A program made the translations under genes and the position numbers. From positions 1,302,001 through 1,366,000 of the forward strand of contig OZ287080.1 in the NCBI GenBank assembly GCA_965645245.1: a stretch of DNA of 64,000 nt, given 5' to 3'. The notes under the pieces were generated by a model. The model worked only from the letters and a program-made list of their open reading frames with translations. It had not been told where the DNA came from and made no database searches. Position 1 is the stretch's first letter. Each line of letters opens with the position of its first letter. The stretch is from Massalongia carnosa (taxonomy: Eukaryota). This document shows, one piece after another, positions 1-64,000 of the stretch.

Positions 1-737
1 AAGGGGGAAGTTAGATACCCAGCAAAGAATAGATAACTATGATTGGGGTATTCATCTATCGAGAAGATAAAAGGCCCAATGAAAATTGATCATGGTAATT
101 TACAAATCCTACACGCACGTGCCACATATCTACCAAGCGTAGTAACGCTAGGGGTGCATCCACCGGGACGCTGTGGAGGGATAAACTGGGTGGTGGCGAT
201 CGATAGAAGGATGAAACAAACAAACAAATGAACGATCAAAAGAGTCTCACTGAATCGATGAATCGTCAGGTCTATAAATGACTGACTAGCTGTATGATTG
301 TATGTATGTATGATAGCCATATGTGTGTTGATAGTAGTATGTACGAAGTATAAAAAGATGTATGAAAAAATGAAAAGGGAAAAATGCAGCAGAAAACTCC
401 AACGCCAAGACGCAGCACGCGACCATTTGACAAGTCACCTGACTCATCACCTGACATTCCACCGACCTAGTGGAGTTCCACTCCACCCCTCCACAACGCC
501 AAAACCCTCAAACCTGGATCCAATGAGTGCCTGGAAACCAGATACTCAAAAACCGAACGCGGGAGTGGTCGCTTGTAACCCAAACTCCAGCAACCTGAAT
601 CTATTTCACCCAATGAAAAAGCCAGAACGCAACCCACCATGGTGCAAAACGCTCTTCCCCAAAAAACGCCAACAGATACCGTCCATTTATACCTCCAACT
701 GCCTCTAGATGCCATCAAATACATAAAACAATCGGTC

Positions 738-2699
738 TCATTCATCACCCTGTGGCGGAACAAGCTCCTGCAAAGCTAATAAAAGAACGTCAGCTGCAGG
801 CGTGAGCGACGTAGCATCCGCAGCTGTTGCATTGTAACTGTGTGGCCGGGGGGTTCTCTCCTGGCTTTCTGACAAGTTTTGAGTTTCGTTCATCAAAGTT
901 GTCCGCGACGAGACTGTCGCATCCCTGTTGGATGAATGTTGCGATGTGGGGTTCTCAACCTCGGGGTCGTGCATGTTTTCTCGACTTAGGGGTCTCTGAT
1001 TAGCATCATTTAGATTGGAAATCGGAAGGACGTGTCCGCTCCCAACCCCGGGCCTCGATGCCATGGCTCTGGTCTCTACGGTGGAATCCTGATGTTGGAG
1101 CGGGACATCAAAGGTTTGAGCAAGAATCCGCCCACCATATCGATGATTCAGCCCGAACATAGCTAATCCTGGACCTGGCGATGGCAGCCTCGTAATTAAA
1201 GAAATGGAGCTATTATTACTCCCCCAAGCGGTCGTATCTTGACTAAGCCGATTCGCATGTCTCCGGCTACTCTCCGTTCCTGAACTTGAGTAGTCGGCAA
1301 TCGATATCCTTCGGGTGGCATAGATCGGGGCAGAATTGATCGGGGCAGAATTCACATGAGTCCCAATCCCGACTATGTTCCGGAGAACCTGGGACGCATA
1401 ACTACCAACGCCTCTGCTATAACCAGTGCAGGGACCCTGGACAGGCGCATCTGGGACGTCACGGGTCAGTATAGAGGAAGGCACGTCATGGGCTTCGCTT
1501 GTTAGGTCTGAGTCTCCCGCATTGTTTCCGAGGCAGGCACATCCCGGACTACAATGGCAAAAAGGCCTTCTTTGTTTCAAAGTCGCCTCTCGTCGTCGCG
1601 CAGTTATTCGACTTTTCTTCAGCTGTGCACGTCTATCACTATCCACGTCCTCAAGGTCACGTGGATTTCCCGCCGCATTTGGTATCTCAATCTCATGCTC
1701 TGGAGCGTTACGGGTAAGGCTTTCTCCATGAGAACCATCCGGGGGCCGATTTAAGTCCGGTAGATCTGCAACAAATGCGGCGGGAGAAGGAGAGCCAGAA
1801 CTGATGCGAGGTAAACTTGGCGGCTCCTCCAAAGTATGGCAGGCGTCGACCATCACTTCAGGTGGGTTGGAGGGGCTCATTTGTTCCATGGCTGTAGGAG
1901 TTAGGTCCTCGGGCCGTGGGGACTCACAGGTGATCTGCTTATCCCGCGTAATCCTAATATGATACCCTAAAACCCTTAGACCTTTAGCCTTTCCTAGAAG
2001 CCTCTTTTTGCCACGACCGAAGAAGGTTCTAAATTGAAAACGGGCTCGAGGCTGAGGCTGCTCACGCTCTGTAGACTGGACCTGGGACAACGGTCGTTTG
2101 TATCTCAGGGATCTTGGAGGCGTCACCGATGTCTGATTTCGGTTATTATCTTGCCCTTGCAGGTTAGGCTCGGGGACTGGTAGATTTGACGTAGATCTGC
2201 TTCTCCCTGCCAGGGTATTGGCTTCTATAATAGAAGTTAACTCTGGGATCCTCGGAGAGCTGATGTTTAGGGTTGGTGGTGCATTGACGCAGGTTATCAG
2301 GGTCGTTGGTCGAAAGGTGTCACTGTTACGATTCAAGCGTACAGGGATCGATTCAATCGAGGCAAGAGTTGTCTGGGTGGAAGCTCTGCCAATCCCACCC
2401 ATTGGATGCGTACACTCGTCACATGCAACCCTTGTGTGAATTTTTGGGTCCGTGGATACGGTCCACCGCTTGTTTGTGTGGAGATGGTGGCATTTTGGAC
2501 AGCTGCCATGGTATGATAAGTCTATCGTTCTAACAGTGATTCCTTCGTCTGTTATTGTTGGTATGTCGACGTTTTCAGCATCCCACATAGGCGATTCGTG
2601 TTCTAGGTGACCATTGGGGAGGATGCCATTGGCGAGGTGAGTGGCGGTGGCCATCGATGATCTGATATCAAATGGATGTAGATTTTCACAGATAAGCAT
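738..2699 (-). CDS. Hypothetical protein (653 aa), N-terminal CxxC...CxxC putative zinc ribbon, otherwise S/P/R-rich and likely disordered
   Basis: Long uninterrupted ORF with CPKCHH...CDEC and a second Cys cluster CHCSPGCAC; the true start may be the downstream Met (MATAT). Confidence 0.75.
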   Translation of the reverse strand: MLICENLHPFDIRSSMATATHLANGILPNGHLEHESPMWDAENVDIPTITDEGITVRTIDLSYHGSCPKCHHLHTNKRWTVSTDPKIHTRVACDECTHPMGGIGRASTQTTLASIESIPVRLNRNSDTFRPTTLITCVNAPPTLNISSPRIPELTSIIEANTLAGRSRSTSNLPVPEPNLQGQDNNRNQTSVTPPRSLRYKRPLSQVQSTEREQPQPRARFQFRTFFGRGKKRLLGKAKGLRVLGYHIRITRDKQITCESPRPEDLTPTAMEQMSPSNPPEVMVDACHTLEEPPSLPRISSGSPSPAAFVADLPDLNRPPDGSHGESLTRNAPEHEIEIPNAAGNPRDLEDVDSDRRAQLKKSRITARRREATLKQRRPFCHCSPGCACLGNNAGDSDLTSEAHDVPSSILTRDVPDAPVQGPCTGYSRGVGSYASQVLRNIVGIGTHVNSAPINSAPIYATRRISIADYSSSGTESSRRHANRLSQDTTAWGSNNSSISLITRLPSPGPGLAMFGLNHRYGGRILAQTFDVPLQHQDSTVETRAMASRPGVGSGHVLPISNLNDANQRPLSRENMHDPEVENPTSQHSSNRDATVSSRTTLMNETQNLSESQERTPRPHSYNATAADATSLTPAADVLLLALQELVPPQGDE

Positions 2700-3743
2700 G
2701 AACAGTCGCAGCCAAGCAAGTTCAAGGAGTAAAGACTATGACCAAGCAAAACCGGAGGATCACCAGAACTGGTGGCAAAGCTTGTTTGGCCGTAGGAGAA
2801 TTAAATTTCCCTATCGGTAGGTCCGCGTGGAGAGATACTTAAAGAATGTAGGGTCAGCATCTACGAGGGGGCCTGGCCTTTCTATTCAGCTTGAAGAGCT
2901 TGCTTAGCCTCATAATGCTAACCAAGGACGGTTAGAGCTCTTTGACGAACAGGGGGGAAACCCCTAATAGCGGGTTACCCGCTGAGCAACCGACAAGCGA
3001 CCGCCTTTGCTGCTCGCCACGGTTAGCGACGCAAATTCCTATGGGTCGACCTCATTTCAAATACCACAGTAATTAAAGTATAAAATACAGAATATGTAAG
3101 GATGAAAAGCAAAAGTTGACTCTTGACTACAGTAAAGTACATTGATTCTCAGCCTAACAGGTATTCCGTTCCGAGTACTCTGTAATCCACGTCGGTTGTA
3201 TGGGTGAAAGATCCCTGTAGTTCAGTAGTCAGCCTCGCAAGCCAACGCCAAACGAGGCGCCTTTCCATACACCGCCATCATGATGTCACTATAAGGTTCG
3301 ATCCGGAAGAAAGTACCGCCTACAGTGCACTCTGTACAGTGGGATTAATCGTTACCAAGGTACATATCACTTTTAAGAGCCGCCATATCTCTTGGAGGTA
3401 CTGCCCTAGCATAGTACGTTGCTGGACAGTTCGCCTTACTTTACAGGGTTCAAGTACTGGTACTCAGTCCGAAGACTTATACTTATCATCTAAAGACCAC
3501 AACCAGTTATCCACACCCTTCCGAGGTGTTTTTGTTACGAAGTACGTACTGACTATTGCAAAAAGCACCCCACGAGGTTGACCGGGAAATTTGAGAACAC
3601 GTAAGCTTTGGCGGCGGCTCGAGGATCCTGACAGCACAAGCTGAATCGCTATGCATTCAGGAAGCAACAAATTCACGCAAAGGTAACACGTATTACTAGT
3701 TTAAACCTATTTCGAGGCCCTTTACCGCACCTTCATCGAGTCT

Positions 3744-4430
3744 CTAGAGACGACGTTGGCGGCGGAAATGCTCATCCACCAATTCATCCACCTCATCAGA
3801 CCCCATCAATGTTGAATCCGTCGAGAAGCTCGACTCCCTATCACTCCCATAGCCTATAGAGGAGCCATGTCCGGGTCGGGTTTCCCCTTGTCGAGTTCTT
3901 GCATGCTCGATTCTTCCCCAGCTAACCAGGAGATCTAAAAAATCGTTACCTGCATCGTCAGGGATGGTCATTCCATGCGCTGCTGCCCAATTCTGAATAA
4001 CCGCCGAACGAGCCAAATCAGAATGAGCTCGGCGTCCTTGCATTACCTCATGGACCATTAATCGTACAGCGTCCATTTCCGCCTGGTTCTGTTCTTGGGT
4101 TATTCCATCTCCACGTCCGTGCACCGCATGGCCATTGAGATATTGCACGCCCCCTGACGCGTCACTGAGCAAGTCCGATTCGGCGGATCCGATGTATGTT
4201 CCCGTTTCAGAATACAAAGAACTACTACGATCAGATTGGGATCCATAGCTAAAAAGATCAGCCTGATCAGTATTGGCTGCCAGAAAGAGGGAGGATGGAC
4301 CTTTTCTTTTTGCATACCGCGAACTACCTTCCTGTGTGGATCCAGAATATCCATAAACCGAATGTGAGCGCTGACAGTCGCGGGGAAAATCCCTTGGAAG
4401 CTGACAATCTCGGAGACATCCGCTGGGCAT
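3744..4430 (-). CDS. Hypothetical protein (228 aa), Ser-rich
   Basis: ATG-started single ORF with protein-like composition; no recognisable domain. Confidence 0.45.
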   Translation of the reverse strand: MPSGCLRDCQLPRDFPRDCQRSHSVYGYSGSTQEGSSRYAKRKGPSSLFLAANTDQADLFSYGSQSDRSSSLYSETGTYIGSAESDLLSDASGGVQYLNGHAVHGRGDGITQEQNQAEMDAVRLMVHEVMQGRRAHSDLARSAVIQNWAAAHGMTIPDDAGNDFLDLLVSWGRIEHARTRQGETRPGHGSSIGYGSDRESSFSTDSTLMGSDEVDELVDEHFRRQRRL

Positions 4431-6497
4431 TTTTTCTTTTTTCTGGTCTTTTTTCCATCAGCCTAAATAAGTCATTGGTATCACTACTATAGCCTTAAGC
4501 TTACTTGTTGAGCTGCCCGTATCTGGCTTAGTGCAAGCTGAGTTTCATTTTGTGCAGGTGGTTGTTTTATCAGATAGAAAGATTTTTGTAGGGAAAGAAG
4601 ATCTGGAGGTTTGATGGCTATTTTATACCAAGGCGTACCTATGCTGTCATGAATATTCGTATGCGTCAAGAAGCCATCATTTGCCATAAGAGAGTTAGTC
4701 AAGGGCCGGCAACGGATTCAAGTGAGTACCGCTTCTTTAGTATATCTGAGTAACATAATACGTCAGACAGCATCATAGCCCACAAACAAGGAAATATCAA
4801 TATACATATGGCATTTTCCCTACATTTATCCTATACGGTTGCAATATCCGATTGTGACTCTATCCAGCGAAGACTCAGAAGACATGACCTCTGGTTTTAA
4901 AGTCACATAGGAACTTTCATAATAGCAAAAATGAAAGAGACTTATCGTGAGCCTCCTTTTCAGAACGAAGTGCTTGACGAATCATTCACAACTAGCCATA
5001 ACCTCTTGAAATCAAAGAAGCAGCCTTCATGAGAGTAGCGCATCCGTCTCTAGTCATTCTAAAACCAAAACTCTCATCGATGTTACACTTATCCGAAACC
5101 CTCTCGCACTATTGCGCAACAATGATTTAGAATCAGAAAGGTCACTTAACGAAAAGGGATAATATGTTATATGTTGAGTAAATTCTGAGATGAAAATTAT
5201 ATTGAGAGTTAACTAGAGATCGTTTTCCTCTAGAAAGGGTGACGAGAAAAAAATGGAAGAACTAACTATTTAGATCAAGGATTAACAAACAAGGAACATG
5301 ATGCTCTTAAAGGAAAAAAATGATTGCTACTTCCTTCACTCCCTTCTTTTAAATCAAAATCCCCAAAATAAGCAAACAAGAAAACAAACAATACTTGCCG
5401 TATCAGATCCTCTCGAACCTGAATATCCCACTCGTAGACCCTTCACATTGTGGTTTCGACTCCTTCGATCTTCAAGCATTTGAAAAACAACTCTCAAATC
5501 TTCTCAAAACGACATTTCACCCTCCTCGCACAATCCCACAGCCCCCTAACCCTACCATCAAACCCCAAAACCATTCCTCCTCCCTCGTGTTTCCCCCCCG
5601 CGTGGGGATACTTCGAGGGGAGCAGGTAGTCATGTGGTTTCCAAGCACCGAAAGGAAGCGATGGGACTGAGGATTGAGGGAGAGAGATTGGGGAATATGT
5701 AAAGAGTGAAGGAAGGCATAGAGTGGTAGGGTGTGACGTGGCAAGGGAAATGGGAATTATAAGGAAGATGTGGCGATCGATCGATAGGTTTTGGGTGAGG
5801 AGGCGGAATAGATAGATAAGTAGTTAGATAAATAAATGGATAGATAAATAGAAAGAGAGGAGCCGAGTCGAGTCGAAAGAGAGAGTAAAATGGATAGATA
5901 ATAGGAGTGACTAACCGACCAACCAATCAACCAACCTAACCGCCCAAGCCGAGCCAAGCAAAGCAAAACCATTCGCATAAACCAAATACATCTACCGAAC
6001 AAAGACAAGCAGGCAGAGCAACACAGAGCAACACAGCAAATACCAGGTAGGTAGATAGTCAGTTAAACACACAAACTTTAATATCCAGGGGCCTGAAATT
6101 TGCATTCGTTTTGAGGGTCGCGAGGGTCGGGGTCTATCGAGATGGGGTTTAGAAGAGCTCGAGTGAGTTAGTTATGTTTTTGTGTGTATTTATGTATTTA
6201 TGAACAAGGAAGAAGACAAAAAAAGATTATTACAAAATCGTAAGGAAGAGTGCCCTCTTGATATTTCTGGATGCTGGAGAAGGGGAGGGGGAAGAAACTA
6301 GCTTTTGTGCTCGATATTTGCTCGCTATTGCGCTTTTTTCCGCTGAGGGATCCGTCTGCACTCACTCGCTCCTCTCCGTTTCGCCGCAGGGTTCCTTAAA
6401 CGCTGAGGAAGCCGCCCCTCATCTCCTATCACTACCCCTCGTACATATCACCACCCCCGGCCCCATTAAAAGCCCCTAGTGGAGCGAAGCAATCCTT

Positions 6498-7487
6498 TCA
6501 CCTACGCCTTAAACCGCGATTCAGCGCCAAATACAAATTCTTCGCCGGCCAGTTCCGCTTGCGCCACAACGTGATGACGTCCTTCTCGATGCGAATTTCC
6601 CGGAGCAGGGGCAAGCGCACCAACAGATCCTGCCACATTGGGGACTCCACGCTGGGGGCGATCTCACGCGCTAGAAACGCCACCACGGACCACGACTCCG
6701 GGACCAGCAGGGACGCCAGGTGGTGGAAGCGCAGCAGGTGCGGACGGATCCCGGGCATAATGTCGACACTGATGACGGTGAAGAAAAGCAGATAGTTAGG
6801 TCGTACGGGGGGAGGGGGGCCGTTGATGCCGAGCGTCTGGGTCGTTTCGGGGTCACCGCCCATGTCGAGGCAGAATTCGGCGAGGAAGGGGTTCACGCAA
6901 GTGCGCGGCAGGATGGCGTTGTATTCGGGGTCCTTGTGATCGAGCTGCGATAGGCCCTGAAGTGACTGGTCCCGAAGTGCGGTGAGCGGGATGCCGTACG
7001 CGGACGGCCCGTGCTCGAAGCGGAAACAGTGGTGGCCGTAGTAGACGGAGGCGACTTCCCAGCGTAGCTGGCGCGAGGTGTACATCAGGGCGCGATCCGA
7101 GGGGCCGATGGTTTCGTGGCGCCGGCCCGCGGAGGCGGCGCTGCGACGCTGCTTGCGCTTTTCCTCGGCTTCCTCGATGCGGATGACTTGCCAGCGCTTG
7201 TAGGAGCGCGCGGCGCGGTCACTGGAGAACTCTCGCGGGGCTGTTTCGACGTCGAGGAAGGCGATCCAGATGGGGTCTTCGCGCTCGTGAATGGTGATTA
7301 CGGGTTTGGGCACGGGGGGAGGGAAGAGGTGGGTGTAGATCGTGTTGCGGATCTCTGGGGGGAGCTCCAAGAAGGGAAAGGGGGCTTGGCTATAGGAATG
7401 GGAGGCACTGTTAGTGTAAGGTTGATAGGTGGGGGGGTTCGGATGGGTGAATATTGGTTATGAGGTTGCTTACTCGATCGTAGACAT
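6498..7487 (-). CDS. F-box-like domain protein, 2 exons
   Basis: ATG at 7487 plus intron 7473..7390 (GTAAGC...CTAAC...TAG) splices in frame to MSTIDQAPFPFLELPPEIRNTIYTHLF, a typical fungal F-box-like motif; LMYTSRQLRWE motif follows. Confidence 0.75.
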
Positions 7488-7976
7488 GATGAATCGCAAC
7501 GACTGGGATGTCTGGCTGCTGTAAATGAAAGTTCTGCTGATATGCTTGGCGCTCTGAAGTAGAGATAGAAGATACCGCAAGCAAGTGACTACCTGCCAAT
7601 CATCTGGAATACTTTGCATGAATGATGACGATGAATAAAAAGTTGCGATGAAGTTGAGAAAAGAGGCCTTTACATATTCTTCCATATTAACGCATCTTTT
7701 TCTAACATCCTTTTACGCGTCGTATCATCAACACAATCAGAAACGTACAACGTCAATTCTTTACTGTGAAATCTGCGATTTTCTATAACGTGCAAGCATG
7801 ACGATTTCAAAGATATGACAAGCATGAGTGCGTTCTTCGATGCGTTACGGGGTTTTTGTTCTTCTCTTTTAGATTGAACTGCCGCAGTGATAGTAACCAC
7901 CTAACTAGTAAGCAAGTCACATGACACCTTTAGATGTTTAGATAACAAAATACGCCTGTTTCATTCTCTCCCTCAA

Positions 7977-8044
7977 CACCTGGTCCTCGTAGCCTATTTA
8001 CAGCCGCTATGAGCTGGCTGTAAATAGGCTACGAGGACCAGGTG
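7977..8044. mobile_element. 68-bp hairpin mini-element (perfect 29-bp inverted repeat, 10-nt spacer, TCAA direct repeat flanks)
   Basis: CACCTGGTCCTCGTAGCCTATTTACAGCC and its exact reverse complement; TCAA at 7973-7976 and 8045-8048. Confidence 0.6.
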
Positions 8045-9364
8045 TCAATCATACTACTCTCATTGCATTTTCTTGGTTTCAGACTTTTGTGGACTACTCC
8101 AGTCACCGTTGGTATCTAGCTCTCTCAAATCTTTCCGTCACTGTTGATCCACCAATCATTGATCCAGCTTCCTACATTGGCACAAACTAGGCTTCTACCC
8201 GCAATTCCCACAGAATCATGATGATTCATCGAGGAACGCATCAGCATTCGACCAACCACCGCAATACTTGTCTCCAAACCCTTCAGTCTACTCCAATCTC
8301 CCGCATAGATCCTACACTTACAGGCTTATCGTTATGGTTAAATCAACAAATTTCCTTTTATGCAGTTTTGATTTTCATAAACCCCGACCTTAGTTGGATT
8401 TATGCTAGAAATTTTGAGGCTTTACGCTTTCGAAACGGTTGCTTATCTTCTCCTAGGCGGATTGTCATGACCGAAAGCTCGTTTTCCGCTGAGTATTTAA
8501 CCGATCCCGCACTATTCGGAGGCCAAGGGAAGAGCTCTCTTTTATATATAAACAAACATTCGTCATACACATCATAGTTGTTATTTCCTATATATCTTGT
8601 TAAGTAGGAGCAAGGTGCGTTACAAGATCGTGCCTTCAACTCTCGGTATTCCCCCATAATGCCTTCAGGAACTAGATTTTTCACCTCTATAGAGTCCATG
8701 ACTCCAGATAACGCATCTTCAGAGCCCCAAGGTTAGCTTGTTAGCGAATTCTACCTTTTCCGTCATCTATTAAGAGGCACAATACTACTTCACCTTCGCA
8801 TATTAAACCTGAGATTCTGGTGTCAGAGCATGACCATTTCCTTTATGGAAGGCTCAAAGGCGAAAGAAGAGCGGGGCTAAACAAGGAGATGCTACCAAAT
8901 ATTATCGATGTTACCGTCGTTGACAAGGGTTGGTCTTCGAACCCGAAAAGCTCCAAGGTACCGTACTGTCTATGAACGCTCCGAAGCGAATGCCGAGAAT
9001 CAGTCAAAAATAACCAAACCCTACTATTGTTAATCTACAGCCATCGACGCAGACATACTCGCTCTCTCTTCATCAATGGACATAAAGTAGACAACAAGAA
9101 CCCATTCCTGGTCAATGAGGCATTCAAGACGGCAGTGCCTAAAAATGTGCGTGTATCAATCATAATCACTACTGGCTGTGCTGGAGAGCGGTAGACAAAG
9201 CTACGTTACCCAAAACAGCAGCTAGACTAACTGCAGTTTGATAATAGCTAGGAGTCTCTATTTATCTTAGCTCGCAGATAGAGAAACTGTTTGGGAAGGA
9301 GTTGCGGAAGCAGTCACGGAAGCGCTGAATAAGATGGGCGTATATGAAGAAAAACGGGTCAGAG

Positions 9365-9740
9365 ATCGTTCCAATAGAAAGCTCCGTTATCAAGAGTAGG
9401 TCCTTTCAAAGTCCTAGAAAAGGTAGGTAAATTGGCGTATCGACTAGAGCTCCCTCCAAACAATGAAGATACAACCTGTGATATCGATAGCCCAGCTAGA
9501 ATCACACATAGGTCCGGACTCATACGAGAGGGTATCTGATCCGGAACCTCCGTCAGTGGATCAAGAGGATGAAATAGAAGATCTGGCCTATGAGATGGAG
9601 AAGTTGCAGAACGACTAGGGGAAAGGCCTAGTACTTCATAAAGTGGAAAGAGAATGGACATGAAAATAATGCATGGTATAAGGTGGAAGACTTGGAGGAC
9701 TGCAAGAAGTGGATAAGGAGAGAAACAAGACACGAGCTTG
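9365..9740 (+). mobile_element. Degenerate Ty3/Gypsy (chromovirus) relic: integrase C-terminus plus chromodomain
   Basis: With frameshifts it translates to NRKL..RVGPFKVLEKVGKLAYRLELPP..KIQPVISIAQLE and YEMEKL...YFIKWKENGHENNAWYKVEDL. No LTRs seen. Confidence 0.8.
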
Positions 9741-10225
9741 GTTTGAATCATAAGTTAGATGATGCTTGGGGAATAGAGTTGAAACATGTCCATATTCATC
9801 ATTATATACACCGGAATAATCTATAAACATGACCGTTGGGGCTTCTTGAAATGACATAAGTTTGCTTTTCGTGCTTACTCCAACTTATGCGATTGTTTTT
9901 CGTAGTTAATATACCCACCTATCTGATTTACTTACAACTCCAGAAGTCCGTGTATTACCTATCCGGGTTGGTCAATTAATGATCAAATCTAATAACTTAC
10001 TTATTTCGCTCAATTGTTACATTTGGACTCGGAGTGTAAAACAACGATTTGCGAGCATCTACACATCCAGTTTTATCTCTTTCAAAATGATGTATCAAGT
10101 ACATTTCGAAGGTTTATCATCATCATCGACGGATGAACTAATTCATCAGAGGTCTTAGGGACGCGCTAACCTGATCAAGAAAGAGACACGGCCTTCTGGG
10201 CCTCACGAGTAACTATATACATAGG

Positions 10226-11541
10226 CACGCCCTTGAAAAAAAAACTGGCAACGTGTAAGCGAGCTTACCCCACTAAATTTTACCCCTTTTTATCAACATT
10301 TCACCTTTACATTGCGATAACCAGTCAATTGAAAGCTATTTACATCAAATTAATGACCAGTCATGGACCCCTCAGCTGAGATGACGTCCTTTAGTCGTTG
10401 AGGCATTGATCGTAATCTCTCATTAATAAACTCCTGACTGACTGTCGCCCAGCCCTCACAAATCAATGCTTTTAAGCTCGCTTCGTCCCAATGAGGATAC
10501 TTTTTAATATGCTGCTTTGTGGGCTGCCAGCTGTTTTCAATAGGAGCCAAATCAGGTGAAGAAGAGCAGTTGAAATAATGCTCTAAACGATGATCCTCCT
10601 TCCATTTCTTGACTGCGTTTCTCGTCCTGCCTGTGCCATGCCCGGAATCACCATCTTCTTCGAGCACAAAATCATCCCCTCGCTCTAGCCACGGCTTGAC
10701 AACGGGCTCAAGTATTGAGTTAATGTATACTTGATGCGTCATCTTGCCATTGCTGTTGCCCGGCACTTCGTAGAATATAATATCCGACTTGAAGTTGTAG
10801 CCTACAGCCGCCCAACAATGCAGTCTCTTTCGATCGTTCTCCGCTGGCGCATCACGATGTTGTATACAATCCCATCTATAGCGTGTGCCTGGCTGACGTA
10901 TGATGCGTAATTTGCCCTCGGGCCCGTAGGAGAAATGAACTTCGTCACTAAATCGTACTCGATACCAATCTTCTGGTTTAGGATATTTGGCCAGCATTAT
11001 ATGAGCGTATTCCACCCGTTTTTGCATAGGAGGGTCGGCCAGCCATCCTTTGACGCAGGCTAGACATTTCTCGTAATTCAATGCAGCACGTAGCACGTTA
11101 TGCATTGTACGACCCACAACATCTGCTCCAACTTCCATCGCAACTTTTTCCAATGTCAAGCGTTTTCCTTCGAGTTGTAGCTCATCTTCCTGAAGCAGCC
11201 GATCAGCCTCTCGTACTTGCTCGCCTGTGATTTTTGATCGTCTTCCTCGCGTTTCTATAAGCTCTGTATGATGACGAGTACGTGTCGAAGCTCCTTTGCG
11301 AATAATTCTGTAGCCAGCTCGTTCCGAAACGCCATACTTCTTGAAAAGATTTCGTGGATCATGTACGATGCCTTCATCAAGAAGATATTCATGAATTCCT
11401 TGAAGTTTAGCTCGAATGGGAGTATCGTAGTGAGTTGCACGTTGCTTACGAGGCATGTTGGTGTGGATGGTTGATGAGAAGGGGGGAATTTTAATGGGGT
11501 AAAGTCGCCTACACGTTGCCAGTTCTTTTTTCAGGGGCGTG
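10226..11541 (-). mobile_element. IS630/Tc1/mariner DNA transposon with ~50-bp imperfect TIRs
   Basis: TIR CACGCCCYTGAAAAAARAACTGGCAACGTGTARGCGA..TTACCCC at both ends, enclosing an intact transposase. Confidence 0.9.
10350..11456 (-). CDS. Tc1-like DDE transposase (368 aa), intact, DD38E spacing
   Basis: Motifs FSDEVHF, EEDGDSGH and SPDLAPIEN; start MPRKQR at 11456 lies inside the TIRs. Confidence 0.9.
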   Translation of the reverse strand: MPRKQRATHYDTPIRAKLQGIHEYLLDEGIVHDPRNLFKKYGVSERAGYRIIRKGASTRTRHHTELIETRGRRSKITGEQVREADRLLQEDELQLEGKRLTLEKVAMEVGADVVGRTMHNVLRAALNYEKCLACVKGWLADPPMQKRVEYAHIMLAKYPKPEDWYRVRFSDEVHFSYGPEGKLRIIRQPGTRYRWDCIQHRDAPAENDRKRLHCWAAVGYNFKSDIIFYEVPGNSNGKMTHQVYINSILEPVVKPWLERGDDFVLEEDGDSGHGTGRTRNAVKKWKEDHRLEHYFNCSSSPDLAPIENSWQPTKQHIKKYPHWDEASLKALICEGWATVSQEFINERLRSMPQRLKDVISAEGSMTGH

Positions 11542-11760
11542 ATAGTATGTTGATGATGCAAAGACTTTGCTAAAGCGTGCCGACCCGCGAGCTATGCGTT
11601 AACGATGTTCGTCAGAAAACAATATAGGTATATCGAAACCTTTACAGAACAAACCTCCTTTGGCTGCGAGATAGAGTAGTAAGGAAATTGTCGTTTTCTC
11701 ATGAGTAGCATGTCATGCAAGACTCCTGAAATCCAACGCCTTTCATGTCTTATCGTTTCA

Positions 11761-13263
11761 TTATCGTAAAAGCACCACAGCTGGAAACACCATACTTTCA
11801 ATGACCCCTGCTGTAAGGGACTCCATCCGCACTAAAGACGGGAAAAGCGCCACATGGACGCGTTCGTCCCTTTTCACGTTGCCGTACTCGGTGATCATTC
11901 CGTCGGGATCGAAAGGTTCATCCGTGCACGGCAGCCGAAACGCATATTCATCACCTTGCAGCGAGACATGGGCTTGCAGGTTGAGGGCCGTCGTGAATAC
12001 TTTACAGAGATCCTCATACCACTTTAGGAGGCTCATCGGGCTTGTGAGCCCAATGTTGGACAATATAAAAGGTTTTAGAGCTTCGACAAGTCGACGCGAA
12101 AGTTCCAGGGCGAACAGCTTGAAATCGATATCTTGTTCGGTATCAAGCTTATTGCATTCACGAAGCGTTTTTTCGTGAACTTTGGGGTGCACTATTTAGA
12201 GCAAGCAGAGGCTTCTTTATCGGCCTTCTTAGGATACAAGGTTACTGCGTGTACTTACACTTAGCAAAGATCTCTCCATAGCTTGCTTGGGAGTTTGAAT
12301 TTTGTAAGCCCTCCAAGGGCAGCCGCTCATTTCTTCGTTCAAAGACCCATTCAGCGACCGCAGCAGCCGTCAACGCACGGAAGAGACCTATTAAAGAAAG
12401 TGGCGACTGGGGTTGAATAAGTGCAAACTTCTTTCGCAGCTCATCTCTTGTGTTAACGTTGTATACACGCTTACAAACGTTAAAGAATGATAAAGAGCGA
12501 AGTGATACATAGATCTGAGGGTCAATCAGGTCGTCTGTTTTGGTTAATTTAAGCAAGTCGCAAACTGCCGATTGAATTTGACGAATCATGTGCCCCTTCA
12601 AGTGATCCAGATTATTTTGGCTTGGTGATAATCCATCAGGATCAGCCGGGAGAAACTCGTGGATAGTAGTATTGCGCTGAAAGTGATTGGAATCCAAGCT
12701 AAAACTGCCAGCAGTTGAACTTTCCCGCACACCATTACCTTGGAGGTTGATTCTAGGGGAAGGATGACTGCTCAACGAACTCGAAGTCGGATGTTGCCGA
12801 TACTCTCTTGACATCGAGCAAGGGGCACGATCATCCTCCAATCTTCATTCACCGTTAGTGGGTCAAGCCGACCTTATACACGTTCGCGTGGGTAATTTAC
12901 CTATCATCAGCTATCGAGGAGTCATGTCCTGAAGTCTCATCTAGCGATGACTCTATCGGGACTGGAGCTTCGTGCGAACGCTTATAAGCAGCGGAATTCC
13001 TAAGGAATCGTTCTAGTAAGCTTATTCTCCTTTGAAAGTTAAAGATATCTTGATAAATCCCTAACTCATTCGCATCGGGAGAAAATTCCCTCAAGAGCTC
13101 ACGAATAGCCTCGTGATAAGGAGATTTTTTTCTCGATCATATATAGTCCTTGTTCCCATTGGGTGTTATCAAGTTGATCTAGAACGGCCTTTATCATAAA
13201 AGGGCTCCACACGAATACCTACAACTTGACGCTGGGAGCGAGCGTGTTACTCATTGAAACCAT
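11761..13263 (-). CDS. Multi-exon hypothetical protein with a GrpE-like C-terminal beta domain; 5' end uncertain or disrupted
   Basis: Introns 12900..12843 and 12258..12192 join three ORF pieces in frame. The C-terminus reads DEPFDPDGM...VHVALFPSLVR...MVFPAVVLL. The GrpE resemblance is inference. Confidence 0.6.
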
Positions 13264-13777
13264 GTCAAGACGCGTGTTATTCTCACTAGAGCATAGATGA
13301 ATAACAACTTGAATAGCAAAATTTAGTCTGATGTGTAGAATCCAAAGCTTCGTGTCGCGGCGTAGAAGTAACACGGTGAGTATGCCATGTACTTGGCCTG
13401 TTAATGAACCACCGTCGGCGTGAAAATTCAAAAAAAAAACAACTGCATCAAAAGATTTTGCTGATTGTTGCGTTCTAGAAAACCAAGATTTCAAATCACG
13501 CGTACATGATCCGCTAAGGGCAATCAGCGATCGACGTGAAAGACCCCTGGGCAACAATGCCTTAAGGCACAGTCGGAGAGTCTGTGTCTGCGTACATACT
13601 CACTGTGATCCTTGCTCTGTGTCATAGTGGCGTTTGCAATCTAGTCCTTGACCAATCACAAACCCTGTACTCATCTTCAACTCGCACAAGAGTAAATACT
13701 TCTTGGCTTCGCGTATATTGAATCAAGCCTGTTAAGTTGATTTCAATAAATGCGTTTCTTTTCAAACGCTCAGATTT

Positions 13778-16610
13778 ATGATCTATTGTCCTCCTCTGCT
13801 AGAATACAAGCACCATAACTTTGAACGCCGAGACCAAGATGAAACTGAAGATATGGATAGATTTTGAACGAGTTACCCAGCTATTGCACTTGCTCGTTAC
13901 CAGTAAAGGACCCGTGAGCCGGCAAACGAGGCTGCGGTAGAATAATTCTTGATAACGAGGCCTCAGGCTATATGCTTTGGGTCAACGGACAAGTAGGTCC
14001 GAGCCTAGAACGCATGGCACCAGGGTGATCAAGGCTATGTTTGAGGAAACGAGGTTAATGATAAGATTGAGAATGGAGAAGTCTCCGAGAACGACCGAAT
14101 CATCATACTAAAATTCGGTCACGACAATACTCCGGAAACACAAGAGATTGGAGTCAGGCAGAAGGAACATCTTCGAAGAATACCAGCAAATCCAACAATT
14201 AAGGACGTGATTCGAGAATATTTGCAGCCACTTTATTGCTCTGCCAGAGAGAAAACCATGAATATCAGGGGCAAAGGTACTTTAGATCATGACCATGATC
14301 ACGTTGAGTGCGTCCTCTGTGTTCTAGCTCTTTGGACTCCAGAGGTCAATCAAACCATGGTATTTGTTTCCGAAGAAGTAGGCTTACCCCATTGCATTCT
14401 CGTTTCTGAACCAGAGGCTGCAGCAGCCCTGATGAAGCATGAACACTAAGAACAAAGGCCAGCGTCAGCGACATACATGGATGAATAGATAGAGTCATTG
14501 ATAATATACGTGAGTTAGTAGGACCGTGATTTATAGTTAGTAGAGACACGATAGAAGCTAATCTTAGAAGTTTCATGAACACAATCTTATAGCAGATATT
14601 GGACGAGGAACAGGTGTAAGTTACGTTGTGAATGCAAACGTAGGGTACATTACGAAAGCTAATGAAGAGATTTAGGATTTCATCACGTATATGGTTGAAA
14701 CGCGTTCTCCAACACTTCAAATGCGAGAAGGTATTCGTGGGACATATTTTGTGTTGTGAGCTAGATGTCATAGCAGCACACTAAGTATCGGGGGAGGACT
14801 TTGCGGATCTGACTTGCTCAATACGTGTTTTCAGGAATTCTTCAAATCGTGCATTGGAACGGACACAAAGCGTTTCTTGGAATCTGGAATGCCCCGCAAG
14901 GAGCAGAAAGCTGAGGAGTTCATTGATAATGAGGTAGAGAACTTCGAGCACAAGAAAAATAGCTTCAACAGCTTTCCAAGAAAAGCCTGAGAGAAAGAAA
15001 TCTGTATTTATGTCAAGAGGATACTTGTATATCCTATGAACGGTATAAACCCAACCTGATAGTGATCCTGTGTAATATAATTACCTTAAGCTTACTCTAC
15101 CAATGACTGACTGACAGATAACAGGAACTCCGTTCGGAAATTTTTCTCGAAATACTCTACCCTATAGTCAATATGATTAAGCAATAAGTGGAGGCCTTCA
15201 ACAAGAAAACCGAATACTCAGGAAAGAGAACAAAAGTATTCATTCCGAGTAAGGTCTCATATTCGATCCGAGTTAACTGGCAAAGAGCATTGTATATATA
15301 GGCGGGCTTGTGGCAGTCCACATGTCCTATACGTCTTGAGAGAGATATTTTCCGACGGAGCACGTCCGGCCATGAGTTATGTGATTGAGATCATTACTCC
15401 CGATGTAAACTCGTTAGTATTGTATACTGCTACTATAAACAAACTGATACCTTGAAATAGCCACAGTGATAGCAAGGGAGCATTCTTAAGTGTCATTAAC
15501 AAAGGTGCCGTTGCTGTGAGATATCTTTGTCAAATATTTGGACTCACCTAGGACGAGACATATGATCCTTCCATTCATGGCCTAGGAAAAGAACCCAAAA
15601 AGGGACCCATTCGACGGTACTTTTATCATTGAAAGTTGTATACATTGGCTATGATGATGATGTATTCATACTCCGATATGTCACCGGCCGTAGGCCAGCC
15701 CATGCGGGCAGTATACATTGGCTATATAAAATAGTAAGTGTACTAAAGCCTTGCAACTGTGAAAACTTGGCTTGGCCTAGTTCTGACCTAGACTACTCAG
15801 AGGACGAGGCTGTTGAGCAAGGCGAAGCTCGACAACTGCACTGCTGAAGATGCTGCGAGCTCAAAGGTCTTATAATCTTGATGGAGGTTCTCTATATTTC
15901 CAGTCAAGAGAAACGGAGTCATTTTCAGGTCGATAGTCCAGAGAATGGTATGAGTAGAATTGTTACTTCTGGCTTTACTAACGAAGTAATGAGCGAGGCA
16001 TCAAGCCAATAGGATGTATCGAGACCGACAGCCTTTCTAATACCGACCAGAAGCTATTTCTTCTCAAATAAAGTCCAGTCAATAGAAGATACTATTACAG
16101 GCTGGATTATGAAGTGTCCATATCGTTCACCCTCTATTGACCTATGAAATCATCATTGCACAGCATGGTGAATTTTTGAATCTGATCTCACGGGGCCCGG
16201 ATCCAATTCGCAAGCTGGCAGTACTTAATTGCGCCGCTGCTTTCGAAACCAGAGGCCAGGAAACATACCAAACGCCTGCGCCGGAAATATTACCATCAAA
16301 ATCTCCGACAACAGCTGAACCTCGTAGGCGCATAGGTGGCACACCTACGTTAGACACAAACTTACCCACGTCAGCTGGTTGTCTCGATGAGACCCGAACT
16401 CAGGACACGTCGGAGGCCAATCATACTCAATTGCAGAGCTCCAAGAGTCGTCGCCAACAGCTTGCCAAACGGGGTGTCAGGCCCTTACGCCTAAAAGTCA
16501 CCAGTCTTGGGCGAATGTACCAAAGGTGCCGGTGGCACGATGATGAGACTAAGCGGAAGTCCATCTACGGGGAGCTAACATTGTCCCACATGCCGAGCAA
16601 TACGTCGTAA
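13778..16610 (+). pseudogene. Decayed non-canonical Hsp70 (HSPA12-like / actin-like ATPase) gene
   Basis: Motifs in the correct order across frameshifts and stops: IDF(G)TSYPAIALA (~13857), CVLCVLALW and LVSEPEAAA (~14310-14425), DIGRGT (~14595), GGLCGSDLLN (~14793), KGAV (~15502), YDPSIH (~15561), AAAF (~16231). Boundaries approximate. Confidence 0.75.
15653..15710 (-). mobile_element. 58-bp 5'-truncated LINE insertion with 15-bp TSD
   Basis: Near-identical to the 3' end of the LINE at 37685-37750, including the (CAT)n tail; flanked by GTATACATTGGCTAT at 15638-15652 and 15711-15725. Confidence 0.92.
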
Positions 16611-17820
16611 GAACTTTGATGTAAGTTAGATGAAGACGAAGCGAACGCCGAAGCAGAGGAGAAAAGGAGCAATCAAGCTCATTGGTGTTCTTTGATCGTG
16701 TTTCTTGTGCTCTATACCGAGTACTCAAGATGGTGTTTCGTTGAGAGTGACACAGAAAGTGAGGTTACACCAACCTTGCGATGGGGTTCATTTACTGAGA
16801 TTGACACTAAATCCACCATTACAAACTAGTACGGAAACTAGTACTAAACTCATCTACCTAGTGTATTGAACATCGAAAATATGTCTTGCTGCTTGTAAAT
16901 AAATAATTTATCGTATTAAAACTAAAATAGCGATTTATGTTTACTTGAAATTTAACATCATTCTATATCATTTTGTTCTAATGCAATCGTTATCATGATG
17001 CATTAATAGATAACAAAACTTTGCTAATCAACGTCAAGGCAGAGAGTAGCTTCTACCGTAGTACGGAGTAGGTTATCTACCAGGACTGCCGCGTGTTGTT
17101 CCCGATGGTATCCATTGCTAGTAAGGTACGTACAAGGATTGTTACTGTGTTATAGCTTCGTTTTCTTCGTCCAATCATATTAAGTGCAGATTTTTCATGT
17201 ACTGTTGTACCACTGTACTTACAGCTAAATCGCTAGATTGGTTGTAACTATGGAGTACCCTAACCCGAAAATTATAGGACCATAAGTTTTTTTCGCTCAT
17301 GATTTCAAACATTTAATACAGCCTTTTGTATGCTCTTACAGCTCATTATTATACAGTAGTGCTATAAAAGCCACGTATTTCGCACTAAAAGATGTGTACA
17401 TACTTAATATACCCATGTGTAGTAGCCTCGTGCTTGTGGCGAGGCGGTCGCAACATCTCGCTAATTCCGCCTCTTCCCCACCCGCCCTACTTTGACGCCA
17501 GTTCTGCGGCCAATGAAACGATTCATTCCTCGAACGGTTCTTGAGCGACTGTCTAAAGGCCGAGACGAGGGTCTCATGCTCTCTCCATGCATGGGGTGCC
17601 GCAGAACTGCAGCAACGATCAGGAATCCAGGCGTATTCGAATTCCGAACCTGCAGCCTGGAGATTTAATACACTATGCTAAGCGGCTTTCAATGCCCGGG
17701 GAGGAATGTTGGTGGGTGGGCTTAAGTCCATTCCTTGTCGGAGATGCACCACTTAAGAGAGCTTCCCTGGTCTTCTCTTCTTGACTCGATCAGAAAAGTG
17801 CTGTTGTACTGAACGCGAAC

Positions 17821-19791
17821 ATGATGATCGGAATTTTTACTCTCACACTCCTAGTGGCATGGACGGCACGGTCTTCTGACGCTGCCGCAATCAGCTGTAA
17901 ATGCGTGAGTATGCTGGCTCGAATGTTCAGAAGTCCCTCTATGTGCCTCCAGAAGCATGCTGACAAGAACACCTAGGGTCCTGAAGACTCATGTTGGCCA
18001 TCGACCGCTGAATGGAACGCCTTGAACACATCCGTGTCAGGGAAACTAATAGCCGACGTCCAACCTGCAGCTCCATGTTACCCGGGCCCGCTGCAAAATG
18101 CAAAAGCATGCGCACTCCTCAACGTGCAACTAACGAACGAAGACTTTATCGCAAACACAGCGATAGGCCTTTCTTATCCCACCGGTTCATGCCCACCAGT
18201 TAATTTGGCTGCAGGCCAAAAACCTGGTACATGTTCAATTGGAGATCAGCCAAGATACACCGTGAACGCTACGGAGCCGGAGGATGTGGCCAAAGGGATT
18301 TTGTTCGCGGAAAAACACAATATTCGATTAGTGGTCAGGAATACTGGACATGATATATTGGGAAGGTGTGGAGTTCGTACTTACAGATTATGTATGTTTG
18401 TGCTTACATCCATCCAGATCCACCGGATACGGGAGTTTGCAAGTGTGGATCAAATACATCAGGAAAGGCGTGATTTTCCACGACAAATACCAACCCTCCA
18501 GCAGGTGCACTCAATCGACCTGGACCGGCAGCGCCTTCACAATCGGCGGCGGCTATGTCTGGAGTGATGTTTACCAAGAGGCTGCGAAGAGAAATGTCGT
18601 CGTAGTTGGCGGGGGAACTCCAGTAGGTCTTGCCAAACACGAATCTTGCCCGGATGTAGTGAATCATATCTAATTCGCCCTTCCCTACTATAGTCCGTAG
18701 GCTGCCTTGGAGGCTGGATGCAAGGTGGGGGGCACGGCCCGGCGGTCCACGACCATGGTCTTGGCGCCGATCAAGTCCTCGAAGCTTGCGTTGTGCTGGC
18801 GGATGGCCAAACTGTCACAGCCTCTCCATGCGAGAATCCGGACCTCTTCTTCGCCATCCGTGGCGGCGGTCCCAGTACCTACGGCGTCGTTGTCTCCACC
18901 GTCATCAAAGCTTATCCCACCACCAAAGTTGCAGCACAACAACTGTCCTTTGCGCCTCTTTCTCCCACGACCGACCTACCCGCATTCTTCGACGCCCTCG
19001 CCCTTATCTACGCTTCTTATCCGGACCTATCTGACGCCGGCTGGTCGGGATACGGTTCGTGGGCGACGTCCCCTGTGCCCATAGTGCCGAATCACTCCAT
19101 CGGCTTCACGCATACAATCGCCATCTTCAGCAAATCCGCCGCCGAGGCCCAAAACTCCTTCGCCCCTGTGGCCGCCAAGCTCGCGGCCTTTAAGAAAGTT
19201 CTCTCCATCAATACGACCTACTCCGCCTTCCCCACCTACGTCGCTTACTATAACGCTCTCTCGGGCATTGTCAGCCCAGTTGGCCAAGCTTCCGCCCTGG
19301 GCTCCCGCCTCCTCGACCGCAAAGCTCTAACGGCCGACCCGGCCGCACTGAAAAAGGCCCTTGTCGCTACTGCCGGCACGCCGGAGCAGTTCACGAGCAG
19401 CTACATTGTCTTTGTCGGCGGCGGTCAGGTCTTCGCCGACGCTAAAGACCCTCATTCGGGCGTTAACCCGGCCTGGCGCAAAGCATACGTGCACAACATC
19501 GTCGCGCGAGGCTGGGCGCCCGGCAGCGATGCCGCCACCATTGCCGCCGTGCATAAAGATATCACTTATACGAAAGTACAGGCGCTGAAGACGCTCGCGC
19601 CGGACACGGGCGCATACATGAACGAGGCGGACGTAGAGGATCCGGACTTCTTGTCAGATTTCTACGGCCAGCATCTTTCAGAGCTGCAGGGCATCAAGCG
19701 GCAGTACGATCCGAATCGCGTCTTCTATTGCCCAACGTGCGTAGGTAGCGACGATTGGAAGGTGGGGTCGAGTGGGAAGTTGTGCAGGTAA
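17821..19791 (+). CDS. Secreted FAD-linked oxidoreductase (berberine-bridge-enzyme-like, FAD_binding_4 + BBE), 4 exons
   Basis: Signal-peptide-like N-terminus; introns 17905-17976, 18366-18417 and 18623-18693; motifs RNTGHD, GGWMQGGGHG, AIRGGG, GAYMNEAD, KRQYDPNRVFYCPTCVGS. Confidence 0.92.
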
Positions 19792-19945
19792 CTGGTTTGG
19801 GAGAAGTGGAATTAAGCACCGAGCGGGGGGAATAGCCGCGCGGTCAGGACCGGAATTACATAGTACTGGTTGGAGTGCTCCAGCCCTTTTTAGGCTGCAT
19901 GCTCCCCTGGGCAGTACAGTGCGGTCTCGCACAAGCCTTCATCTA

Positions 19946-21284
19946 CAGTACTAGGTCAAAAGTTTCCGATAGCCCCACCATCAACTTTTACCCCCCCACT
20001 GCTTTGAATTATCAACTATCAAGTTGTTATTTTGATGTCTTGAAACTTCGTACGACGATTACATACATTATAGCAAGCACATTGGGCTGAGAAATATATT
20101 TCTAATATTTCGTATACCATCCTTTTGACTGGATGCAAGCTTCAATCCTCCTTTCCATGCTGTCTACTAAACTCTTCAGCATTTCCTCATCTATCAAGGC
20201 CCATGCTTCTTCCAAAGCTTTCCAAAGTAGCTCGCGGACCCTATCATCACTACCAGTCACTGAGTCGATGTCCGGATTGACCTGGTAGACGAGCTTCTTG
20301 AGCGCGTACCAAACGTGCTCGATGGGATTCAAATTAGGGGAATAAGGGGGCCAATCGATGACTGTTATACCGTTTTCATCGAACCATTTCTTCACCTTTT
20401 TGGCAGTGTGAATGGGGACCTTATCCTGCATGAAAATGAGACCTGGTTCCCAAATTCCAAGCAGATTATCGTTCAATAATTCCAAATATGAATTCGCGGA
20501 GTACCCCATCTTCTTTGCCTCGAAATCGCAGGCCAATTTGTAAAGATCCGACCTCCCCCCCACCCCCAAAAAGCCCCCCATACCATGACCTTGACCTCTT
20601 GTCCTTTGCCGTACGGTTGTATCTTAGGTTTTTTCCATTTTTCGTCCGGAAACCTGAACACCCATTGACGCTGTTTTCCCGACCCCTTTTCCACCGAGCA
20701 CTCGTCTGACCATATTATTTTTGACCACTGCTCAAAAGTCCACTCACGCCGAAGCAAGCACTAGTCTAGTCTCTTCTTTGCCACCTCAGGCGTCAATAAA
20801 GGTCGCTTTTTTGCCAGCCAGTTTGTTAGACCATAGTCTTTGAGCGTCCGATAGAGAGTGGATCGACTACATTGCACCTCAACCTCCGTACGCAGCTGCG
20901 CGTAGGTGATGCGTGGATTGATTCGTGCAAGTTTGATGATACGTCTTCGATCGCGGTTCGAAAATATTCCAGGCCGACCCGATCGCGATTTGGACTTTTC
21001 GTTGTTGCGTTCTGGGTGCTTTTGAAGAGTGTAAATGACGGTAGTTCGAGGCACATTTAATGTCTTTGCAATTTCGGCCGGTGCATGCCTCAATGCCTGG
21101 GTTCCAATAATCATACCTCTTTGACATTGATTCAATTCGGTATTACGAGGCTTATTACCAGAAATTGAAGTCAACGGAGTGCGTGGCATGGTGAAATGAT
21201 GAGGTCAAAGTTGATGGGTTGGTAGGTTAAAATGCGAAATCACGAAGATCGCGGGTAGAGTCGGAAACTTTTGACACGGGACTG
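19946..21284 (-). mobile_element. Tc1-like (DD34E) transposon, defective, TA TSD
   Basis: TA|CAGT.....GTCAAAAGTTTCCGA TIRs at both ends. The transposase at 21189..20102 (HTH, WSDEC, FMQD, PPYSPNLNPIEH) has a stop at 20761 and a frameshift in a poly-G run near 20575. Confidence 0.92.
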
Positions 21285-22854
21285 TAGGCACTTGAGTAGT
21301 TGATTTCTCTCTCCATCACAAATAATCAACCACATCCACTGCCTCTGCTTCGTTCGTAACCGCGCTTTACATCTCATTTTCATGCTCCTCCGCCTGACTA
21401 TTGCAGTGAATGAGTAAGAAAATCACTTCCTAAAGTTACCTCCGGTTCAACGATGATATGATGACGAGGAGGAGGATAATAATAAACCACCTAATCTCCC
21501 AAAACCCCCCCACTTTTCCTATCTAGTTCCCAACCTCTCCCCACCCCCTCTACTCTTTTCTTCCTCCCTTCCCCTCAACGTTTTCCTATCGTCTTTCCTT
21601 CTCCACTCACTTCTGTATCTCCAACCATTGTTTGCTATGGTTCGTTTATTTTCCTTTTCAAATCTGTCCCTAACTCAGCCACCAATCTAGATAACCCTGC
21701 CTGCCTATCTGCGTGGTTTTTTCTTCTTCTTTCTTGTTCTCTCTCGTTAGGGGGTTGGGTTGGATGGGGATCTTGGTTTCAGTCTGCCTTTTCTCCTTCT
21801 GTCTGTCTGTTTCTTTCTTCCCCACCTCTCCTTTCTTCTCCTTTCCCTTCTTCTCTTCAGAAATTCACCTGAGAAAATTTCTCTATATATACTCATGCAA
21901 CCCCCCCCCAAACCACATCATCTCACTCAGCAGATCTCGCTCAATGCTAATGTATCTTCTATTCCCGCTTTCTCCTTCTCTTCTTCTGCCGCAATATCTT
22001 TCTTAACACCCCCCCCCCTGGATTTCTCATCGTTAGCGTTATACAAGCAACAAGCACTCTCTCAGAGCCCGGTTGGGCACTTCCCTACCCTGCACTGTAG
22101 TCGCCAAAGATATTCACGAACATGACCGGTGAATCTAGTGTAAAGAAGAGGAAGAAGAAGTTAATTAAATAAAATGAATGCGTCCCGGACACTACCCAAA
22201 CCCTGAAGCCCCCCCCCATACAAATCAATCAATTGAAATGAGCTTCGTTTTAACCTCCCGCCGTTCTCTAAATACATACATATATAGCCAGTATTCGGAA
22301 CAAGTTCAGGAAACTATCTCATCCCACCAATTATTTGGTTGGTTGGTTTGGGTGGGGGGAGGGGGGGTTATAAAGCAAGCCGGTAACTAGGTATTCGTCG
22401 TGGCAGACCTAGAAGGGTTGATGAGAAGAGGAGAGGAGGTATTGAGTTGACTTTTTACCCCCGTGGGCGCATGCTGTTTTTCTTATCCGGATGCGTGGAT
22501 ATATGGAAGTCCCAGGGGGTTGGGGAAGTGGATTGCATTAGGGGAATCTAGTGGGTGAGTGGGTGAATGGGTGCGTGCGTTCTTGTGAGTAGGAATGAAA
22601 TGGAAATAAGATGGGAGATGCGGCATACGAATAGGATATAACTTACATTTAAGCATAACCTACATTTTATGTTATGTATGTACACAACAAGTGGCCCAGA
22701 CACGCCAAAATAATAAGAAAATTTCCCAATCCCTTGCCCAACCCTAAGGGCTTGGGTGAGTAATCAACCCACCAAGGCCACCGAGCAAAAAAATAGGCAA
22801 GCAAGTTAAAGCTTTAAACCAAAGGTATATAACTCCCCACCGCTATGTAACTTA

Positions 22855-23355
22855 GGATCTGTTCCGTAACATTAAGACTGCTCCTTTTTGCACCCCTGAA
22901 TAAGCTGGTGTCCGTGCGTTTATAGCGTCTTATTCGCGGCTACAATAAGAAGCTATTGACAAGTAAGTACGGAGTAAACTCGTCGTATATTCTTTGCCTC
23001 TATTCGACTCATGCTGAGTAGTCAGAATTAGATTGGGAACAATTCTCATCAAGATTAAATTGATAACCGTCGCTATTTGCGATCGTCGCTGCAAGTAGTG
23101 TTCCATATTTAAAAGACATACAATCGTCGAATACAGAGAGGCAAATAGAACCCTCCTTAATAAAAAAAGGACCTCGCGACCACCTTCTTTTGACCCCCTG
23201 CAACAATCCCTGCAGACCCTTTGCAATATACCAATTATAGAACTTGCCGCGAAGGAGACTCCTTAAAAAATAAGGAGGAGGCCGAACCGAACGGAAGGCC
23301 TTTTTCATTATAAGGAGGTTCCATCTTTTCAAGAAGGAGGTTACCGAACGGGGCC
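22855..23355. mobile_element. Non-autonomous PIF/Harbinger-type (Tourist-like) MITE, copy 1
   Basis: Imperfect 16-bp TIRs GGATCTGTTCCGTAAC / GTTACCGAACGGGGCC with a TTA TSD; homologous to 44573-45069. Confidence 0.8.
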
Positions 23356-23421
23356 TTAACTAAAATACCTCCATGAGTGACCTGGGTAGAAGCATGGCTG
23401 CTCTACATCCATCGTGTGCGC

Positions 23422-23449
23422 TATGTATGTATGTATGTATGTATGTATG
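23422..23449. repeat. (TATG)7 microsatellite
   Basis: Direct reading. Confidence 0.9.
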
Positions 23450-23774
23450 AATGATGAGTATGATTGGGGTTAGCCCTATCTATTCCACCGAAAGGATCGA
23501 GTAAGAGGTTGGTTCATCATAACTAAGCCGTCAGATAGAAATCGAAAAGCAGGTTCTTCCGTGCTTGCTTGCTTCGGCGTGTTTCCCGGTTTGGAGGGGG
23601 GGGTATAAATGCTTTAGAAAGTTGCCTCTAACCTGAGTCTTCTCCCGTCTATTTTTTGGTCATGCTGTTCATGCTAATATAAAAAGCGTTCGATGCTCCG
23701 TCGGAAAACGAAGACCGCATCTGAAACCCCCAAGGCTGGGTGGATATAATTCGTGTATATGCAGTGGAAGATCT

Positions 23775-25284
23775 CTAAACTTGACTTTGCGGGCCGGGGG
23801 TGCTTCCGCTAGAATGTTCCACACTGGTATCATATTTGGAGGATCGGATGCTCTGAGTTTGCTCGCACAATGTTTAGCGAGTATTCTGGTACATGGAAGA
23901 TCACAGGATAAACCAAGAAGAGAAACCTACAAAATCCCGCTGCACCCTGATATCTCCTCTAATCACATCTCCACCTGTTTCCTCGTCATGCCCCACTCCC
24001 ACTATTCCCTCCTGGCTATCACTCGTAAGAACTCGTTCTGCAGCTCTCACCCGAGTCGTGTAGCCTTTATCCTGCGATTGGAGTTGCATGCTGCCATTGC
24101 GCGCCGCGGAGCCGAGAGACGGCTTGGAGACACTTTTTGAGCGTTTGAAAGAGTAGCGGCCGCCAGCGGAGGAGGAGAAGCTAGGGGTGAAGAGCGACTT
24201 GAAGGGGGGAAGACATCCGACAACGACAGCTGTAAAAAGGGGAACAGGGTAGGTGGTTAGCATTGGGGGTGTTCCAATTTGTAGGGATCCTTGAAGGAAA
24301 ACAGGATGCAAACGATGAAGAGACCGGGTGGATGCATACAAACTGTAGATTCAATGACAGACCAAACCGTCAACAAAACGCCATCCGTGCGAGCTCGGGT
24401 GGTGACTTCCACAGCGCGGATGATGGAGACGACGATGATGATGGTGGCGATGCCAAAGACACCAACTAGACCTAGCTTTTGCTTGGTGCCGATTTTGACG
24501 GTCCAGATAAGTTTCAAAGGAAGGGTCATTACTAGGAGACGAACAGTTTAGTCCTGAATGTATGCTGTCCTAGGCAACTTGCCATCCCTCCGCTGGCCAG
24601 TGACTGAGACTTACTCATTACATCCGAAAGAATATCAACGGTTGTGCTAAATGAGACTGAAATCGTTGTGCCACGAAGATCAATTGGCTTAACACACTGT
24701 CCTGGAGAGTTGCATCAGCGTCTCTAGAATTTAGTATTCCACACAGAACTCGAATCATTCTTACCGAATTTAAAGTACACGGAGGCGGGATGACAGTTCA
24801 TAATCGAAGAAATCCAACACCCGACATATGCAAAGAAAGTAAACACAGCAACGCCCGTCAGCCACCGCCTATATACCGGTAGCCCATCAAAAAGCCTCCA
24901 GAACATGGTCAAAAAACTCGCTTTTATGGCCCACAGCACCGTCCAGAAGAGTCCTATAGTGACGAACTCATATCGAACGTACAAATTTCCATGATGCAGC
25001 ATAGGTTTCCCTGCTGGAACAAGGCCCGACGCTGCACGCGCAATGTAGTATATATGCGGTGCCTGAATGGTCTGAAGGACACCGTTCAGAGTAAGGAGAG
25101 TCCAGGCAATATAAATCCAGTAGTCATCGTAGGCTAACCCCTCGGCCTTCCTTAGGCGAATGACTGTTCGGGCGACGACGAAGAGAAAGGCCAGACCAAC
25201 CCCGCCCCAAATAAGGGCCACGAACCCCGCTTCGGGCAGCCGAGATGCTATACCAAGAGGGATGGGTGTTGGAACGGTTGACAT
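23775..25284 (-). CDS. Rhodopsin-domain (PTH11-like) integral membrane protein, multi-exon
   Basis: Motifs RTVIRL..LAYDD, WAIKASFL, LPLKLIWTVKIGTKQKLGLVGVFG, WSVIEST and VVVGCLP, separated by GT-AG introns. The last exon and stop are uncertain. Confidence 0.85.
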
Positions 25285-26583
25285 TCTTTACACTGCAGCT
25301 AAATATCTAAGCCTAAAGCAGAAGATTCTCACAGTAGAAACGATACGATGAAAAAAATGGAAAAGCAACGAGTTTCTGATTTCATTCAAGACATTCCACT
25401 CAATTCTCACTTCTGATCTGATAGATACAATCTCATAGGTAGTTAATCAACTCGAAGTTCGACTGCGGAGTGAGGGATGATATGCGGTTTTTCTTGCTCG
25501 GCCCTATTGTTCTGACTGTCGGCACTTTCCATCACACAATCTTTTTGATGGCATCTCTGGGTGCTAATCGATAGTCTCAACTCCACAAGCGACCTCATGC
25601 AGACGCAGGAGGATGGCAAGGGTTTGCAACTGACGGCGGCACGGCTGGGGGGAATCGGTCCTCGGGTTCCGCTGCGTAGATCTCAGCCAGGGTCGATAGG
25701 GGGTTTGATTGGATCTGAGAATCTCGAGGATCAGAAACAAACCTGAAGACCAGACTGACCGCAAGCCTATCCAAGATGAGCATGAAGAGGATACAATGGC
25801 TTGAGAAATTTTCCGGTGTGCATTTGTGAATGTGCGTATCAGATGCTCTGTACGGGTTGAAGCCACATGCACGCCAAAGGGACAGTTCTGCCCGTGCATG
25901 GCTTTGAATGAGCTAGTTTGCAAGGAGGATGAATGAGGAAATAGCTGCCGCCCTCGTGCGCCATTAAAGTGGGTCGGCCGCTCTCCCGTGTTTGAAGCCG
26001 CAAATGGGAAAGACTAAGAGAGGGATCTGAAAGTGGAAGTGGACCGTGCTACTAGAGCTAACCTGCTCGGGACTGGTGCTATTGTTATCGAATTAAAGTT
26101 CTGTCAAAAAGGGTACGGCTGACACCTCGTTTAAACGACCATGACCTGCTTTGAGATTGTGTGGCGCCTGAGTGGGGTTTCTCCTGGTAGTCCTAACTGA
26201 GCAATGACGGAAACTTTCAAGATATTGTGTGCTTTGGACGAGTTGGAGCGATGTGACCTTTGCCATCCACTCTAAAATGGTGAACCCAACTAACTATTTA
26301 TAAGTTCCACGTCTAGAGTAAATAGATCATCAAATCAGTCGCCTCATACCGCTCTAGCCATGTTGTCGCTTATCTCTTTGTTCAAATGCTCCTGCTAGAA
26401 CCACTAGAACCGCTAGAACCGTCAAAATCCCTCGTCATGCTCATATGCCTTCATCGTAATATAGGGTCATGAAATTAGTGGTATATTATAGGTCTCCAGG
26501 ACTAGCATGGAATGGCGACTCAGCATTGTTAGCAGAAATTTTGTAGCTCCACACCACGAGTCATGGTGCTAACGATACAGAAT

Positions 26584-26655
26584 AATCGTGCTACTCACTT
26601 TCGGAATGGAAGCGTAAGGGATGCCCTTCCATTCCGAGGGTAAAGTAGCACGATT
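26584..26655. repeat. Imperfect ~30-bp inverted repeat (hairpin)
   Basis: AATCGTGCTACT..TCGGAATGGAAG / CTTCCATTCCGA..AGTAGCACGATT. Confidence 0.7.
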
Positions 26656-26963
26656 GCGAGCAGAATACCTACCTGTCCACCTTTGCTGGCGGAGAGTAAC
26701 TCTGTGCAATCTTGGTGGAAGCTGCATTTTTGACTAGAAACATGACTTTTTTATTATTTTGGCGAAGGTGAAGGTTAAGTACTTACATTACAGACAGAAT
26801 AATCTTTGACGTTTCCTTTTCTCGAATCATTCAGAAGTAGCAAACGTGATCCTGATAACACAAACGAACGGTGTGTAGTTAGTGAATCACGCGATCATAC
26901 ACAAAAATTAAGCTCACATCAATCACCTTTTCATTCCATCCAAAACAAGCAACAGGAAAAACG

Positions 26964-28094
26964 ATGAACCGCGAAACCCCAGCCCGTACTCCGCTGCGTC
27001 GGCCCGAACGGCCCGACCGCGCGCTACGTGATATGCTTTATGATGCTGATGGAGTAGAACGGTACGTTAGCACAGTCAAAACACCTCCCTGTCCCTACCA
27101 AGTTCCTTTCCGCGGCATTTTCCTTCCCCGCAGAGAAAATAGCCTTAAAAAGGATAATAATCGGTTAATGGTGCTAACATCTCACTCGTCCTGACAGGAG
27201 GCTTAACCTGGAGCGCGCCAGCGCCAGAGCTAGAGCCAGAGCCAGAGCCGAATTCGAGGAGAGAGCAGCTGCAGAGATGGCAACCTTGCCCCGGGCCAAC
27301 CCCACAGGCGACTCCATCGCGAATCCAACAGCGAACATCCCAGAAATAGCCGAGGAAGTAGACATGGATTCTGCGACCGAGGAAGACACCGCTGCTGCAG
27401 CACCAGGTGAGTTGGCTCCCCCCAACCCCCAAAACACAACAACAGCAATTTAATCACCAAGCCAACTAACCTCATCCACTCAGTACCCGAACCCTCTCTT
27501 GTGTACCTGCGCGAAATCTCCTCGTTAGCCTCCTGGACGGTATCAACGTACAAGCCCGGCTGCGGCGTCGACGCGCTCCGCTCACCCTCCACGGCGCAAT
27601 TCTGGCAATCTGACGGGCCGCAACCGCACCTGCTCAACATCCATTTCTTCAAGATGGTGTCGATCGTCAAGCTGCGCGTGCACCTGGACTTCGATCTGGA
27701 CGAGTCCTACACGCCGACGCGCATGGTCTTCCTCGCGGGTACGAGCATGTACGATCTCACCGAGTTCGCTGAGTGGGTCGGAGAGGCGCCGCGGGGATGG
27801 GTCGACATCGGGCTGGAGGGCGTGGGCGTGGGCGGGAACGATGTGCTTCGGGCCATGGTGGTGCAGGTGCGCGTGTGTGAGAACCATCAGAATGGGAAGG
27901 ATACACATGTTCGGGGTGTGCAGATTTTCGCGAGGGATGAGACGGTGGGCATGGCCGGCGGCAGGAGGAGTGGAGGCGGGGAGGGGGAGTGGAGCGGTGG
28001 AAAGGGGGAGCCTTTAGGGGCGTTGGTTGGGAGGGGAGAGGAGGTGCCAGGGATGGAAGAAGCGGATTGGATGGGAGATCCCGTGGTGAGGTGA
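26964..28094 (+). CDS. APC10: Anaphase-promoting complex subunit 10 (Doc1), 3 exons
   Basis: Introns 27062-27197 and 27407-27483 splice in frame; DOC-domain motifs LREISSLASWTVS, FWQSDGPQPH, DESYTP and NHQNGKDTHVRG. Confidence 0.95.
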
Positions 28095-28388
28095 GGGGAA
28101 GGCAGTCTAGGGGGAATAAGAGATGCTCGCAAGTCCGGGCCTCCGAGGACTTAGTTTACGGCAGGCCATGGCCCCACTAGGCCTGATTTAAGATTGCTCT
28201 GTGCAGTTAAGGAGGTACATATACCTATCATGTTCCAACGATCGGTTCGACAGAAAGAATATGTGTTCATTATCAGCCTCTTTGGTCAGGGGCGCGGCAA
28301 GGCGGATCAGGTGACTAAAGTTCGGTGGAAGAAGAATTTTTCCATTCCCGTTGATCGCGTTAATGCTGATTTGTACCTAACATCCAGC

Positions 28389-29819
28389 TCATTCGGACAA
28401 AACTTTTTCAAGCTCCGCCGCCACCGCATCGCCCACCTCGCTCGTGCTGGCTTTCCCGCCGATATCCCCCGTACGCACGCCCTTGTCGATCGTTCTTCGC
28501 ACCGCTTCCTCCACCGCTTTTGCTTCCGCGAGGAGGTTCAACGAGTACTGGAGCAGCATGGCCGTGGAGAGGATAGCGGCAACGGGGTTCACGATCCCCT
28601 TGCCGGAGATGTCGGGTGCTGAGCCTGGAAGAATGAAGACGTTAGCTTCCCCCCAACCTAAGCTCTAGCACAGCAGGTTGGTATAGTACACTCACCATGA
28701 ATCGGTTCATAAATGCCATTCACCTTACTCTTCCCATCAGGAATCCCGGCCAAACTCGCACTCGGCAATAAACCCAAACTGCCAGGTATTACACTGGCCT
28801 CGTCGCTAATGATGTCACCGAAGAGATTGCTCGTCACTACGATGCCGTTCAGCGCCCGTGGGTTCTTCACCATCAACATGGCCGCTGAATCAATCAACTG
28901 ATGCCCAACCTTCACCGTTGGGAACTCCCGTTCCATCACCTCGCTCACCACCTTCCGCCACAAGCGGCTGGTCGCAAGAACGTTAGCTTTATCCAGACTC
29001 CACACTGGTGTTGGTGGCTCCGTCTGCAGCGCCAAGTACCCCGCCAGCCGAGTAACACGCTCGATCTCGGCCCGTGAGTACGGCTCTGTGTCCCACGCGT
29101 ATCCGTCGCCGTTTTCCTCCTCCTTCCGCGCGCCGAAATAAATCCCGCCTGTCAGCTCGCGGATGATCATGAAGTCGACACCGCGGCACACGGACGCTTT
29201 CAACGGGGAGATTTCGACGAGGGCCTCCGAGGCGAAACTACACGGGCGTAGGTTGCCGAAGGTGCCCATTTCTTTGCGAAGCCGGAGGAGGCCTTGTTCG
29301 GGGCGTACACTGCCTGTGCCCCATTTCTGGAGACGGCAAGGAGTTAGCTAGGGTTTGCGAGATGAGAGCCGGAGGATGGAGAAGCTTGCACACCGGTCCC
29401 CCGATTGCACCTAGTACAACTGCATCTGCATTTTTGGCTGCGGCAAGTGCTTCGTCTGTCAAGGGAGAGCCGGTGGCGTCAATCGATGCCTTGGTCGCAT
29501 AGTCAGTAAGTGCGGGAGGGGCACTTCGAAGGTCGTTGCGTACTCACGCCGCCGAGCAAATGTTCCTGAAACTCGAATCTAATCTTTGATCGCTTATTTT
29601 CGATCACGCGCAAGATCTAAAAGCGAATCCCGATAAGCTGCTCCTGAACGGCAAGGAATCAACATCCTTACATTAGGTACTTACCTTGAGCGCTTCTGCT
29701 GTCACCTAAGAGTGTTCAGCACGGCCTCCTAATATTTCCATTAATATTCCTCCGACATGTAAGCTTACCTCGGGGCCACAGTGATCACCGGCGAATACTA
29801 CAATCTTGAAGGTGGTCAT
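28389..29819 (-). CDS. LEU2: 3-isopropylmalate dehydrogenase, 6 exons
   Basis: [24 protein letters not shown]|...[52 protein letters not shown]. Confidence 0.97.
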
Positions 29820-29904
29820 GTTGTGAGTTTAGAGACTGAATATGAGGGAGTGAAAACAGCGAAGCTTTAATGAAGCATCATCCATCAATGGTCCGAGTGG
29901 TAGG

Positions 29905-29914
29905 CCGTTATCGG
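29905..29914. promoter_or_regulatory. Putative Leu3/LeuB binding site (CCG-N4-CGG)
   Basis: CCGTTATCGG lies 86 bp upstream of the LEU2 ATG and matches the known Leu3 consensus. Confidence 0.6.
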
Positions 29915-30326
29915 AGCTAAAGAGAGGTTAACGCCGCGAGCCATGAGAGTTGGGCACGTGCTTAAACTAAACCTGAAGAATCCCTCCTGTCTTTCTCGTG
30001 CCACCGTGCCACCGAATAGTTACAGTCAAACGTGCGATTTAAAGAACTTCCAAAGTCTTCAGTGAGCGGTTTTCTAGCAGTGTCGATACAGATTACAAAT
30101 ACTTACCCAGCAAGACTTCATGTCATGCCTCAGGAAGCCTCTTATCTATGGAAACTATTAACAAAGTTCTTCGGCATGGCCTATCATGCTTCTGAGTGAA
30201 GTGTCATTTATCTACTTCCAGGCCCTGTGTGAAATGTTGTTCACCTTTTCATTACAGTTGTTGAGTTCAGCCATTGCGATGCTTGTGATTATGGGAACAA
30301 GTTCCTTGGCTCTTTCCACAAGTGCT

Positions 30327-30611
30327 TTGCCTCAGTACCTCAGACGTGTTGTGGCACAGCCTTCGCCTGCACTAACCTCTTTCGGTTAGCTCGGCGCTAA
30401 CTTATTTAGTCTATATGCCTAACCCTTTAAAGTTAGGCTTTGCTTACTAAGTTCGCTATGCCGCCCGAAGCATGCGTAGTAAGCTAAATAGAATCTTATC
30501 CTAAAACAGTTAAAAATTTAACTAAATTGACTTAGCTTCTGACTAATTATATACTAATCCGAAAAGGCTTAGCTGTGGCGAGGGCAAGGCAGGTCTGAGG
30601 TGCTGAGGCAA
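30327..30611. mobile_element. 285-bp MITE with 19-bp TIRs and 8-bp TSD (hAT-like TSD length)
   Basis: TTGCCTCAGTACCTCAGAC ... GTCTGAGGTGCTGAGGCAA, flanked by CAAGTGCT at 30319-30326 and 30612-30619. Confidence 0.85.
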
Positions 30612-30941
30612 CAAGTGCTAGGCATTGGAAGGATTGTTTAGAGACGCATTGAACAACTCCGAGGGCTTCTTATTTTTCTAACCGTCAGGATTACGACTTC
30701 AGGGTTATTACAAGTCGACCTATAACTAACAACAACCTCTATTATATTTCAGTTACATGTTACTGCTTAGCATTAAATGTTGATACTGACTGCCAAAAGA
30801 GAATGGATTGTTTCTACTTCGGTTAGATCTTATCTAGTTCAGATAGACAGCAAGAACATAGCATAAAAAACTGCTAATCGTGCCACACCACCAGTAATCG
30901 TTTTCGCTTACTAAAAAACGATTACTGGTGGTATGGCACGA

Positions 30942-32010
30942 TTACCCTCCAGGCTTCCGACCCGTCGCCAAAATTGCCGCCCAGTTCATCTCAATTTCAC
31001 TATCCTTCCCATACTTTTCCACCAAATATTTCAAAAGCGCCCCTTCTACCAAACCTTCGCACTTCTTTCTCTCCGCCTCGTTCCAAAAGGCTGACGTTAT
31101 ACATTTCGCCATCGTCTGAAAAGTCTCGCAAAAACTTGCCGGGCTCTTCTCCCTCCATGTGTACCGCTCGATCCGAACTTTCACATCCACAAAACCATGG
31201 GCAGTGAGCTGCCCCTTCACGAACTCGGCCTTGTGCCAGGCACCTTTGCCCCAGGATGAGATCAACGTTTCAGCGTCCGGAACAGGTGGGGAACCAGGAA
31301 GCGTGGCAAAAGCGGCGCGGATGTCAGGATACCAGCCAACGGAGTTCCAAGTGGAGAAGGCTGCGATGCCACCGGGTTTGAGCATGCGAAAACACTCTTA
31401 AGCCAGCCCAAGCGGTCAGTGACGCAGCTTGTTCCGAACCAAAACGGAGCATATCGGGTAAACTTAAAGCTTACCGTTAAGAACAAGATCAGGATCAGGT
31501 ATAAGCATAATGCCGAAATTGGTAACAACATGGCTGAACTCCTCATCGGGTAATCCCGTTTTCTAACGCCCTTAATCAGCCACCACTTTACCTATGTCTT
31601 CTTTAAATGCATCCACAGCAAAAGAGAAGAAACGACGGAAAAGAAAGAAAGACTACCATCGCATCCACAACCTCCACCCTAGCCCCCCACCCCTCCTCCC
31701 CACTCCTAACCCTCGTCCACTCCACCATACTCGGCGAAAAATCTCCGCACACAAGCCTCAACCCGACCCTCCCTTGCTCATCCAAAATCTCCCACAACCG
31801 CTTAGAAACAATACCCGTCCCGCACGCGTTATCGAGCACCACGAGCGCAGCGGGACCCTCTTCGGTGGCCGCGGAAGCAGAACCGCTAGGGCCAGGGGGA
31901 AGGCCGGCTTGGCGGAGGAGCAGTTCGGCGAAGTGGCCGGTTATGAGCTCGGCGGATTTGTACGCCGCGGCGATTTTAGGGTCGGCCCAGACGGCGGTAA
32001 AGGAAGACAT
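30942..32010 (-). CDS. Class I SAM-dependent methyltransferase, 3 exons
   Basis: Motif I VLDNACGTG, then GDFSPSM, VVDAM, FSHVVTNFG and RMLKPGG; introns 31656..31563 and 31474..31397. Confidence 0.9.
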
Positions 32011-32699
32011 TGTGGGGCTTTGGAAACGGGAATGGGAAATAAGGGAGGATGGGGGTGGTTTTATGGGTGGATGGTGAGAATCGGGGGATGGGATAGTTTT
32101 GGGGGAACGGTTGGGTAGCTGAATAGTTAGCCGAAGCTTAGGGAAGCAAAAATTCCTTCCGAAGGATCCCTTACTAATTAACTCCAATCTTACATAACCC
32201 TTTCACTTCCCTCGTCTTCATTAGGTAGGTAGGAAGGTATCCAACCAAATCTTCTCCATGAATTTATAGTTGGGTATCGCTCAGTATTTCAGATCTACTA
32301 TAGTTATGCCCGCTGAGCAAGTAAGTAAGTGGGCGAAGAGCCCTACCTAGGTACCCCACCCACATTTGACGCACATACTCCCTACTTTACTGACTTAAGG
32401 CTTGTATGTACATGTACTTACCTAGATATCGGATGTATCGGATGAGAACCAAAGCAGAAAAGCAGGAAGCAGGAAGCAGGAAGCAGGAGCATTTTGTTTC
32501 CCATACGGAGTTGGAGGTGAGGGGTTGTTTTAAATATCTTCGGTAGGTAGGTAGGTATGTAGTCATGCTTGTTAAGTATATACCAATGAAAATTGCTCAC
32601 CGCCCCCATATGTAATTAATCTACCTTCCATTACATACCCTCTAAGCCTCTAATACATACCATCCACTCCTCATTGCCCCTTTTGCACCCCCACTGCCC

Positions 32700-33290
32700 C
32701 CCCACTCCCTCCCACAACAGCCGTATGATGCGCTAGTCGGATATCTTTCTTCCTCGGGCCTTGCTGCCAGCGTCTCTATCCCCCATCGTGTCTCTCCTCC
32801 AAGATTTTGAAACGTGCAGACTTCATCTCCATGATATCGCCGCCGCGCACGTCTATGAGCTTTAGTGCACCCGCATTGAAGCCCGGGTCTGACACTTCTA
32901 AGACCAGGATGCGGAAGCCATGGTTGCAGCGTAGGCTAATCCTTTGACACTTCTTCCCGGAGTGGCGTTATGTGTCCGCGATATCGAGCAGCGCACTTTA
33001 AACTAGAGTCCAGCATTCACCATCGCCTACCGTGGTTCCTACTGCTGCTTTCGGCCAGTACGCAACGTTTTACCCGTACGCTTTATGAACATTGAGGTCC
33101 CTTTTAGATGGAGATACCGGCGTAGGGATGTGGATCTGCTTGGTTTCGACGGTTTTGCGCGGGTCCGAGTCCTTCTCGGCAACATGGATTTTGGTAGTGG
33201 TTCTAACGCAAGGCGTAGACGAGGATTTTGCAGGTGTCGCTGAAATCTTGTTCAGGAGTAACTACATGTGCAAGCTCATTTTGCTTTCAT
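32700..33290 (-). pseudogene. Pseudogene of a BBC1/AIM3 C-terminal (cysteine-proteinase-fold) domain protein
   Basis: The minus strand reads AYG*NVAYWPKAAVGTTVGDGECWTLV*SALL...HGFRIL...VRGGDIMEMKSARF, with in-frame stops. VGxGECWTL and RGDI are motifs I recognise from this domain. Confidence 0.65.
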
Positions 33291-33540
33291 GAAGGGTAGA
33301 AGAAAAGTTGAGGGTTTTTTGAAGTACCAAAAGGAGCCTAGGTTAATGTTAAAGTCTTAAGCCATTGAAGGATTTGACGATAATTCGCGAAGTTAGTTTA
33401 ATGGCTTTAACAAGGGAGAAGGGAAGCTACAACAGCGTCTACTGAAAAGGTGTGAAAATAGATTAAAGCATGCTTTAAAGCTATGATCCCAGCGTTTGCC
33501 AATGTCAAAGCTAACCGTCTCCTTTGGCGAAGTTCCCGAT

Positions 33541-34838
33541 CTATGGCTTGGGCTTGCTGCTCAAGGGCACAGGAGGTGGTGACGATGCAGCCAGAAGTCC
33601 TGAGAATATTTTTTTCGGCACCGGAGGCGGTGGTTTCTTCTTCACCGCGGATACAGCTGAGTCGGGTGTTTCGGTAACTACAGAAGGGGGTGTAACCTTG
33701 CCATAGCCGGGGCTACCACTATTTGATACATTAACCCCAAATCTATTAGAAATATCGTACTTCTTGTCCAACGCATTGGCACTCTTCAGGCCAGATGCAA
33801 CTTGGTCACCGTGCCGTTCTCGAAAATTGTTGGCAGTGGAGGCGGTAGCTCTTGCATCAGCAAGTGATACAGAAGAAGGATCTTTTCGGAACGAACTTGT
33901 AGTCTTCAATGCCGCTTGCTTCTGAGCCAATGTAGTACCCTGGCTTGGTGATCCAGGTTGTGGCGAAGTGGTTGACAATTTTGAGAATCGCGATTGTAAA
34001 TTAGTAAGCTGTGATCCTGTACTTAATGAAGAGTTTTGATAAAGCGTGCTTTTATTAGGCTCTCTCTCAGTTGGTTGAGAATTGCTAGCATCGGAAGGCT
34101 CCCCTATATTTAAGCCCGACACGTTGACTCCTGCAGCACCAAGTCTTCTCAGGGCTCCATGGCTCGTAGAACTGGTAAGAATAGATTCAGAAGGAGCTCT
34201 TGCGGCAGAAGGCGGAGGTGATGAGAAGGAACTCTGCGAAGAGGACGGATTCTGCCTGGGCGGTAGCCTTGGAGGTAATTTCGGCCTTGGTTTGGTGGTT
34301 AGAATTGGAGGGCTTCCGACCCTTTGGCCCTCAAGCTCTACTCGTCGGACTGGCGGCTTTGGAAGATTGCCGGTCGAAAGACCAGTTCTGTCGGCCCTAT
34401 AAGGAATAGGCGGTGGTGTAGCTTTCCCAGATGCTGATTCTTCCGCAGCCTGGAGCTCTCTTTGCTCTTCTTCCTTCCTTGCTCGAGTTTCGTCAACGTT
34501 CAGGGATGCGCCTAGTTCACTGCGGTCAGGAGTAATCCCGCTCGAAGCAACAGCGCCGCCATGATAAGCGACATGTTTAGGTGGAGGTCCGAATGCACTT
34601 GGGTCTTTCAGGGAAGCGAGAGGACGAGATTGATGTTCTTGGGCATCAGCATGCGGGGTTTTGCCTTTCCCAACCCAACCAGCCTACAGAAAACACTATT
34701 TTTAGTACGCGTTTGGGGATTGCTTCTGAGACGTACCACTTGGTTAAGACCTTTGAAATCTCCACGCCAACTCTCTTTCTTCCCGTCTTTGCCTGATGGA
34801 TGCCATCCTGACTTGGTCACGCTTTTCACCTTGTCCAT
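33541..34838 (-). CDS. Conserved fungal proline/serine-rich protein, 2 exons
   Basis: MDKVKSVTKSGWHP...SWRGDFKGLNQV|AGWVG (intron 34736..34684), SLKDPSAFGPPPKH, GTTLAQKQAALKT and terminal PPPVPLSSKP; many PxxP motifs. Confidence 0.85.
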
Positions 34839-35741
34839 GAAGAGTTGACGTTGGTATAGCGTTAGATAATATTCTTCAACTTCTTGGCTTAATTTCTGGC
34901 ATACATAAGGTAATTGCGGATGCAGTTGTCCGTAATCAGCTTTATTACATAATCTTACGAGGCCCATCTAGATCTAAAATTGGCTTCATCACACTCAATT
35001 TTAAGCCATGGAATACAGTATTTTCCATTCACGCACGCCATCATTCTCCAAGAAAGGGAATAGAACTTTCGTTTTGAGCATCTTGACAAGCTCGGAATAC
35101 AGAGTATATTCCTCTTATCTATCGTAGTCGCTAAATTGTGGGCTTCATTCGCATATTGAACATATAATCACTGCGACGCTTACAGACCTCCCCCAATCAT
35201 CATTACCGTCGGTGGATAAGGCTTGCCATGTCTGACTGAATAGAATCCTTACTCCGAAAGGGTATGTTACATCATTCCTGCTAAATCCTTCGAGTCGAAT
35301 CCTTCAAGTCTATCTGTCATGCTTTTAATTGTCATTGTTGTGCGTGCGAAGGAATGAAGGAACATAGTCCAACATTGGTCAACGGGCCCGTCACATGCCC
35401 GTCACATGACATTGCCACCGCGGCACAGGTAAAAATTCTTCATCCCCCACATTCTTTCTTCCTTCGGAGACATCTCTTGATCTATCCCCTGGCGGCATAC
35501 CTAGCTAGAAAATCATCTATAGATCAATGCCATTCATTTCACCTCATCTGGTCAAGACGTAAATCATCTCAACTGATCATCAGGGCAAAAAGCCTCATAA
35601 GGTTTGCATGTATGGATGGTAGACTGGTGCTATAAGAATGCCCTTGGCCCAGATTGATTTGCAATGTGCATCATCTCAAAAGCATCTAGTATCTTCTCAT
35701 TACAATCCGCACTTACTTCGCCTCGTAAATCAATCCGAAGT

Positions 35742-36716
35742 ATGGCTGCAATGAAGGCTGCCGTCATTCATAAGGCTGGTGGCCCCGAGGTGCTCAAGCT
35801 TGAGCAGATTCCCATCCCAACACCACAAAAGGGCCAGGTCGTGATCCGCGTCAAGGCGTGCGGTCTCAACCGCTCAGAGCTCTTCACCCGACAAGGCCAT
35901 TCTCCCGACGTTCGATTTCCACGCGTTCTGGGTATCGAGGCCGTGGGACTTGTGGAGGAGGCTCCGGCCAATGAATTCCGCAAAGGGGATGTCATCGCCA
36001 CGGCGATGGGTGGGCTGGGCCGTCAATTTGATGGTGGCTATGCCGAGTATACCTGTGTTCCCGTTTCGCAGGCGCAGGTTATTGAGACGCGACTTCCATG
36101 GGGAACACTTGGTGCGCTACCAGAGATGTTTCAAACGGCCTACGGATCATTGTTTAAATCACTTCGCCTTGCGAGGGGCGAGCGTCTGCTTATTCGCGGA
36201 GGAACAACCTCGATAGGGTTAGCGGCGGCTTCCATTGCCAAAAACCACGGTGCTTTTGTGGCGGCAACTACGCGCAGGGCGGATCGCGAAAAGCTGCTGC
36301 GTGGAAGCGGTGTTGATGAGATTTCGTGGACAGCGGGTCAATCGCAGAGCAGGTGAGGGCGAAATATCCAGAAGGATTTGAGAAAGTGCTGGAGCTAGTG
36401 GGTACGACTGTGTTGAAGGATTCGTTAAAATGCGTCAAAGAGGGTGGAATTATCTGTATGACCGGTATAGTCGGCAATAAGTGGTCATTTGAGAATTCAG
36501 CGCGATGGAGTCAATCCCCACCGCCGTCAGTTTAACCACGTACTCTGGCGGCCAAGAAGATTTTATGAAACTCCTTTGATGGATCTCATCGATCAGGTCG
36601 AGAACGGCACGCTTCATGTTCAAGTGGGCAAGACTTTTGGCCTGGATGAAATCGTCGAGGCACATAAGTGTATGGAAGGGAACAAAGCGGGCGGAAAGAT
36701 TGTGCTTTTGACCTGA
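35742..36716 (+). pseudogene. Intronless MDR-family (quinone-oxidoreductase-like) gene with three -1 frameshifts
   Basis: MKAAVI..GGPEVL, GLNRSE, LGIEAVG, DGGYAEY, IRGGTTSIG and GGKIV. The frame is restored by single-base additions near 36322, 36495 and 36569. Confidence 0.8.
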
Positions 36717-37545
36717 GCTGAAGAAAAATAAAGGTAAAGGTTAGCATAAACTCTTATAGCTCATAGGCTAATAGGTATTCAGTATCTTTCCATCATGACT
36801 AAGATGATACAACGCGGAGCTGTAGGTATAGCGTAATATGACTTTCTTAATTTTCTCCAGAATTGTCCCTTCGTGGTGTGGTGAGTGATCAGATGCAACG
36901 ACGTCGATATAAACAATGGCATTAATGACAGTCAGTAACTCCACCTGCTGCAAAAGCTGGCCATATAGCTGCTTGACCCCTACCTGCACTAATGGCGCCT
37001 AAAAGCTCAACTCAGCTCGACGATGTGGTGGTGCTCTAGGCCTAAGGTTTTCTCTTCTCTTTACTCACAATCGGAAGACATTTGTTTTCGGTAGGATAGC
37101 GACAAGGTCGAGTCTCAAGAAACGCGTCGATGATTGACTGTTATCGCTGTACCCGGGTATTTTATCAGCATACTCAGGTAATTTTTATTCTTAGTAATAC
37201 AGCTAAAATATCCAAAAATATCAAATTTTTAGTAATTAAATATGTGATCTTATGATTACTGTGGGTCCACCTACCTGCACCTGGCGTAATACGATGACTA
37301 CGTCTTGGTGCTTGGTTTGGTGGATGATGAATTGATTCTATCTGGGAAGGGCTACTATCTATAGTGGGCGAACACGTGATAAGCACGTGCCCGCTTGTTC
37401 TAGCCCTTCCGATCCATTCCATTCTAGCCTTATCTGGCTAGTCCCCTTCCTTCTAGAATCCCCCTAGAATCCCCTTCTGGAATCCCCCTTTTGGTACCTA
37501 CAATTACTTAATATTAGGGGTTTTCAGAGTAGAAATTTTCGAGTC

Positions 37546-37686
37546 TATAAACCATTATTCCCGTTTTCCCGTAAATATTAGTAAGCAGACTAAACCTATA
37601 TAGGTTTAACTCTAACCCTTTTTTTTATAAATACGGGAACACGGGAATAATGGTTTATCGGTCAAAATCGACCGATAAACCATTAT
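37546..37686. repeat. Nested inverted repeats of ATAAACCATTAT(TCCCG), probable MITE relic interrupted by the LINE
   Basis: ATAAACCATTATTCCCGTTTTCCCGTA / TACGGGAACACGGGAATAATGGTTTAT, plus hairpin ATAATGGTTTATCGGTC..GACCGATAAACCATTAT. Confidence 0.6.
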
Positions 37687-37931
37687 GATGATGATGATGA
37701 TGTATTCATACTCCGATATGACACCGGCCGTAGGCCGGCCCATGCGGGCAAAGCTATCTAAGTTATGTTACATGGAAAACCTTTCACAGGTGTAAAAACC
37801 ATGTCCCTTGATACCCGTCCGATGTGACTACGTGTCGACGTCGGGCGGGAGACGCAGTGCAAAAGACGTGTGGGAACTGTAATGCCTTGTGAAAAGAGAA
37901 GAAAGAAAGAAAGGTTCAACTATTGTTGATT

Positions 37932-40900
37932 TTACAATAATGTTGATGCTAGTGAGAATTGATTCAATAAGCCTGTTTTCATTAGCCAAGCAGTTAGTAT
38001 CTTCAGAGTTTTTGATGATTTGGTCAGCTGCTGATAGTCGCTCGTGCCGGCGGCGCGAAACATCTGTTCTCTATTGTCAATAAGTCTGCAGAACATGATT
38101 ACATGTTCTGGAGTTTGTCTGTGCCAGCCACATGAGCAGGCCGGTGAGGTGACGGAGGGCACCCGTCGCTTGTAGAGGAAGTCAGCTAACCCGATCTTGC
38201 CAGTGCGGATTTGAGTTGTTAGAGCGCTTTCTGCCTTTTTTAGCTGCGTGTGTATTTTCAGCCGTTTTTTGCTCAGTGGGACTGATTGTGCTATGGAGGG
38301 TTCGATGACGCGATTTTGATATGCGCACCACGAGTCGTTCCAGACCTTCATTTGTCGTGCTTTGATTTTTTGCATCTGCTTGTGTCGGGCCGTTGCCGCA
38401 ACGGTAGCTTCGCAGTGCCACGCCGGGTAGACTTCGAACCATGGTGGGTGTGCCTTTGGTGGTTGAACTATTTTTGAGTCGATCAGTAGGCTTTTGGCCC
38501 AGATGTGTTTCAGCTCTCCCGGGGTGGGCTTTTGAAGTCGTTTGCGACCTGCCTTGCCTCGAAGTTTGTCAGCTATTTTGTTGCATGCGGAGGAGATGAT
38601 CTTCAATTGGCCTCCGGCACGGAGCCGGTGCCTTGCCTGTGCTTGTAGCATGTCGAGATGCGTGTCTATGGGCGCTATGAATGTCTCTGCTTCTAGTACT
38701 GAGATGGGAGTGGCTTTAAAGGCACCGGCTATGGTGCGAAGGCAATTGTTTTGCATGACGGAGAGCTTGCTCGTTGACGTTTTTGACTTTTTGACTTCTT
38801 TGGGCATGTGCCATACGGTTGACCCATATGTCATGGCCGGACGCACCACGGCACTGTAAACCTGCCTTGCCTTGGCGAAGGTGGCACCCCAGGTTGATGT
38901 GGAAATTTTTGTCAATGCCATGGATTGTTTGACCATTTTCTCTTGCGTTTTGCGAACGTGCGGTCCCCATTTCAATTTGGTGTCGATTTGTAGGCCCAAT
39001 ACTCTGATGTCCGTTTTAGGTTCAATTTCGGTGCTAGCAATATTGATGGATGCAGTCATGTTAAATCTTTTGGGATTTCTGGACAAGTGTATGAGTTCGT
39101 ACTTCGTCGGAGCGAATACGGACCCGTGCCGGGAAGCCCACGTCTCACATTGTCTGTGTATTGCCTCTAGAGTTTTGCAGTTTTCCTCGGTGCTTTTTCC
39201 ATATGCCAAAATGTTTGCGTCGTCTACGAATCCTATGGCACTTGTGTTTTTGCCTGGTCGATCACATATTTCCAATAGATCTGCATTGTAAAATAGGTAA
39301 AGAATGGATGACAGGGGAGAGCCCTGCGGGATACCCGTTCTTACCGCAAACCGCCCAGTGACTTTTCGATTTATTGCTAAAGTGGTGCTTCGATCGCTCA
39401 GAAAGCTGTTTAACCAGTCGGTGATCCATTTTGGAATTTTTCTTTTCCGTAGGTTGTGCGTTAGTCGTTGATGTGATACCGTATCGAACGCGCCGGCGAC
39501 GTCCATGCTTAGCAGTGTGGCTACTTTGTCTTTTCCCTGTCCCCAAATCGTGTGAACCTGTTCAGTTAGCAGCTCCAGTGCTGACTCTGTGGATCTGCCC
39601 TTCCTTGCTCCCATCTGTGTATCGGGTAGGAGCCGGTGTTTTTCCGCCAGATAGGTTATTTCGATCCAATGATGGATTCCATAACTTTACTGAGCGTGTT
39701 GAGCAGTGCAATTGGTCGGTAGGCTTTCGGCGTGGTATAGTCTCCTTTGCCTATTTTTTTCAGCGCTATTGTGTTTGCCATTTTGAAGGCCCGCGGGTGG
39801 TACGAGTGTGTGACGCACGCCTGAAACAGAGGTGTTAGTAGTTCGACAAGTATTTCGCTGCATGCTTTGAGTATTCTGTTAGATATGCCGTCTGGGCCCG
39901 GTGCCTTATCGGACTTGAGCCGACTCAGGGCCGTCGATACTTCTGACTTGGTGATGATTATTGGGCAGTGCGGCGATGTAGGATAGAAGGATCCTTCTAT
40001 GTCGCTTAGGTCGGCCGGTGGTGGTGCGGGAAAGAAGACACCTTTCAGCATTTCGGCTTTTTGGTTAAACGTGTCTGCTACTTGGTCATTGAATTTTAGC
40101 ATCGGCATTTTGGATACTTCTCTAGATTGATGACTTTTGTCTTTGGCCCATTTCGCTAGCCGCCATAGTCCCTGAGGCGTTTCGGTGGCCTTATTGATTT
40201 CTTGACGAAAGTTTGTTCTCTTTGCCTTTTGAATGATTTTCTGTTTTTTATCATTGGATTTCATATAGTTAGACCAGTCCGTTAGGTCTAACGTGCTGGA
40301 CCATATGCGGCGTAGTTTCCGTGTGGCTTTGGTGGCAATGCTGCATTCTTCTGTCCAGAATGGCTTAGCATATTCGCTAGATTTTGCCCATGGAACTGCT
40401 TCGTTGATGACATTTTGTAGAAATTTTTGAATCAATTCCGTGTACGCATCAATCTCGGCAGTGGTACGGGGAGACTCCGGTATAGGGGCGTGTCGTTCGG
40501 CCTCCCTTAATTTTTCCAGGTTTAGAAGTTTCCATGCTCTGCGTTTGATTTTCGGTTGCGGCTCGCTTCCGAGTAGGATGCGGGTTGATATCGGCACGTG
40601 ATCGGACGATTGATTCAATTCTGGTCTGGACATGCAGTGTTCGAGTCTTTCGACTAGGTATTCTGACATGAAAACCAAATCTATCGTGCTAGACGTGTTT
40701 CTTGCTTCCCATGTTACGGTGCCTTTCGGCATTGTCAACGAAAGATTATGATCATCGATTATTTCTAGTAATTGATCAGCAGCAGCGTGTTATGTGGGTC
40801 TTGAGGGACCATTCCAAAAGGGATGATGCAGGTTGAAATCTCCAAGTAGTATGTGATGCGCATCGGCGGTAAGCATGCTCCGAGCCGCCGGTAAGGTCGT

Positions 40901-41284
40901 GGGACTGTCAGTGGATGAATAGGAAGCGGGAGAGGGGTTATACACATTATGGACGTGAATTGTTTCCATAACGCCTTCGGTGTAGGTCTTTATTTTCAAA
41001 GTGCACATGTCGGCCGAGGTGAATTCCACCTCCCAGCTGTCAGTGTCTATTAGGTCGTTGACATAAAAGCACACTCTGGTGTCACCTCCTGGGCGGTATA
41101 GGAGGTGAAAGCCGCTTTGATGAGAACTAAGCGATGTGGGGGCGGATGGATTGCGCCACGGTTCCTGTATTGCAATAATATCATAGTCCTGGGTGTTTGT
41201 GTCTGCTAAGAGGGGTATCATAGTACTCACTCTGTCATTTCTGACATTATACTGCAATATAGAGAGGGATTTTGTGTCCCTCAT
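37932..41284 (-). pseudogene. LINE ORF2: APE endonuclease + reverse transcriptase + C-terminal Cys/His finger; one nonsense and one frameshift
   Basis: ILQYN, IQEPW, GDFNLHH, SDH, KAPGPDGI, YRPIALL, PQGSPLS, FVDD and CSCG..QTPEHVIMFC. TAA at 40790 and a -1 shift near 39658. Confidence 0.93.
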
Positions 41285-42768
41285 AGGATTTCCATCGTTT
41301 CGGCCGCTGTGTTCGATGTGACCTGAGTTCCTGCCGTTAATGCTACGGAATCTGCACGAGGCCTACCCAGCACTGGTTTTGCTAAGGCCTTTACCATATT
41401 TTCAGGATTCATGATGCCTATATTAGCCCAGGTAGGTGCGTCGTCTCCCCGATGAGGGCCCGGGGGTGTGCCGGATGAGGGCGTAGCGTTGTGTATTTTT
41501 CTTTTCTTGCCGTTTACTATCTTCCACGTTGACGGAATTTCGTCCGTTTGTGTGACTGTGGGTGTCGACTCTCGTTGAAGTTGAAATTGAAATGAGGGCG
41601 GCTGTGATCCGATTGCATAGAGGGGGGCGCGGTTTTGCATTGCTATTTCAGTTTTTCGCTTTTCAGCTAATCTGACTTTGCATGCTGTGGACCATGCTTC
41701 GTGTCCCTTCTCTCCGCATACGGCGCAACGGCGGTATTGCCCCGTTGTCTCCAGATTGCATTCTTTGCTTTGATGTCCACCGGCGCAGTGACCACAGGCG
41801 GCGGGATTGCGGCATGCTCTACCGATGTGTCCGTATTTTTGGCAGTTGAAGCATTGAGTCATGGTGCAACCACGTGTGAAGCGCTCGCAGTCCTTTATTT
41901 CGTAGCTTTCCATTAGGCCCTCGGTGATGAGCCGGTTAGCCATCTCGGCGGTGGCGACCTCTATATGAAGCGTCGAGTACGCTTTTTTCTCTCTAATGGC
42001 CTTGATTGACCAGGCTACTTTGACGATCTTCAGGTTAGGGTGCAGGCGTGCGTTAGCGGCCTGAAGGTAGGTGATGGCTGTTGATTGATTGGCCACTTTG
42101 ATGTTTTCCACCCTGATTCCATTCGCTCTTACGGTGAAGGTGCGGGTGTGCACCGCAGCTGAGGCGGCCACCATGCGGGTCCAATCGGTCTTCTCCTGCA
42201 GGGTCTTCTTTGCTTCCAATGACTCTGCGTGAATCCTGATGTCGCCGTTTAACAAACGCGACACTCCCCTTATTCCTTCAGCTCCATTTTGTAGTGTTTC
42301 TACTAACTCCTTGGTTGGCATTAGCTTCATTTTTTCCTTGTCCGCATCCTCCGTGATGTGAACGGTGATTTCCCGGGCACGTCGCGCTTCTCTTGGTGTG
42401 GGTGCTTTGTCTTTGCGGGCCTGTTGAGGCTTGACGTTTTGGTTCTTTGGGGGTGCGGGCTCATCTCGGCCTTGCCTTGTGGCAGCAGCGGCATAGCTGC
42501 GAGGAGTGGTCTCATTGCGCTCTATGCGTGTCAATGATTGTTGGATTGCCTGTAATGTGTCACCTATGTTGTTAGGAGTTTCTGCAACTTTGTCATCGAC
42601 TAGATTTTGCGCTTGCAAAATTTCCGCTGAGTTTCTCAGCAACTGCAACGCCTCCGGGTCACCAACGGTGCCCACTCGATCAAGATACTCCTTGATCTTT
42701 ACGTGTAAACATTCCCTCCTTTCGCTGTGCGCTCTCGAGAGCGCGTTTGTTTGTTCGAGTGTAGTCAT
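41281..42768 (-). CDS. LINE ORF1 (gag-like, CCHC zinc knuckles), 495 aa, intact
   Basis: QCFNCQKYGHIGRAC, CGHCAGGHQSKEC, CAVCGEKGHEAWSTAC and SYAAA motif. Confidence 0.93.
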   Translation of the reverse strand: MTTLEQTNALSRAHSERRECLHVKIKEYLDRVGTVGDPEALQLLRNSAEILQAQNLVDDKVAETPNNIGDTLQAIQQSLTRIERNETTPRSYAAAATRQGRDEPAPPKNQNVKPQQARKDKAPTPREARRAREITVHITEDADKEKMKLMPTKELVETLQNGAEGIRGVSRLLNGDIRIHAESLEAKKTLQEKTDWTRMVAASAAVHTRTFTVRANGIRVENIKVANQSTAITYLQAANARLHPNLKIVKVAWSIKAIREKKAYSTLHIEVATAEMANRLITEGLMESYEIKDCERFTRGCTMTQCFNCQKYGHIGRACRNPAACGHCAGGHQSKECNLETTGQYRRCAVCGEKGHEAWSTACKVRLAEKRKTEIAMQNRAPLYAIGSQPPSFQFQLQRESTPTVTQTDEIPSTWKIVNGKKRKIHNATPSSGTPPGPHRGDDAPTWANIGIMNPENMVKALAKPVLGRPRADSVALTAGTQVTSNTAAETMEIL

Positions 42769-43112
42769 TTTCGCGACAAGTTTATGATCGTAATTGAAAC
42801 GATGAGACTAAGTCTTTCCTCTATACGCCCAGCACCATATATGATGTGCAGTTAACCCTGCTGGGATAGTTCTTGGTTAATGATTTAGTTGTAGTCGTAG
42901 CGTCATGAATAAGAATCTTATTAAAATCAATAATTTTAATGCAACGCGAGTGCAAAATGGGAGATGCTATATAAGCTATGTAATAAGTAGAAAACCCAAA
43001 GGTGAAAAACTACTCCTGCGTATCCGCTTCATCGGGGGTTCGCCGCTCCCGCGGATTGATTCTTGTATCTCGAAAATCTGCGATACTTGTTTCTCAAACT
43101 GAAGAGAGACTG

Positions 43113-43740
43113 CCCGGCTGCTGTTCAAGCAGTTGCGTGGCAATGGAATACTGTGTTAAAATACCTGTGCGCATGAGCCACACGGTTACTACTTTGAGAG
43201 CTTTGGGTTCGGTGATTAGCTTGCGGTAGTCTGACGAGCCTGCCGTTCGTAGCATGTGCGTTCTGTGTTCGTGCAGTGTGCAGAGCATGATTACATGTTT
43301 GGCTGTTTGTAAGAGGCTTCCGCAGGGACATGCCGCCGAGTTCACACCTGGGACCTTGCGCCGATATAGAAAGTTGGCCAGTCCGATTTTTTCCGTTCTT
43401 ATCTGTGTTGCTAGTGAGCTTTGCGCTTTGTCTAGTAACTTGTGTGCGTTAAGCCTTTTCCTGTGTATAGGCGCCTGTTGTGCGATCGTGGGATATAACG
43501 TGTGTTTTGCTTGATATGTTTTCCACTTGTTGATCCACTGATTCTCAAAGTGCTTCTTTATTATCCCATCTCGTTGGTTCTGCGTCGTTACTTGCGCTGT
43601 GCGTTGTCTCTTCTGTGCCTCGTCGATCGTTGTCCAAGGAGGGAGAGGGTTGATCCAGTTTAACTGTTTTCGGTGCGTCTTTCGTCATCTTTGTTACCCA
43701 TTCTCGTTTACGAGTTCCCGGTGTTTTCTCTGCGACTCGC
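43113..43740 (-). mobile_element. Fragment of a second, diverged Tad1-like LINE (ORF2 C-terminus)
   Basis: SSLATQIRTEKIGLANFLYRRKVPGVNSAACPCG..QTAKHVIMLC, paralogous to the end of the adjacent ORF2. Confidence 0.88.
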
Positions 43741-43875
43741 GAGATAAATTTTAGTTATAATATAATCTTTCGATACTTTAAATGAAGAATATAAAATTTT
43801 TATCATGAACTTTTTGAAGATTTCGAAACATTTAGAAAATTTCCTAGAAATTTCTATGTATTTTATTTATAGAAA

Positions 43876-43983
43876 TACCCGGGTATTACCCGGATACTCG
43901 AAAATTGATACCGTACACAGATATTTACCCAAGTACAATTACCCGGGTAGTACCCGGGTACGGGTACAAAGTTGGTTACAGTG
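43876..43983. repeat. Cluster of TACCCGGGTA palindromic repeats, possible DNA-transposon subterminal region
   Basis: Several perfect and degenerate TACCCG(GGTA) units in AT-rich DNA, ending GTTACAGTG. Confidence 0.55.
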
Positions 43984-44572
43984 ACTGTTATAAGCACCAT
44001 TCTTATCCGAACAATCTTGTTGTTTCCTCAAGATTACGTTTTCGTGATTCCAAAGTTCAGAGTGATGATGCGAATAGCAGCTATACGATCCATTGGTATG
44101 TAAATGCTTCCCTTTGTCAAGAATTTAGTTAGTGAAATAATGAAAACTAAGTATGTAGTTACAACTCCCGTGATGCCATCGATGAAGCTTAAATCTGAAA
44201 ACCCGAATTTAGCTTTACGCTTGAACATCATGAAAATTGGAGTAATCAAGTTTTCATGCAGTAGCTCTTTACATTCTGAATGAATCGCTCATTTTGTCTA
44301 AGCGCTTGTTAGACTGCTCGATTCGTTTATTTTCACCTTCATTTCTTTGCGATAAGTCCCATGCCTTGCCGCTTCCACTTAATAAAATGGTTATCTTCCT
44401 TTCTGTCTAGGATTTGCTTTATCCCAAGGAATTCTAATGCTTACGATGCTGGCACCACAATTTTTTCCTGCGGTGAATTCAGGACATAGCCTAGGCTCTA
44501 GTATTTTTGTTTAGACCTATTATCATAGAGAAACCCACTTAGGCTCGACAGAGTTGCTGTTGAAGGAAATAA

Positions 44573-45069
44573 GGGTCTGTTCGATAACATTAAGACTGCT
44601 CCTTTTTGCACCCCTGAATAAGCTGGTGTCCGTGCGTTTATAGCGTCTTATTCGCGGCTACAATAAGAAGCTATTGACAAGTAAACTCGTTGTATATTCT
44701 TTGCCTCTATTTGACTCATGCGAGTAGTCAGAATTAGATTGGGAACAATTCTCATCAAGATTAAATTGATAATCGTCGCTGTTTGCGATCGTCGCTGCAA
44801 GTAGTGTTCCATATTTAAAAGACATATAATCATCGAATACAAAGGCAAATAGAACCCTCCTTAATAAAAAAAGGACCTCGCGACCACCTTTTTTTGGCCC
44901 TCTGCAGACCCTTTGCAATATACCAATTATTGAACTTGCCGCGAAGGAGACTCCTTAAAAAATAAGGAGGAGGCCGAACCGAACGGAAGGCCTTTTTCAT
45001 TATAAGGAGGTTCCATCTTTTCAAGAAGGAGGCTCCTTATTGACAATAAGGAGGTTACCGAACGGGGCC
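44573..45069. mobile_element. PIF/Harbinger-type MITE, copy 2
   Basis: GGGTCTGTTCGATAAC ... GTTACCGAACGGGGCC with a TAA TSD at 44570-44572 and 45070-45072. Confidence 0.8.
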
Positions 45070-47906
45070 TAACACGTCTTAGATTATTTGCAGACCAAAC
45101 CCAAAACGAACTCATCATGGAGACTATAGTTGCAATCTTCGGTTTTAATGGGGTTTAATTAGCTATAGATGATCGCTGTGGGGTATTCTGCTGGACTGCA
45201 AAACCAAGCCAACATCCAATTGATCTCGTGCGGGGCAAGCTCGGTGTACGTTCTGTTTTGCCTGGTGCATGCTTGGAGTCGGATAAGGTTTCAAGGATCT
45301 ATAACGAGGATATGGATAACTTAAGAGGCTAGTAATGAAGGGAATCCCTATTACTCGATTACTAGTCTTTTCGACACAACTGACGGAGACTCTCTGGGTC
45401 TCAAAATGATATCCTGGGGAAAGTGTCTAACTCACATAGTTGGATTATGTTTACCAGGATTTGAACTTATATTTCAGCCATTCCAAACGCTAAAATTCAT
45501 TACCAAGTCTAAATACTACTATTTCTCAACCGGCGGCAGGGTTACTACGATATAATCGATTGATTCGGCGTGCTACAAGATCACAGAGAATTTGTACGCG
45601 TTGACGCTGTCCTAAAACATATCCGCGTTGGACACCAAAAAAAGAGCCGTGGCTGCCTCGAAGCAAGTTGGCTATTTAATTGGATTTATTGAAATTGCGA
45701 AAGTAGTTGATGGTAGGATTACTTATTGAAGGAATTCACTTCTGAATGGACTTAACAATTATCAATGACCTCACGAAATAAATAGAAGAAAGGCTAGCCA
45801 AATAATCAGAGATTACATTATTCTAGTCCTTCCCCGGACATGATGGTGGAAGAATAGCAAATTATCATTGTCTGCGCCACGGGCTGAGAAGTTACTCCCT
45901 GGGATTCAAACATCAATACTTAGCCTTAAAATATGTTTTAAAGCTATTTGATCATTGAAGTGGCAACAGTCCAGCCGACAACTAAAGAAATAATGTCCTT
46001 CTCAAAGGAGGCCACAGGCTCACAGCTGGCGCACCGCGCCAAGTGCGTTATGCGCCCTACTATCATGGTTTATCATGGTATTTTTGGTAATGGGCGTCAG
46101 GAAGGAACGTCAGTTACGTTGGCCAAAGTCGCCGGCTAGTAGCTTACTATTTGAGTATACTATAGAGTGAAGAGCTAAGAGTACACAGCTATTGTCTACT
46201 ACTACAGGTTGTACCGGATTTCGTAGTGCGGAAAACTTTTGTAAGGGCGGTAGCATTACATCTATTTGAGATATGCCTTTCCTTGAAGATCTCGATTGAA
46301 GGGATCCTTGGTATGAGCTTTCAGATACCGACGAGAGTGGATTCACCTCGTGCTAGTCCTTGCCTTTTCAAGAATTTGTTGCCAGCAACGCTACTCGAAC
46401 TTGTTTTTTTCTTTACCGATCTTACCCCAGCACACGATTGAATTGACGGCGGTCCACGATCTTCACGCTTATTCTAGACTTGAAGAGAATCTTTCGGGCA
46501 GGTACGGGCTCACTACTCGAGAGTTTCCATTTCCTAGGTATCCTTTCCCGAAGACGTTATTCTTCGTGTCACAAAATTATTAGCTGAAAGCTATCAGGAA
46601 TTTCCCTAGTTCTACTTCTAATTTTTTAACATAATTACCTTAACCTGCTTACCTAGGCATTGCCTCTAGTTTTGTTGGTTGGGATAATGTTAATCATCAC
46701 TCAAATTTTCTTTCACTTGATATCTGGAGCATTTTCCCGCTTCCCGGCTTCCCGGCTTCCCTATTTTCACCAGACAGAAATTCGTGTGATACAGATTAAA
46801 GGCGTAAAATTTTAGCTCAAAATATTTGGGTTATTTCCTTCATACTCACAATTTACAATAAGGCTATTGCATACTAAGTTACTGCTGAAAGACTTCTTTC
46901 GTCATCGAACTTTGCTTGAGACGGCTCAAGAAAGTGCGCTAACAACACTAAGCACATTTCAGCATCGAATGAAAAGTAGGAAAATTTACGAGCTTGTTCT
47001 GATTATACCCAACTCGGTTTAATTTGCAGCTATAACTAGTGTTACATCTATAACTGGTCCCAATACGGGACCGTTTTTGTCGAGCTTAAGTCGAGAGGTT
47101 TGGCGCCATGCGGACCACAACTCCATTCTGTTAAGAGCCGATATTCTCCAAAACTTTTGTTTAGAAGGTTTGCACTAGCTGACTCGCTGATCTTGGAACA
47201 GGACTTGGGAGATCGGGCTGCTTACCCGAGGTGCCGCGCTTGAACTCTAATCAGGATACAAAATGCGTTATCAACCACTGCCACGCTACGGAGGGTTTTC
47301 TCCGTCCCTCAATCGTGACAGCTTTCATGTCCAGCTTCTCATCCATGCTACACGCCTTCCCCGTCTGGCTCAGAGATAGAGTATTGCATACCATCAATGA
47401 CGGATATCCTTGCATGAAGCATCTTCGAAGTTTTAGCAACTCCTGGACAATGACGTTACAAGTTGTCAAGAGACACAAGCTTCCCTTCCCGGCGCACACG
47501 GCACAAGTACGCAAGAGCCACATTCTGGTGATGATCAGCAAATTGACAGTAGTCTGGCTTGAAAGCGTGCTAGATTTACCAAGCAAGCACCGGTCTCTTC
47601 CTAGCAGAAAATCCCGTAACCCGGAGGGCAGGATATACCCTGCTTGTCACATCATGCAAACGGCGCATGGGGTAGCCTACGATATGAAACGACAGCCTCT
47701 TCCAGATCAATGCTGGGTGTTTGCAAAAATTAGCAAATTGTCGCTGGAGGGATGATATTGAGATTTCATGTCCCTTGTCACCCCTACAATAGCTACGATT
47801 CATACTTGACCTGATAATCGAGCAAGTTCCTGCAATGTAGTGCATCCCCACTAGCTTAGAGAAGGGTAAATTTTCGTTGAAGCAACACCAACATCTTCAA
47901 CGCCTC

Positions 47907-49351
47907 ATGATGGATGTGTTCACCGAGCAAACTTATACTGCTCGTCAGAAACAACTTCTTGGCGTTTGCATCTTCTGCTTGATTATTTCCACGCTCGCTG
48001 TGATATTACGTTTGCTTACCCGAAGATTGTTCGATGCTAAGCTCTGGTGGGATGATTATATTGTGGTTCTTGCGTTGGTATTTGCGTCCCTTGCGTTCTC
48101 CAGTCAATGATGAACTGACTAGTAATTAGATATTTTCTTATATGCCCAATATCTTTACCATTATTGGTAATTGGGTCACAGTTCAACCTCGAAGTTCTAA
48201 GAATTGACGCGCTCACAGATGTGACGCAGGGGTTGGGAAGACATGCCTCGGAAGTATCCCTTCCTGCTTTCAAAGTCATTGGAATAGTCAGTATTCCAAT
48301 CAAGTGAACTGGTGAGGATTCTGCTAATAAGATTATCACCACCCTAGACACTCTTTGTTCACGAACTATTCTGGAACCTTACCTTTCTTCTGATTATTGT
48401 GACAATCCTCATGCTTTACGTCCGGCTATTCCCAAATACATGGATGCGAAAGACATGCTACTCGTTTGGAATATTCAATGTCCTAAACCTTGGGGCAGGT
48501 GGAATCGCCTTGATATTTCAATGCACACCGATTCGCTTTTTTTGGGACAAATCAGTTGCAGGAGGCCATTGTGTTAGACAATACGAGTTTTACGTTGCCG
48601 GTGGCGCAATCACTATGATCTCAGTCGTGATAGCCTTCTTTTTGCCAATACCCATCATCTGGGGCCTGAAAATTACAACCTCCAAGAAATGGGCGCTCGT
48701 AGTGGCTTTCAGCGTGGGGGGAGTGTAGGTTCGCCCTGTGGCTTTTAGCTTGAGAACACATTCTGATCGATGTTATGTCCCTAGCGCCTGCGCCGCCAGC
48801 ATTGTCCGCCTTGTCGTCCTTGCCAAAACCGATGCCAGAGACTTGACCTGTACGCTCCTTCCTGATCTTCTATGAGTGTGACTCATCATGGTGTAGGGAC
48901 AATCGCATACCCCTTACTTTGGAGCTGTGTCGAAGTCAGCATCGGAGTCGCCAGCACATGTGTGCCCTCTTTAATGCCGCTGGTCCTCTTGATCGCCGGC
49001 AAGAAACAGCGAAGCTCAAACACCCAAAGTCAAATCTACGCCAAGTACCCTCACGACACGTCCCGATCGCGGCAATCAAAGCGCTTTAGTCGCATGGACG
49101 AGGATCCGGCCACCCTGCCCGACGGCGTCGAACTCTCTACCACGTCACGCATCGCGATTGATGATAGCGATGAGGAGAGACTAGTTGAGGGGCGGAAGCA
49201 GCCAGGCGGGATTGTCGTCACGAATCAGATTGTGCAGGAAGTCAGCCAGCAGTTACCGCCAGAGAAAGCTGTATCGCTGCTGCGTGGAAAGCACAGTGCC
49301 AATCCAATTTTCACATGGCAGGAGCCGTCTCCTCTGAACTCTACACGATAA
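47907..49351 (+). CDS. Rhodopsin-domain (PTH11-like) integral membrane protein, ~6 exons
   Basis: AVILRLLTR..KLWWDD, GLGRH, LYVRLF, FQCTPI..FWDK, LPIPIIWGL, SIVRL and WSCVEVSIGVASTCVP, separated by GT-AG introns. Confidence 0.9.
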
Positions 49352-51639
49352 GCAGTTTGGGGCCGGCGAGACCTAGCAGCGCTCCAAAGGGTTTTTAGGC
49401 GTGGGCTGGATATGTTGCGTGGGCAATCATACGTGAAAATCCTATACTTGCAACCCCATAGATTATGGCAGGCCACGCTGACGTATGTGACGGCCGTGCT
49501 TTGAATCCGTGTATCGATAACTATGTACTTAGTGACCATATTTCGCATATACAGATCACAACCAACACTTTTTCTGCTCGATAGACTTGCGTACATACTA
49601 GCTCACTAAGATCTATCTAAAAACCTACTTCCACAGTTCATAACGGTCATTATTCCTTATAGCCACACAAACCCATCAACTCCCAAGAGAGAGCAATACG
49701 TGAATCTTGATCCTCGGAAAAGGAGCCGGCGACAACCCCCCCCCGCCCCCCAAAAATCATAATTACATCCCACGAACGAAAAACCTTCCCCATCCCAGAA
49801 ATGCTCTCCCATGAAGTACTCCGTACTTTGTCCAATCCTCATCGCACGAGTATATCTATCCTGCGCCATAAGGCTATATGGGGGGGGAGGGTTTAAAAAA
49901 TCTCCATTTACACTACATATCTAAGGACAGAGAGAACAAGAGATTGATGGGTTTTGCCACACCAATGCCAAGCCAAGACCTCCCCTCCTTACCACTCTCT
50001 GTTTTAGTTTATGGGTACCCATCCGGTTCCGCGTGGGGCTAGCTAGCTATATGGCGGGCTAAGGGGGAAAAAACGTGGAAGATCTAGGTATCCCGTTTAG
50101 CGCTGTGCGTACATACTGTTTCTCTGTCTGTCTATCGTTGTTATGTTCGATAGGTAGTGGGGGTTTGAGTGCTCATGGTGTCTGGTTAGGGGCAGGTGAT
50201 TCGCGGATTTTCTATTCTGTTTCTATTCACCCTTTTCTTCCCTCCCCCCTCCCCCCCCCACTTTCGGTTAACTAAGTAATAAACCAACCCCCTCTCGTTA
50301 CTTACATATTTATACATACATACGCCAGGAATTTCGCATCCAGAAATTTCCAGCTTTGCCAGCTCGATGATACATATACATACACATACCTTCCGAACCT
50401 ACATCAAATCTTTTCTTTCTCACAGCCGCTAGTTATTTATGGCGGTAGGGCTCCCCCCAAAACATCCTTTGTCTCACTCTTTCTCTCTCTCTCTCTCTGC
50501 TCTCGTTAGAGCTTAATTAACTAGTTACCCGTTCCTTTAGGTTATGTCTTCGTGACTGATGGGTGTTTTTTGGTAGGGGTCCGGGTCCTCCTCCTTCCCC
50601 TCCTTTGTTGCAGCGGCAGCAGCAGCAGCAGAAAGGCTCCTTGAAGTGTGTCTTTGAGAATGAGAGATCAGAGGAGGGTTTAAGTGTGGTTTTTTATCGC
50701 GCTTCGGACGCTTAACCTTTGCCGTTTTTCCGGACCGTATGCTTGGTGGTTTTCCTGGTTGCTTTCTTGGGCTGGTGGAAAAGGCTTTGGATCTTGTTAC
50801 TCGTAGGCGCCTAGAAGTGTATTATTTCCCCCTATTCTGGTTGGCGTAAAAAAATAGGGGCATGTGATTGATAGGATCTGTTTTGTTACTCGGATGTCCT
50901 CCTTGAATGGAATATGTATTCATATCAAGGTATTATTTCATTGACAAAGAGTGACTGTGATTATCGGATTTAGTTTCGTATGTTATGTGGTAGTTTGACT
51001 TATTATCATTGGATTTATTTTTTCATAGATGTCTTGATAGCTTTTTCAGGGAACTTCGCATTTATTAAGGTCAATGTTTTAGATAGCAAGAAAAGCTCAT
51101 CCTTGCACATGAAAGGCCTTAAATTTCATCGCCTTCTCTTCACTGCTTCTCATTGTCTGTCAAAAACCTGCTGGTTGCCGACAACGAAAAAGGCTAGTTG
51201 TTAGAGCTGCTAGGAAATTTACAACTCATTGGACCTGGTCATTTCCTCGATGATGCTATTATAGAGATCAGAGCTGTTTGATGCTGTGATTAGATCTTTT
51301 CCCCCCAAAGCCGCTAAATCACGAGATGTCCTCGGTACTGTTTGAGACGGATTAATTAGCTATTGAACTTCACATTAAGTGTGGAAGATGTGTTGACGGC
51401 CTTAGAATTGAATATGATCGTCTAATGTTTCCTGGCCTAAAAGGTCAACTAAATTGCATAGATCAGTTTATGTTCCTCTTCCAATGTTAGTTCTTGTGAC
51501 TTTCAACCGATCCGTGTCCAATATGATGCTACATATTGGCTATTCAAGCCCTTGCTCCTAGCCTAGCTAATATAGCCGTTGATAAATTTAATGTATGCGT
51601 GTCTTAAGGATATATGATAAGTATATTTCTCAATCCAGC

Positions 51640-53150
51640 TAGAAGAATACTTCAACTCTCTTCTCGCCTTGAGTCTGGTGAGTCAAGCATGCTGTGCTCA
51701 CGTTGATACAAGAATCTCTGGCTTCTATTCATGGCTTTGACAGAAAAGGAGAATAATTCCTCCGCTCACCTTCCAATATTAATCCAGTACTTTTCGATCA
51801 CCAAATCCCATGTCGCCAAGATTGTTCTCTCAATCGCGATAAATTCAATGGCACAACAAGGGATGCACCTGTCTTCTTGAGACTTCTTTCTAGCTTTCCA
51901 AATGTAGTGGTCCTGAAGTTTGTTTTCCCAATATATGTTACTCTATTCTGATTCAATATTGAAACTTGATCTAGGGTTTGCACTTGCTAGAACATTGCTC
52001 ATCTGATCTGCAACGCTATAGAGGCTTTGGCAAAATCCATAAGGCTGTAAATCAAAAGTATCAACTAGTGGAAAGACGCAGTGGTTCCATTTTAAAGCGT
52101 ATCCAGCCTTGATATCGAAATGCAGAATACAACGCATATAAAGTCTGTCCGTCGAGGTTTCTTTGTGGATCTTAGTCAAACACCGCGAATGCTTCAGCTT
52201 AATATTGCATCCGACTTGGATGATCGCCCAAGCTACCACACTCCTGAATTGGTGGAGTTCTACAATCGCCATGACCCGATACGTTTAACCCTCGCGGAGC
52301 AAAGGTTGAGGGGAGCATTGACGCTGACCCTCGTACCTGGCGTATTCTGACGGTCATCGTCAACTGGGCAACATTAAAAGAATTAGACATTCGCCACTCG
52401 CAACTAGTTGATGAGTTTATAAGATACATTAGCCATAAGCTTGTGTGTCTCCAGTCGCTCAAGTTGAGCCCGTTCACCGGGTCGAAGACCGATCATATGA
52501 TCCAATATTGCGGGAAGAAGACGAGCAATATTGTCCAACTGCTTCGGTCACAAGCGCTCGAGAGTCTCGAGCTGACCGGGTTTCTTCATGAGATTCCTTT
52601 GCAGGCGATTAGTGTTCATGGACTGAGTTTAAAGAGTCTTCGACTCATATGCGTACTCTGCCCACCGTCCCTCACCCTACTTGTTACATCCCTTTCCTTC
52701 CCAGAAAGCAATTAGAGATGCTGAATGCTGGCTGTCCCCAGCTTGAGCTTCTTGGCATGGATATGGCAATGCATGATTGCGCTCTGGTAAGTGCAACAGT
52801 CCCTTTCATTCGGCTTTCACAAGGTGTCGACCGGACTCAAAGGATCGCTAACGGTAATCGAATCAAGTAGACACGAGGGCAATTCCATGCGTTGACATCG
52901 TTCCAGAACCTTGGCTGCCTCGAGCTATTCCACCAGGGTTCCTCACCCCAGAAGCCGTGATTGAACAATGCAAAGACAGCCGAAGCATTCACATCCTTGC
53001 GTCGTCAAACAGAAGGATCGCGTCTCGAAAGCCTACAGTTCACCCAAAACCTTGAAGCGACCGAGAGCACCGTGATCTGGCTTGTCTCCGACAGTGGGAA
53101 TCAGGTTGAATTTACCATCACGTAAGAAGCACCACCGGACAAACATTTAA
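51640..53150 (+). pseudogene. Degenerate F-box/LRR-like gene
   Basis: Broken frames give SLLALSLVS, VNWATLKELDI, LESLELTG, HGLSLKSLRL and CPQLELLGMD, with many stops and shifts. Boundaries approximate. Confidence 0.45.
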
Positions 53151-53764
53151 TGCGGAGAGATCTGGGACGATGGACCGTATTTGCCGCAATTGCGCAAACC
53201 CGACGGTGAAATGACGGGCGCGGGAGTGAGGAGGTAGAGGAGGAGCGATGTCCGAAACACTGGGTATTGAACCAAGAGAGTGGGGCATGGCTGGCTTGGT
53301 TCCATGATGGAGCAACTTAACAGGTCTGTCCACAGAACATATAAAAGTCTTCCGCAACCTGTTCACGGACTCTTTGCGGGGAGAGCGACAAGGGTCATTA
53401 CAAAGGCTAGGCATGGGGGAGTTGCATAACCAGCTAACTCCTGCCTTCAGATTTCCGGTCGTCGTCATGCAGCACACATTCCGAAGTTCTTGAATTCCAA
53501 GTCAGTACAAAGACTCCCTATGGAGAGTAAGTAAATCGAAACGTTTACAAAGAATTTTTTCTTTCGAAGAGAAGGGAACGAAGAAGGTCATCATGTACCT
53601 AAAATAAACCCATGAGGTCAGTTGGAACAGCCTCATACTCTTTCCAGCAGACCTGCAGAAACAAACGTTTGATAACAAACATTTTTTAACGTCAATAATC
53701 GACCTCTTCCTTCTTCCCCACTAACCCGATTAAGGTAAACTTGATGACCAAATAAACTGCGTGG

Positions 53765-53971
53765 GCTCTAGGAGCTCTCCGGGTTAGCCTATTTAGCTAA
53801 GCTCTTTCGGATTAGCGTCCCAGCTGACTAACGTGGCTGCGATAGCACTTTTGAGTTTTGGGCTCAGACTTGCTACAGATGTACTGCGTAGTCAGCCTGT
53901 TAACCCGAAGGGGCTTAACGTTCTGTAATGCTAACCCGAAGGGGCCGAGCACGTCTGAGGTACTGAGGCAA
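53765..53971. mobile_element. Partial relative of the 30327-30611 MITE (right TIR plus subterminal repeats)
   Basis: GTCTGAGGTACTGAGGCAA terminus with repeated TAACCCGAAGGGGC and inverted CTTTCGGATTAGC units; left TIR not found. Confidence 0.7.
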
Positions 53972-54782
53972 CCGTATCTTCAATCGGTCGGAGATAGATA
54001 TCAGCTCTGACTCTTTCTGCAGTGCGCATTGCGGTATTACTTGGCTAATTAAGTTACCTTCGATCGGAACGACGCGGAGGTGGCTCGCCTGTTAAGCTAG
54101 GGCTGGGAAAGCTTACATTAATCGTGTCAAGAAACTAGTAATCGAAGCGAGTCGCCTTGGAGAGAAATGCCCTACCTACTTAGTTGAATTTCTTACAAGG
54201 GCTGGCGGAGGACGCCATCGACGGAACGAAAATAAAGGTTCTGACAACGAAAGAAAGGAGAAGGGGATGTTGCAGAGGATGAGAAGATGGGAGGTAAGAA
54301 GCAGCGGATGAAATTAAGAAAGCGTATATATATAGAGATGGGAAATGGGCTGTGGATTAGTATTTATGCTTCTGATGCAAATCCCGTACTAAGTACCTAG
54401 GTGATTCTTGTATTAAGGGCACATTTTAATCATTCGTTTCGTCACTTACATATCATAAATTGTGCATGTGATCTGATATGATCAATCAACTTATCATTAA
54501 GCATAAGGACATCCGTTCCTGCTATTCATTTGCATTGAAAGCCCTCCTAGCTTTCGAACACATCTCAATGCGCCCTTGTACTAGTCTCCCTGAGAATCTC
54601 TCATTCGACGAAACCGACGCTTCGGAAACCACCTGGGCAAAGCTCTGGTTTCCTTCTATGTAAGCTAGTTGTAATAAGCTGAAAGAAAAGCAACGATGTC
54701 GCTCGCACTTCCGGCGTTCTCAAATCATTCTTCTTCGTCTTTGTAAACGAGGAAAAAGGGGAGGAGGGGGCAGGAAGGGCAA

Positions 54783-57654
54783 TTATCGCCCGCCCCCAAA
54801 ATCCGGCTTGTACGTCTGCACGCCGCCGACCTTCATGAGCTCCCTCAACGCCATAGTGGCGTACTGGCTTGTGCCGAGCTGTAGCTTAAGGATTACTGCG
54901 ATCTTGGACCCTTCATCTTTCGTTCCTTGCTCTATCCCCATGGGGTCTTTCATACCGCCAATAGCGCTCGGATTTTGGCTCTGCTGCGGCTGTTGGTACT
55001 GCCTGTCACCATGCTGTCTGGCTCCTAATAATCTGTCCAAATCTGTCTGAACAAACTGCTGATTTTCATCCTCGTAATTTTTGATCTCGTATGAGACATT
55101 GTTTCCAGGTCGAGCGAGTACTTTTCGATAGCTTCCGCTCAAGCTAACGTCTTTCCACTTACGGCGCATATCGAAGGGATCGAGCCCCCCGCCACGATCA
55201 CTAGCCATGAATTCCTTGTAAAAGGCCGATATTTCGTTGGCAGGGTAGATAATATCAAAGCCTGGTGTAGGAAGAACGATGTCAAAGATGGAGTAATCGC
55301 CACTGTTGGCCTCGGTGGCCGACAACGCTCTCGCACGAGTAAATATTTCATCTGCGGTAGCTGTATCGTCATCATCTCCGGGGTGTACGATGGCTTCACC
55401 ATCAACGTCAATGTCCTCCGCTACAACGGTCTTCTCCACCTTTTCTCTGTGCTCGTCAATAAGTACAAGGTCTCCTTCGATGACTGTTGCACCATAGCGC
55501 TTCCAACGTTCACTTGCTGCTGCGTTCCAGATTAATGATTGGTATGCATGCACATACATCAGGCGGAGATTTCTCGATATACTCTGCAACGCGCCAAGGT
55601 AGTCGTTGCTACGTCCTGGGTTGCCCAAGTGCCTGATAATATTCGCCTCCGCAGAGAATTTCCTGGGAAGTTCGTCAAGGGCCAGGTGCAATTTGCCTGT
55701 TTCTTTAAATTTGTGTAGTGCATATGCGCGAGCTTTGTCGTCAGTAGAGATCCTATCGTCAACGGACATGGGATTCTGCGCAGCGGCCAAGGAGGTTGGG
55801 GTGTAGTATAGGATAGCCTCGACGGCTGCTTTGAAATCACCTTGTATCATCTTGACACCAACGCTGTCAGTGCGCGTTGAGAATGTGCCAAATCTTTGAA
55901 GACCATAGTAGTTAATAAAGCCCCTTTCTCTTAGATTCTCAATTGCGGTGCTCACGATCTTCGAAGCTCGCACACTTTTCCTTTGGGCATCGATCTTATC
56001 TCCAATGTCACAATCCCTTAACGTAATAACGAACTCATTACCTTTCAACTCGCCGAGTTGCAACCCATGAGGTTGATATTCGAAGTTACCTACCTTCGCA
56101 TTCCTTAAGGTTCGGCCCGCCGCGATCATCCGGTTAGAAAATACGCGAAAAACACTTACCCGTTGTACCGTGATTCCACGGCGATCCTTAGTACCGGCAA
56201 ACTGAAAAGACTGTGGTTTCATTTTAAGCTGCCTGGCAAGATATGATATAATTTCCATCGTATCCTTGTTTTCCTTGAATAAGGTAAAGTGAAGGTACTC
56301 TCCGCCAAGTTCTTTCCACCCCGTTTTCGCCTTTGCTTGGGATTTTCTGCCTCCATCGTTGCGGGTGGTATATGGTCTCGCAGACCAGTTAGATTTTGGG
56401 GCAGCTGCAGATATGATCACAGCACCATTGTCATCTGTTGCAGTATCTAAGCGGGATTGGAAAATCCGCCTCATTGCTTGATGAATCTTAGTACGCGTTT
56501 CACGATCTGCAATCACAGCCGACTTCACTGCTCCATAATCCCGCGGCTTTCTATGAGGTGAATTGATGATATGGTTGTAGAGCGATAGAGTAGAATCAAC
56601 GACTTCGGCATCAAGATATGAAATCAACAAGTCTCTATCCTCGGAAGACAGCTTATGTTCGATTAGCTTCTAAATTATGCGAAAAAAAACCAGAAACTAA
56701 CCTTAAACCCTTTTGAAGCGTTTGCGTATGCTTGCCAGTCCGCTGTCGATGACGGTTGAGGGCACGATTTAGGTGGTTCCTGTGTCGCACCGTTCTTGAT
56801 GTCTTTGGTAAAGTCCACAACATTCCCCTGTTCGCACGCTGGAGCCTGCATTGTCCCTTCATTTTGTTGGTAACAACTAGTCTCGTGATCTAATCCCTCC
56901 CTTGAGCTCGGAAGCGCTCTCTTAGTCTTATCATTGTCTTCAACTACAAGTATTCCAGAGCCTGTCTGCCGAAGTATGACCTTGTGTTTTCGACGAGGGC
57001 CAGAAGCTGGCTCCAACGCTAACTGCCGTGGGTTTGAAAGCCCCTTTTCGTGCCCAATATGTTCCGATTCTTGAGTTTTGGGCAGCAATACCCCACCATC
57101 CACTAGATCATCAGATGATAGATTTTGCTCTGTATTCAGTTGTGGTGATCCTCGTGCTTTAGTTTCGTCCCCATTCCCATTTTCAGGCAAAATCGGCTCC
57201 AGGGAAGCAGGATTATGGGTAGATTTCTTTCCTACAAAGATGGCAGATATAACTTTAGCATCATTGCTCGGGTCTACCTGCTTGCCACGTTGAGAATCCT
57301 TCAGGTTGTCTAGATGAACAACAAGACCAGATGGAAGTATTTCATTAACGAGAAAATCGGTGTACCTGAATAATGGAATTATTAACATGTATTAGGCCCA
57401 TGCCACTGCAAAGTATTGTACCTCTTCTTTAAGATCCCAGTAAAGCCGAGCAATTGTGGGCTCACGAACTCTGTTATACCACATTCGGCTTCCTTGCGAA
57501 GGTGTTCACGAGAAACAGCCTGCTGATCGTATGGCGCTGGCTCAATATTGGCGGTCTCATCGATAACCATTGCATCATCCATCGTACCGTCCATTGAGAT
57601 ATGCTCCGCTTTAAGTTTCTTACGTGGCGAAGCTTGAAGATCTACGTCGTCCAT
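54783..57654 (-). CDS. PUS7: Multisubstrate pseudouridine synthase 7 (TruD family), 3 exons
   Basis: GITEFV..FTGILKKR|YTDFLVNEI, KENKDT, AGTKDRRGITVQ, GNEF, FINYYGLQRFG, YVHAYQS, GSYRK and YATMALRE; introns 57421..57366 and 56701..56652. Confidence 0.96.
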
Positions 57655-58521
57655 GATGATGATGATTCAAGGCAGGATATCACCAACAGAGCGATTAAGT
57701 GTGAATAAGTGTGAATAAGTGAATGAAGTGATAGTACTTTGTCTGTTTGCAAAATTAAGTCAGGGCGCTAGCGAGGATCACACTTGCTTACCCGGATATT
57801 CAATTTAACTACATATCGCCAGTAACCTTCCCGTTCTTACTTTTTCTCTTCATACTTACCTTGTTGGAGAAGTCGTGATCATGAAGACGGTCTTCTGCTA
57901 CTCAAGCTCTGCATTGCACATCGTGGAAGTGAGGGTTGTCGAGCTATCTTTGGGTATCTCGCCAGCACAATTTTTGTTCTTTGCCTTGTTCGTTTTTTCA
58001 TCAATATCATTGCTTGATGCAATGTGTTGGAGGAGAAATTTGAAGTGTATCGAGTCCTTGATGGATGTAATGAATAAATTTCTGTAGTAACAATCTTCTG
58101 ACAACGTCCTTTAATTAAGTAGGTATTCATTCTGCAATATTCTGTACTCTCCCAAATTACCTTTAGAGTAACATGGCAACGTGGATTTTGTATGATAGTG
58201 CGTCTATGGTCGATACCCCAGGTCCCTACATAGACAGTTCAATTAGATATTTCAGCATGAAGCTTTAATACTGAAGTATGCAGTTCATGATATCATGCAA
58301 CTCTAATCTGTTTCAAAATGGCCTTCCTAGCTACATTGAATTCAGAGAACAGGTGCCGGTACTGGCGCCCACGTGGCGCCCAACGGGTATTGCAAGCGCA
58401 CAAGGTAAGAAAGCCACTTTCGTTACTTCACCAATTCGGCCTTCCTTTATTTACTTCAAATAATCAGGTTGAAAAATATCAGCATCAAGATTAACTGATT
58501 GCATATTCAAAGGTCCCAAAA

Positions 58522-59013
58522 ATGTCTTCCGACGAAAAAGTTGACCTTGTTGCCATCATCTCTCCAAAACCTGAAAAGCTTGACTACGTAAGACAATCCC
58601 GTCTTGTTTCATATGCTTTTCCGAAGATAAATCACTAACAAGCTACTCGGTACAGATTATCGAGAGACTAAGCAAACTCGCTAACTTCATTCTCGAAAAC
58701 GAGCCTGAAGTCCTTCGATACCAGCTTCATCGCGAGTATAACACCAAAGACGGCAGTGTGGATCTAGTCATAATTGAACAGTATGCTGATTTGATATCTC
58801 CTTCCTCGTCTTCTCCTTCTCTATCTATGTTTTTTATAGCCAAGGAAGCTAAAGGATACTTCCAGATATGAAAACATGGCTGCTTTCCAAACCCATACCA
58901 AACAGAAGGAATTTGTTGATTTTGTCGAATCGGCGAAGAAGGAGGAGGCCTTGATGAAGCCAATAGTCTTGAAGTTTCTAAAGCCGATTGCAGGCTTCGC
59001 AAGCAGGCTATAG
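58522..59013 (+). CDS. Small ABM-domain (dimeric alpha-beta barrel) protein, 3 exons; absent from the ORF track
   Basis: Spliced translation MSSDEKVDLVAIISPKPEKLDY|IIERL..NEPEVLRYQLH..VIIEQ|YENMAAFQTH..KPIAGFASRL* with canonical introns. Confidence 0.85.
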
Positions 59014-59293
59014 GGCATATATTCAGCAGCTAGGTGGCTTGAGATCTATGGTGGCTCAAAAGATTTTCCGTAGATGAGCGATCTTTGGTTATGTGTTCTC
59101 AAACGGTATTACCTACTTGAGATTTTTTGAAGATTCACATGTCCTTGCCTGAGATACTGTGAATGATGAATTGGCGTTTCAGGTGTAGCGACTTCCTTTC
59201 CTGTTGGACGATTCATCTCACAGCAGGTGTTGTTCTTATAGTTTAGCTAAAGGGTGTTTTCATTTTAAATACGTTCGTTTTGCAAACTACAAT

Positions 59294-60562
59294 ATGGAAG
59301 ATATTCGAGATGAACTTCGCACCCACTCACGGTATATCCGTGATAACCTAGTTCAGCTCGTGGGTTGTGAGGACGGATGCCAGCTGAACAGCAGAGACAT
59401 GGCCCTACTCCGCTCTACACTCACCAGAATTGGCGCTATCCCAGTGACTCTCGATTTGCTCCGCTATTCACGGATTGAAAAGGCGCTTCTAGGCATATCC
59501 GCAGCCTGTACCGGGTGGCCTACGGAAATAGCCGAGCAAGCGGAGAAGATACTTTTGAAATGGGAAGATGACTTAGGGCCCCTGAGAGGCCTACGCGCGG
59601 ATCTGTGGGGCCCTGGTGGGCGACTAGAAGGGGTAAGAAAACTCGAGAACTGGGGGAACGGGACGGGCGCAAAGGATACGGTGAGCTCCAGCGGAATTGC
59701 AACCAGGACCGACTGATTCCAAACAAAGGACACGAAATCCTCCTGGTCTGTTGAAGGAATTCTTGATCCGTCCCGACCATATACCACCGGGCATATCGGC
59801 TTTCCTGTTGGATCGTGAGTAAGAGAGAGGTGCTTGTGCTGTCATCCACTGATATGTATTTCAGCTGGTGGATCAAAGCCGCCGCCGCATTCCGCGATGG
59901 GATTATTGACGAAACTAGCGATGGGATCACCGCCAATGAGAACGGAGCTTACGCTATTGTCATCAAAGACAACCAAGAATCTCTAACTGCGCAGGAAGGC
60001 CGGACTCGTTACTTCACCACCGGCGCGGATCCGGGTGTCTTGAAATTAACACACACCATCATCGCGAGCGATGTGCGGAGTGTGGTGCGCGTATTGCGAT
60101 CCTGGAAGCTTCAATCTCAGCTCGCGCCGGTCGCCGGGTTGAGATACGATGGCCTGTAAGGCACCATTTTCATCCAGCATCCCCCGACCCTCGTGTGATA
60201 AGCCTCACTCAACGTAATGATTTCGTACCAGATACCGCGTTGTCGGCTTCGGCGTCACCCTTATTCAGGATAAGACAGGGAACGACGTGTGGAAGTATAG
60301 CTTCGAGCTCTTGCGTTTGGCCGACCAACCTAGCATCAAGGATGCGCTATGCCATCCCACTGCCGACGAGATTGACGACTGGGAAGACTATCAGCGGATG
60401 AAGAACCCTTCCGGAAACGGCTCCACCCCGTTCAACTGTGAGAATACGGGGGGGGTGCTGCCTGTATTCGAATTCGAGAAGGAACGGCACGGGTCCGAGG
60501 ATAGTGGGTATTTTAGTAGCCGGCTAGATCAGCCGGAAAAATTACCTGGTGGGAGAAGGTAG
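59294..60562 (+). CDS. SRA/YDG-domain protein with an N-terminal helical domain, 4 exons
   Basis: GHIGFPVG|SWW..AAFRDG, GAYAIV, VRVLRS..APVAGLRYDGL|YRV and FELLRLADQP. Confidence 0.85.
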
Positions 60563-63014
60563 CTATAGGTTCAAATTTTGGACGGGAAAGGAGACATCTT
60601 ATTTTTGGGGGTTTAATACACTCAAGACCTATCTGTTTATTTTTTTTGGAATATTAACTTTCTGGAGCTTTTGGACTTTCTTCAATACACCTTACTTTGT
60701 AGCTCAACTTACTACTATACCTTTTCCTACCTGACTTGTTCCGTCATTTCGTTACTAAAGCGCCAAAACCAAGACCGTGCGAAAAAAAGCGAGCTCCAAG
60801 GATCTTTCGTTTCTAATACGCTCCGTGGAACTTTGCAGCTAACTAGGGTCGATCCTGTTCTCTAGAAGGGTTTCTCTCTGTCAATCTACTATAAACGTAC
60901 ATGTACGTATGAAGCGATACCCTACTCTCGGTTTGATGGGCTTTAGGTTCGTTTCTGTATTGGTGAGTTTTTATTTTTGAACACTGGATCTTTGTTTCGC
61001 TCTTCTGGGGAGGGGTTCCTTTCGGTAGGGTTGGATTTATTAGGAAGGTTCTGGAGATTTAAAACTCGAATACCTTGATCTTGAGAATTATTCGTGCGTG
61101 TTCGCTTTAGTCTTTCGGCTATTTTTATTGATGATTTTTTTATCAATCGATTTCGGAGTTTGGTGTTATGGGGTGTGATTACAGCAATTCTTCCTTTTCA
61201 GACTCCTTGACAGTTGCTTCTGCTGTCATGGAGTGAATTTTGATAAATTTTAATCGCATCTCATCTTCAATGATCACTTATTTTGATTCATGTCACTTTG
61301 ATTGATCTGCGACATCGTTCATCTGCATGTCACTTATCGAAGTAGAAAGACTGTCTTCTTTGCACTAGTAGCAGTCAGAGTGATGGCTCTAGTACCATAT
61401 TGCAAATACTAGATAGAGCTTCATTCTGGCGCCTCAAATTCGGAGACAACCCGGATAGTTCAACTGCGAATCACTGCGATAAAAAGGCTAATATGTTGAC
61501 TCCTCGGAAGACTTGGAGCAACCTAAAAACCCGATTCTCCGGTTTACGCACAACGATATGCTGTCCCATAGACTCTAAATAGCCGCACTTTTTGATTCTC
61601 TACCAATACCAAGGAAATCAAAGAATGTTATATAGCAAGACCTCCGTTAGACACAACGACGTTCGAAACCCTTGGATTCGATGCCTGCTTGATTAGCAAC
61701 AGATACACCGCTTGATTCTTCGTCGATATGTATTATGGTCCGGGAATTTTCTTCACGAAGGATGTTGTTGGAGCTCAGACACGAAAGCTTGCCCGGTTCT
61801 TCGGTGCCTAAAGGAGACCCGCAATCTATCCCATGTATAGTGAGTCCGGGCCGTATTCGATCTCTGCATGATTGCTTTGAGAATTGGGAACACAGCATCT
61901 ACTACTATACTTCTCATCGGAACATAGATTGGTTTCTTTGCAAATAATACATGGGTTTTGCGAAACTAAAGAATTAGCAAACGTATGAGGACATACTTTG
62001 AGTGTATTCTTTTAAGGCAGGCGAGGTTATTGGGGGTATCTATGCAGTATCCCTTGATGCTCATTATACTTCTCTATATGAGAAATATTGGATAAATGTC
62101 AGTCATAAGAAGGAAAAAGGACAACAAGAAAGGATGGCGAAAAAGATGACGGCTTAGAGCCGTGACATGTTCTCATTCCTTTCTACCGAGGAGCATCGTC
62201 AAAGAACACCATATTCACACTAGTTTAACGTCTCTCGCAATACACAATGTTCCGGAATACTGTTGGGGCCGGCTACACTCTAATCGTTCCATTACCAACT
62301 TCGTGCACTTTCTTTCACACAATAGCGTACCTTGCCGTGTAGGCGATGATATCAACATTTCGCACACGTTGTTCAATTTAGTCTGGAGTCACAGATCAGT
62401 GTTAATGGCAAAGAAAACGAAGCTGAGAATGGTAAGCTTCATACTGAGAAACTCAAGGCTTGCGCAAATATGACAAGAACTTACTTACGGAACTCTCTTG
62501 TCATTATTAATACTTACTTCCCAAGGTCAAGACTGAATTTAAAAACACGACATACACATCTCTAAGGTTGAGTATTATCATAAGTTTGAAGGTCCATCGT
62601 AGCTAAATTTCTGGTAGCGGGGAGTTCTTCCTCCATAAAGTTACAGCTTTTATCATGATAAACGCAGTCAAACTTCTCACCTGGATGCTTGTTGTATTCT
62701 CTCGTTCTGTATACGAGACCGTGCCATCTCAGAACTGAGATTTTGGAACCGGTTTCAAGTTTTTACGATCGATACAATTCGTAAAAGGTTGTAAATTTAA
62801 AACCACGTATGCAATACAAATTTATCTATTTAATTTCAGGATTGAAATCGAAAAATTGAAAACTTTTCTTAAATTTTCTAAAACTTACGACTTGCGAAAT
62901 TAGCGGAGAATGTCACACTTGATGACCCGGACGATAAATTTTTGATAACACAATAAACTTGCTGTCTATTTTGCAATTGAATACATTTTCTAAGTGACAT
63001 GATACCCTATATCA

Positions 63015-64000
63015 TCATAAACTTACAGCAGGATTCGGAGGAACATGAGTTATCATGTCATGTTGCGATCGCAGAATTACTTCCGGATATACAATGTTAT
63101 CCGTTTTCCAGTCATTTCGTTCCGGAAACAACATACACAATCGAGACACATCCATAACTCGAGATAATGCCACATATAACTGACCATGAGTAAAAGGAGG
63201 AGCTCGCAAATCGACTCCTATCGTGTCCAATGATTAACCTTGCGACTTGTTGACAGTCATAGCAAAGCACAATCGTATCGGAAATTGTTTGCGACTTATG
63301 ATCCAGGGCAACTCGCCTTCCGTGGTATTAAGAAGAATCCGGGGAATTAATCGCGTTTCACCGTTGAATTCTTATCCCAAAATCTTTCCCTCTAGACAGG
63401 TCCACGAAATGTGAGTAAGACGTAATCGGGTGCCGTTACAGAGACCAAGTTTGGGATACAAATTCCGCAAAAAAATGATTCGGGCTCCAAGTTTCAGTTG
63501 CAATTGTGAAGTTTGTATAGACGATGTTTGCAAGGGTTGTAAAAACTCGGGAGGAAGAAAGTCTCCTCGTTCCTGCGCCGTATCGTTCTCTATTTGATCA
63601 ACGGAGTTCAAGGTGTGCGAACCGCCCTGCAATTTATTCAGTACTGCACCGTTTAACTCCGCGACGATATCGTTCCGCAAAGTCAAAATTGCTCGACTTG
63701 CGAAAGAATCCGCATCCAGATGAGCTTGCCGCATGCGATCGGAAGGAAAAACGGTGTCCACGAAACTGTCTAAGTTGTTCAGTTGATTGACTTGTTCCGG
63801 TAGCTGAACACGACCGGAAAAAGCAGGATCATAAGGCATTTTCCCGATCCTGTCCGCAAACGCCTCATTGGCGACTTCGTTACGAATTCGCATGTTTTGA
63901 CGCAAAAACAGGTTTTGAAATCGCGGCCACAGAAGGTGTTTTGAATGTTCGCCGCAACGATGGGTTCCCGATTTCCACGGGGAACAACGGGCAAGATTTG
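63015..64000 (-). mobile_element. Helitron Rep/Helicase C-terminal part (PIF1-like helicase), disrupted, runs off the window
   Basis: QILPVV, LRQNMR, RAILT..N, LRNL...GLCNGTRL, QFPIRLCFAMTVNKSQG*SL and FTHGQLYVALSRV; stops at 63372 and ~63234, frameshift near 63930. Confidence 0.88.

Follow-up and report, generated by a model that had tools for sequence, protein, structure and literature searches.

A divergent pair of an atypical Hsp70-like gene and a gene with a predicted GrpE-like tail, decayed in both genes, in Massalongia carnosa

We identified, in a 64,000-nucleotide stretch of the Massalongia carnosa genome (the window), two genes arranged head to head: an atypical Hsp70-like gene and a partner gene with a C-terminal domain for which structure prediction suggests the GrpE arrangement of helices followed by a beta head. 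The pair is real, and the window copy is decayed in both genes. On balance, and with slightly better than even confidence, we read it as a copy, now in decay, of a recurrent two-gene fungal module, in which an atypical lidless Hsp70-type ATPase and a GrpE-like partner would serve as a private switch. The features of the locus are as follows.

10226..11541, minus strand: Tc1/mariner-type transposon (DDE_3 match, E 1.6e-9; 79-nt inverted repeats, 82% complementary)
11761..12191, minus strand: last exon of the partner gene, three helices and a small beta head, the predicted GrpE-like tail (open frame, AF2, Foldseek, VIA)
12259..12842, minus strand: middle exon of the partner gene, a Ser/Pro-rich stretch and then a conserved helical region (splices in frame on both sides)
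12901..13197, minus strand: first exon of the partner gene with a one-base frameshift; shortened N-terminal remnant, weakly Myb/SANT-like in relatives
13198..13838, no strand: upstream region of 641 bp common to both divergent starts (sequence reading; putative promoter function)
13839..16610, plus strand: atypical Hsp70-like pseudogene (motif order, profile matches, stops)
15653..15710, no strand: 58-bp fragment of a high-copy repeat inside the Hsp70-like gene (repeat finder)

The divergent layout given in a preliminary description of this DNA is borne out, but the shared upstream region measures about 0.64 kb, not 0.5 kb, because the first ATG before the Hsp70 motif lies at 13839. The partner gene model starts at an ATG at 13197 and comprises the exons 13197-12901, 12842-12259 and 12191-11761, both introns being GT..AG; as described earlier, the spliced product ends in the motifs EPFDP, VALFPSL and VFPAVV. 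Upstream of the tail lie a conserved region some 110 residues long and the Ser/Pro-rich stretch, and the transposon is a neighbour 220 bp downstream of the gene, outside the module. Residues 159-437 of the model match P0055 (36% identity, E 2e-54), and the first 30 residues resemble the start of P0055 by eye, a region where BLAST gave no match. Seven named relatives come from annotated lichen-fungus assemblies (Q9220_004299, Q9226_002584, Q9171_005311, L6R36_002848, Q9213_002083, Q9209_007852 and Q9222_003588), and Myb matches among the relatives are weak (E 0.21-0.22). The zinc-finger protein P0004 was discarded as a false match among 54 matches, and alignment A1 consists of 33 of the remaining short matches. 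Word-indexed protein searches with the partner tail and with longer proteins gave no match.

The Hsp70-like gene retains the actin-fold nucleotide-binding motifs of the Hsp70 superfamily (PF00012) in order, at 13857, 14405 (SEPEAAA), 14595 (DIGRGT), 14793 (GGLCGS), 15306 and 15501 (KGAV). The motif order described previously is thus upheld, but not the DF(G)T reading: the motif at 13857 reads IDFE, and the frame shifts directly after it. The nucleotide-binding motifs span 13857-15512, the beta domain probably ends near 16240, and a low-complexity tail runs to the stop at 16608-16610, everything past 15640 having been assigned by eye. Of 1284 chunks of the window, those with the Hsp70-like pieces rank within the top 4 by a profile built from other loci only (best E 1.3e-4), and the gene is 33% identical over 86 residues to an intact paralogue, C2. 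Pfam searches for PF00012 with the broken pieces gave no match, nor did word-indexed protein searches with an Hsp70 piece and with the read-through Hsp70 region. Among relatives, PF00012 matches L016 (E 1.6e-20) and a C14 exon (E 5.8e-7), the C2 exon falling short of the cut-off at 0.012, and a profile of three Hsp70-like relatives matches DnaK at E 1.2e-13. We rejected a canonical Hsp70/DnaK chaperone, intact and with substrate-binding domain and helical lid, as the identity of the window gene: the gene is broken, and the L016 match stops at profile position 372 of 599.

The lesions of the Hsp70-like gene comprise at least seven in-frame stops, one frameshift and the 58-bp insertion, which is flanked by 15-bp direct repeats (15638-15652 and 15711-15725) and at which all four runs mapped show a depth spike and loose ends. 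The preliminary description had noted damage in this gene alone; the partner is also broken, as one A too many in a run of A near 13125 shifts its frame after codon 24. These lesions are not assembly errors: contig X1, which may be the source sample, shows 0 differences and 0 gaps against 11613-15677, and X3, a further sample from the same study, agrees with the window across its pieces. One of the runs containing the stretch is labelled lichen metagenome, and none of the runs listed as containing it holds RNA data. In a second strain, X5, a stop interrupts the partner allele at 11976, and two deletions remove 1 bp and 27 bp; the 12 silent and 15 replacement changes among the 27 coding differences listed (p 0.2) are as expected under neutral drift. 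The early partner frameshift is common to both strains, since no indel is listed there for X5. The two alleles seen are about 1.5% apart (59 changes in 4092 bases). One thinly covered X4 contig (depth 2.5, too thin for use) skips 12690-15265. As a cause of decay, repeat-induced point mutation (RIP) was rejected, TpA/ApT (0.75-0.88) and (CpA+TpG)/(ApC+GpT) (1.16-1.18) being near the values of neighbouring genes.

It could be argued that the partner in the window remains functional although its neighbour is lost, either by itself or together with a different Hsp70-like protein, as a downstream ATG would give about 330 residues with the whole conserved core. Between 13124 and 11761 the spliced frame indeed runs through 412 codons without a stop, and its splice sites are intact, against the many stops of the neighbour. 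We nevertheless consider this improbable, as the X5 core is broken by a stop and a frameshift and also bears a deletion, its changes follow the neutral pattern, and the early frameshift is present in both strains. We suggest instead that in the window copy the ATPase would have died first and that the partner may now be drifting.

The pairing anticipated in the preliminary description recurs within this genome (52 Mb, 25 contigs; counts from exon-wise searches, and so lower bounds). A divergent partner carrying a related tail accompanies eight of the nine atypical Hsp70 loci found; conversely, an Hsp70-like gene in divergent orientation accompanies eight of the nine partner genes. With near-identical copies collapsed, six independent pairs remain, the window included. 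Three partners were detected by inspecting DNA adjoining an Hsp70 gene. Counted blind, linkage was seen at 3 of 4 loci from the Hsp70 side (C2, C7 and C6, but not C14:1165k) and at 4 of 5 from the partner side (C10, C16, C13 and C11, but not C20). At C7 the genes lie about 14 kb apart with transposons between them. An AIG1-family GTPase lies within the C2 cluster (E 2.6e-6), and, as a control, none of five other GTPase loci (10 kb each) contains either module gene. The window has been called transposon-rich, and a transposon-rich setting does not hold for the C6 and C11 pairs, which adjoin ordinary genes. The suspected birth-and-death decay is seen here too, with breaks in at least four of eight pairs and with recent segmental copies of module pairs in the genome.

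Could the adjacency in the window be chance, two unrelated decaying genes having met in a transposon-rich stretch? Sequence links the window tail only loosely to the other partners, as it is the most distant of the set (95th of 4152 ORFs by a profile from five other tails), and no second linked copy of its exact partner subfamily was seen beside an Hsp70-like gene in this genome. Against this, the same divergent orientation and short gap occur at C10, C13, C6 and C11, and only nine such partner genes were found in the whole 52 Mb. The tails also show kinship: the window profile reaches the other tails together (hhalign 72%, E 3.5e-5), though the C2 tail alone at 12%, and finds the C11 tail (E 0.005), while the Atlas cluster description at rank 3 is identical for the window tail and the C2 tail (153 aa, 941 members, 0.95). 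Chance adjacency is therefore very improbable in our estimation. The N-termini of the partners differ, being Myb-like in the window, coiled-coil-like at C2, and Ser/Thr-rich with a membrane helix at C7.

The fold of the tail was predicted for the last 143 residues of the partner only (AF2, pLDDT 90.6). GrpE chains occupy Foldseek ranks 1-6, 8 and 9 (E 0.035-0.28), and in VIA all seven beta-head-spanning matches among 50 were GrpE-family (Z 3.5-6.4, rmsd 4.0-7.3 over 75-94 residues); GrpEL1 was the sole beta-head-spanning match in the 50 best of 48,161 chains (Z 6.3). These scores are consistent and weak, lying short of the levels at which the tools are trusted, with no Foldseek E under 0.001 and every Z under 8. 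Pfam matched no family to the window tail at E <= 1, including GrpE (PF01025), MIEAP (PF16026) and GIL1_IRKI_C (PF24994), and found none of these three in 13 relatives and the C2 tail at E <= 0.5. A tail-profile sequence search of solved structures returned no GrpE and three chance matches, and the C7 tail model (pLDDT 50) was too poor for a structure search. The GrpE-like tail of the preliminary description, and the search against GrpE and MIEAP proposed with it, thus gain a weak structural resemblance to GrpE but no Pfam match to either family.

The same data allow another reading, in which the genes form a co-regulated cassette and the tail is a MIEAP/GIL1-kind domain with another job, as a scaffold, an oligomer or a membrane-remodelling part, its likeness to GrpE reflecting ancestry or convergence. 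Consistent with this are the weak GrpE scores, a modelled tail without a long stalk helix (longest helix 28 residues), the lack of the GrpE-type FDP..M loop in the C7, C10 and C13 tails, and the nearest named Atlas clusters, which are GIL1_IRKI_C and MIEAP rather than GrpE (0.84 and 0.80 for the window tail, 0.81 and 0.79 for C2). However, Atlas scores under 0.9 are leads only, and a GrpE-shaped domain beside an Hsp70-type ATPase in six lineages would most simply mark a binding partner; we consider the cassette reading unlikely, if worth pursuing. The partner is probably a dedicated, putative exchange factor or adaptor.

The closest known systems are DnaK-GrpE and mitochondrial Hsp70-GrpEL1 (PDB 1DKG, 4ANI, 9BLS; PF00012, PF01025), with which the module shares an Hsp70-type ATPase gene linked to a gene with a predicted helix-then-beta-head domain, GrpE chains being the best full-domain structural matches of the tail. 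It differs from them in the missing PF01025 match, the low identity in structural alignments (9-19%), the variable N-terminus and extra helical region of the partner, an ATPase that ends without a canonical lid (intact C2, 576 aa), the lack of any J-protein gene noticed adjoining the pairs, and its multi-copy, often broken state. With HSPA12A/B it shares divergent Hsp70 ATPase motifs, the absence of a helical lid and lineage-specific expansion; the fungal ATPases may be HSPA12-type. In the available parts of the respective papers, HspA12 is described as having no lid, no known function and an expansion in bivalves (PMC13580251), and among 18 genomes examined HSPA12 homologues occur only in vertebrates (PMC2266713). 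The likeness to the C-terminal domains of MIEAP/SPATA18 and GIL1/IRKI is known from the Atlas scores.

We propose that the two divergent genes would share one promoter region, and that the partner tail may grip the ATPase lobes as GrpE grips DnaK, thereby releasing ADP or locking the ATPase in one state. The variable N-terminus of the partner would determine the site and the target of ATPase action, making the pair a private switch outside general protein folding.

A defence role of the module is possible. In its fullest form, which builds on the exchange-factor module and is compatible with it, the pair would be a non-self recognition switch: the partner, as sensor or guard, would detect a foreign or damaged target through its variable N-terminus, and the Hsp70-like ATPase would relay this to an effector, candidates being the linked membrane-anchored GTPase at C2 and the convergent helical third gene of the C10 group. 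The latter has no Pfam match and presumably resembles a fungal N-terminal helical domain. The paralogues are numerous and divergent (N-terminal halves of the ATPases 20-38% identical); this, together with frequent breaks, recent segmental copies, swapped N-termini and the AIG1-family GTPase, suits such a switch. Tight two-gene linkage, paralogue turnover and frequent loss recall the het-S/nwd2 and gasdermin-protease clusters, and fungal cell-death genes often form two-gene clusters, according to the available part of PMC12881547. However, HET, NACHT, NB-ARC, gasdermin and HeLo, which include the defining domains of those clusters, had no Pfam match in the module exons scanned; the word hsp70 is absent from the portions available of three papers on fungal non-self recognition (PMC3689799, PMC11138114, PMC12881547); the two alleles are far closer than the deeply divergent alleles of het loci; and fast turnover equally fits dispensable stress genes. 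We lean against this reading while treating it as a serious candidate.

Searches outside this genome reached little further. A metagenome scan with poor patterns gave one locus among 531 candidates, on a 2-kb contig without flanks, and 57 pattern matches in viral contigs included none with an Hsp70-like gene. In prokaryote genomes, 31 loci carry distant Hsp70 family genes (21-27% identity); none of their neighbours passes the tail profiles (best E 0.45), and a GrpE-type motif scan was unconvincing. This says little on bacterial pairs, because those Hsp70s probably belong to another branch. A literature search found no description of an Hsp70-like/GrpE-like pairing, although supplements may list such genes.

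More speculatively, and in our view rather unlikely in full, the module may represent a fungal cytosolic sensor-switch family, in which a dedicated Hsp70 ATPase without a lid would be under the control of a GrpE-derived domain with interchangeable N-termini, in some cases alongside a membrane GTPase or a helical effector, in an undescribed form of non-self or stress signalling. In animals and plants, MIEAP/GIL1-type proteins and HSPA12 might be further instances of the same domain pairing. Being dead, the window copy can serve only as a marker. What this genome contributes is that partner genes exchange their N-termini from one pair to the next without losing the pairing, and that duplication and loss of pairs are frequent. 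If a GrpE-shaped domain keeps its pairing with lidless Hsp70s, this would run counter to the view, stated in the part available of a 2026 review, that eukaryotes keep no dedicated cytosolic GrpE (PMC13580251), and such a pair would open the function of HspA12 to a direct test of nucleotide exchange.

The window carries a real, decayed copy of a recurrent fungal module, in which a gene for an atypical Hsp70-like ATPase and a partner gene diverge from each other. The preliminary description of a head-to-head pair stands, except that the first motif of the plus-strand gene reads IDFE and that both genes are damaged. The partner gene consists of three exons, separated by GT..AG introns:

13197-12901, minus strand, partner gene, first exon
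12842-12259, minus strand, partner gene, second exon
12191-11761, minus strand, partner gene, third exon

The plus-strand gene starts near 13839 and retains the Hsp70 nucleotide-binding motifs in order, and its pieces occupy the top four places among 1284 window chunks with a profile built from other loci only. It is interrupted by five stops within 13967-14509, two more near 14988 and 15549 in motif-bearing stretches, a frameshift directly past the first motif, and an insertion at 15653-15710. This insertion is a 58-bp fragment of a repeat present in very many copies; it has a GAT-repeat end, lies between 15-bp direct repeats and, we infer, resembles the truncated end of a non-LTR element. 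In the partner gene, one surplus A near 13125 shifts the frame past codon 24.

The lesions are real. The assembled contig X1, which may be the source sample itself, shows no difference from the window over 11613-15677, and the pieces of X3, from the same study, agree with the window. X5 comes from another study and has 59 differences in 4092 bases; its partner gene has the early frameshift in common with the window and, in addition, a stop of its own at 11976 and deletions of 1 bp at 12168 and 27 bp at 12127. Among the 27 coding differences listed, 12 are silent, where random transitions would give 35% (p 0.2). The window partner has 412 open codons behind its frameshift; that it is still active on its own is unlikely. 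X5 carries an additional base after 13875, so the window frameshift there is recent. Repeat-induced point mutation (RIP) was considered as the cause of decay, and the dinucleotide indices do not point to it.

The window lies at C14:1302001-1366000 of a fungal genome of 52 Mb in 25 contigs, and one run that contains the stretch is labelled lichen metagenome. Named relatives of the partner gene belong to lichen-forming ascomycetes (a name was available for 7 of the 20 clusters looked up). By eye, an FAD-linked oxidoreductase-like gene (17977-19791) follows the Hsp70-like pseudogene, and a non-LTR retroelement with gag-like, endonuclease and reverse-transcriptase frames occupies 37932-43684. The window also contains a Tc1/mariner element whose transposase frame is open (10226-11541), a second Tc1-like fragment (20102-20623) and a low-complexity frame of 665 codons with Cys/His clusters (738-2735).

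Searching the genome from the Hsp70 side yielded loci on C2, C7, C14 (1165k) and C6. The C2 locus has an intact Hsp70-like gene of 576 residues that faces a gene for an AIG1-family GTPase; beyond the latter lies a gene ending in a similar tail, for which the Atlas gives the same rank-3 cluster description and the same two named neighbours as for the window tail. An open frame of >1300 residues with near-identical ankyrin-type repeats lies 2.3 kb downstream of this Hsp70-like gene (C2:3127001-3130954; L004:2-3955). At C7, the region upstream of the Hsp70-like gene is taken up by about 14 kb of nested transposons, which include an LTR element (LTRs at 918555-918910 and 929533-929869) as well as DNA transposons. 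The divergent partner beyond them (C7:932264-933786, L101) is receptor-like in layout: a Ser/Thr-rich stretch is combined with a membrane helix and a related tail. The C6 partner, also divergent, has a broken tail and lies about 1.2 kb upstream. The C14:1165k locus sits among ordinary genes, and the 20 kb examined there contain no partner. From the partner side, C10, C16, C20, C13 and C11 were found, and an Hsp70-like gene is head-to-head with the partner at all except C20, where none occurs within 19 kb upstream and homology stops at a retroelement. C10:2189930-2203055 and C16:61000-74144 form a 13-kb segmental duplication (99.7% identity) carrying the pair and several transposons; the C13 copy is 82-84% identical. 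Two further genes accompany pairs:

C2:3136219-3137351 (L004, L005), AIG1-family GTPase with hydrophobic C-terminus, between Hsp70-like gene and partner
C10:2192024-2193046 (L110), third, convergent gene, also at C13, C16 and C20

The third gene gave no match in a Pfam scan; its N-terminus presumably resembles a fungal helical N-terminal domain. Related GTPase genes also cluster in twos and threes, some head-to-head, without an Hsp70-like gene (C5:2245588-2250997, C15:583798-587128, C10:206414-208092; L169-L171). A 2-kb metagenome contig contains the intron-free gene for an atypical Hsp70 of 609 residues (L016:3-1832), which is 29% identical to the C2 protein.

Including the window, eight of nine Hsp70 loci have a partner and eight of nine partners an Hsp70-like gene, giving six independent pairs, these locus counts being lower bounds because the searches were exon-wise. 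Three further query sequences added no new locus in the genome, and in five 10-kb stretches with other GTPase loci neither gene occurs. The unpaired loci are C14:1165k and C20. We consider a chance adjacency of the two genes in the window very unlikely. The pairs of the window, C13, C6 and C11 are broken; those of C7, C10 and C16 were examined in long exons only. With leave-one-out tail profiles (4152 ORFs, 320 kb), the C2, C7, C10 and C11 tails rank first or second, and wherever second, the top place goes to the C6 tail, which was never in training. With its own family left out, the window tail ranks 95th of 4152; the tie of this family to the other tails comes from hhalign (72%), from matches to the C11 tail (E 0.005) and the C2 tail (E 0.44), and from the Atlas. 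In this genome, the searches brought up no further linked copy of the subfamily that the window partner belongs to.

Against 1.84 billion representatives, the 143-residue tail gave 54 matches at E <= 0.001, namely itself, one false zinc-finger and 52 relatives. Full-length relatives begin with a short N-terminal domain, in which 2 of the 13 scanned give weak Myb/SANT matches (E about 0.2); then come a disordered part, a helical region and the tail. The tail is modelled as three helices and five strands (pLDDT 90.6). Foldseek is consistent with the proposed likeness to GrpE in rank, GrpE-family chains taking ranks 1-6, 8 and 9, but the matches are weak (E 0.035-0.28, none < 0.001), and the Pfam profile scan gave no match. 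In the wide VIA search GrpEL1 came joint first (Z 6.3, rmsd 6.4, 89 residues) and was the sole row among the top 50 to span the beta head; in a second VIA comparison seven of 50 rows did so, all seven GrpE-family. Atlas neighbours are unnamed ascomycete clusters (0.95-0.96), the nearest named leads being GIL1_IRKI_C (0.84) and MIEAP (0.80). The methods are consistent but individually weak in suggesting a GrpE-like fold.

Pairing, orientation, recurrence and decay of the module are direct observations, and its GrpE-like tail is a prediction. Its Hsp70-like proteins may be of the HSPA12 type. GrpE takes hold of the ATPase domain of DnaK and accelerates the release of ADP (PMC13580251). By analogy, the partner would speed ADP release of its own lidless Hsp70, or lock one nucleotide state, while its variable N-terminus would set place or target. 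We lean slightly towards such a dedicated exchange factor or state-lock, which at best works like DnaK-GrpE. By profile, the partner is not a member of the GrpE family (PF01025). A scaffold without exchange function is a doubtful alternative. Service in non-self recognition or defence is a tentative reading: turnover, swapped partner N-termini and the linked GTPase fit it, but the module shows no known effector domain and no deep allelic divergence, and the word hsp70 is absent from three articles on non-self recognition in fungi. These readings, including the lone partner and chance, are not all mutually exclusive. A literature search, with most subscription papers outside its reach, found no description of the pairing, and the module is apparently undescribed. 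It is the intact pairs elsewhere in the genome, rather than the window copy, that merit testing.
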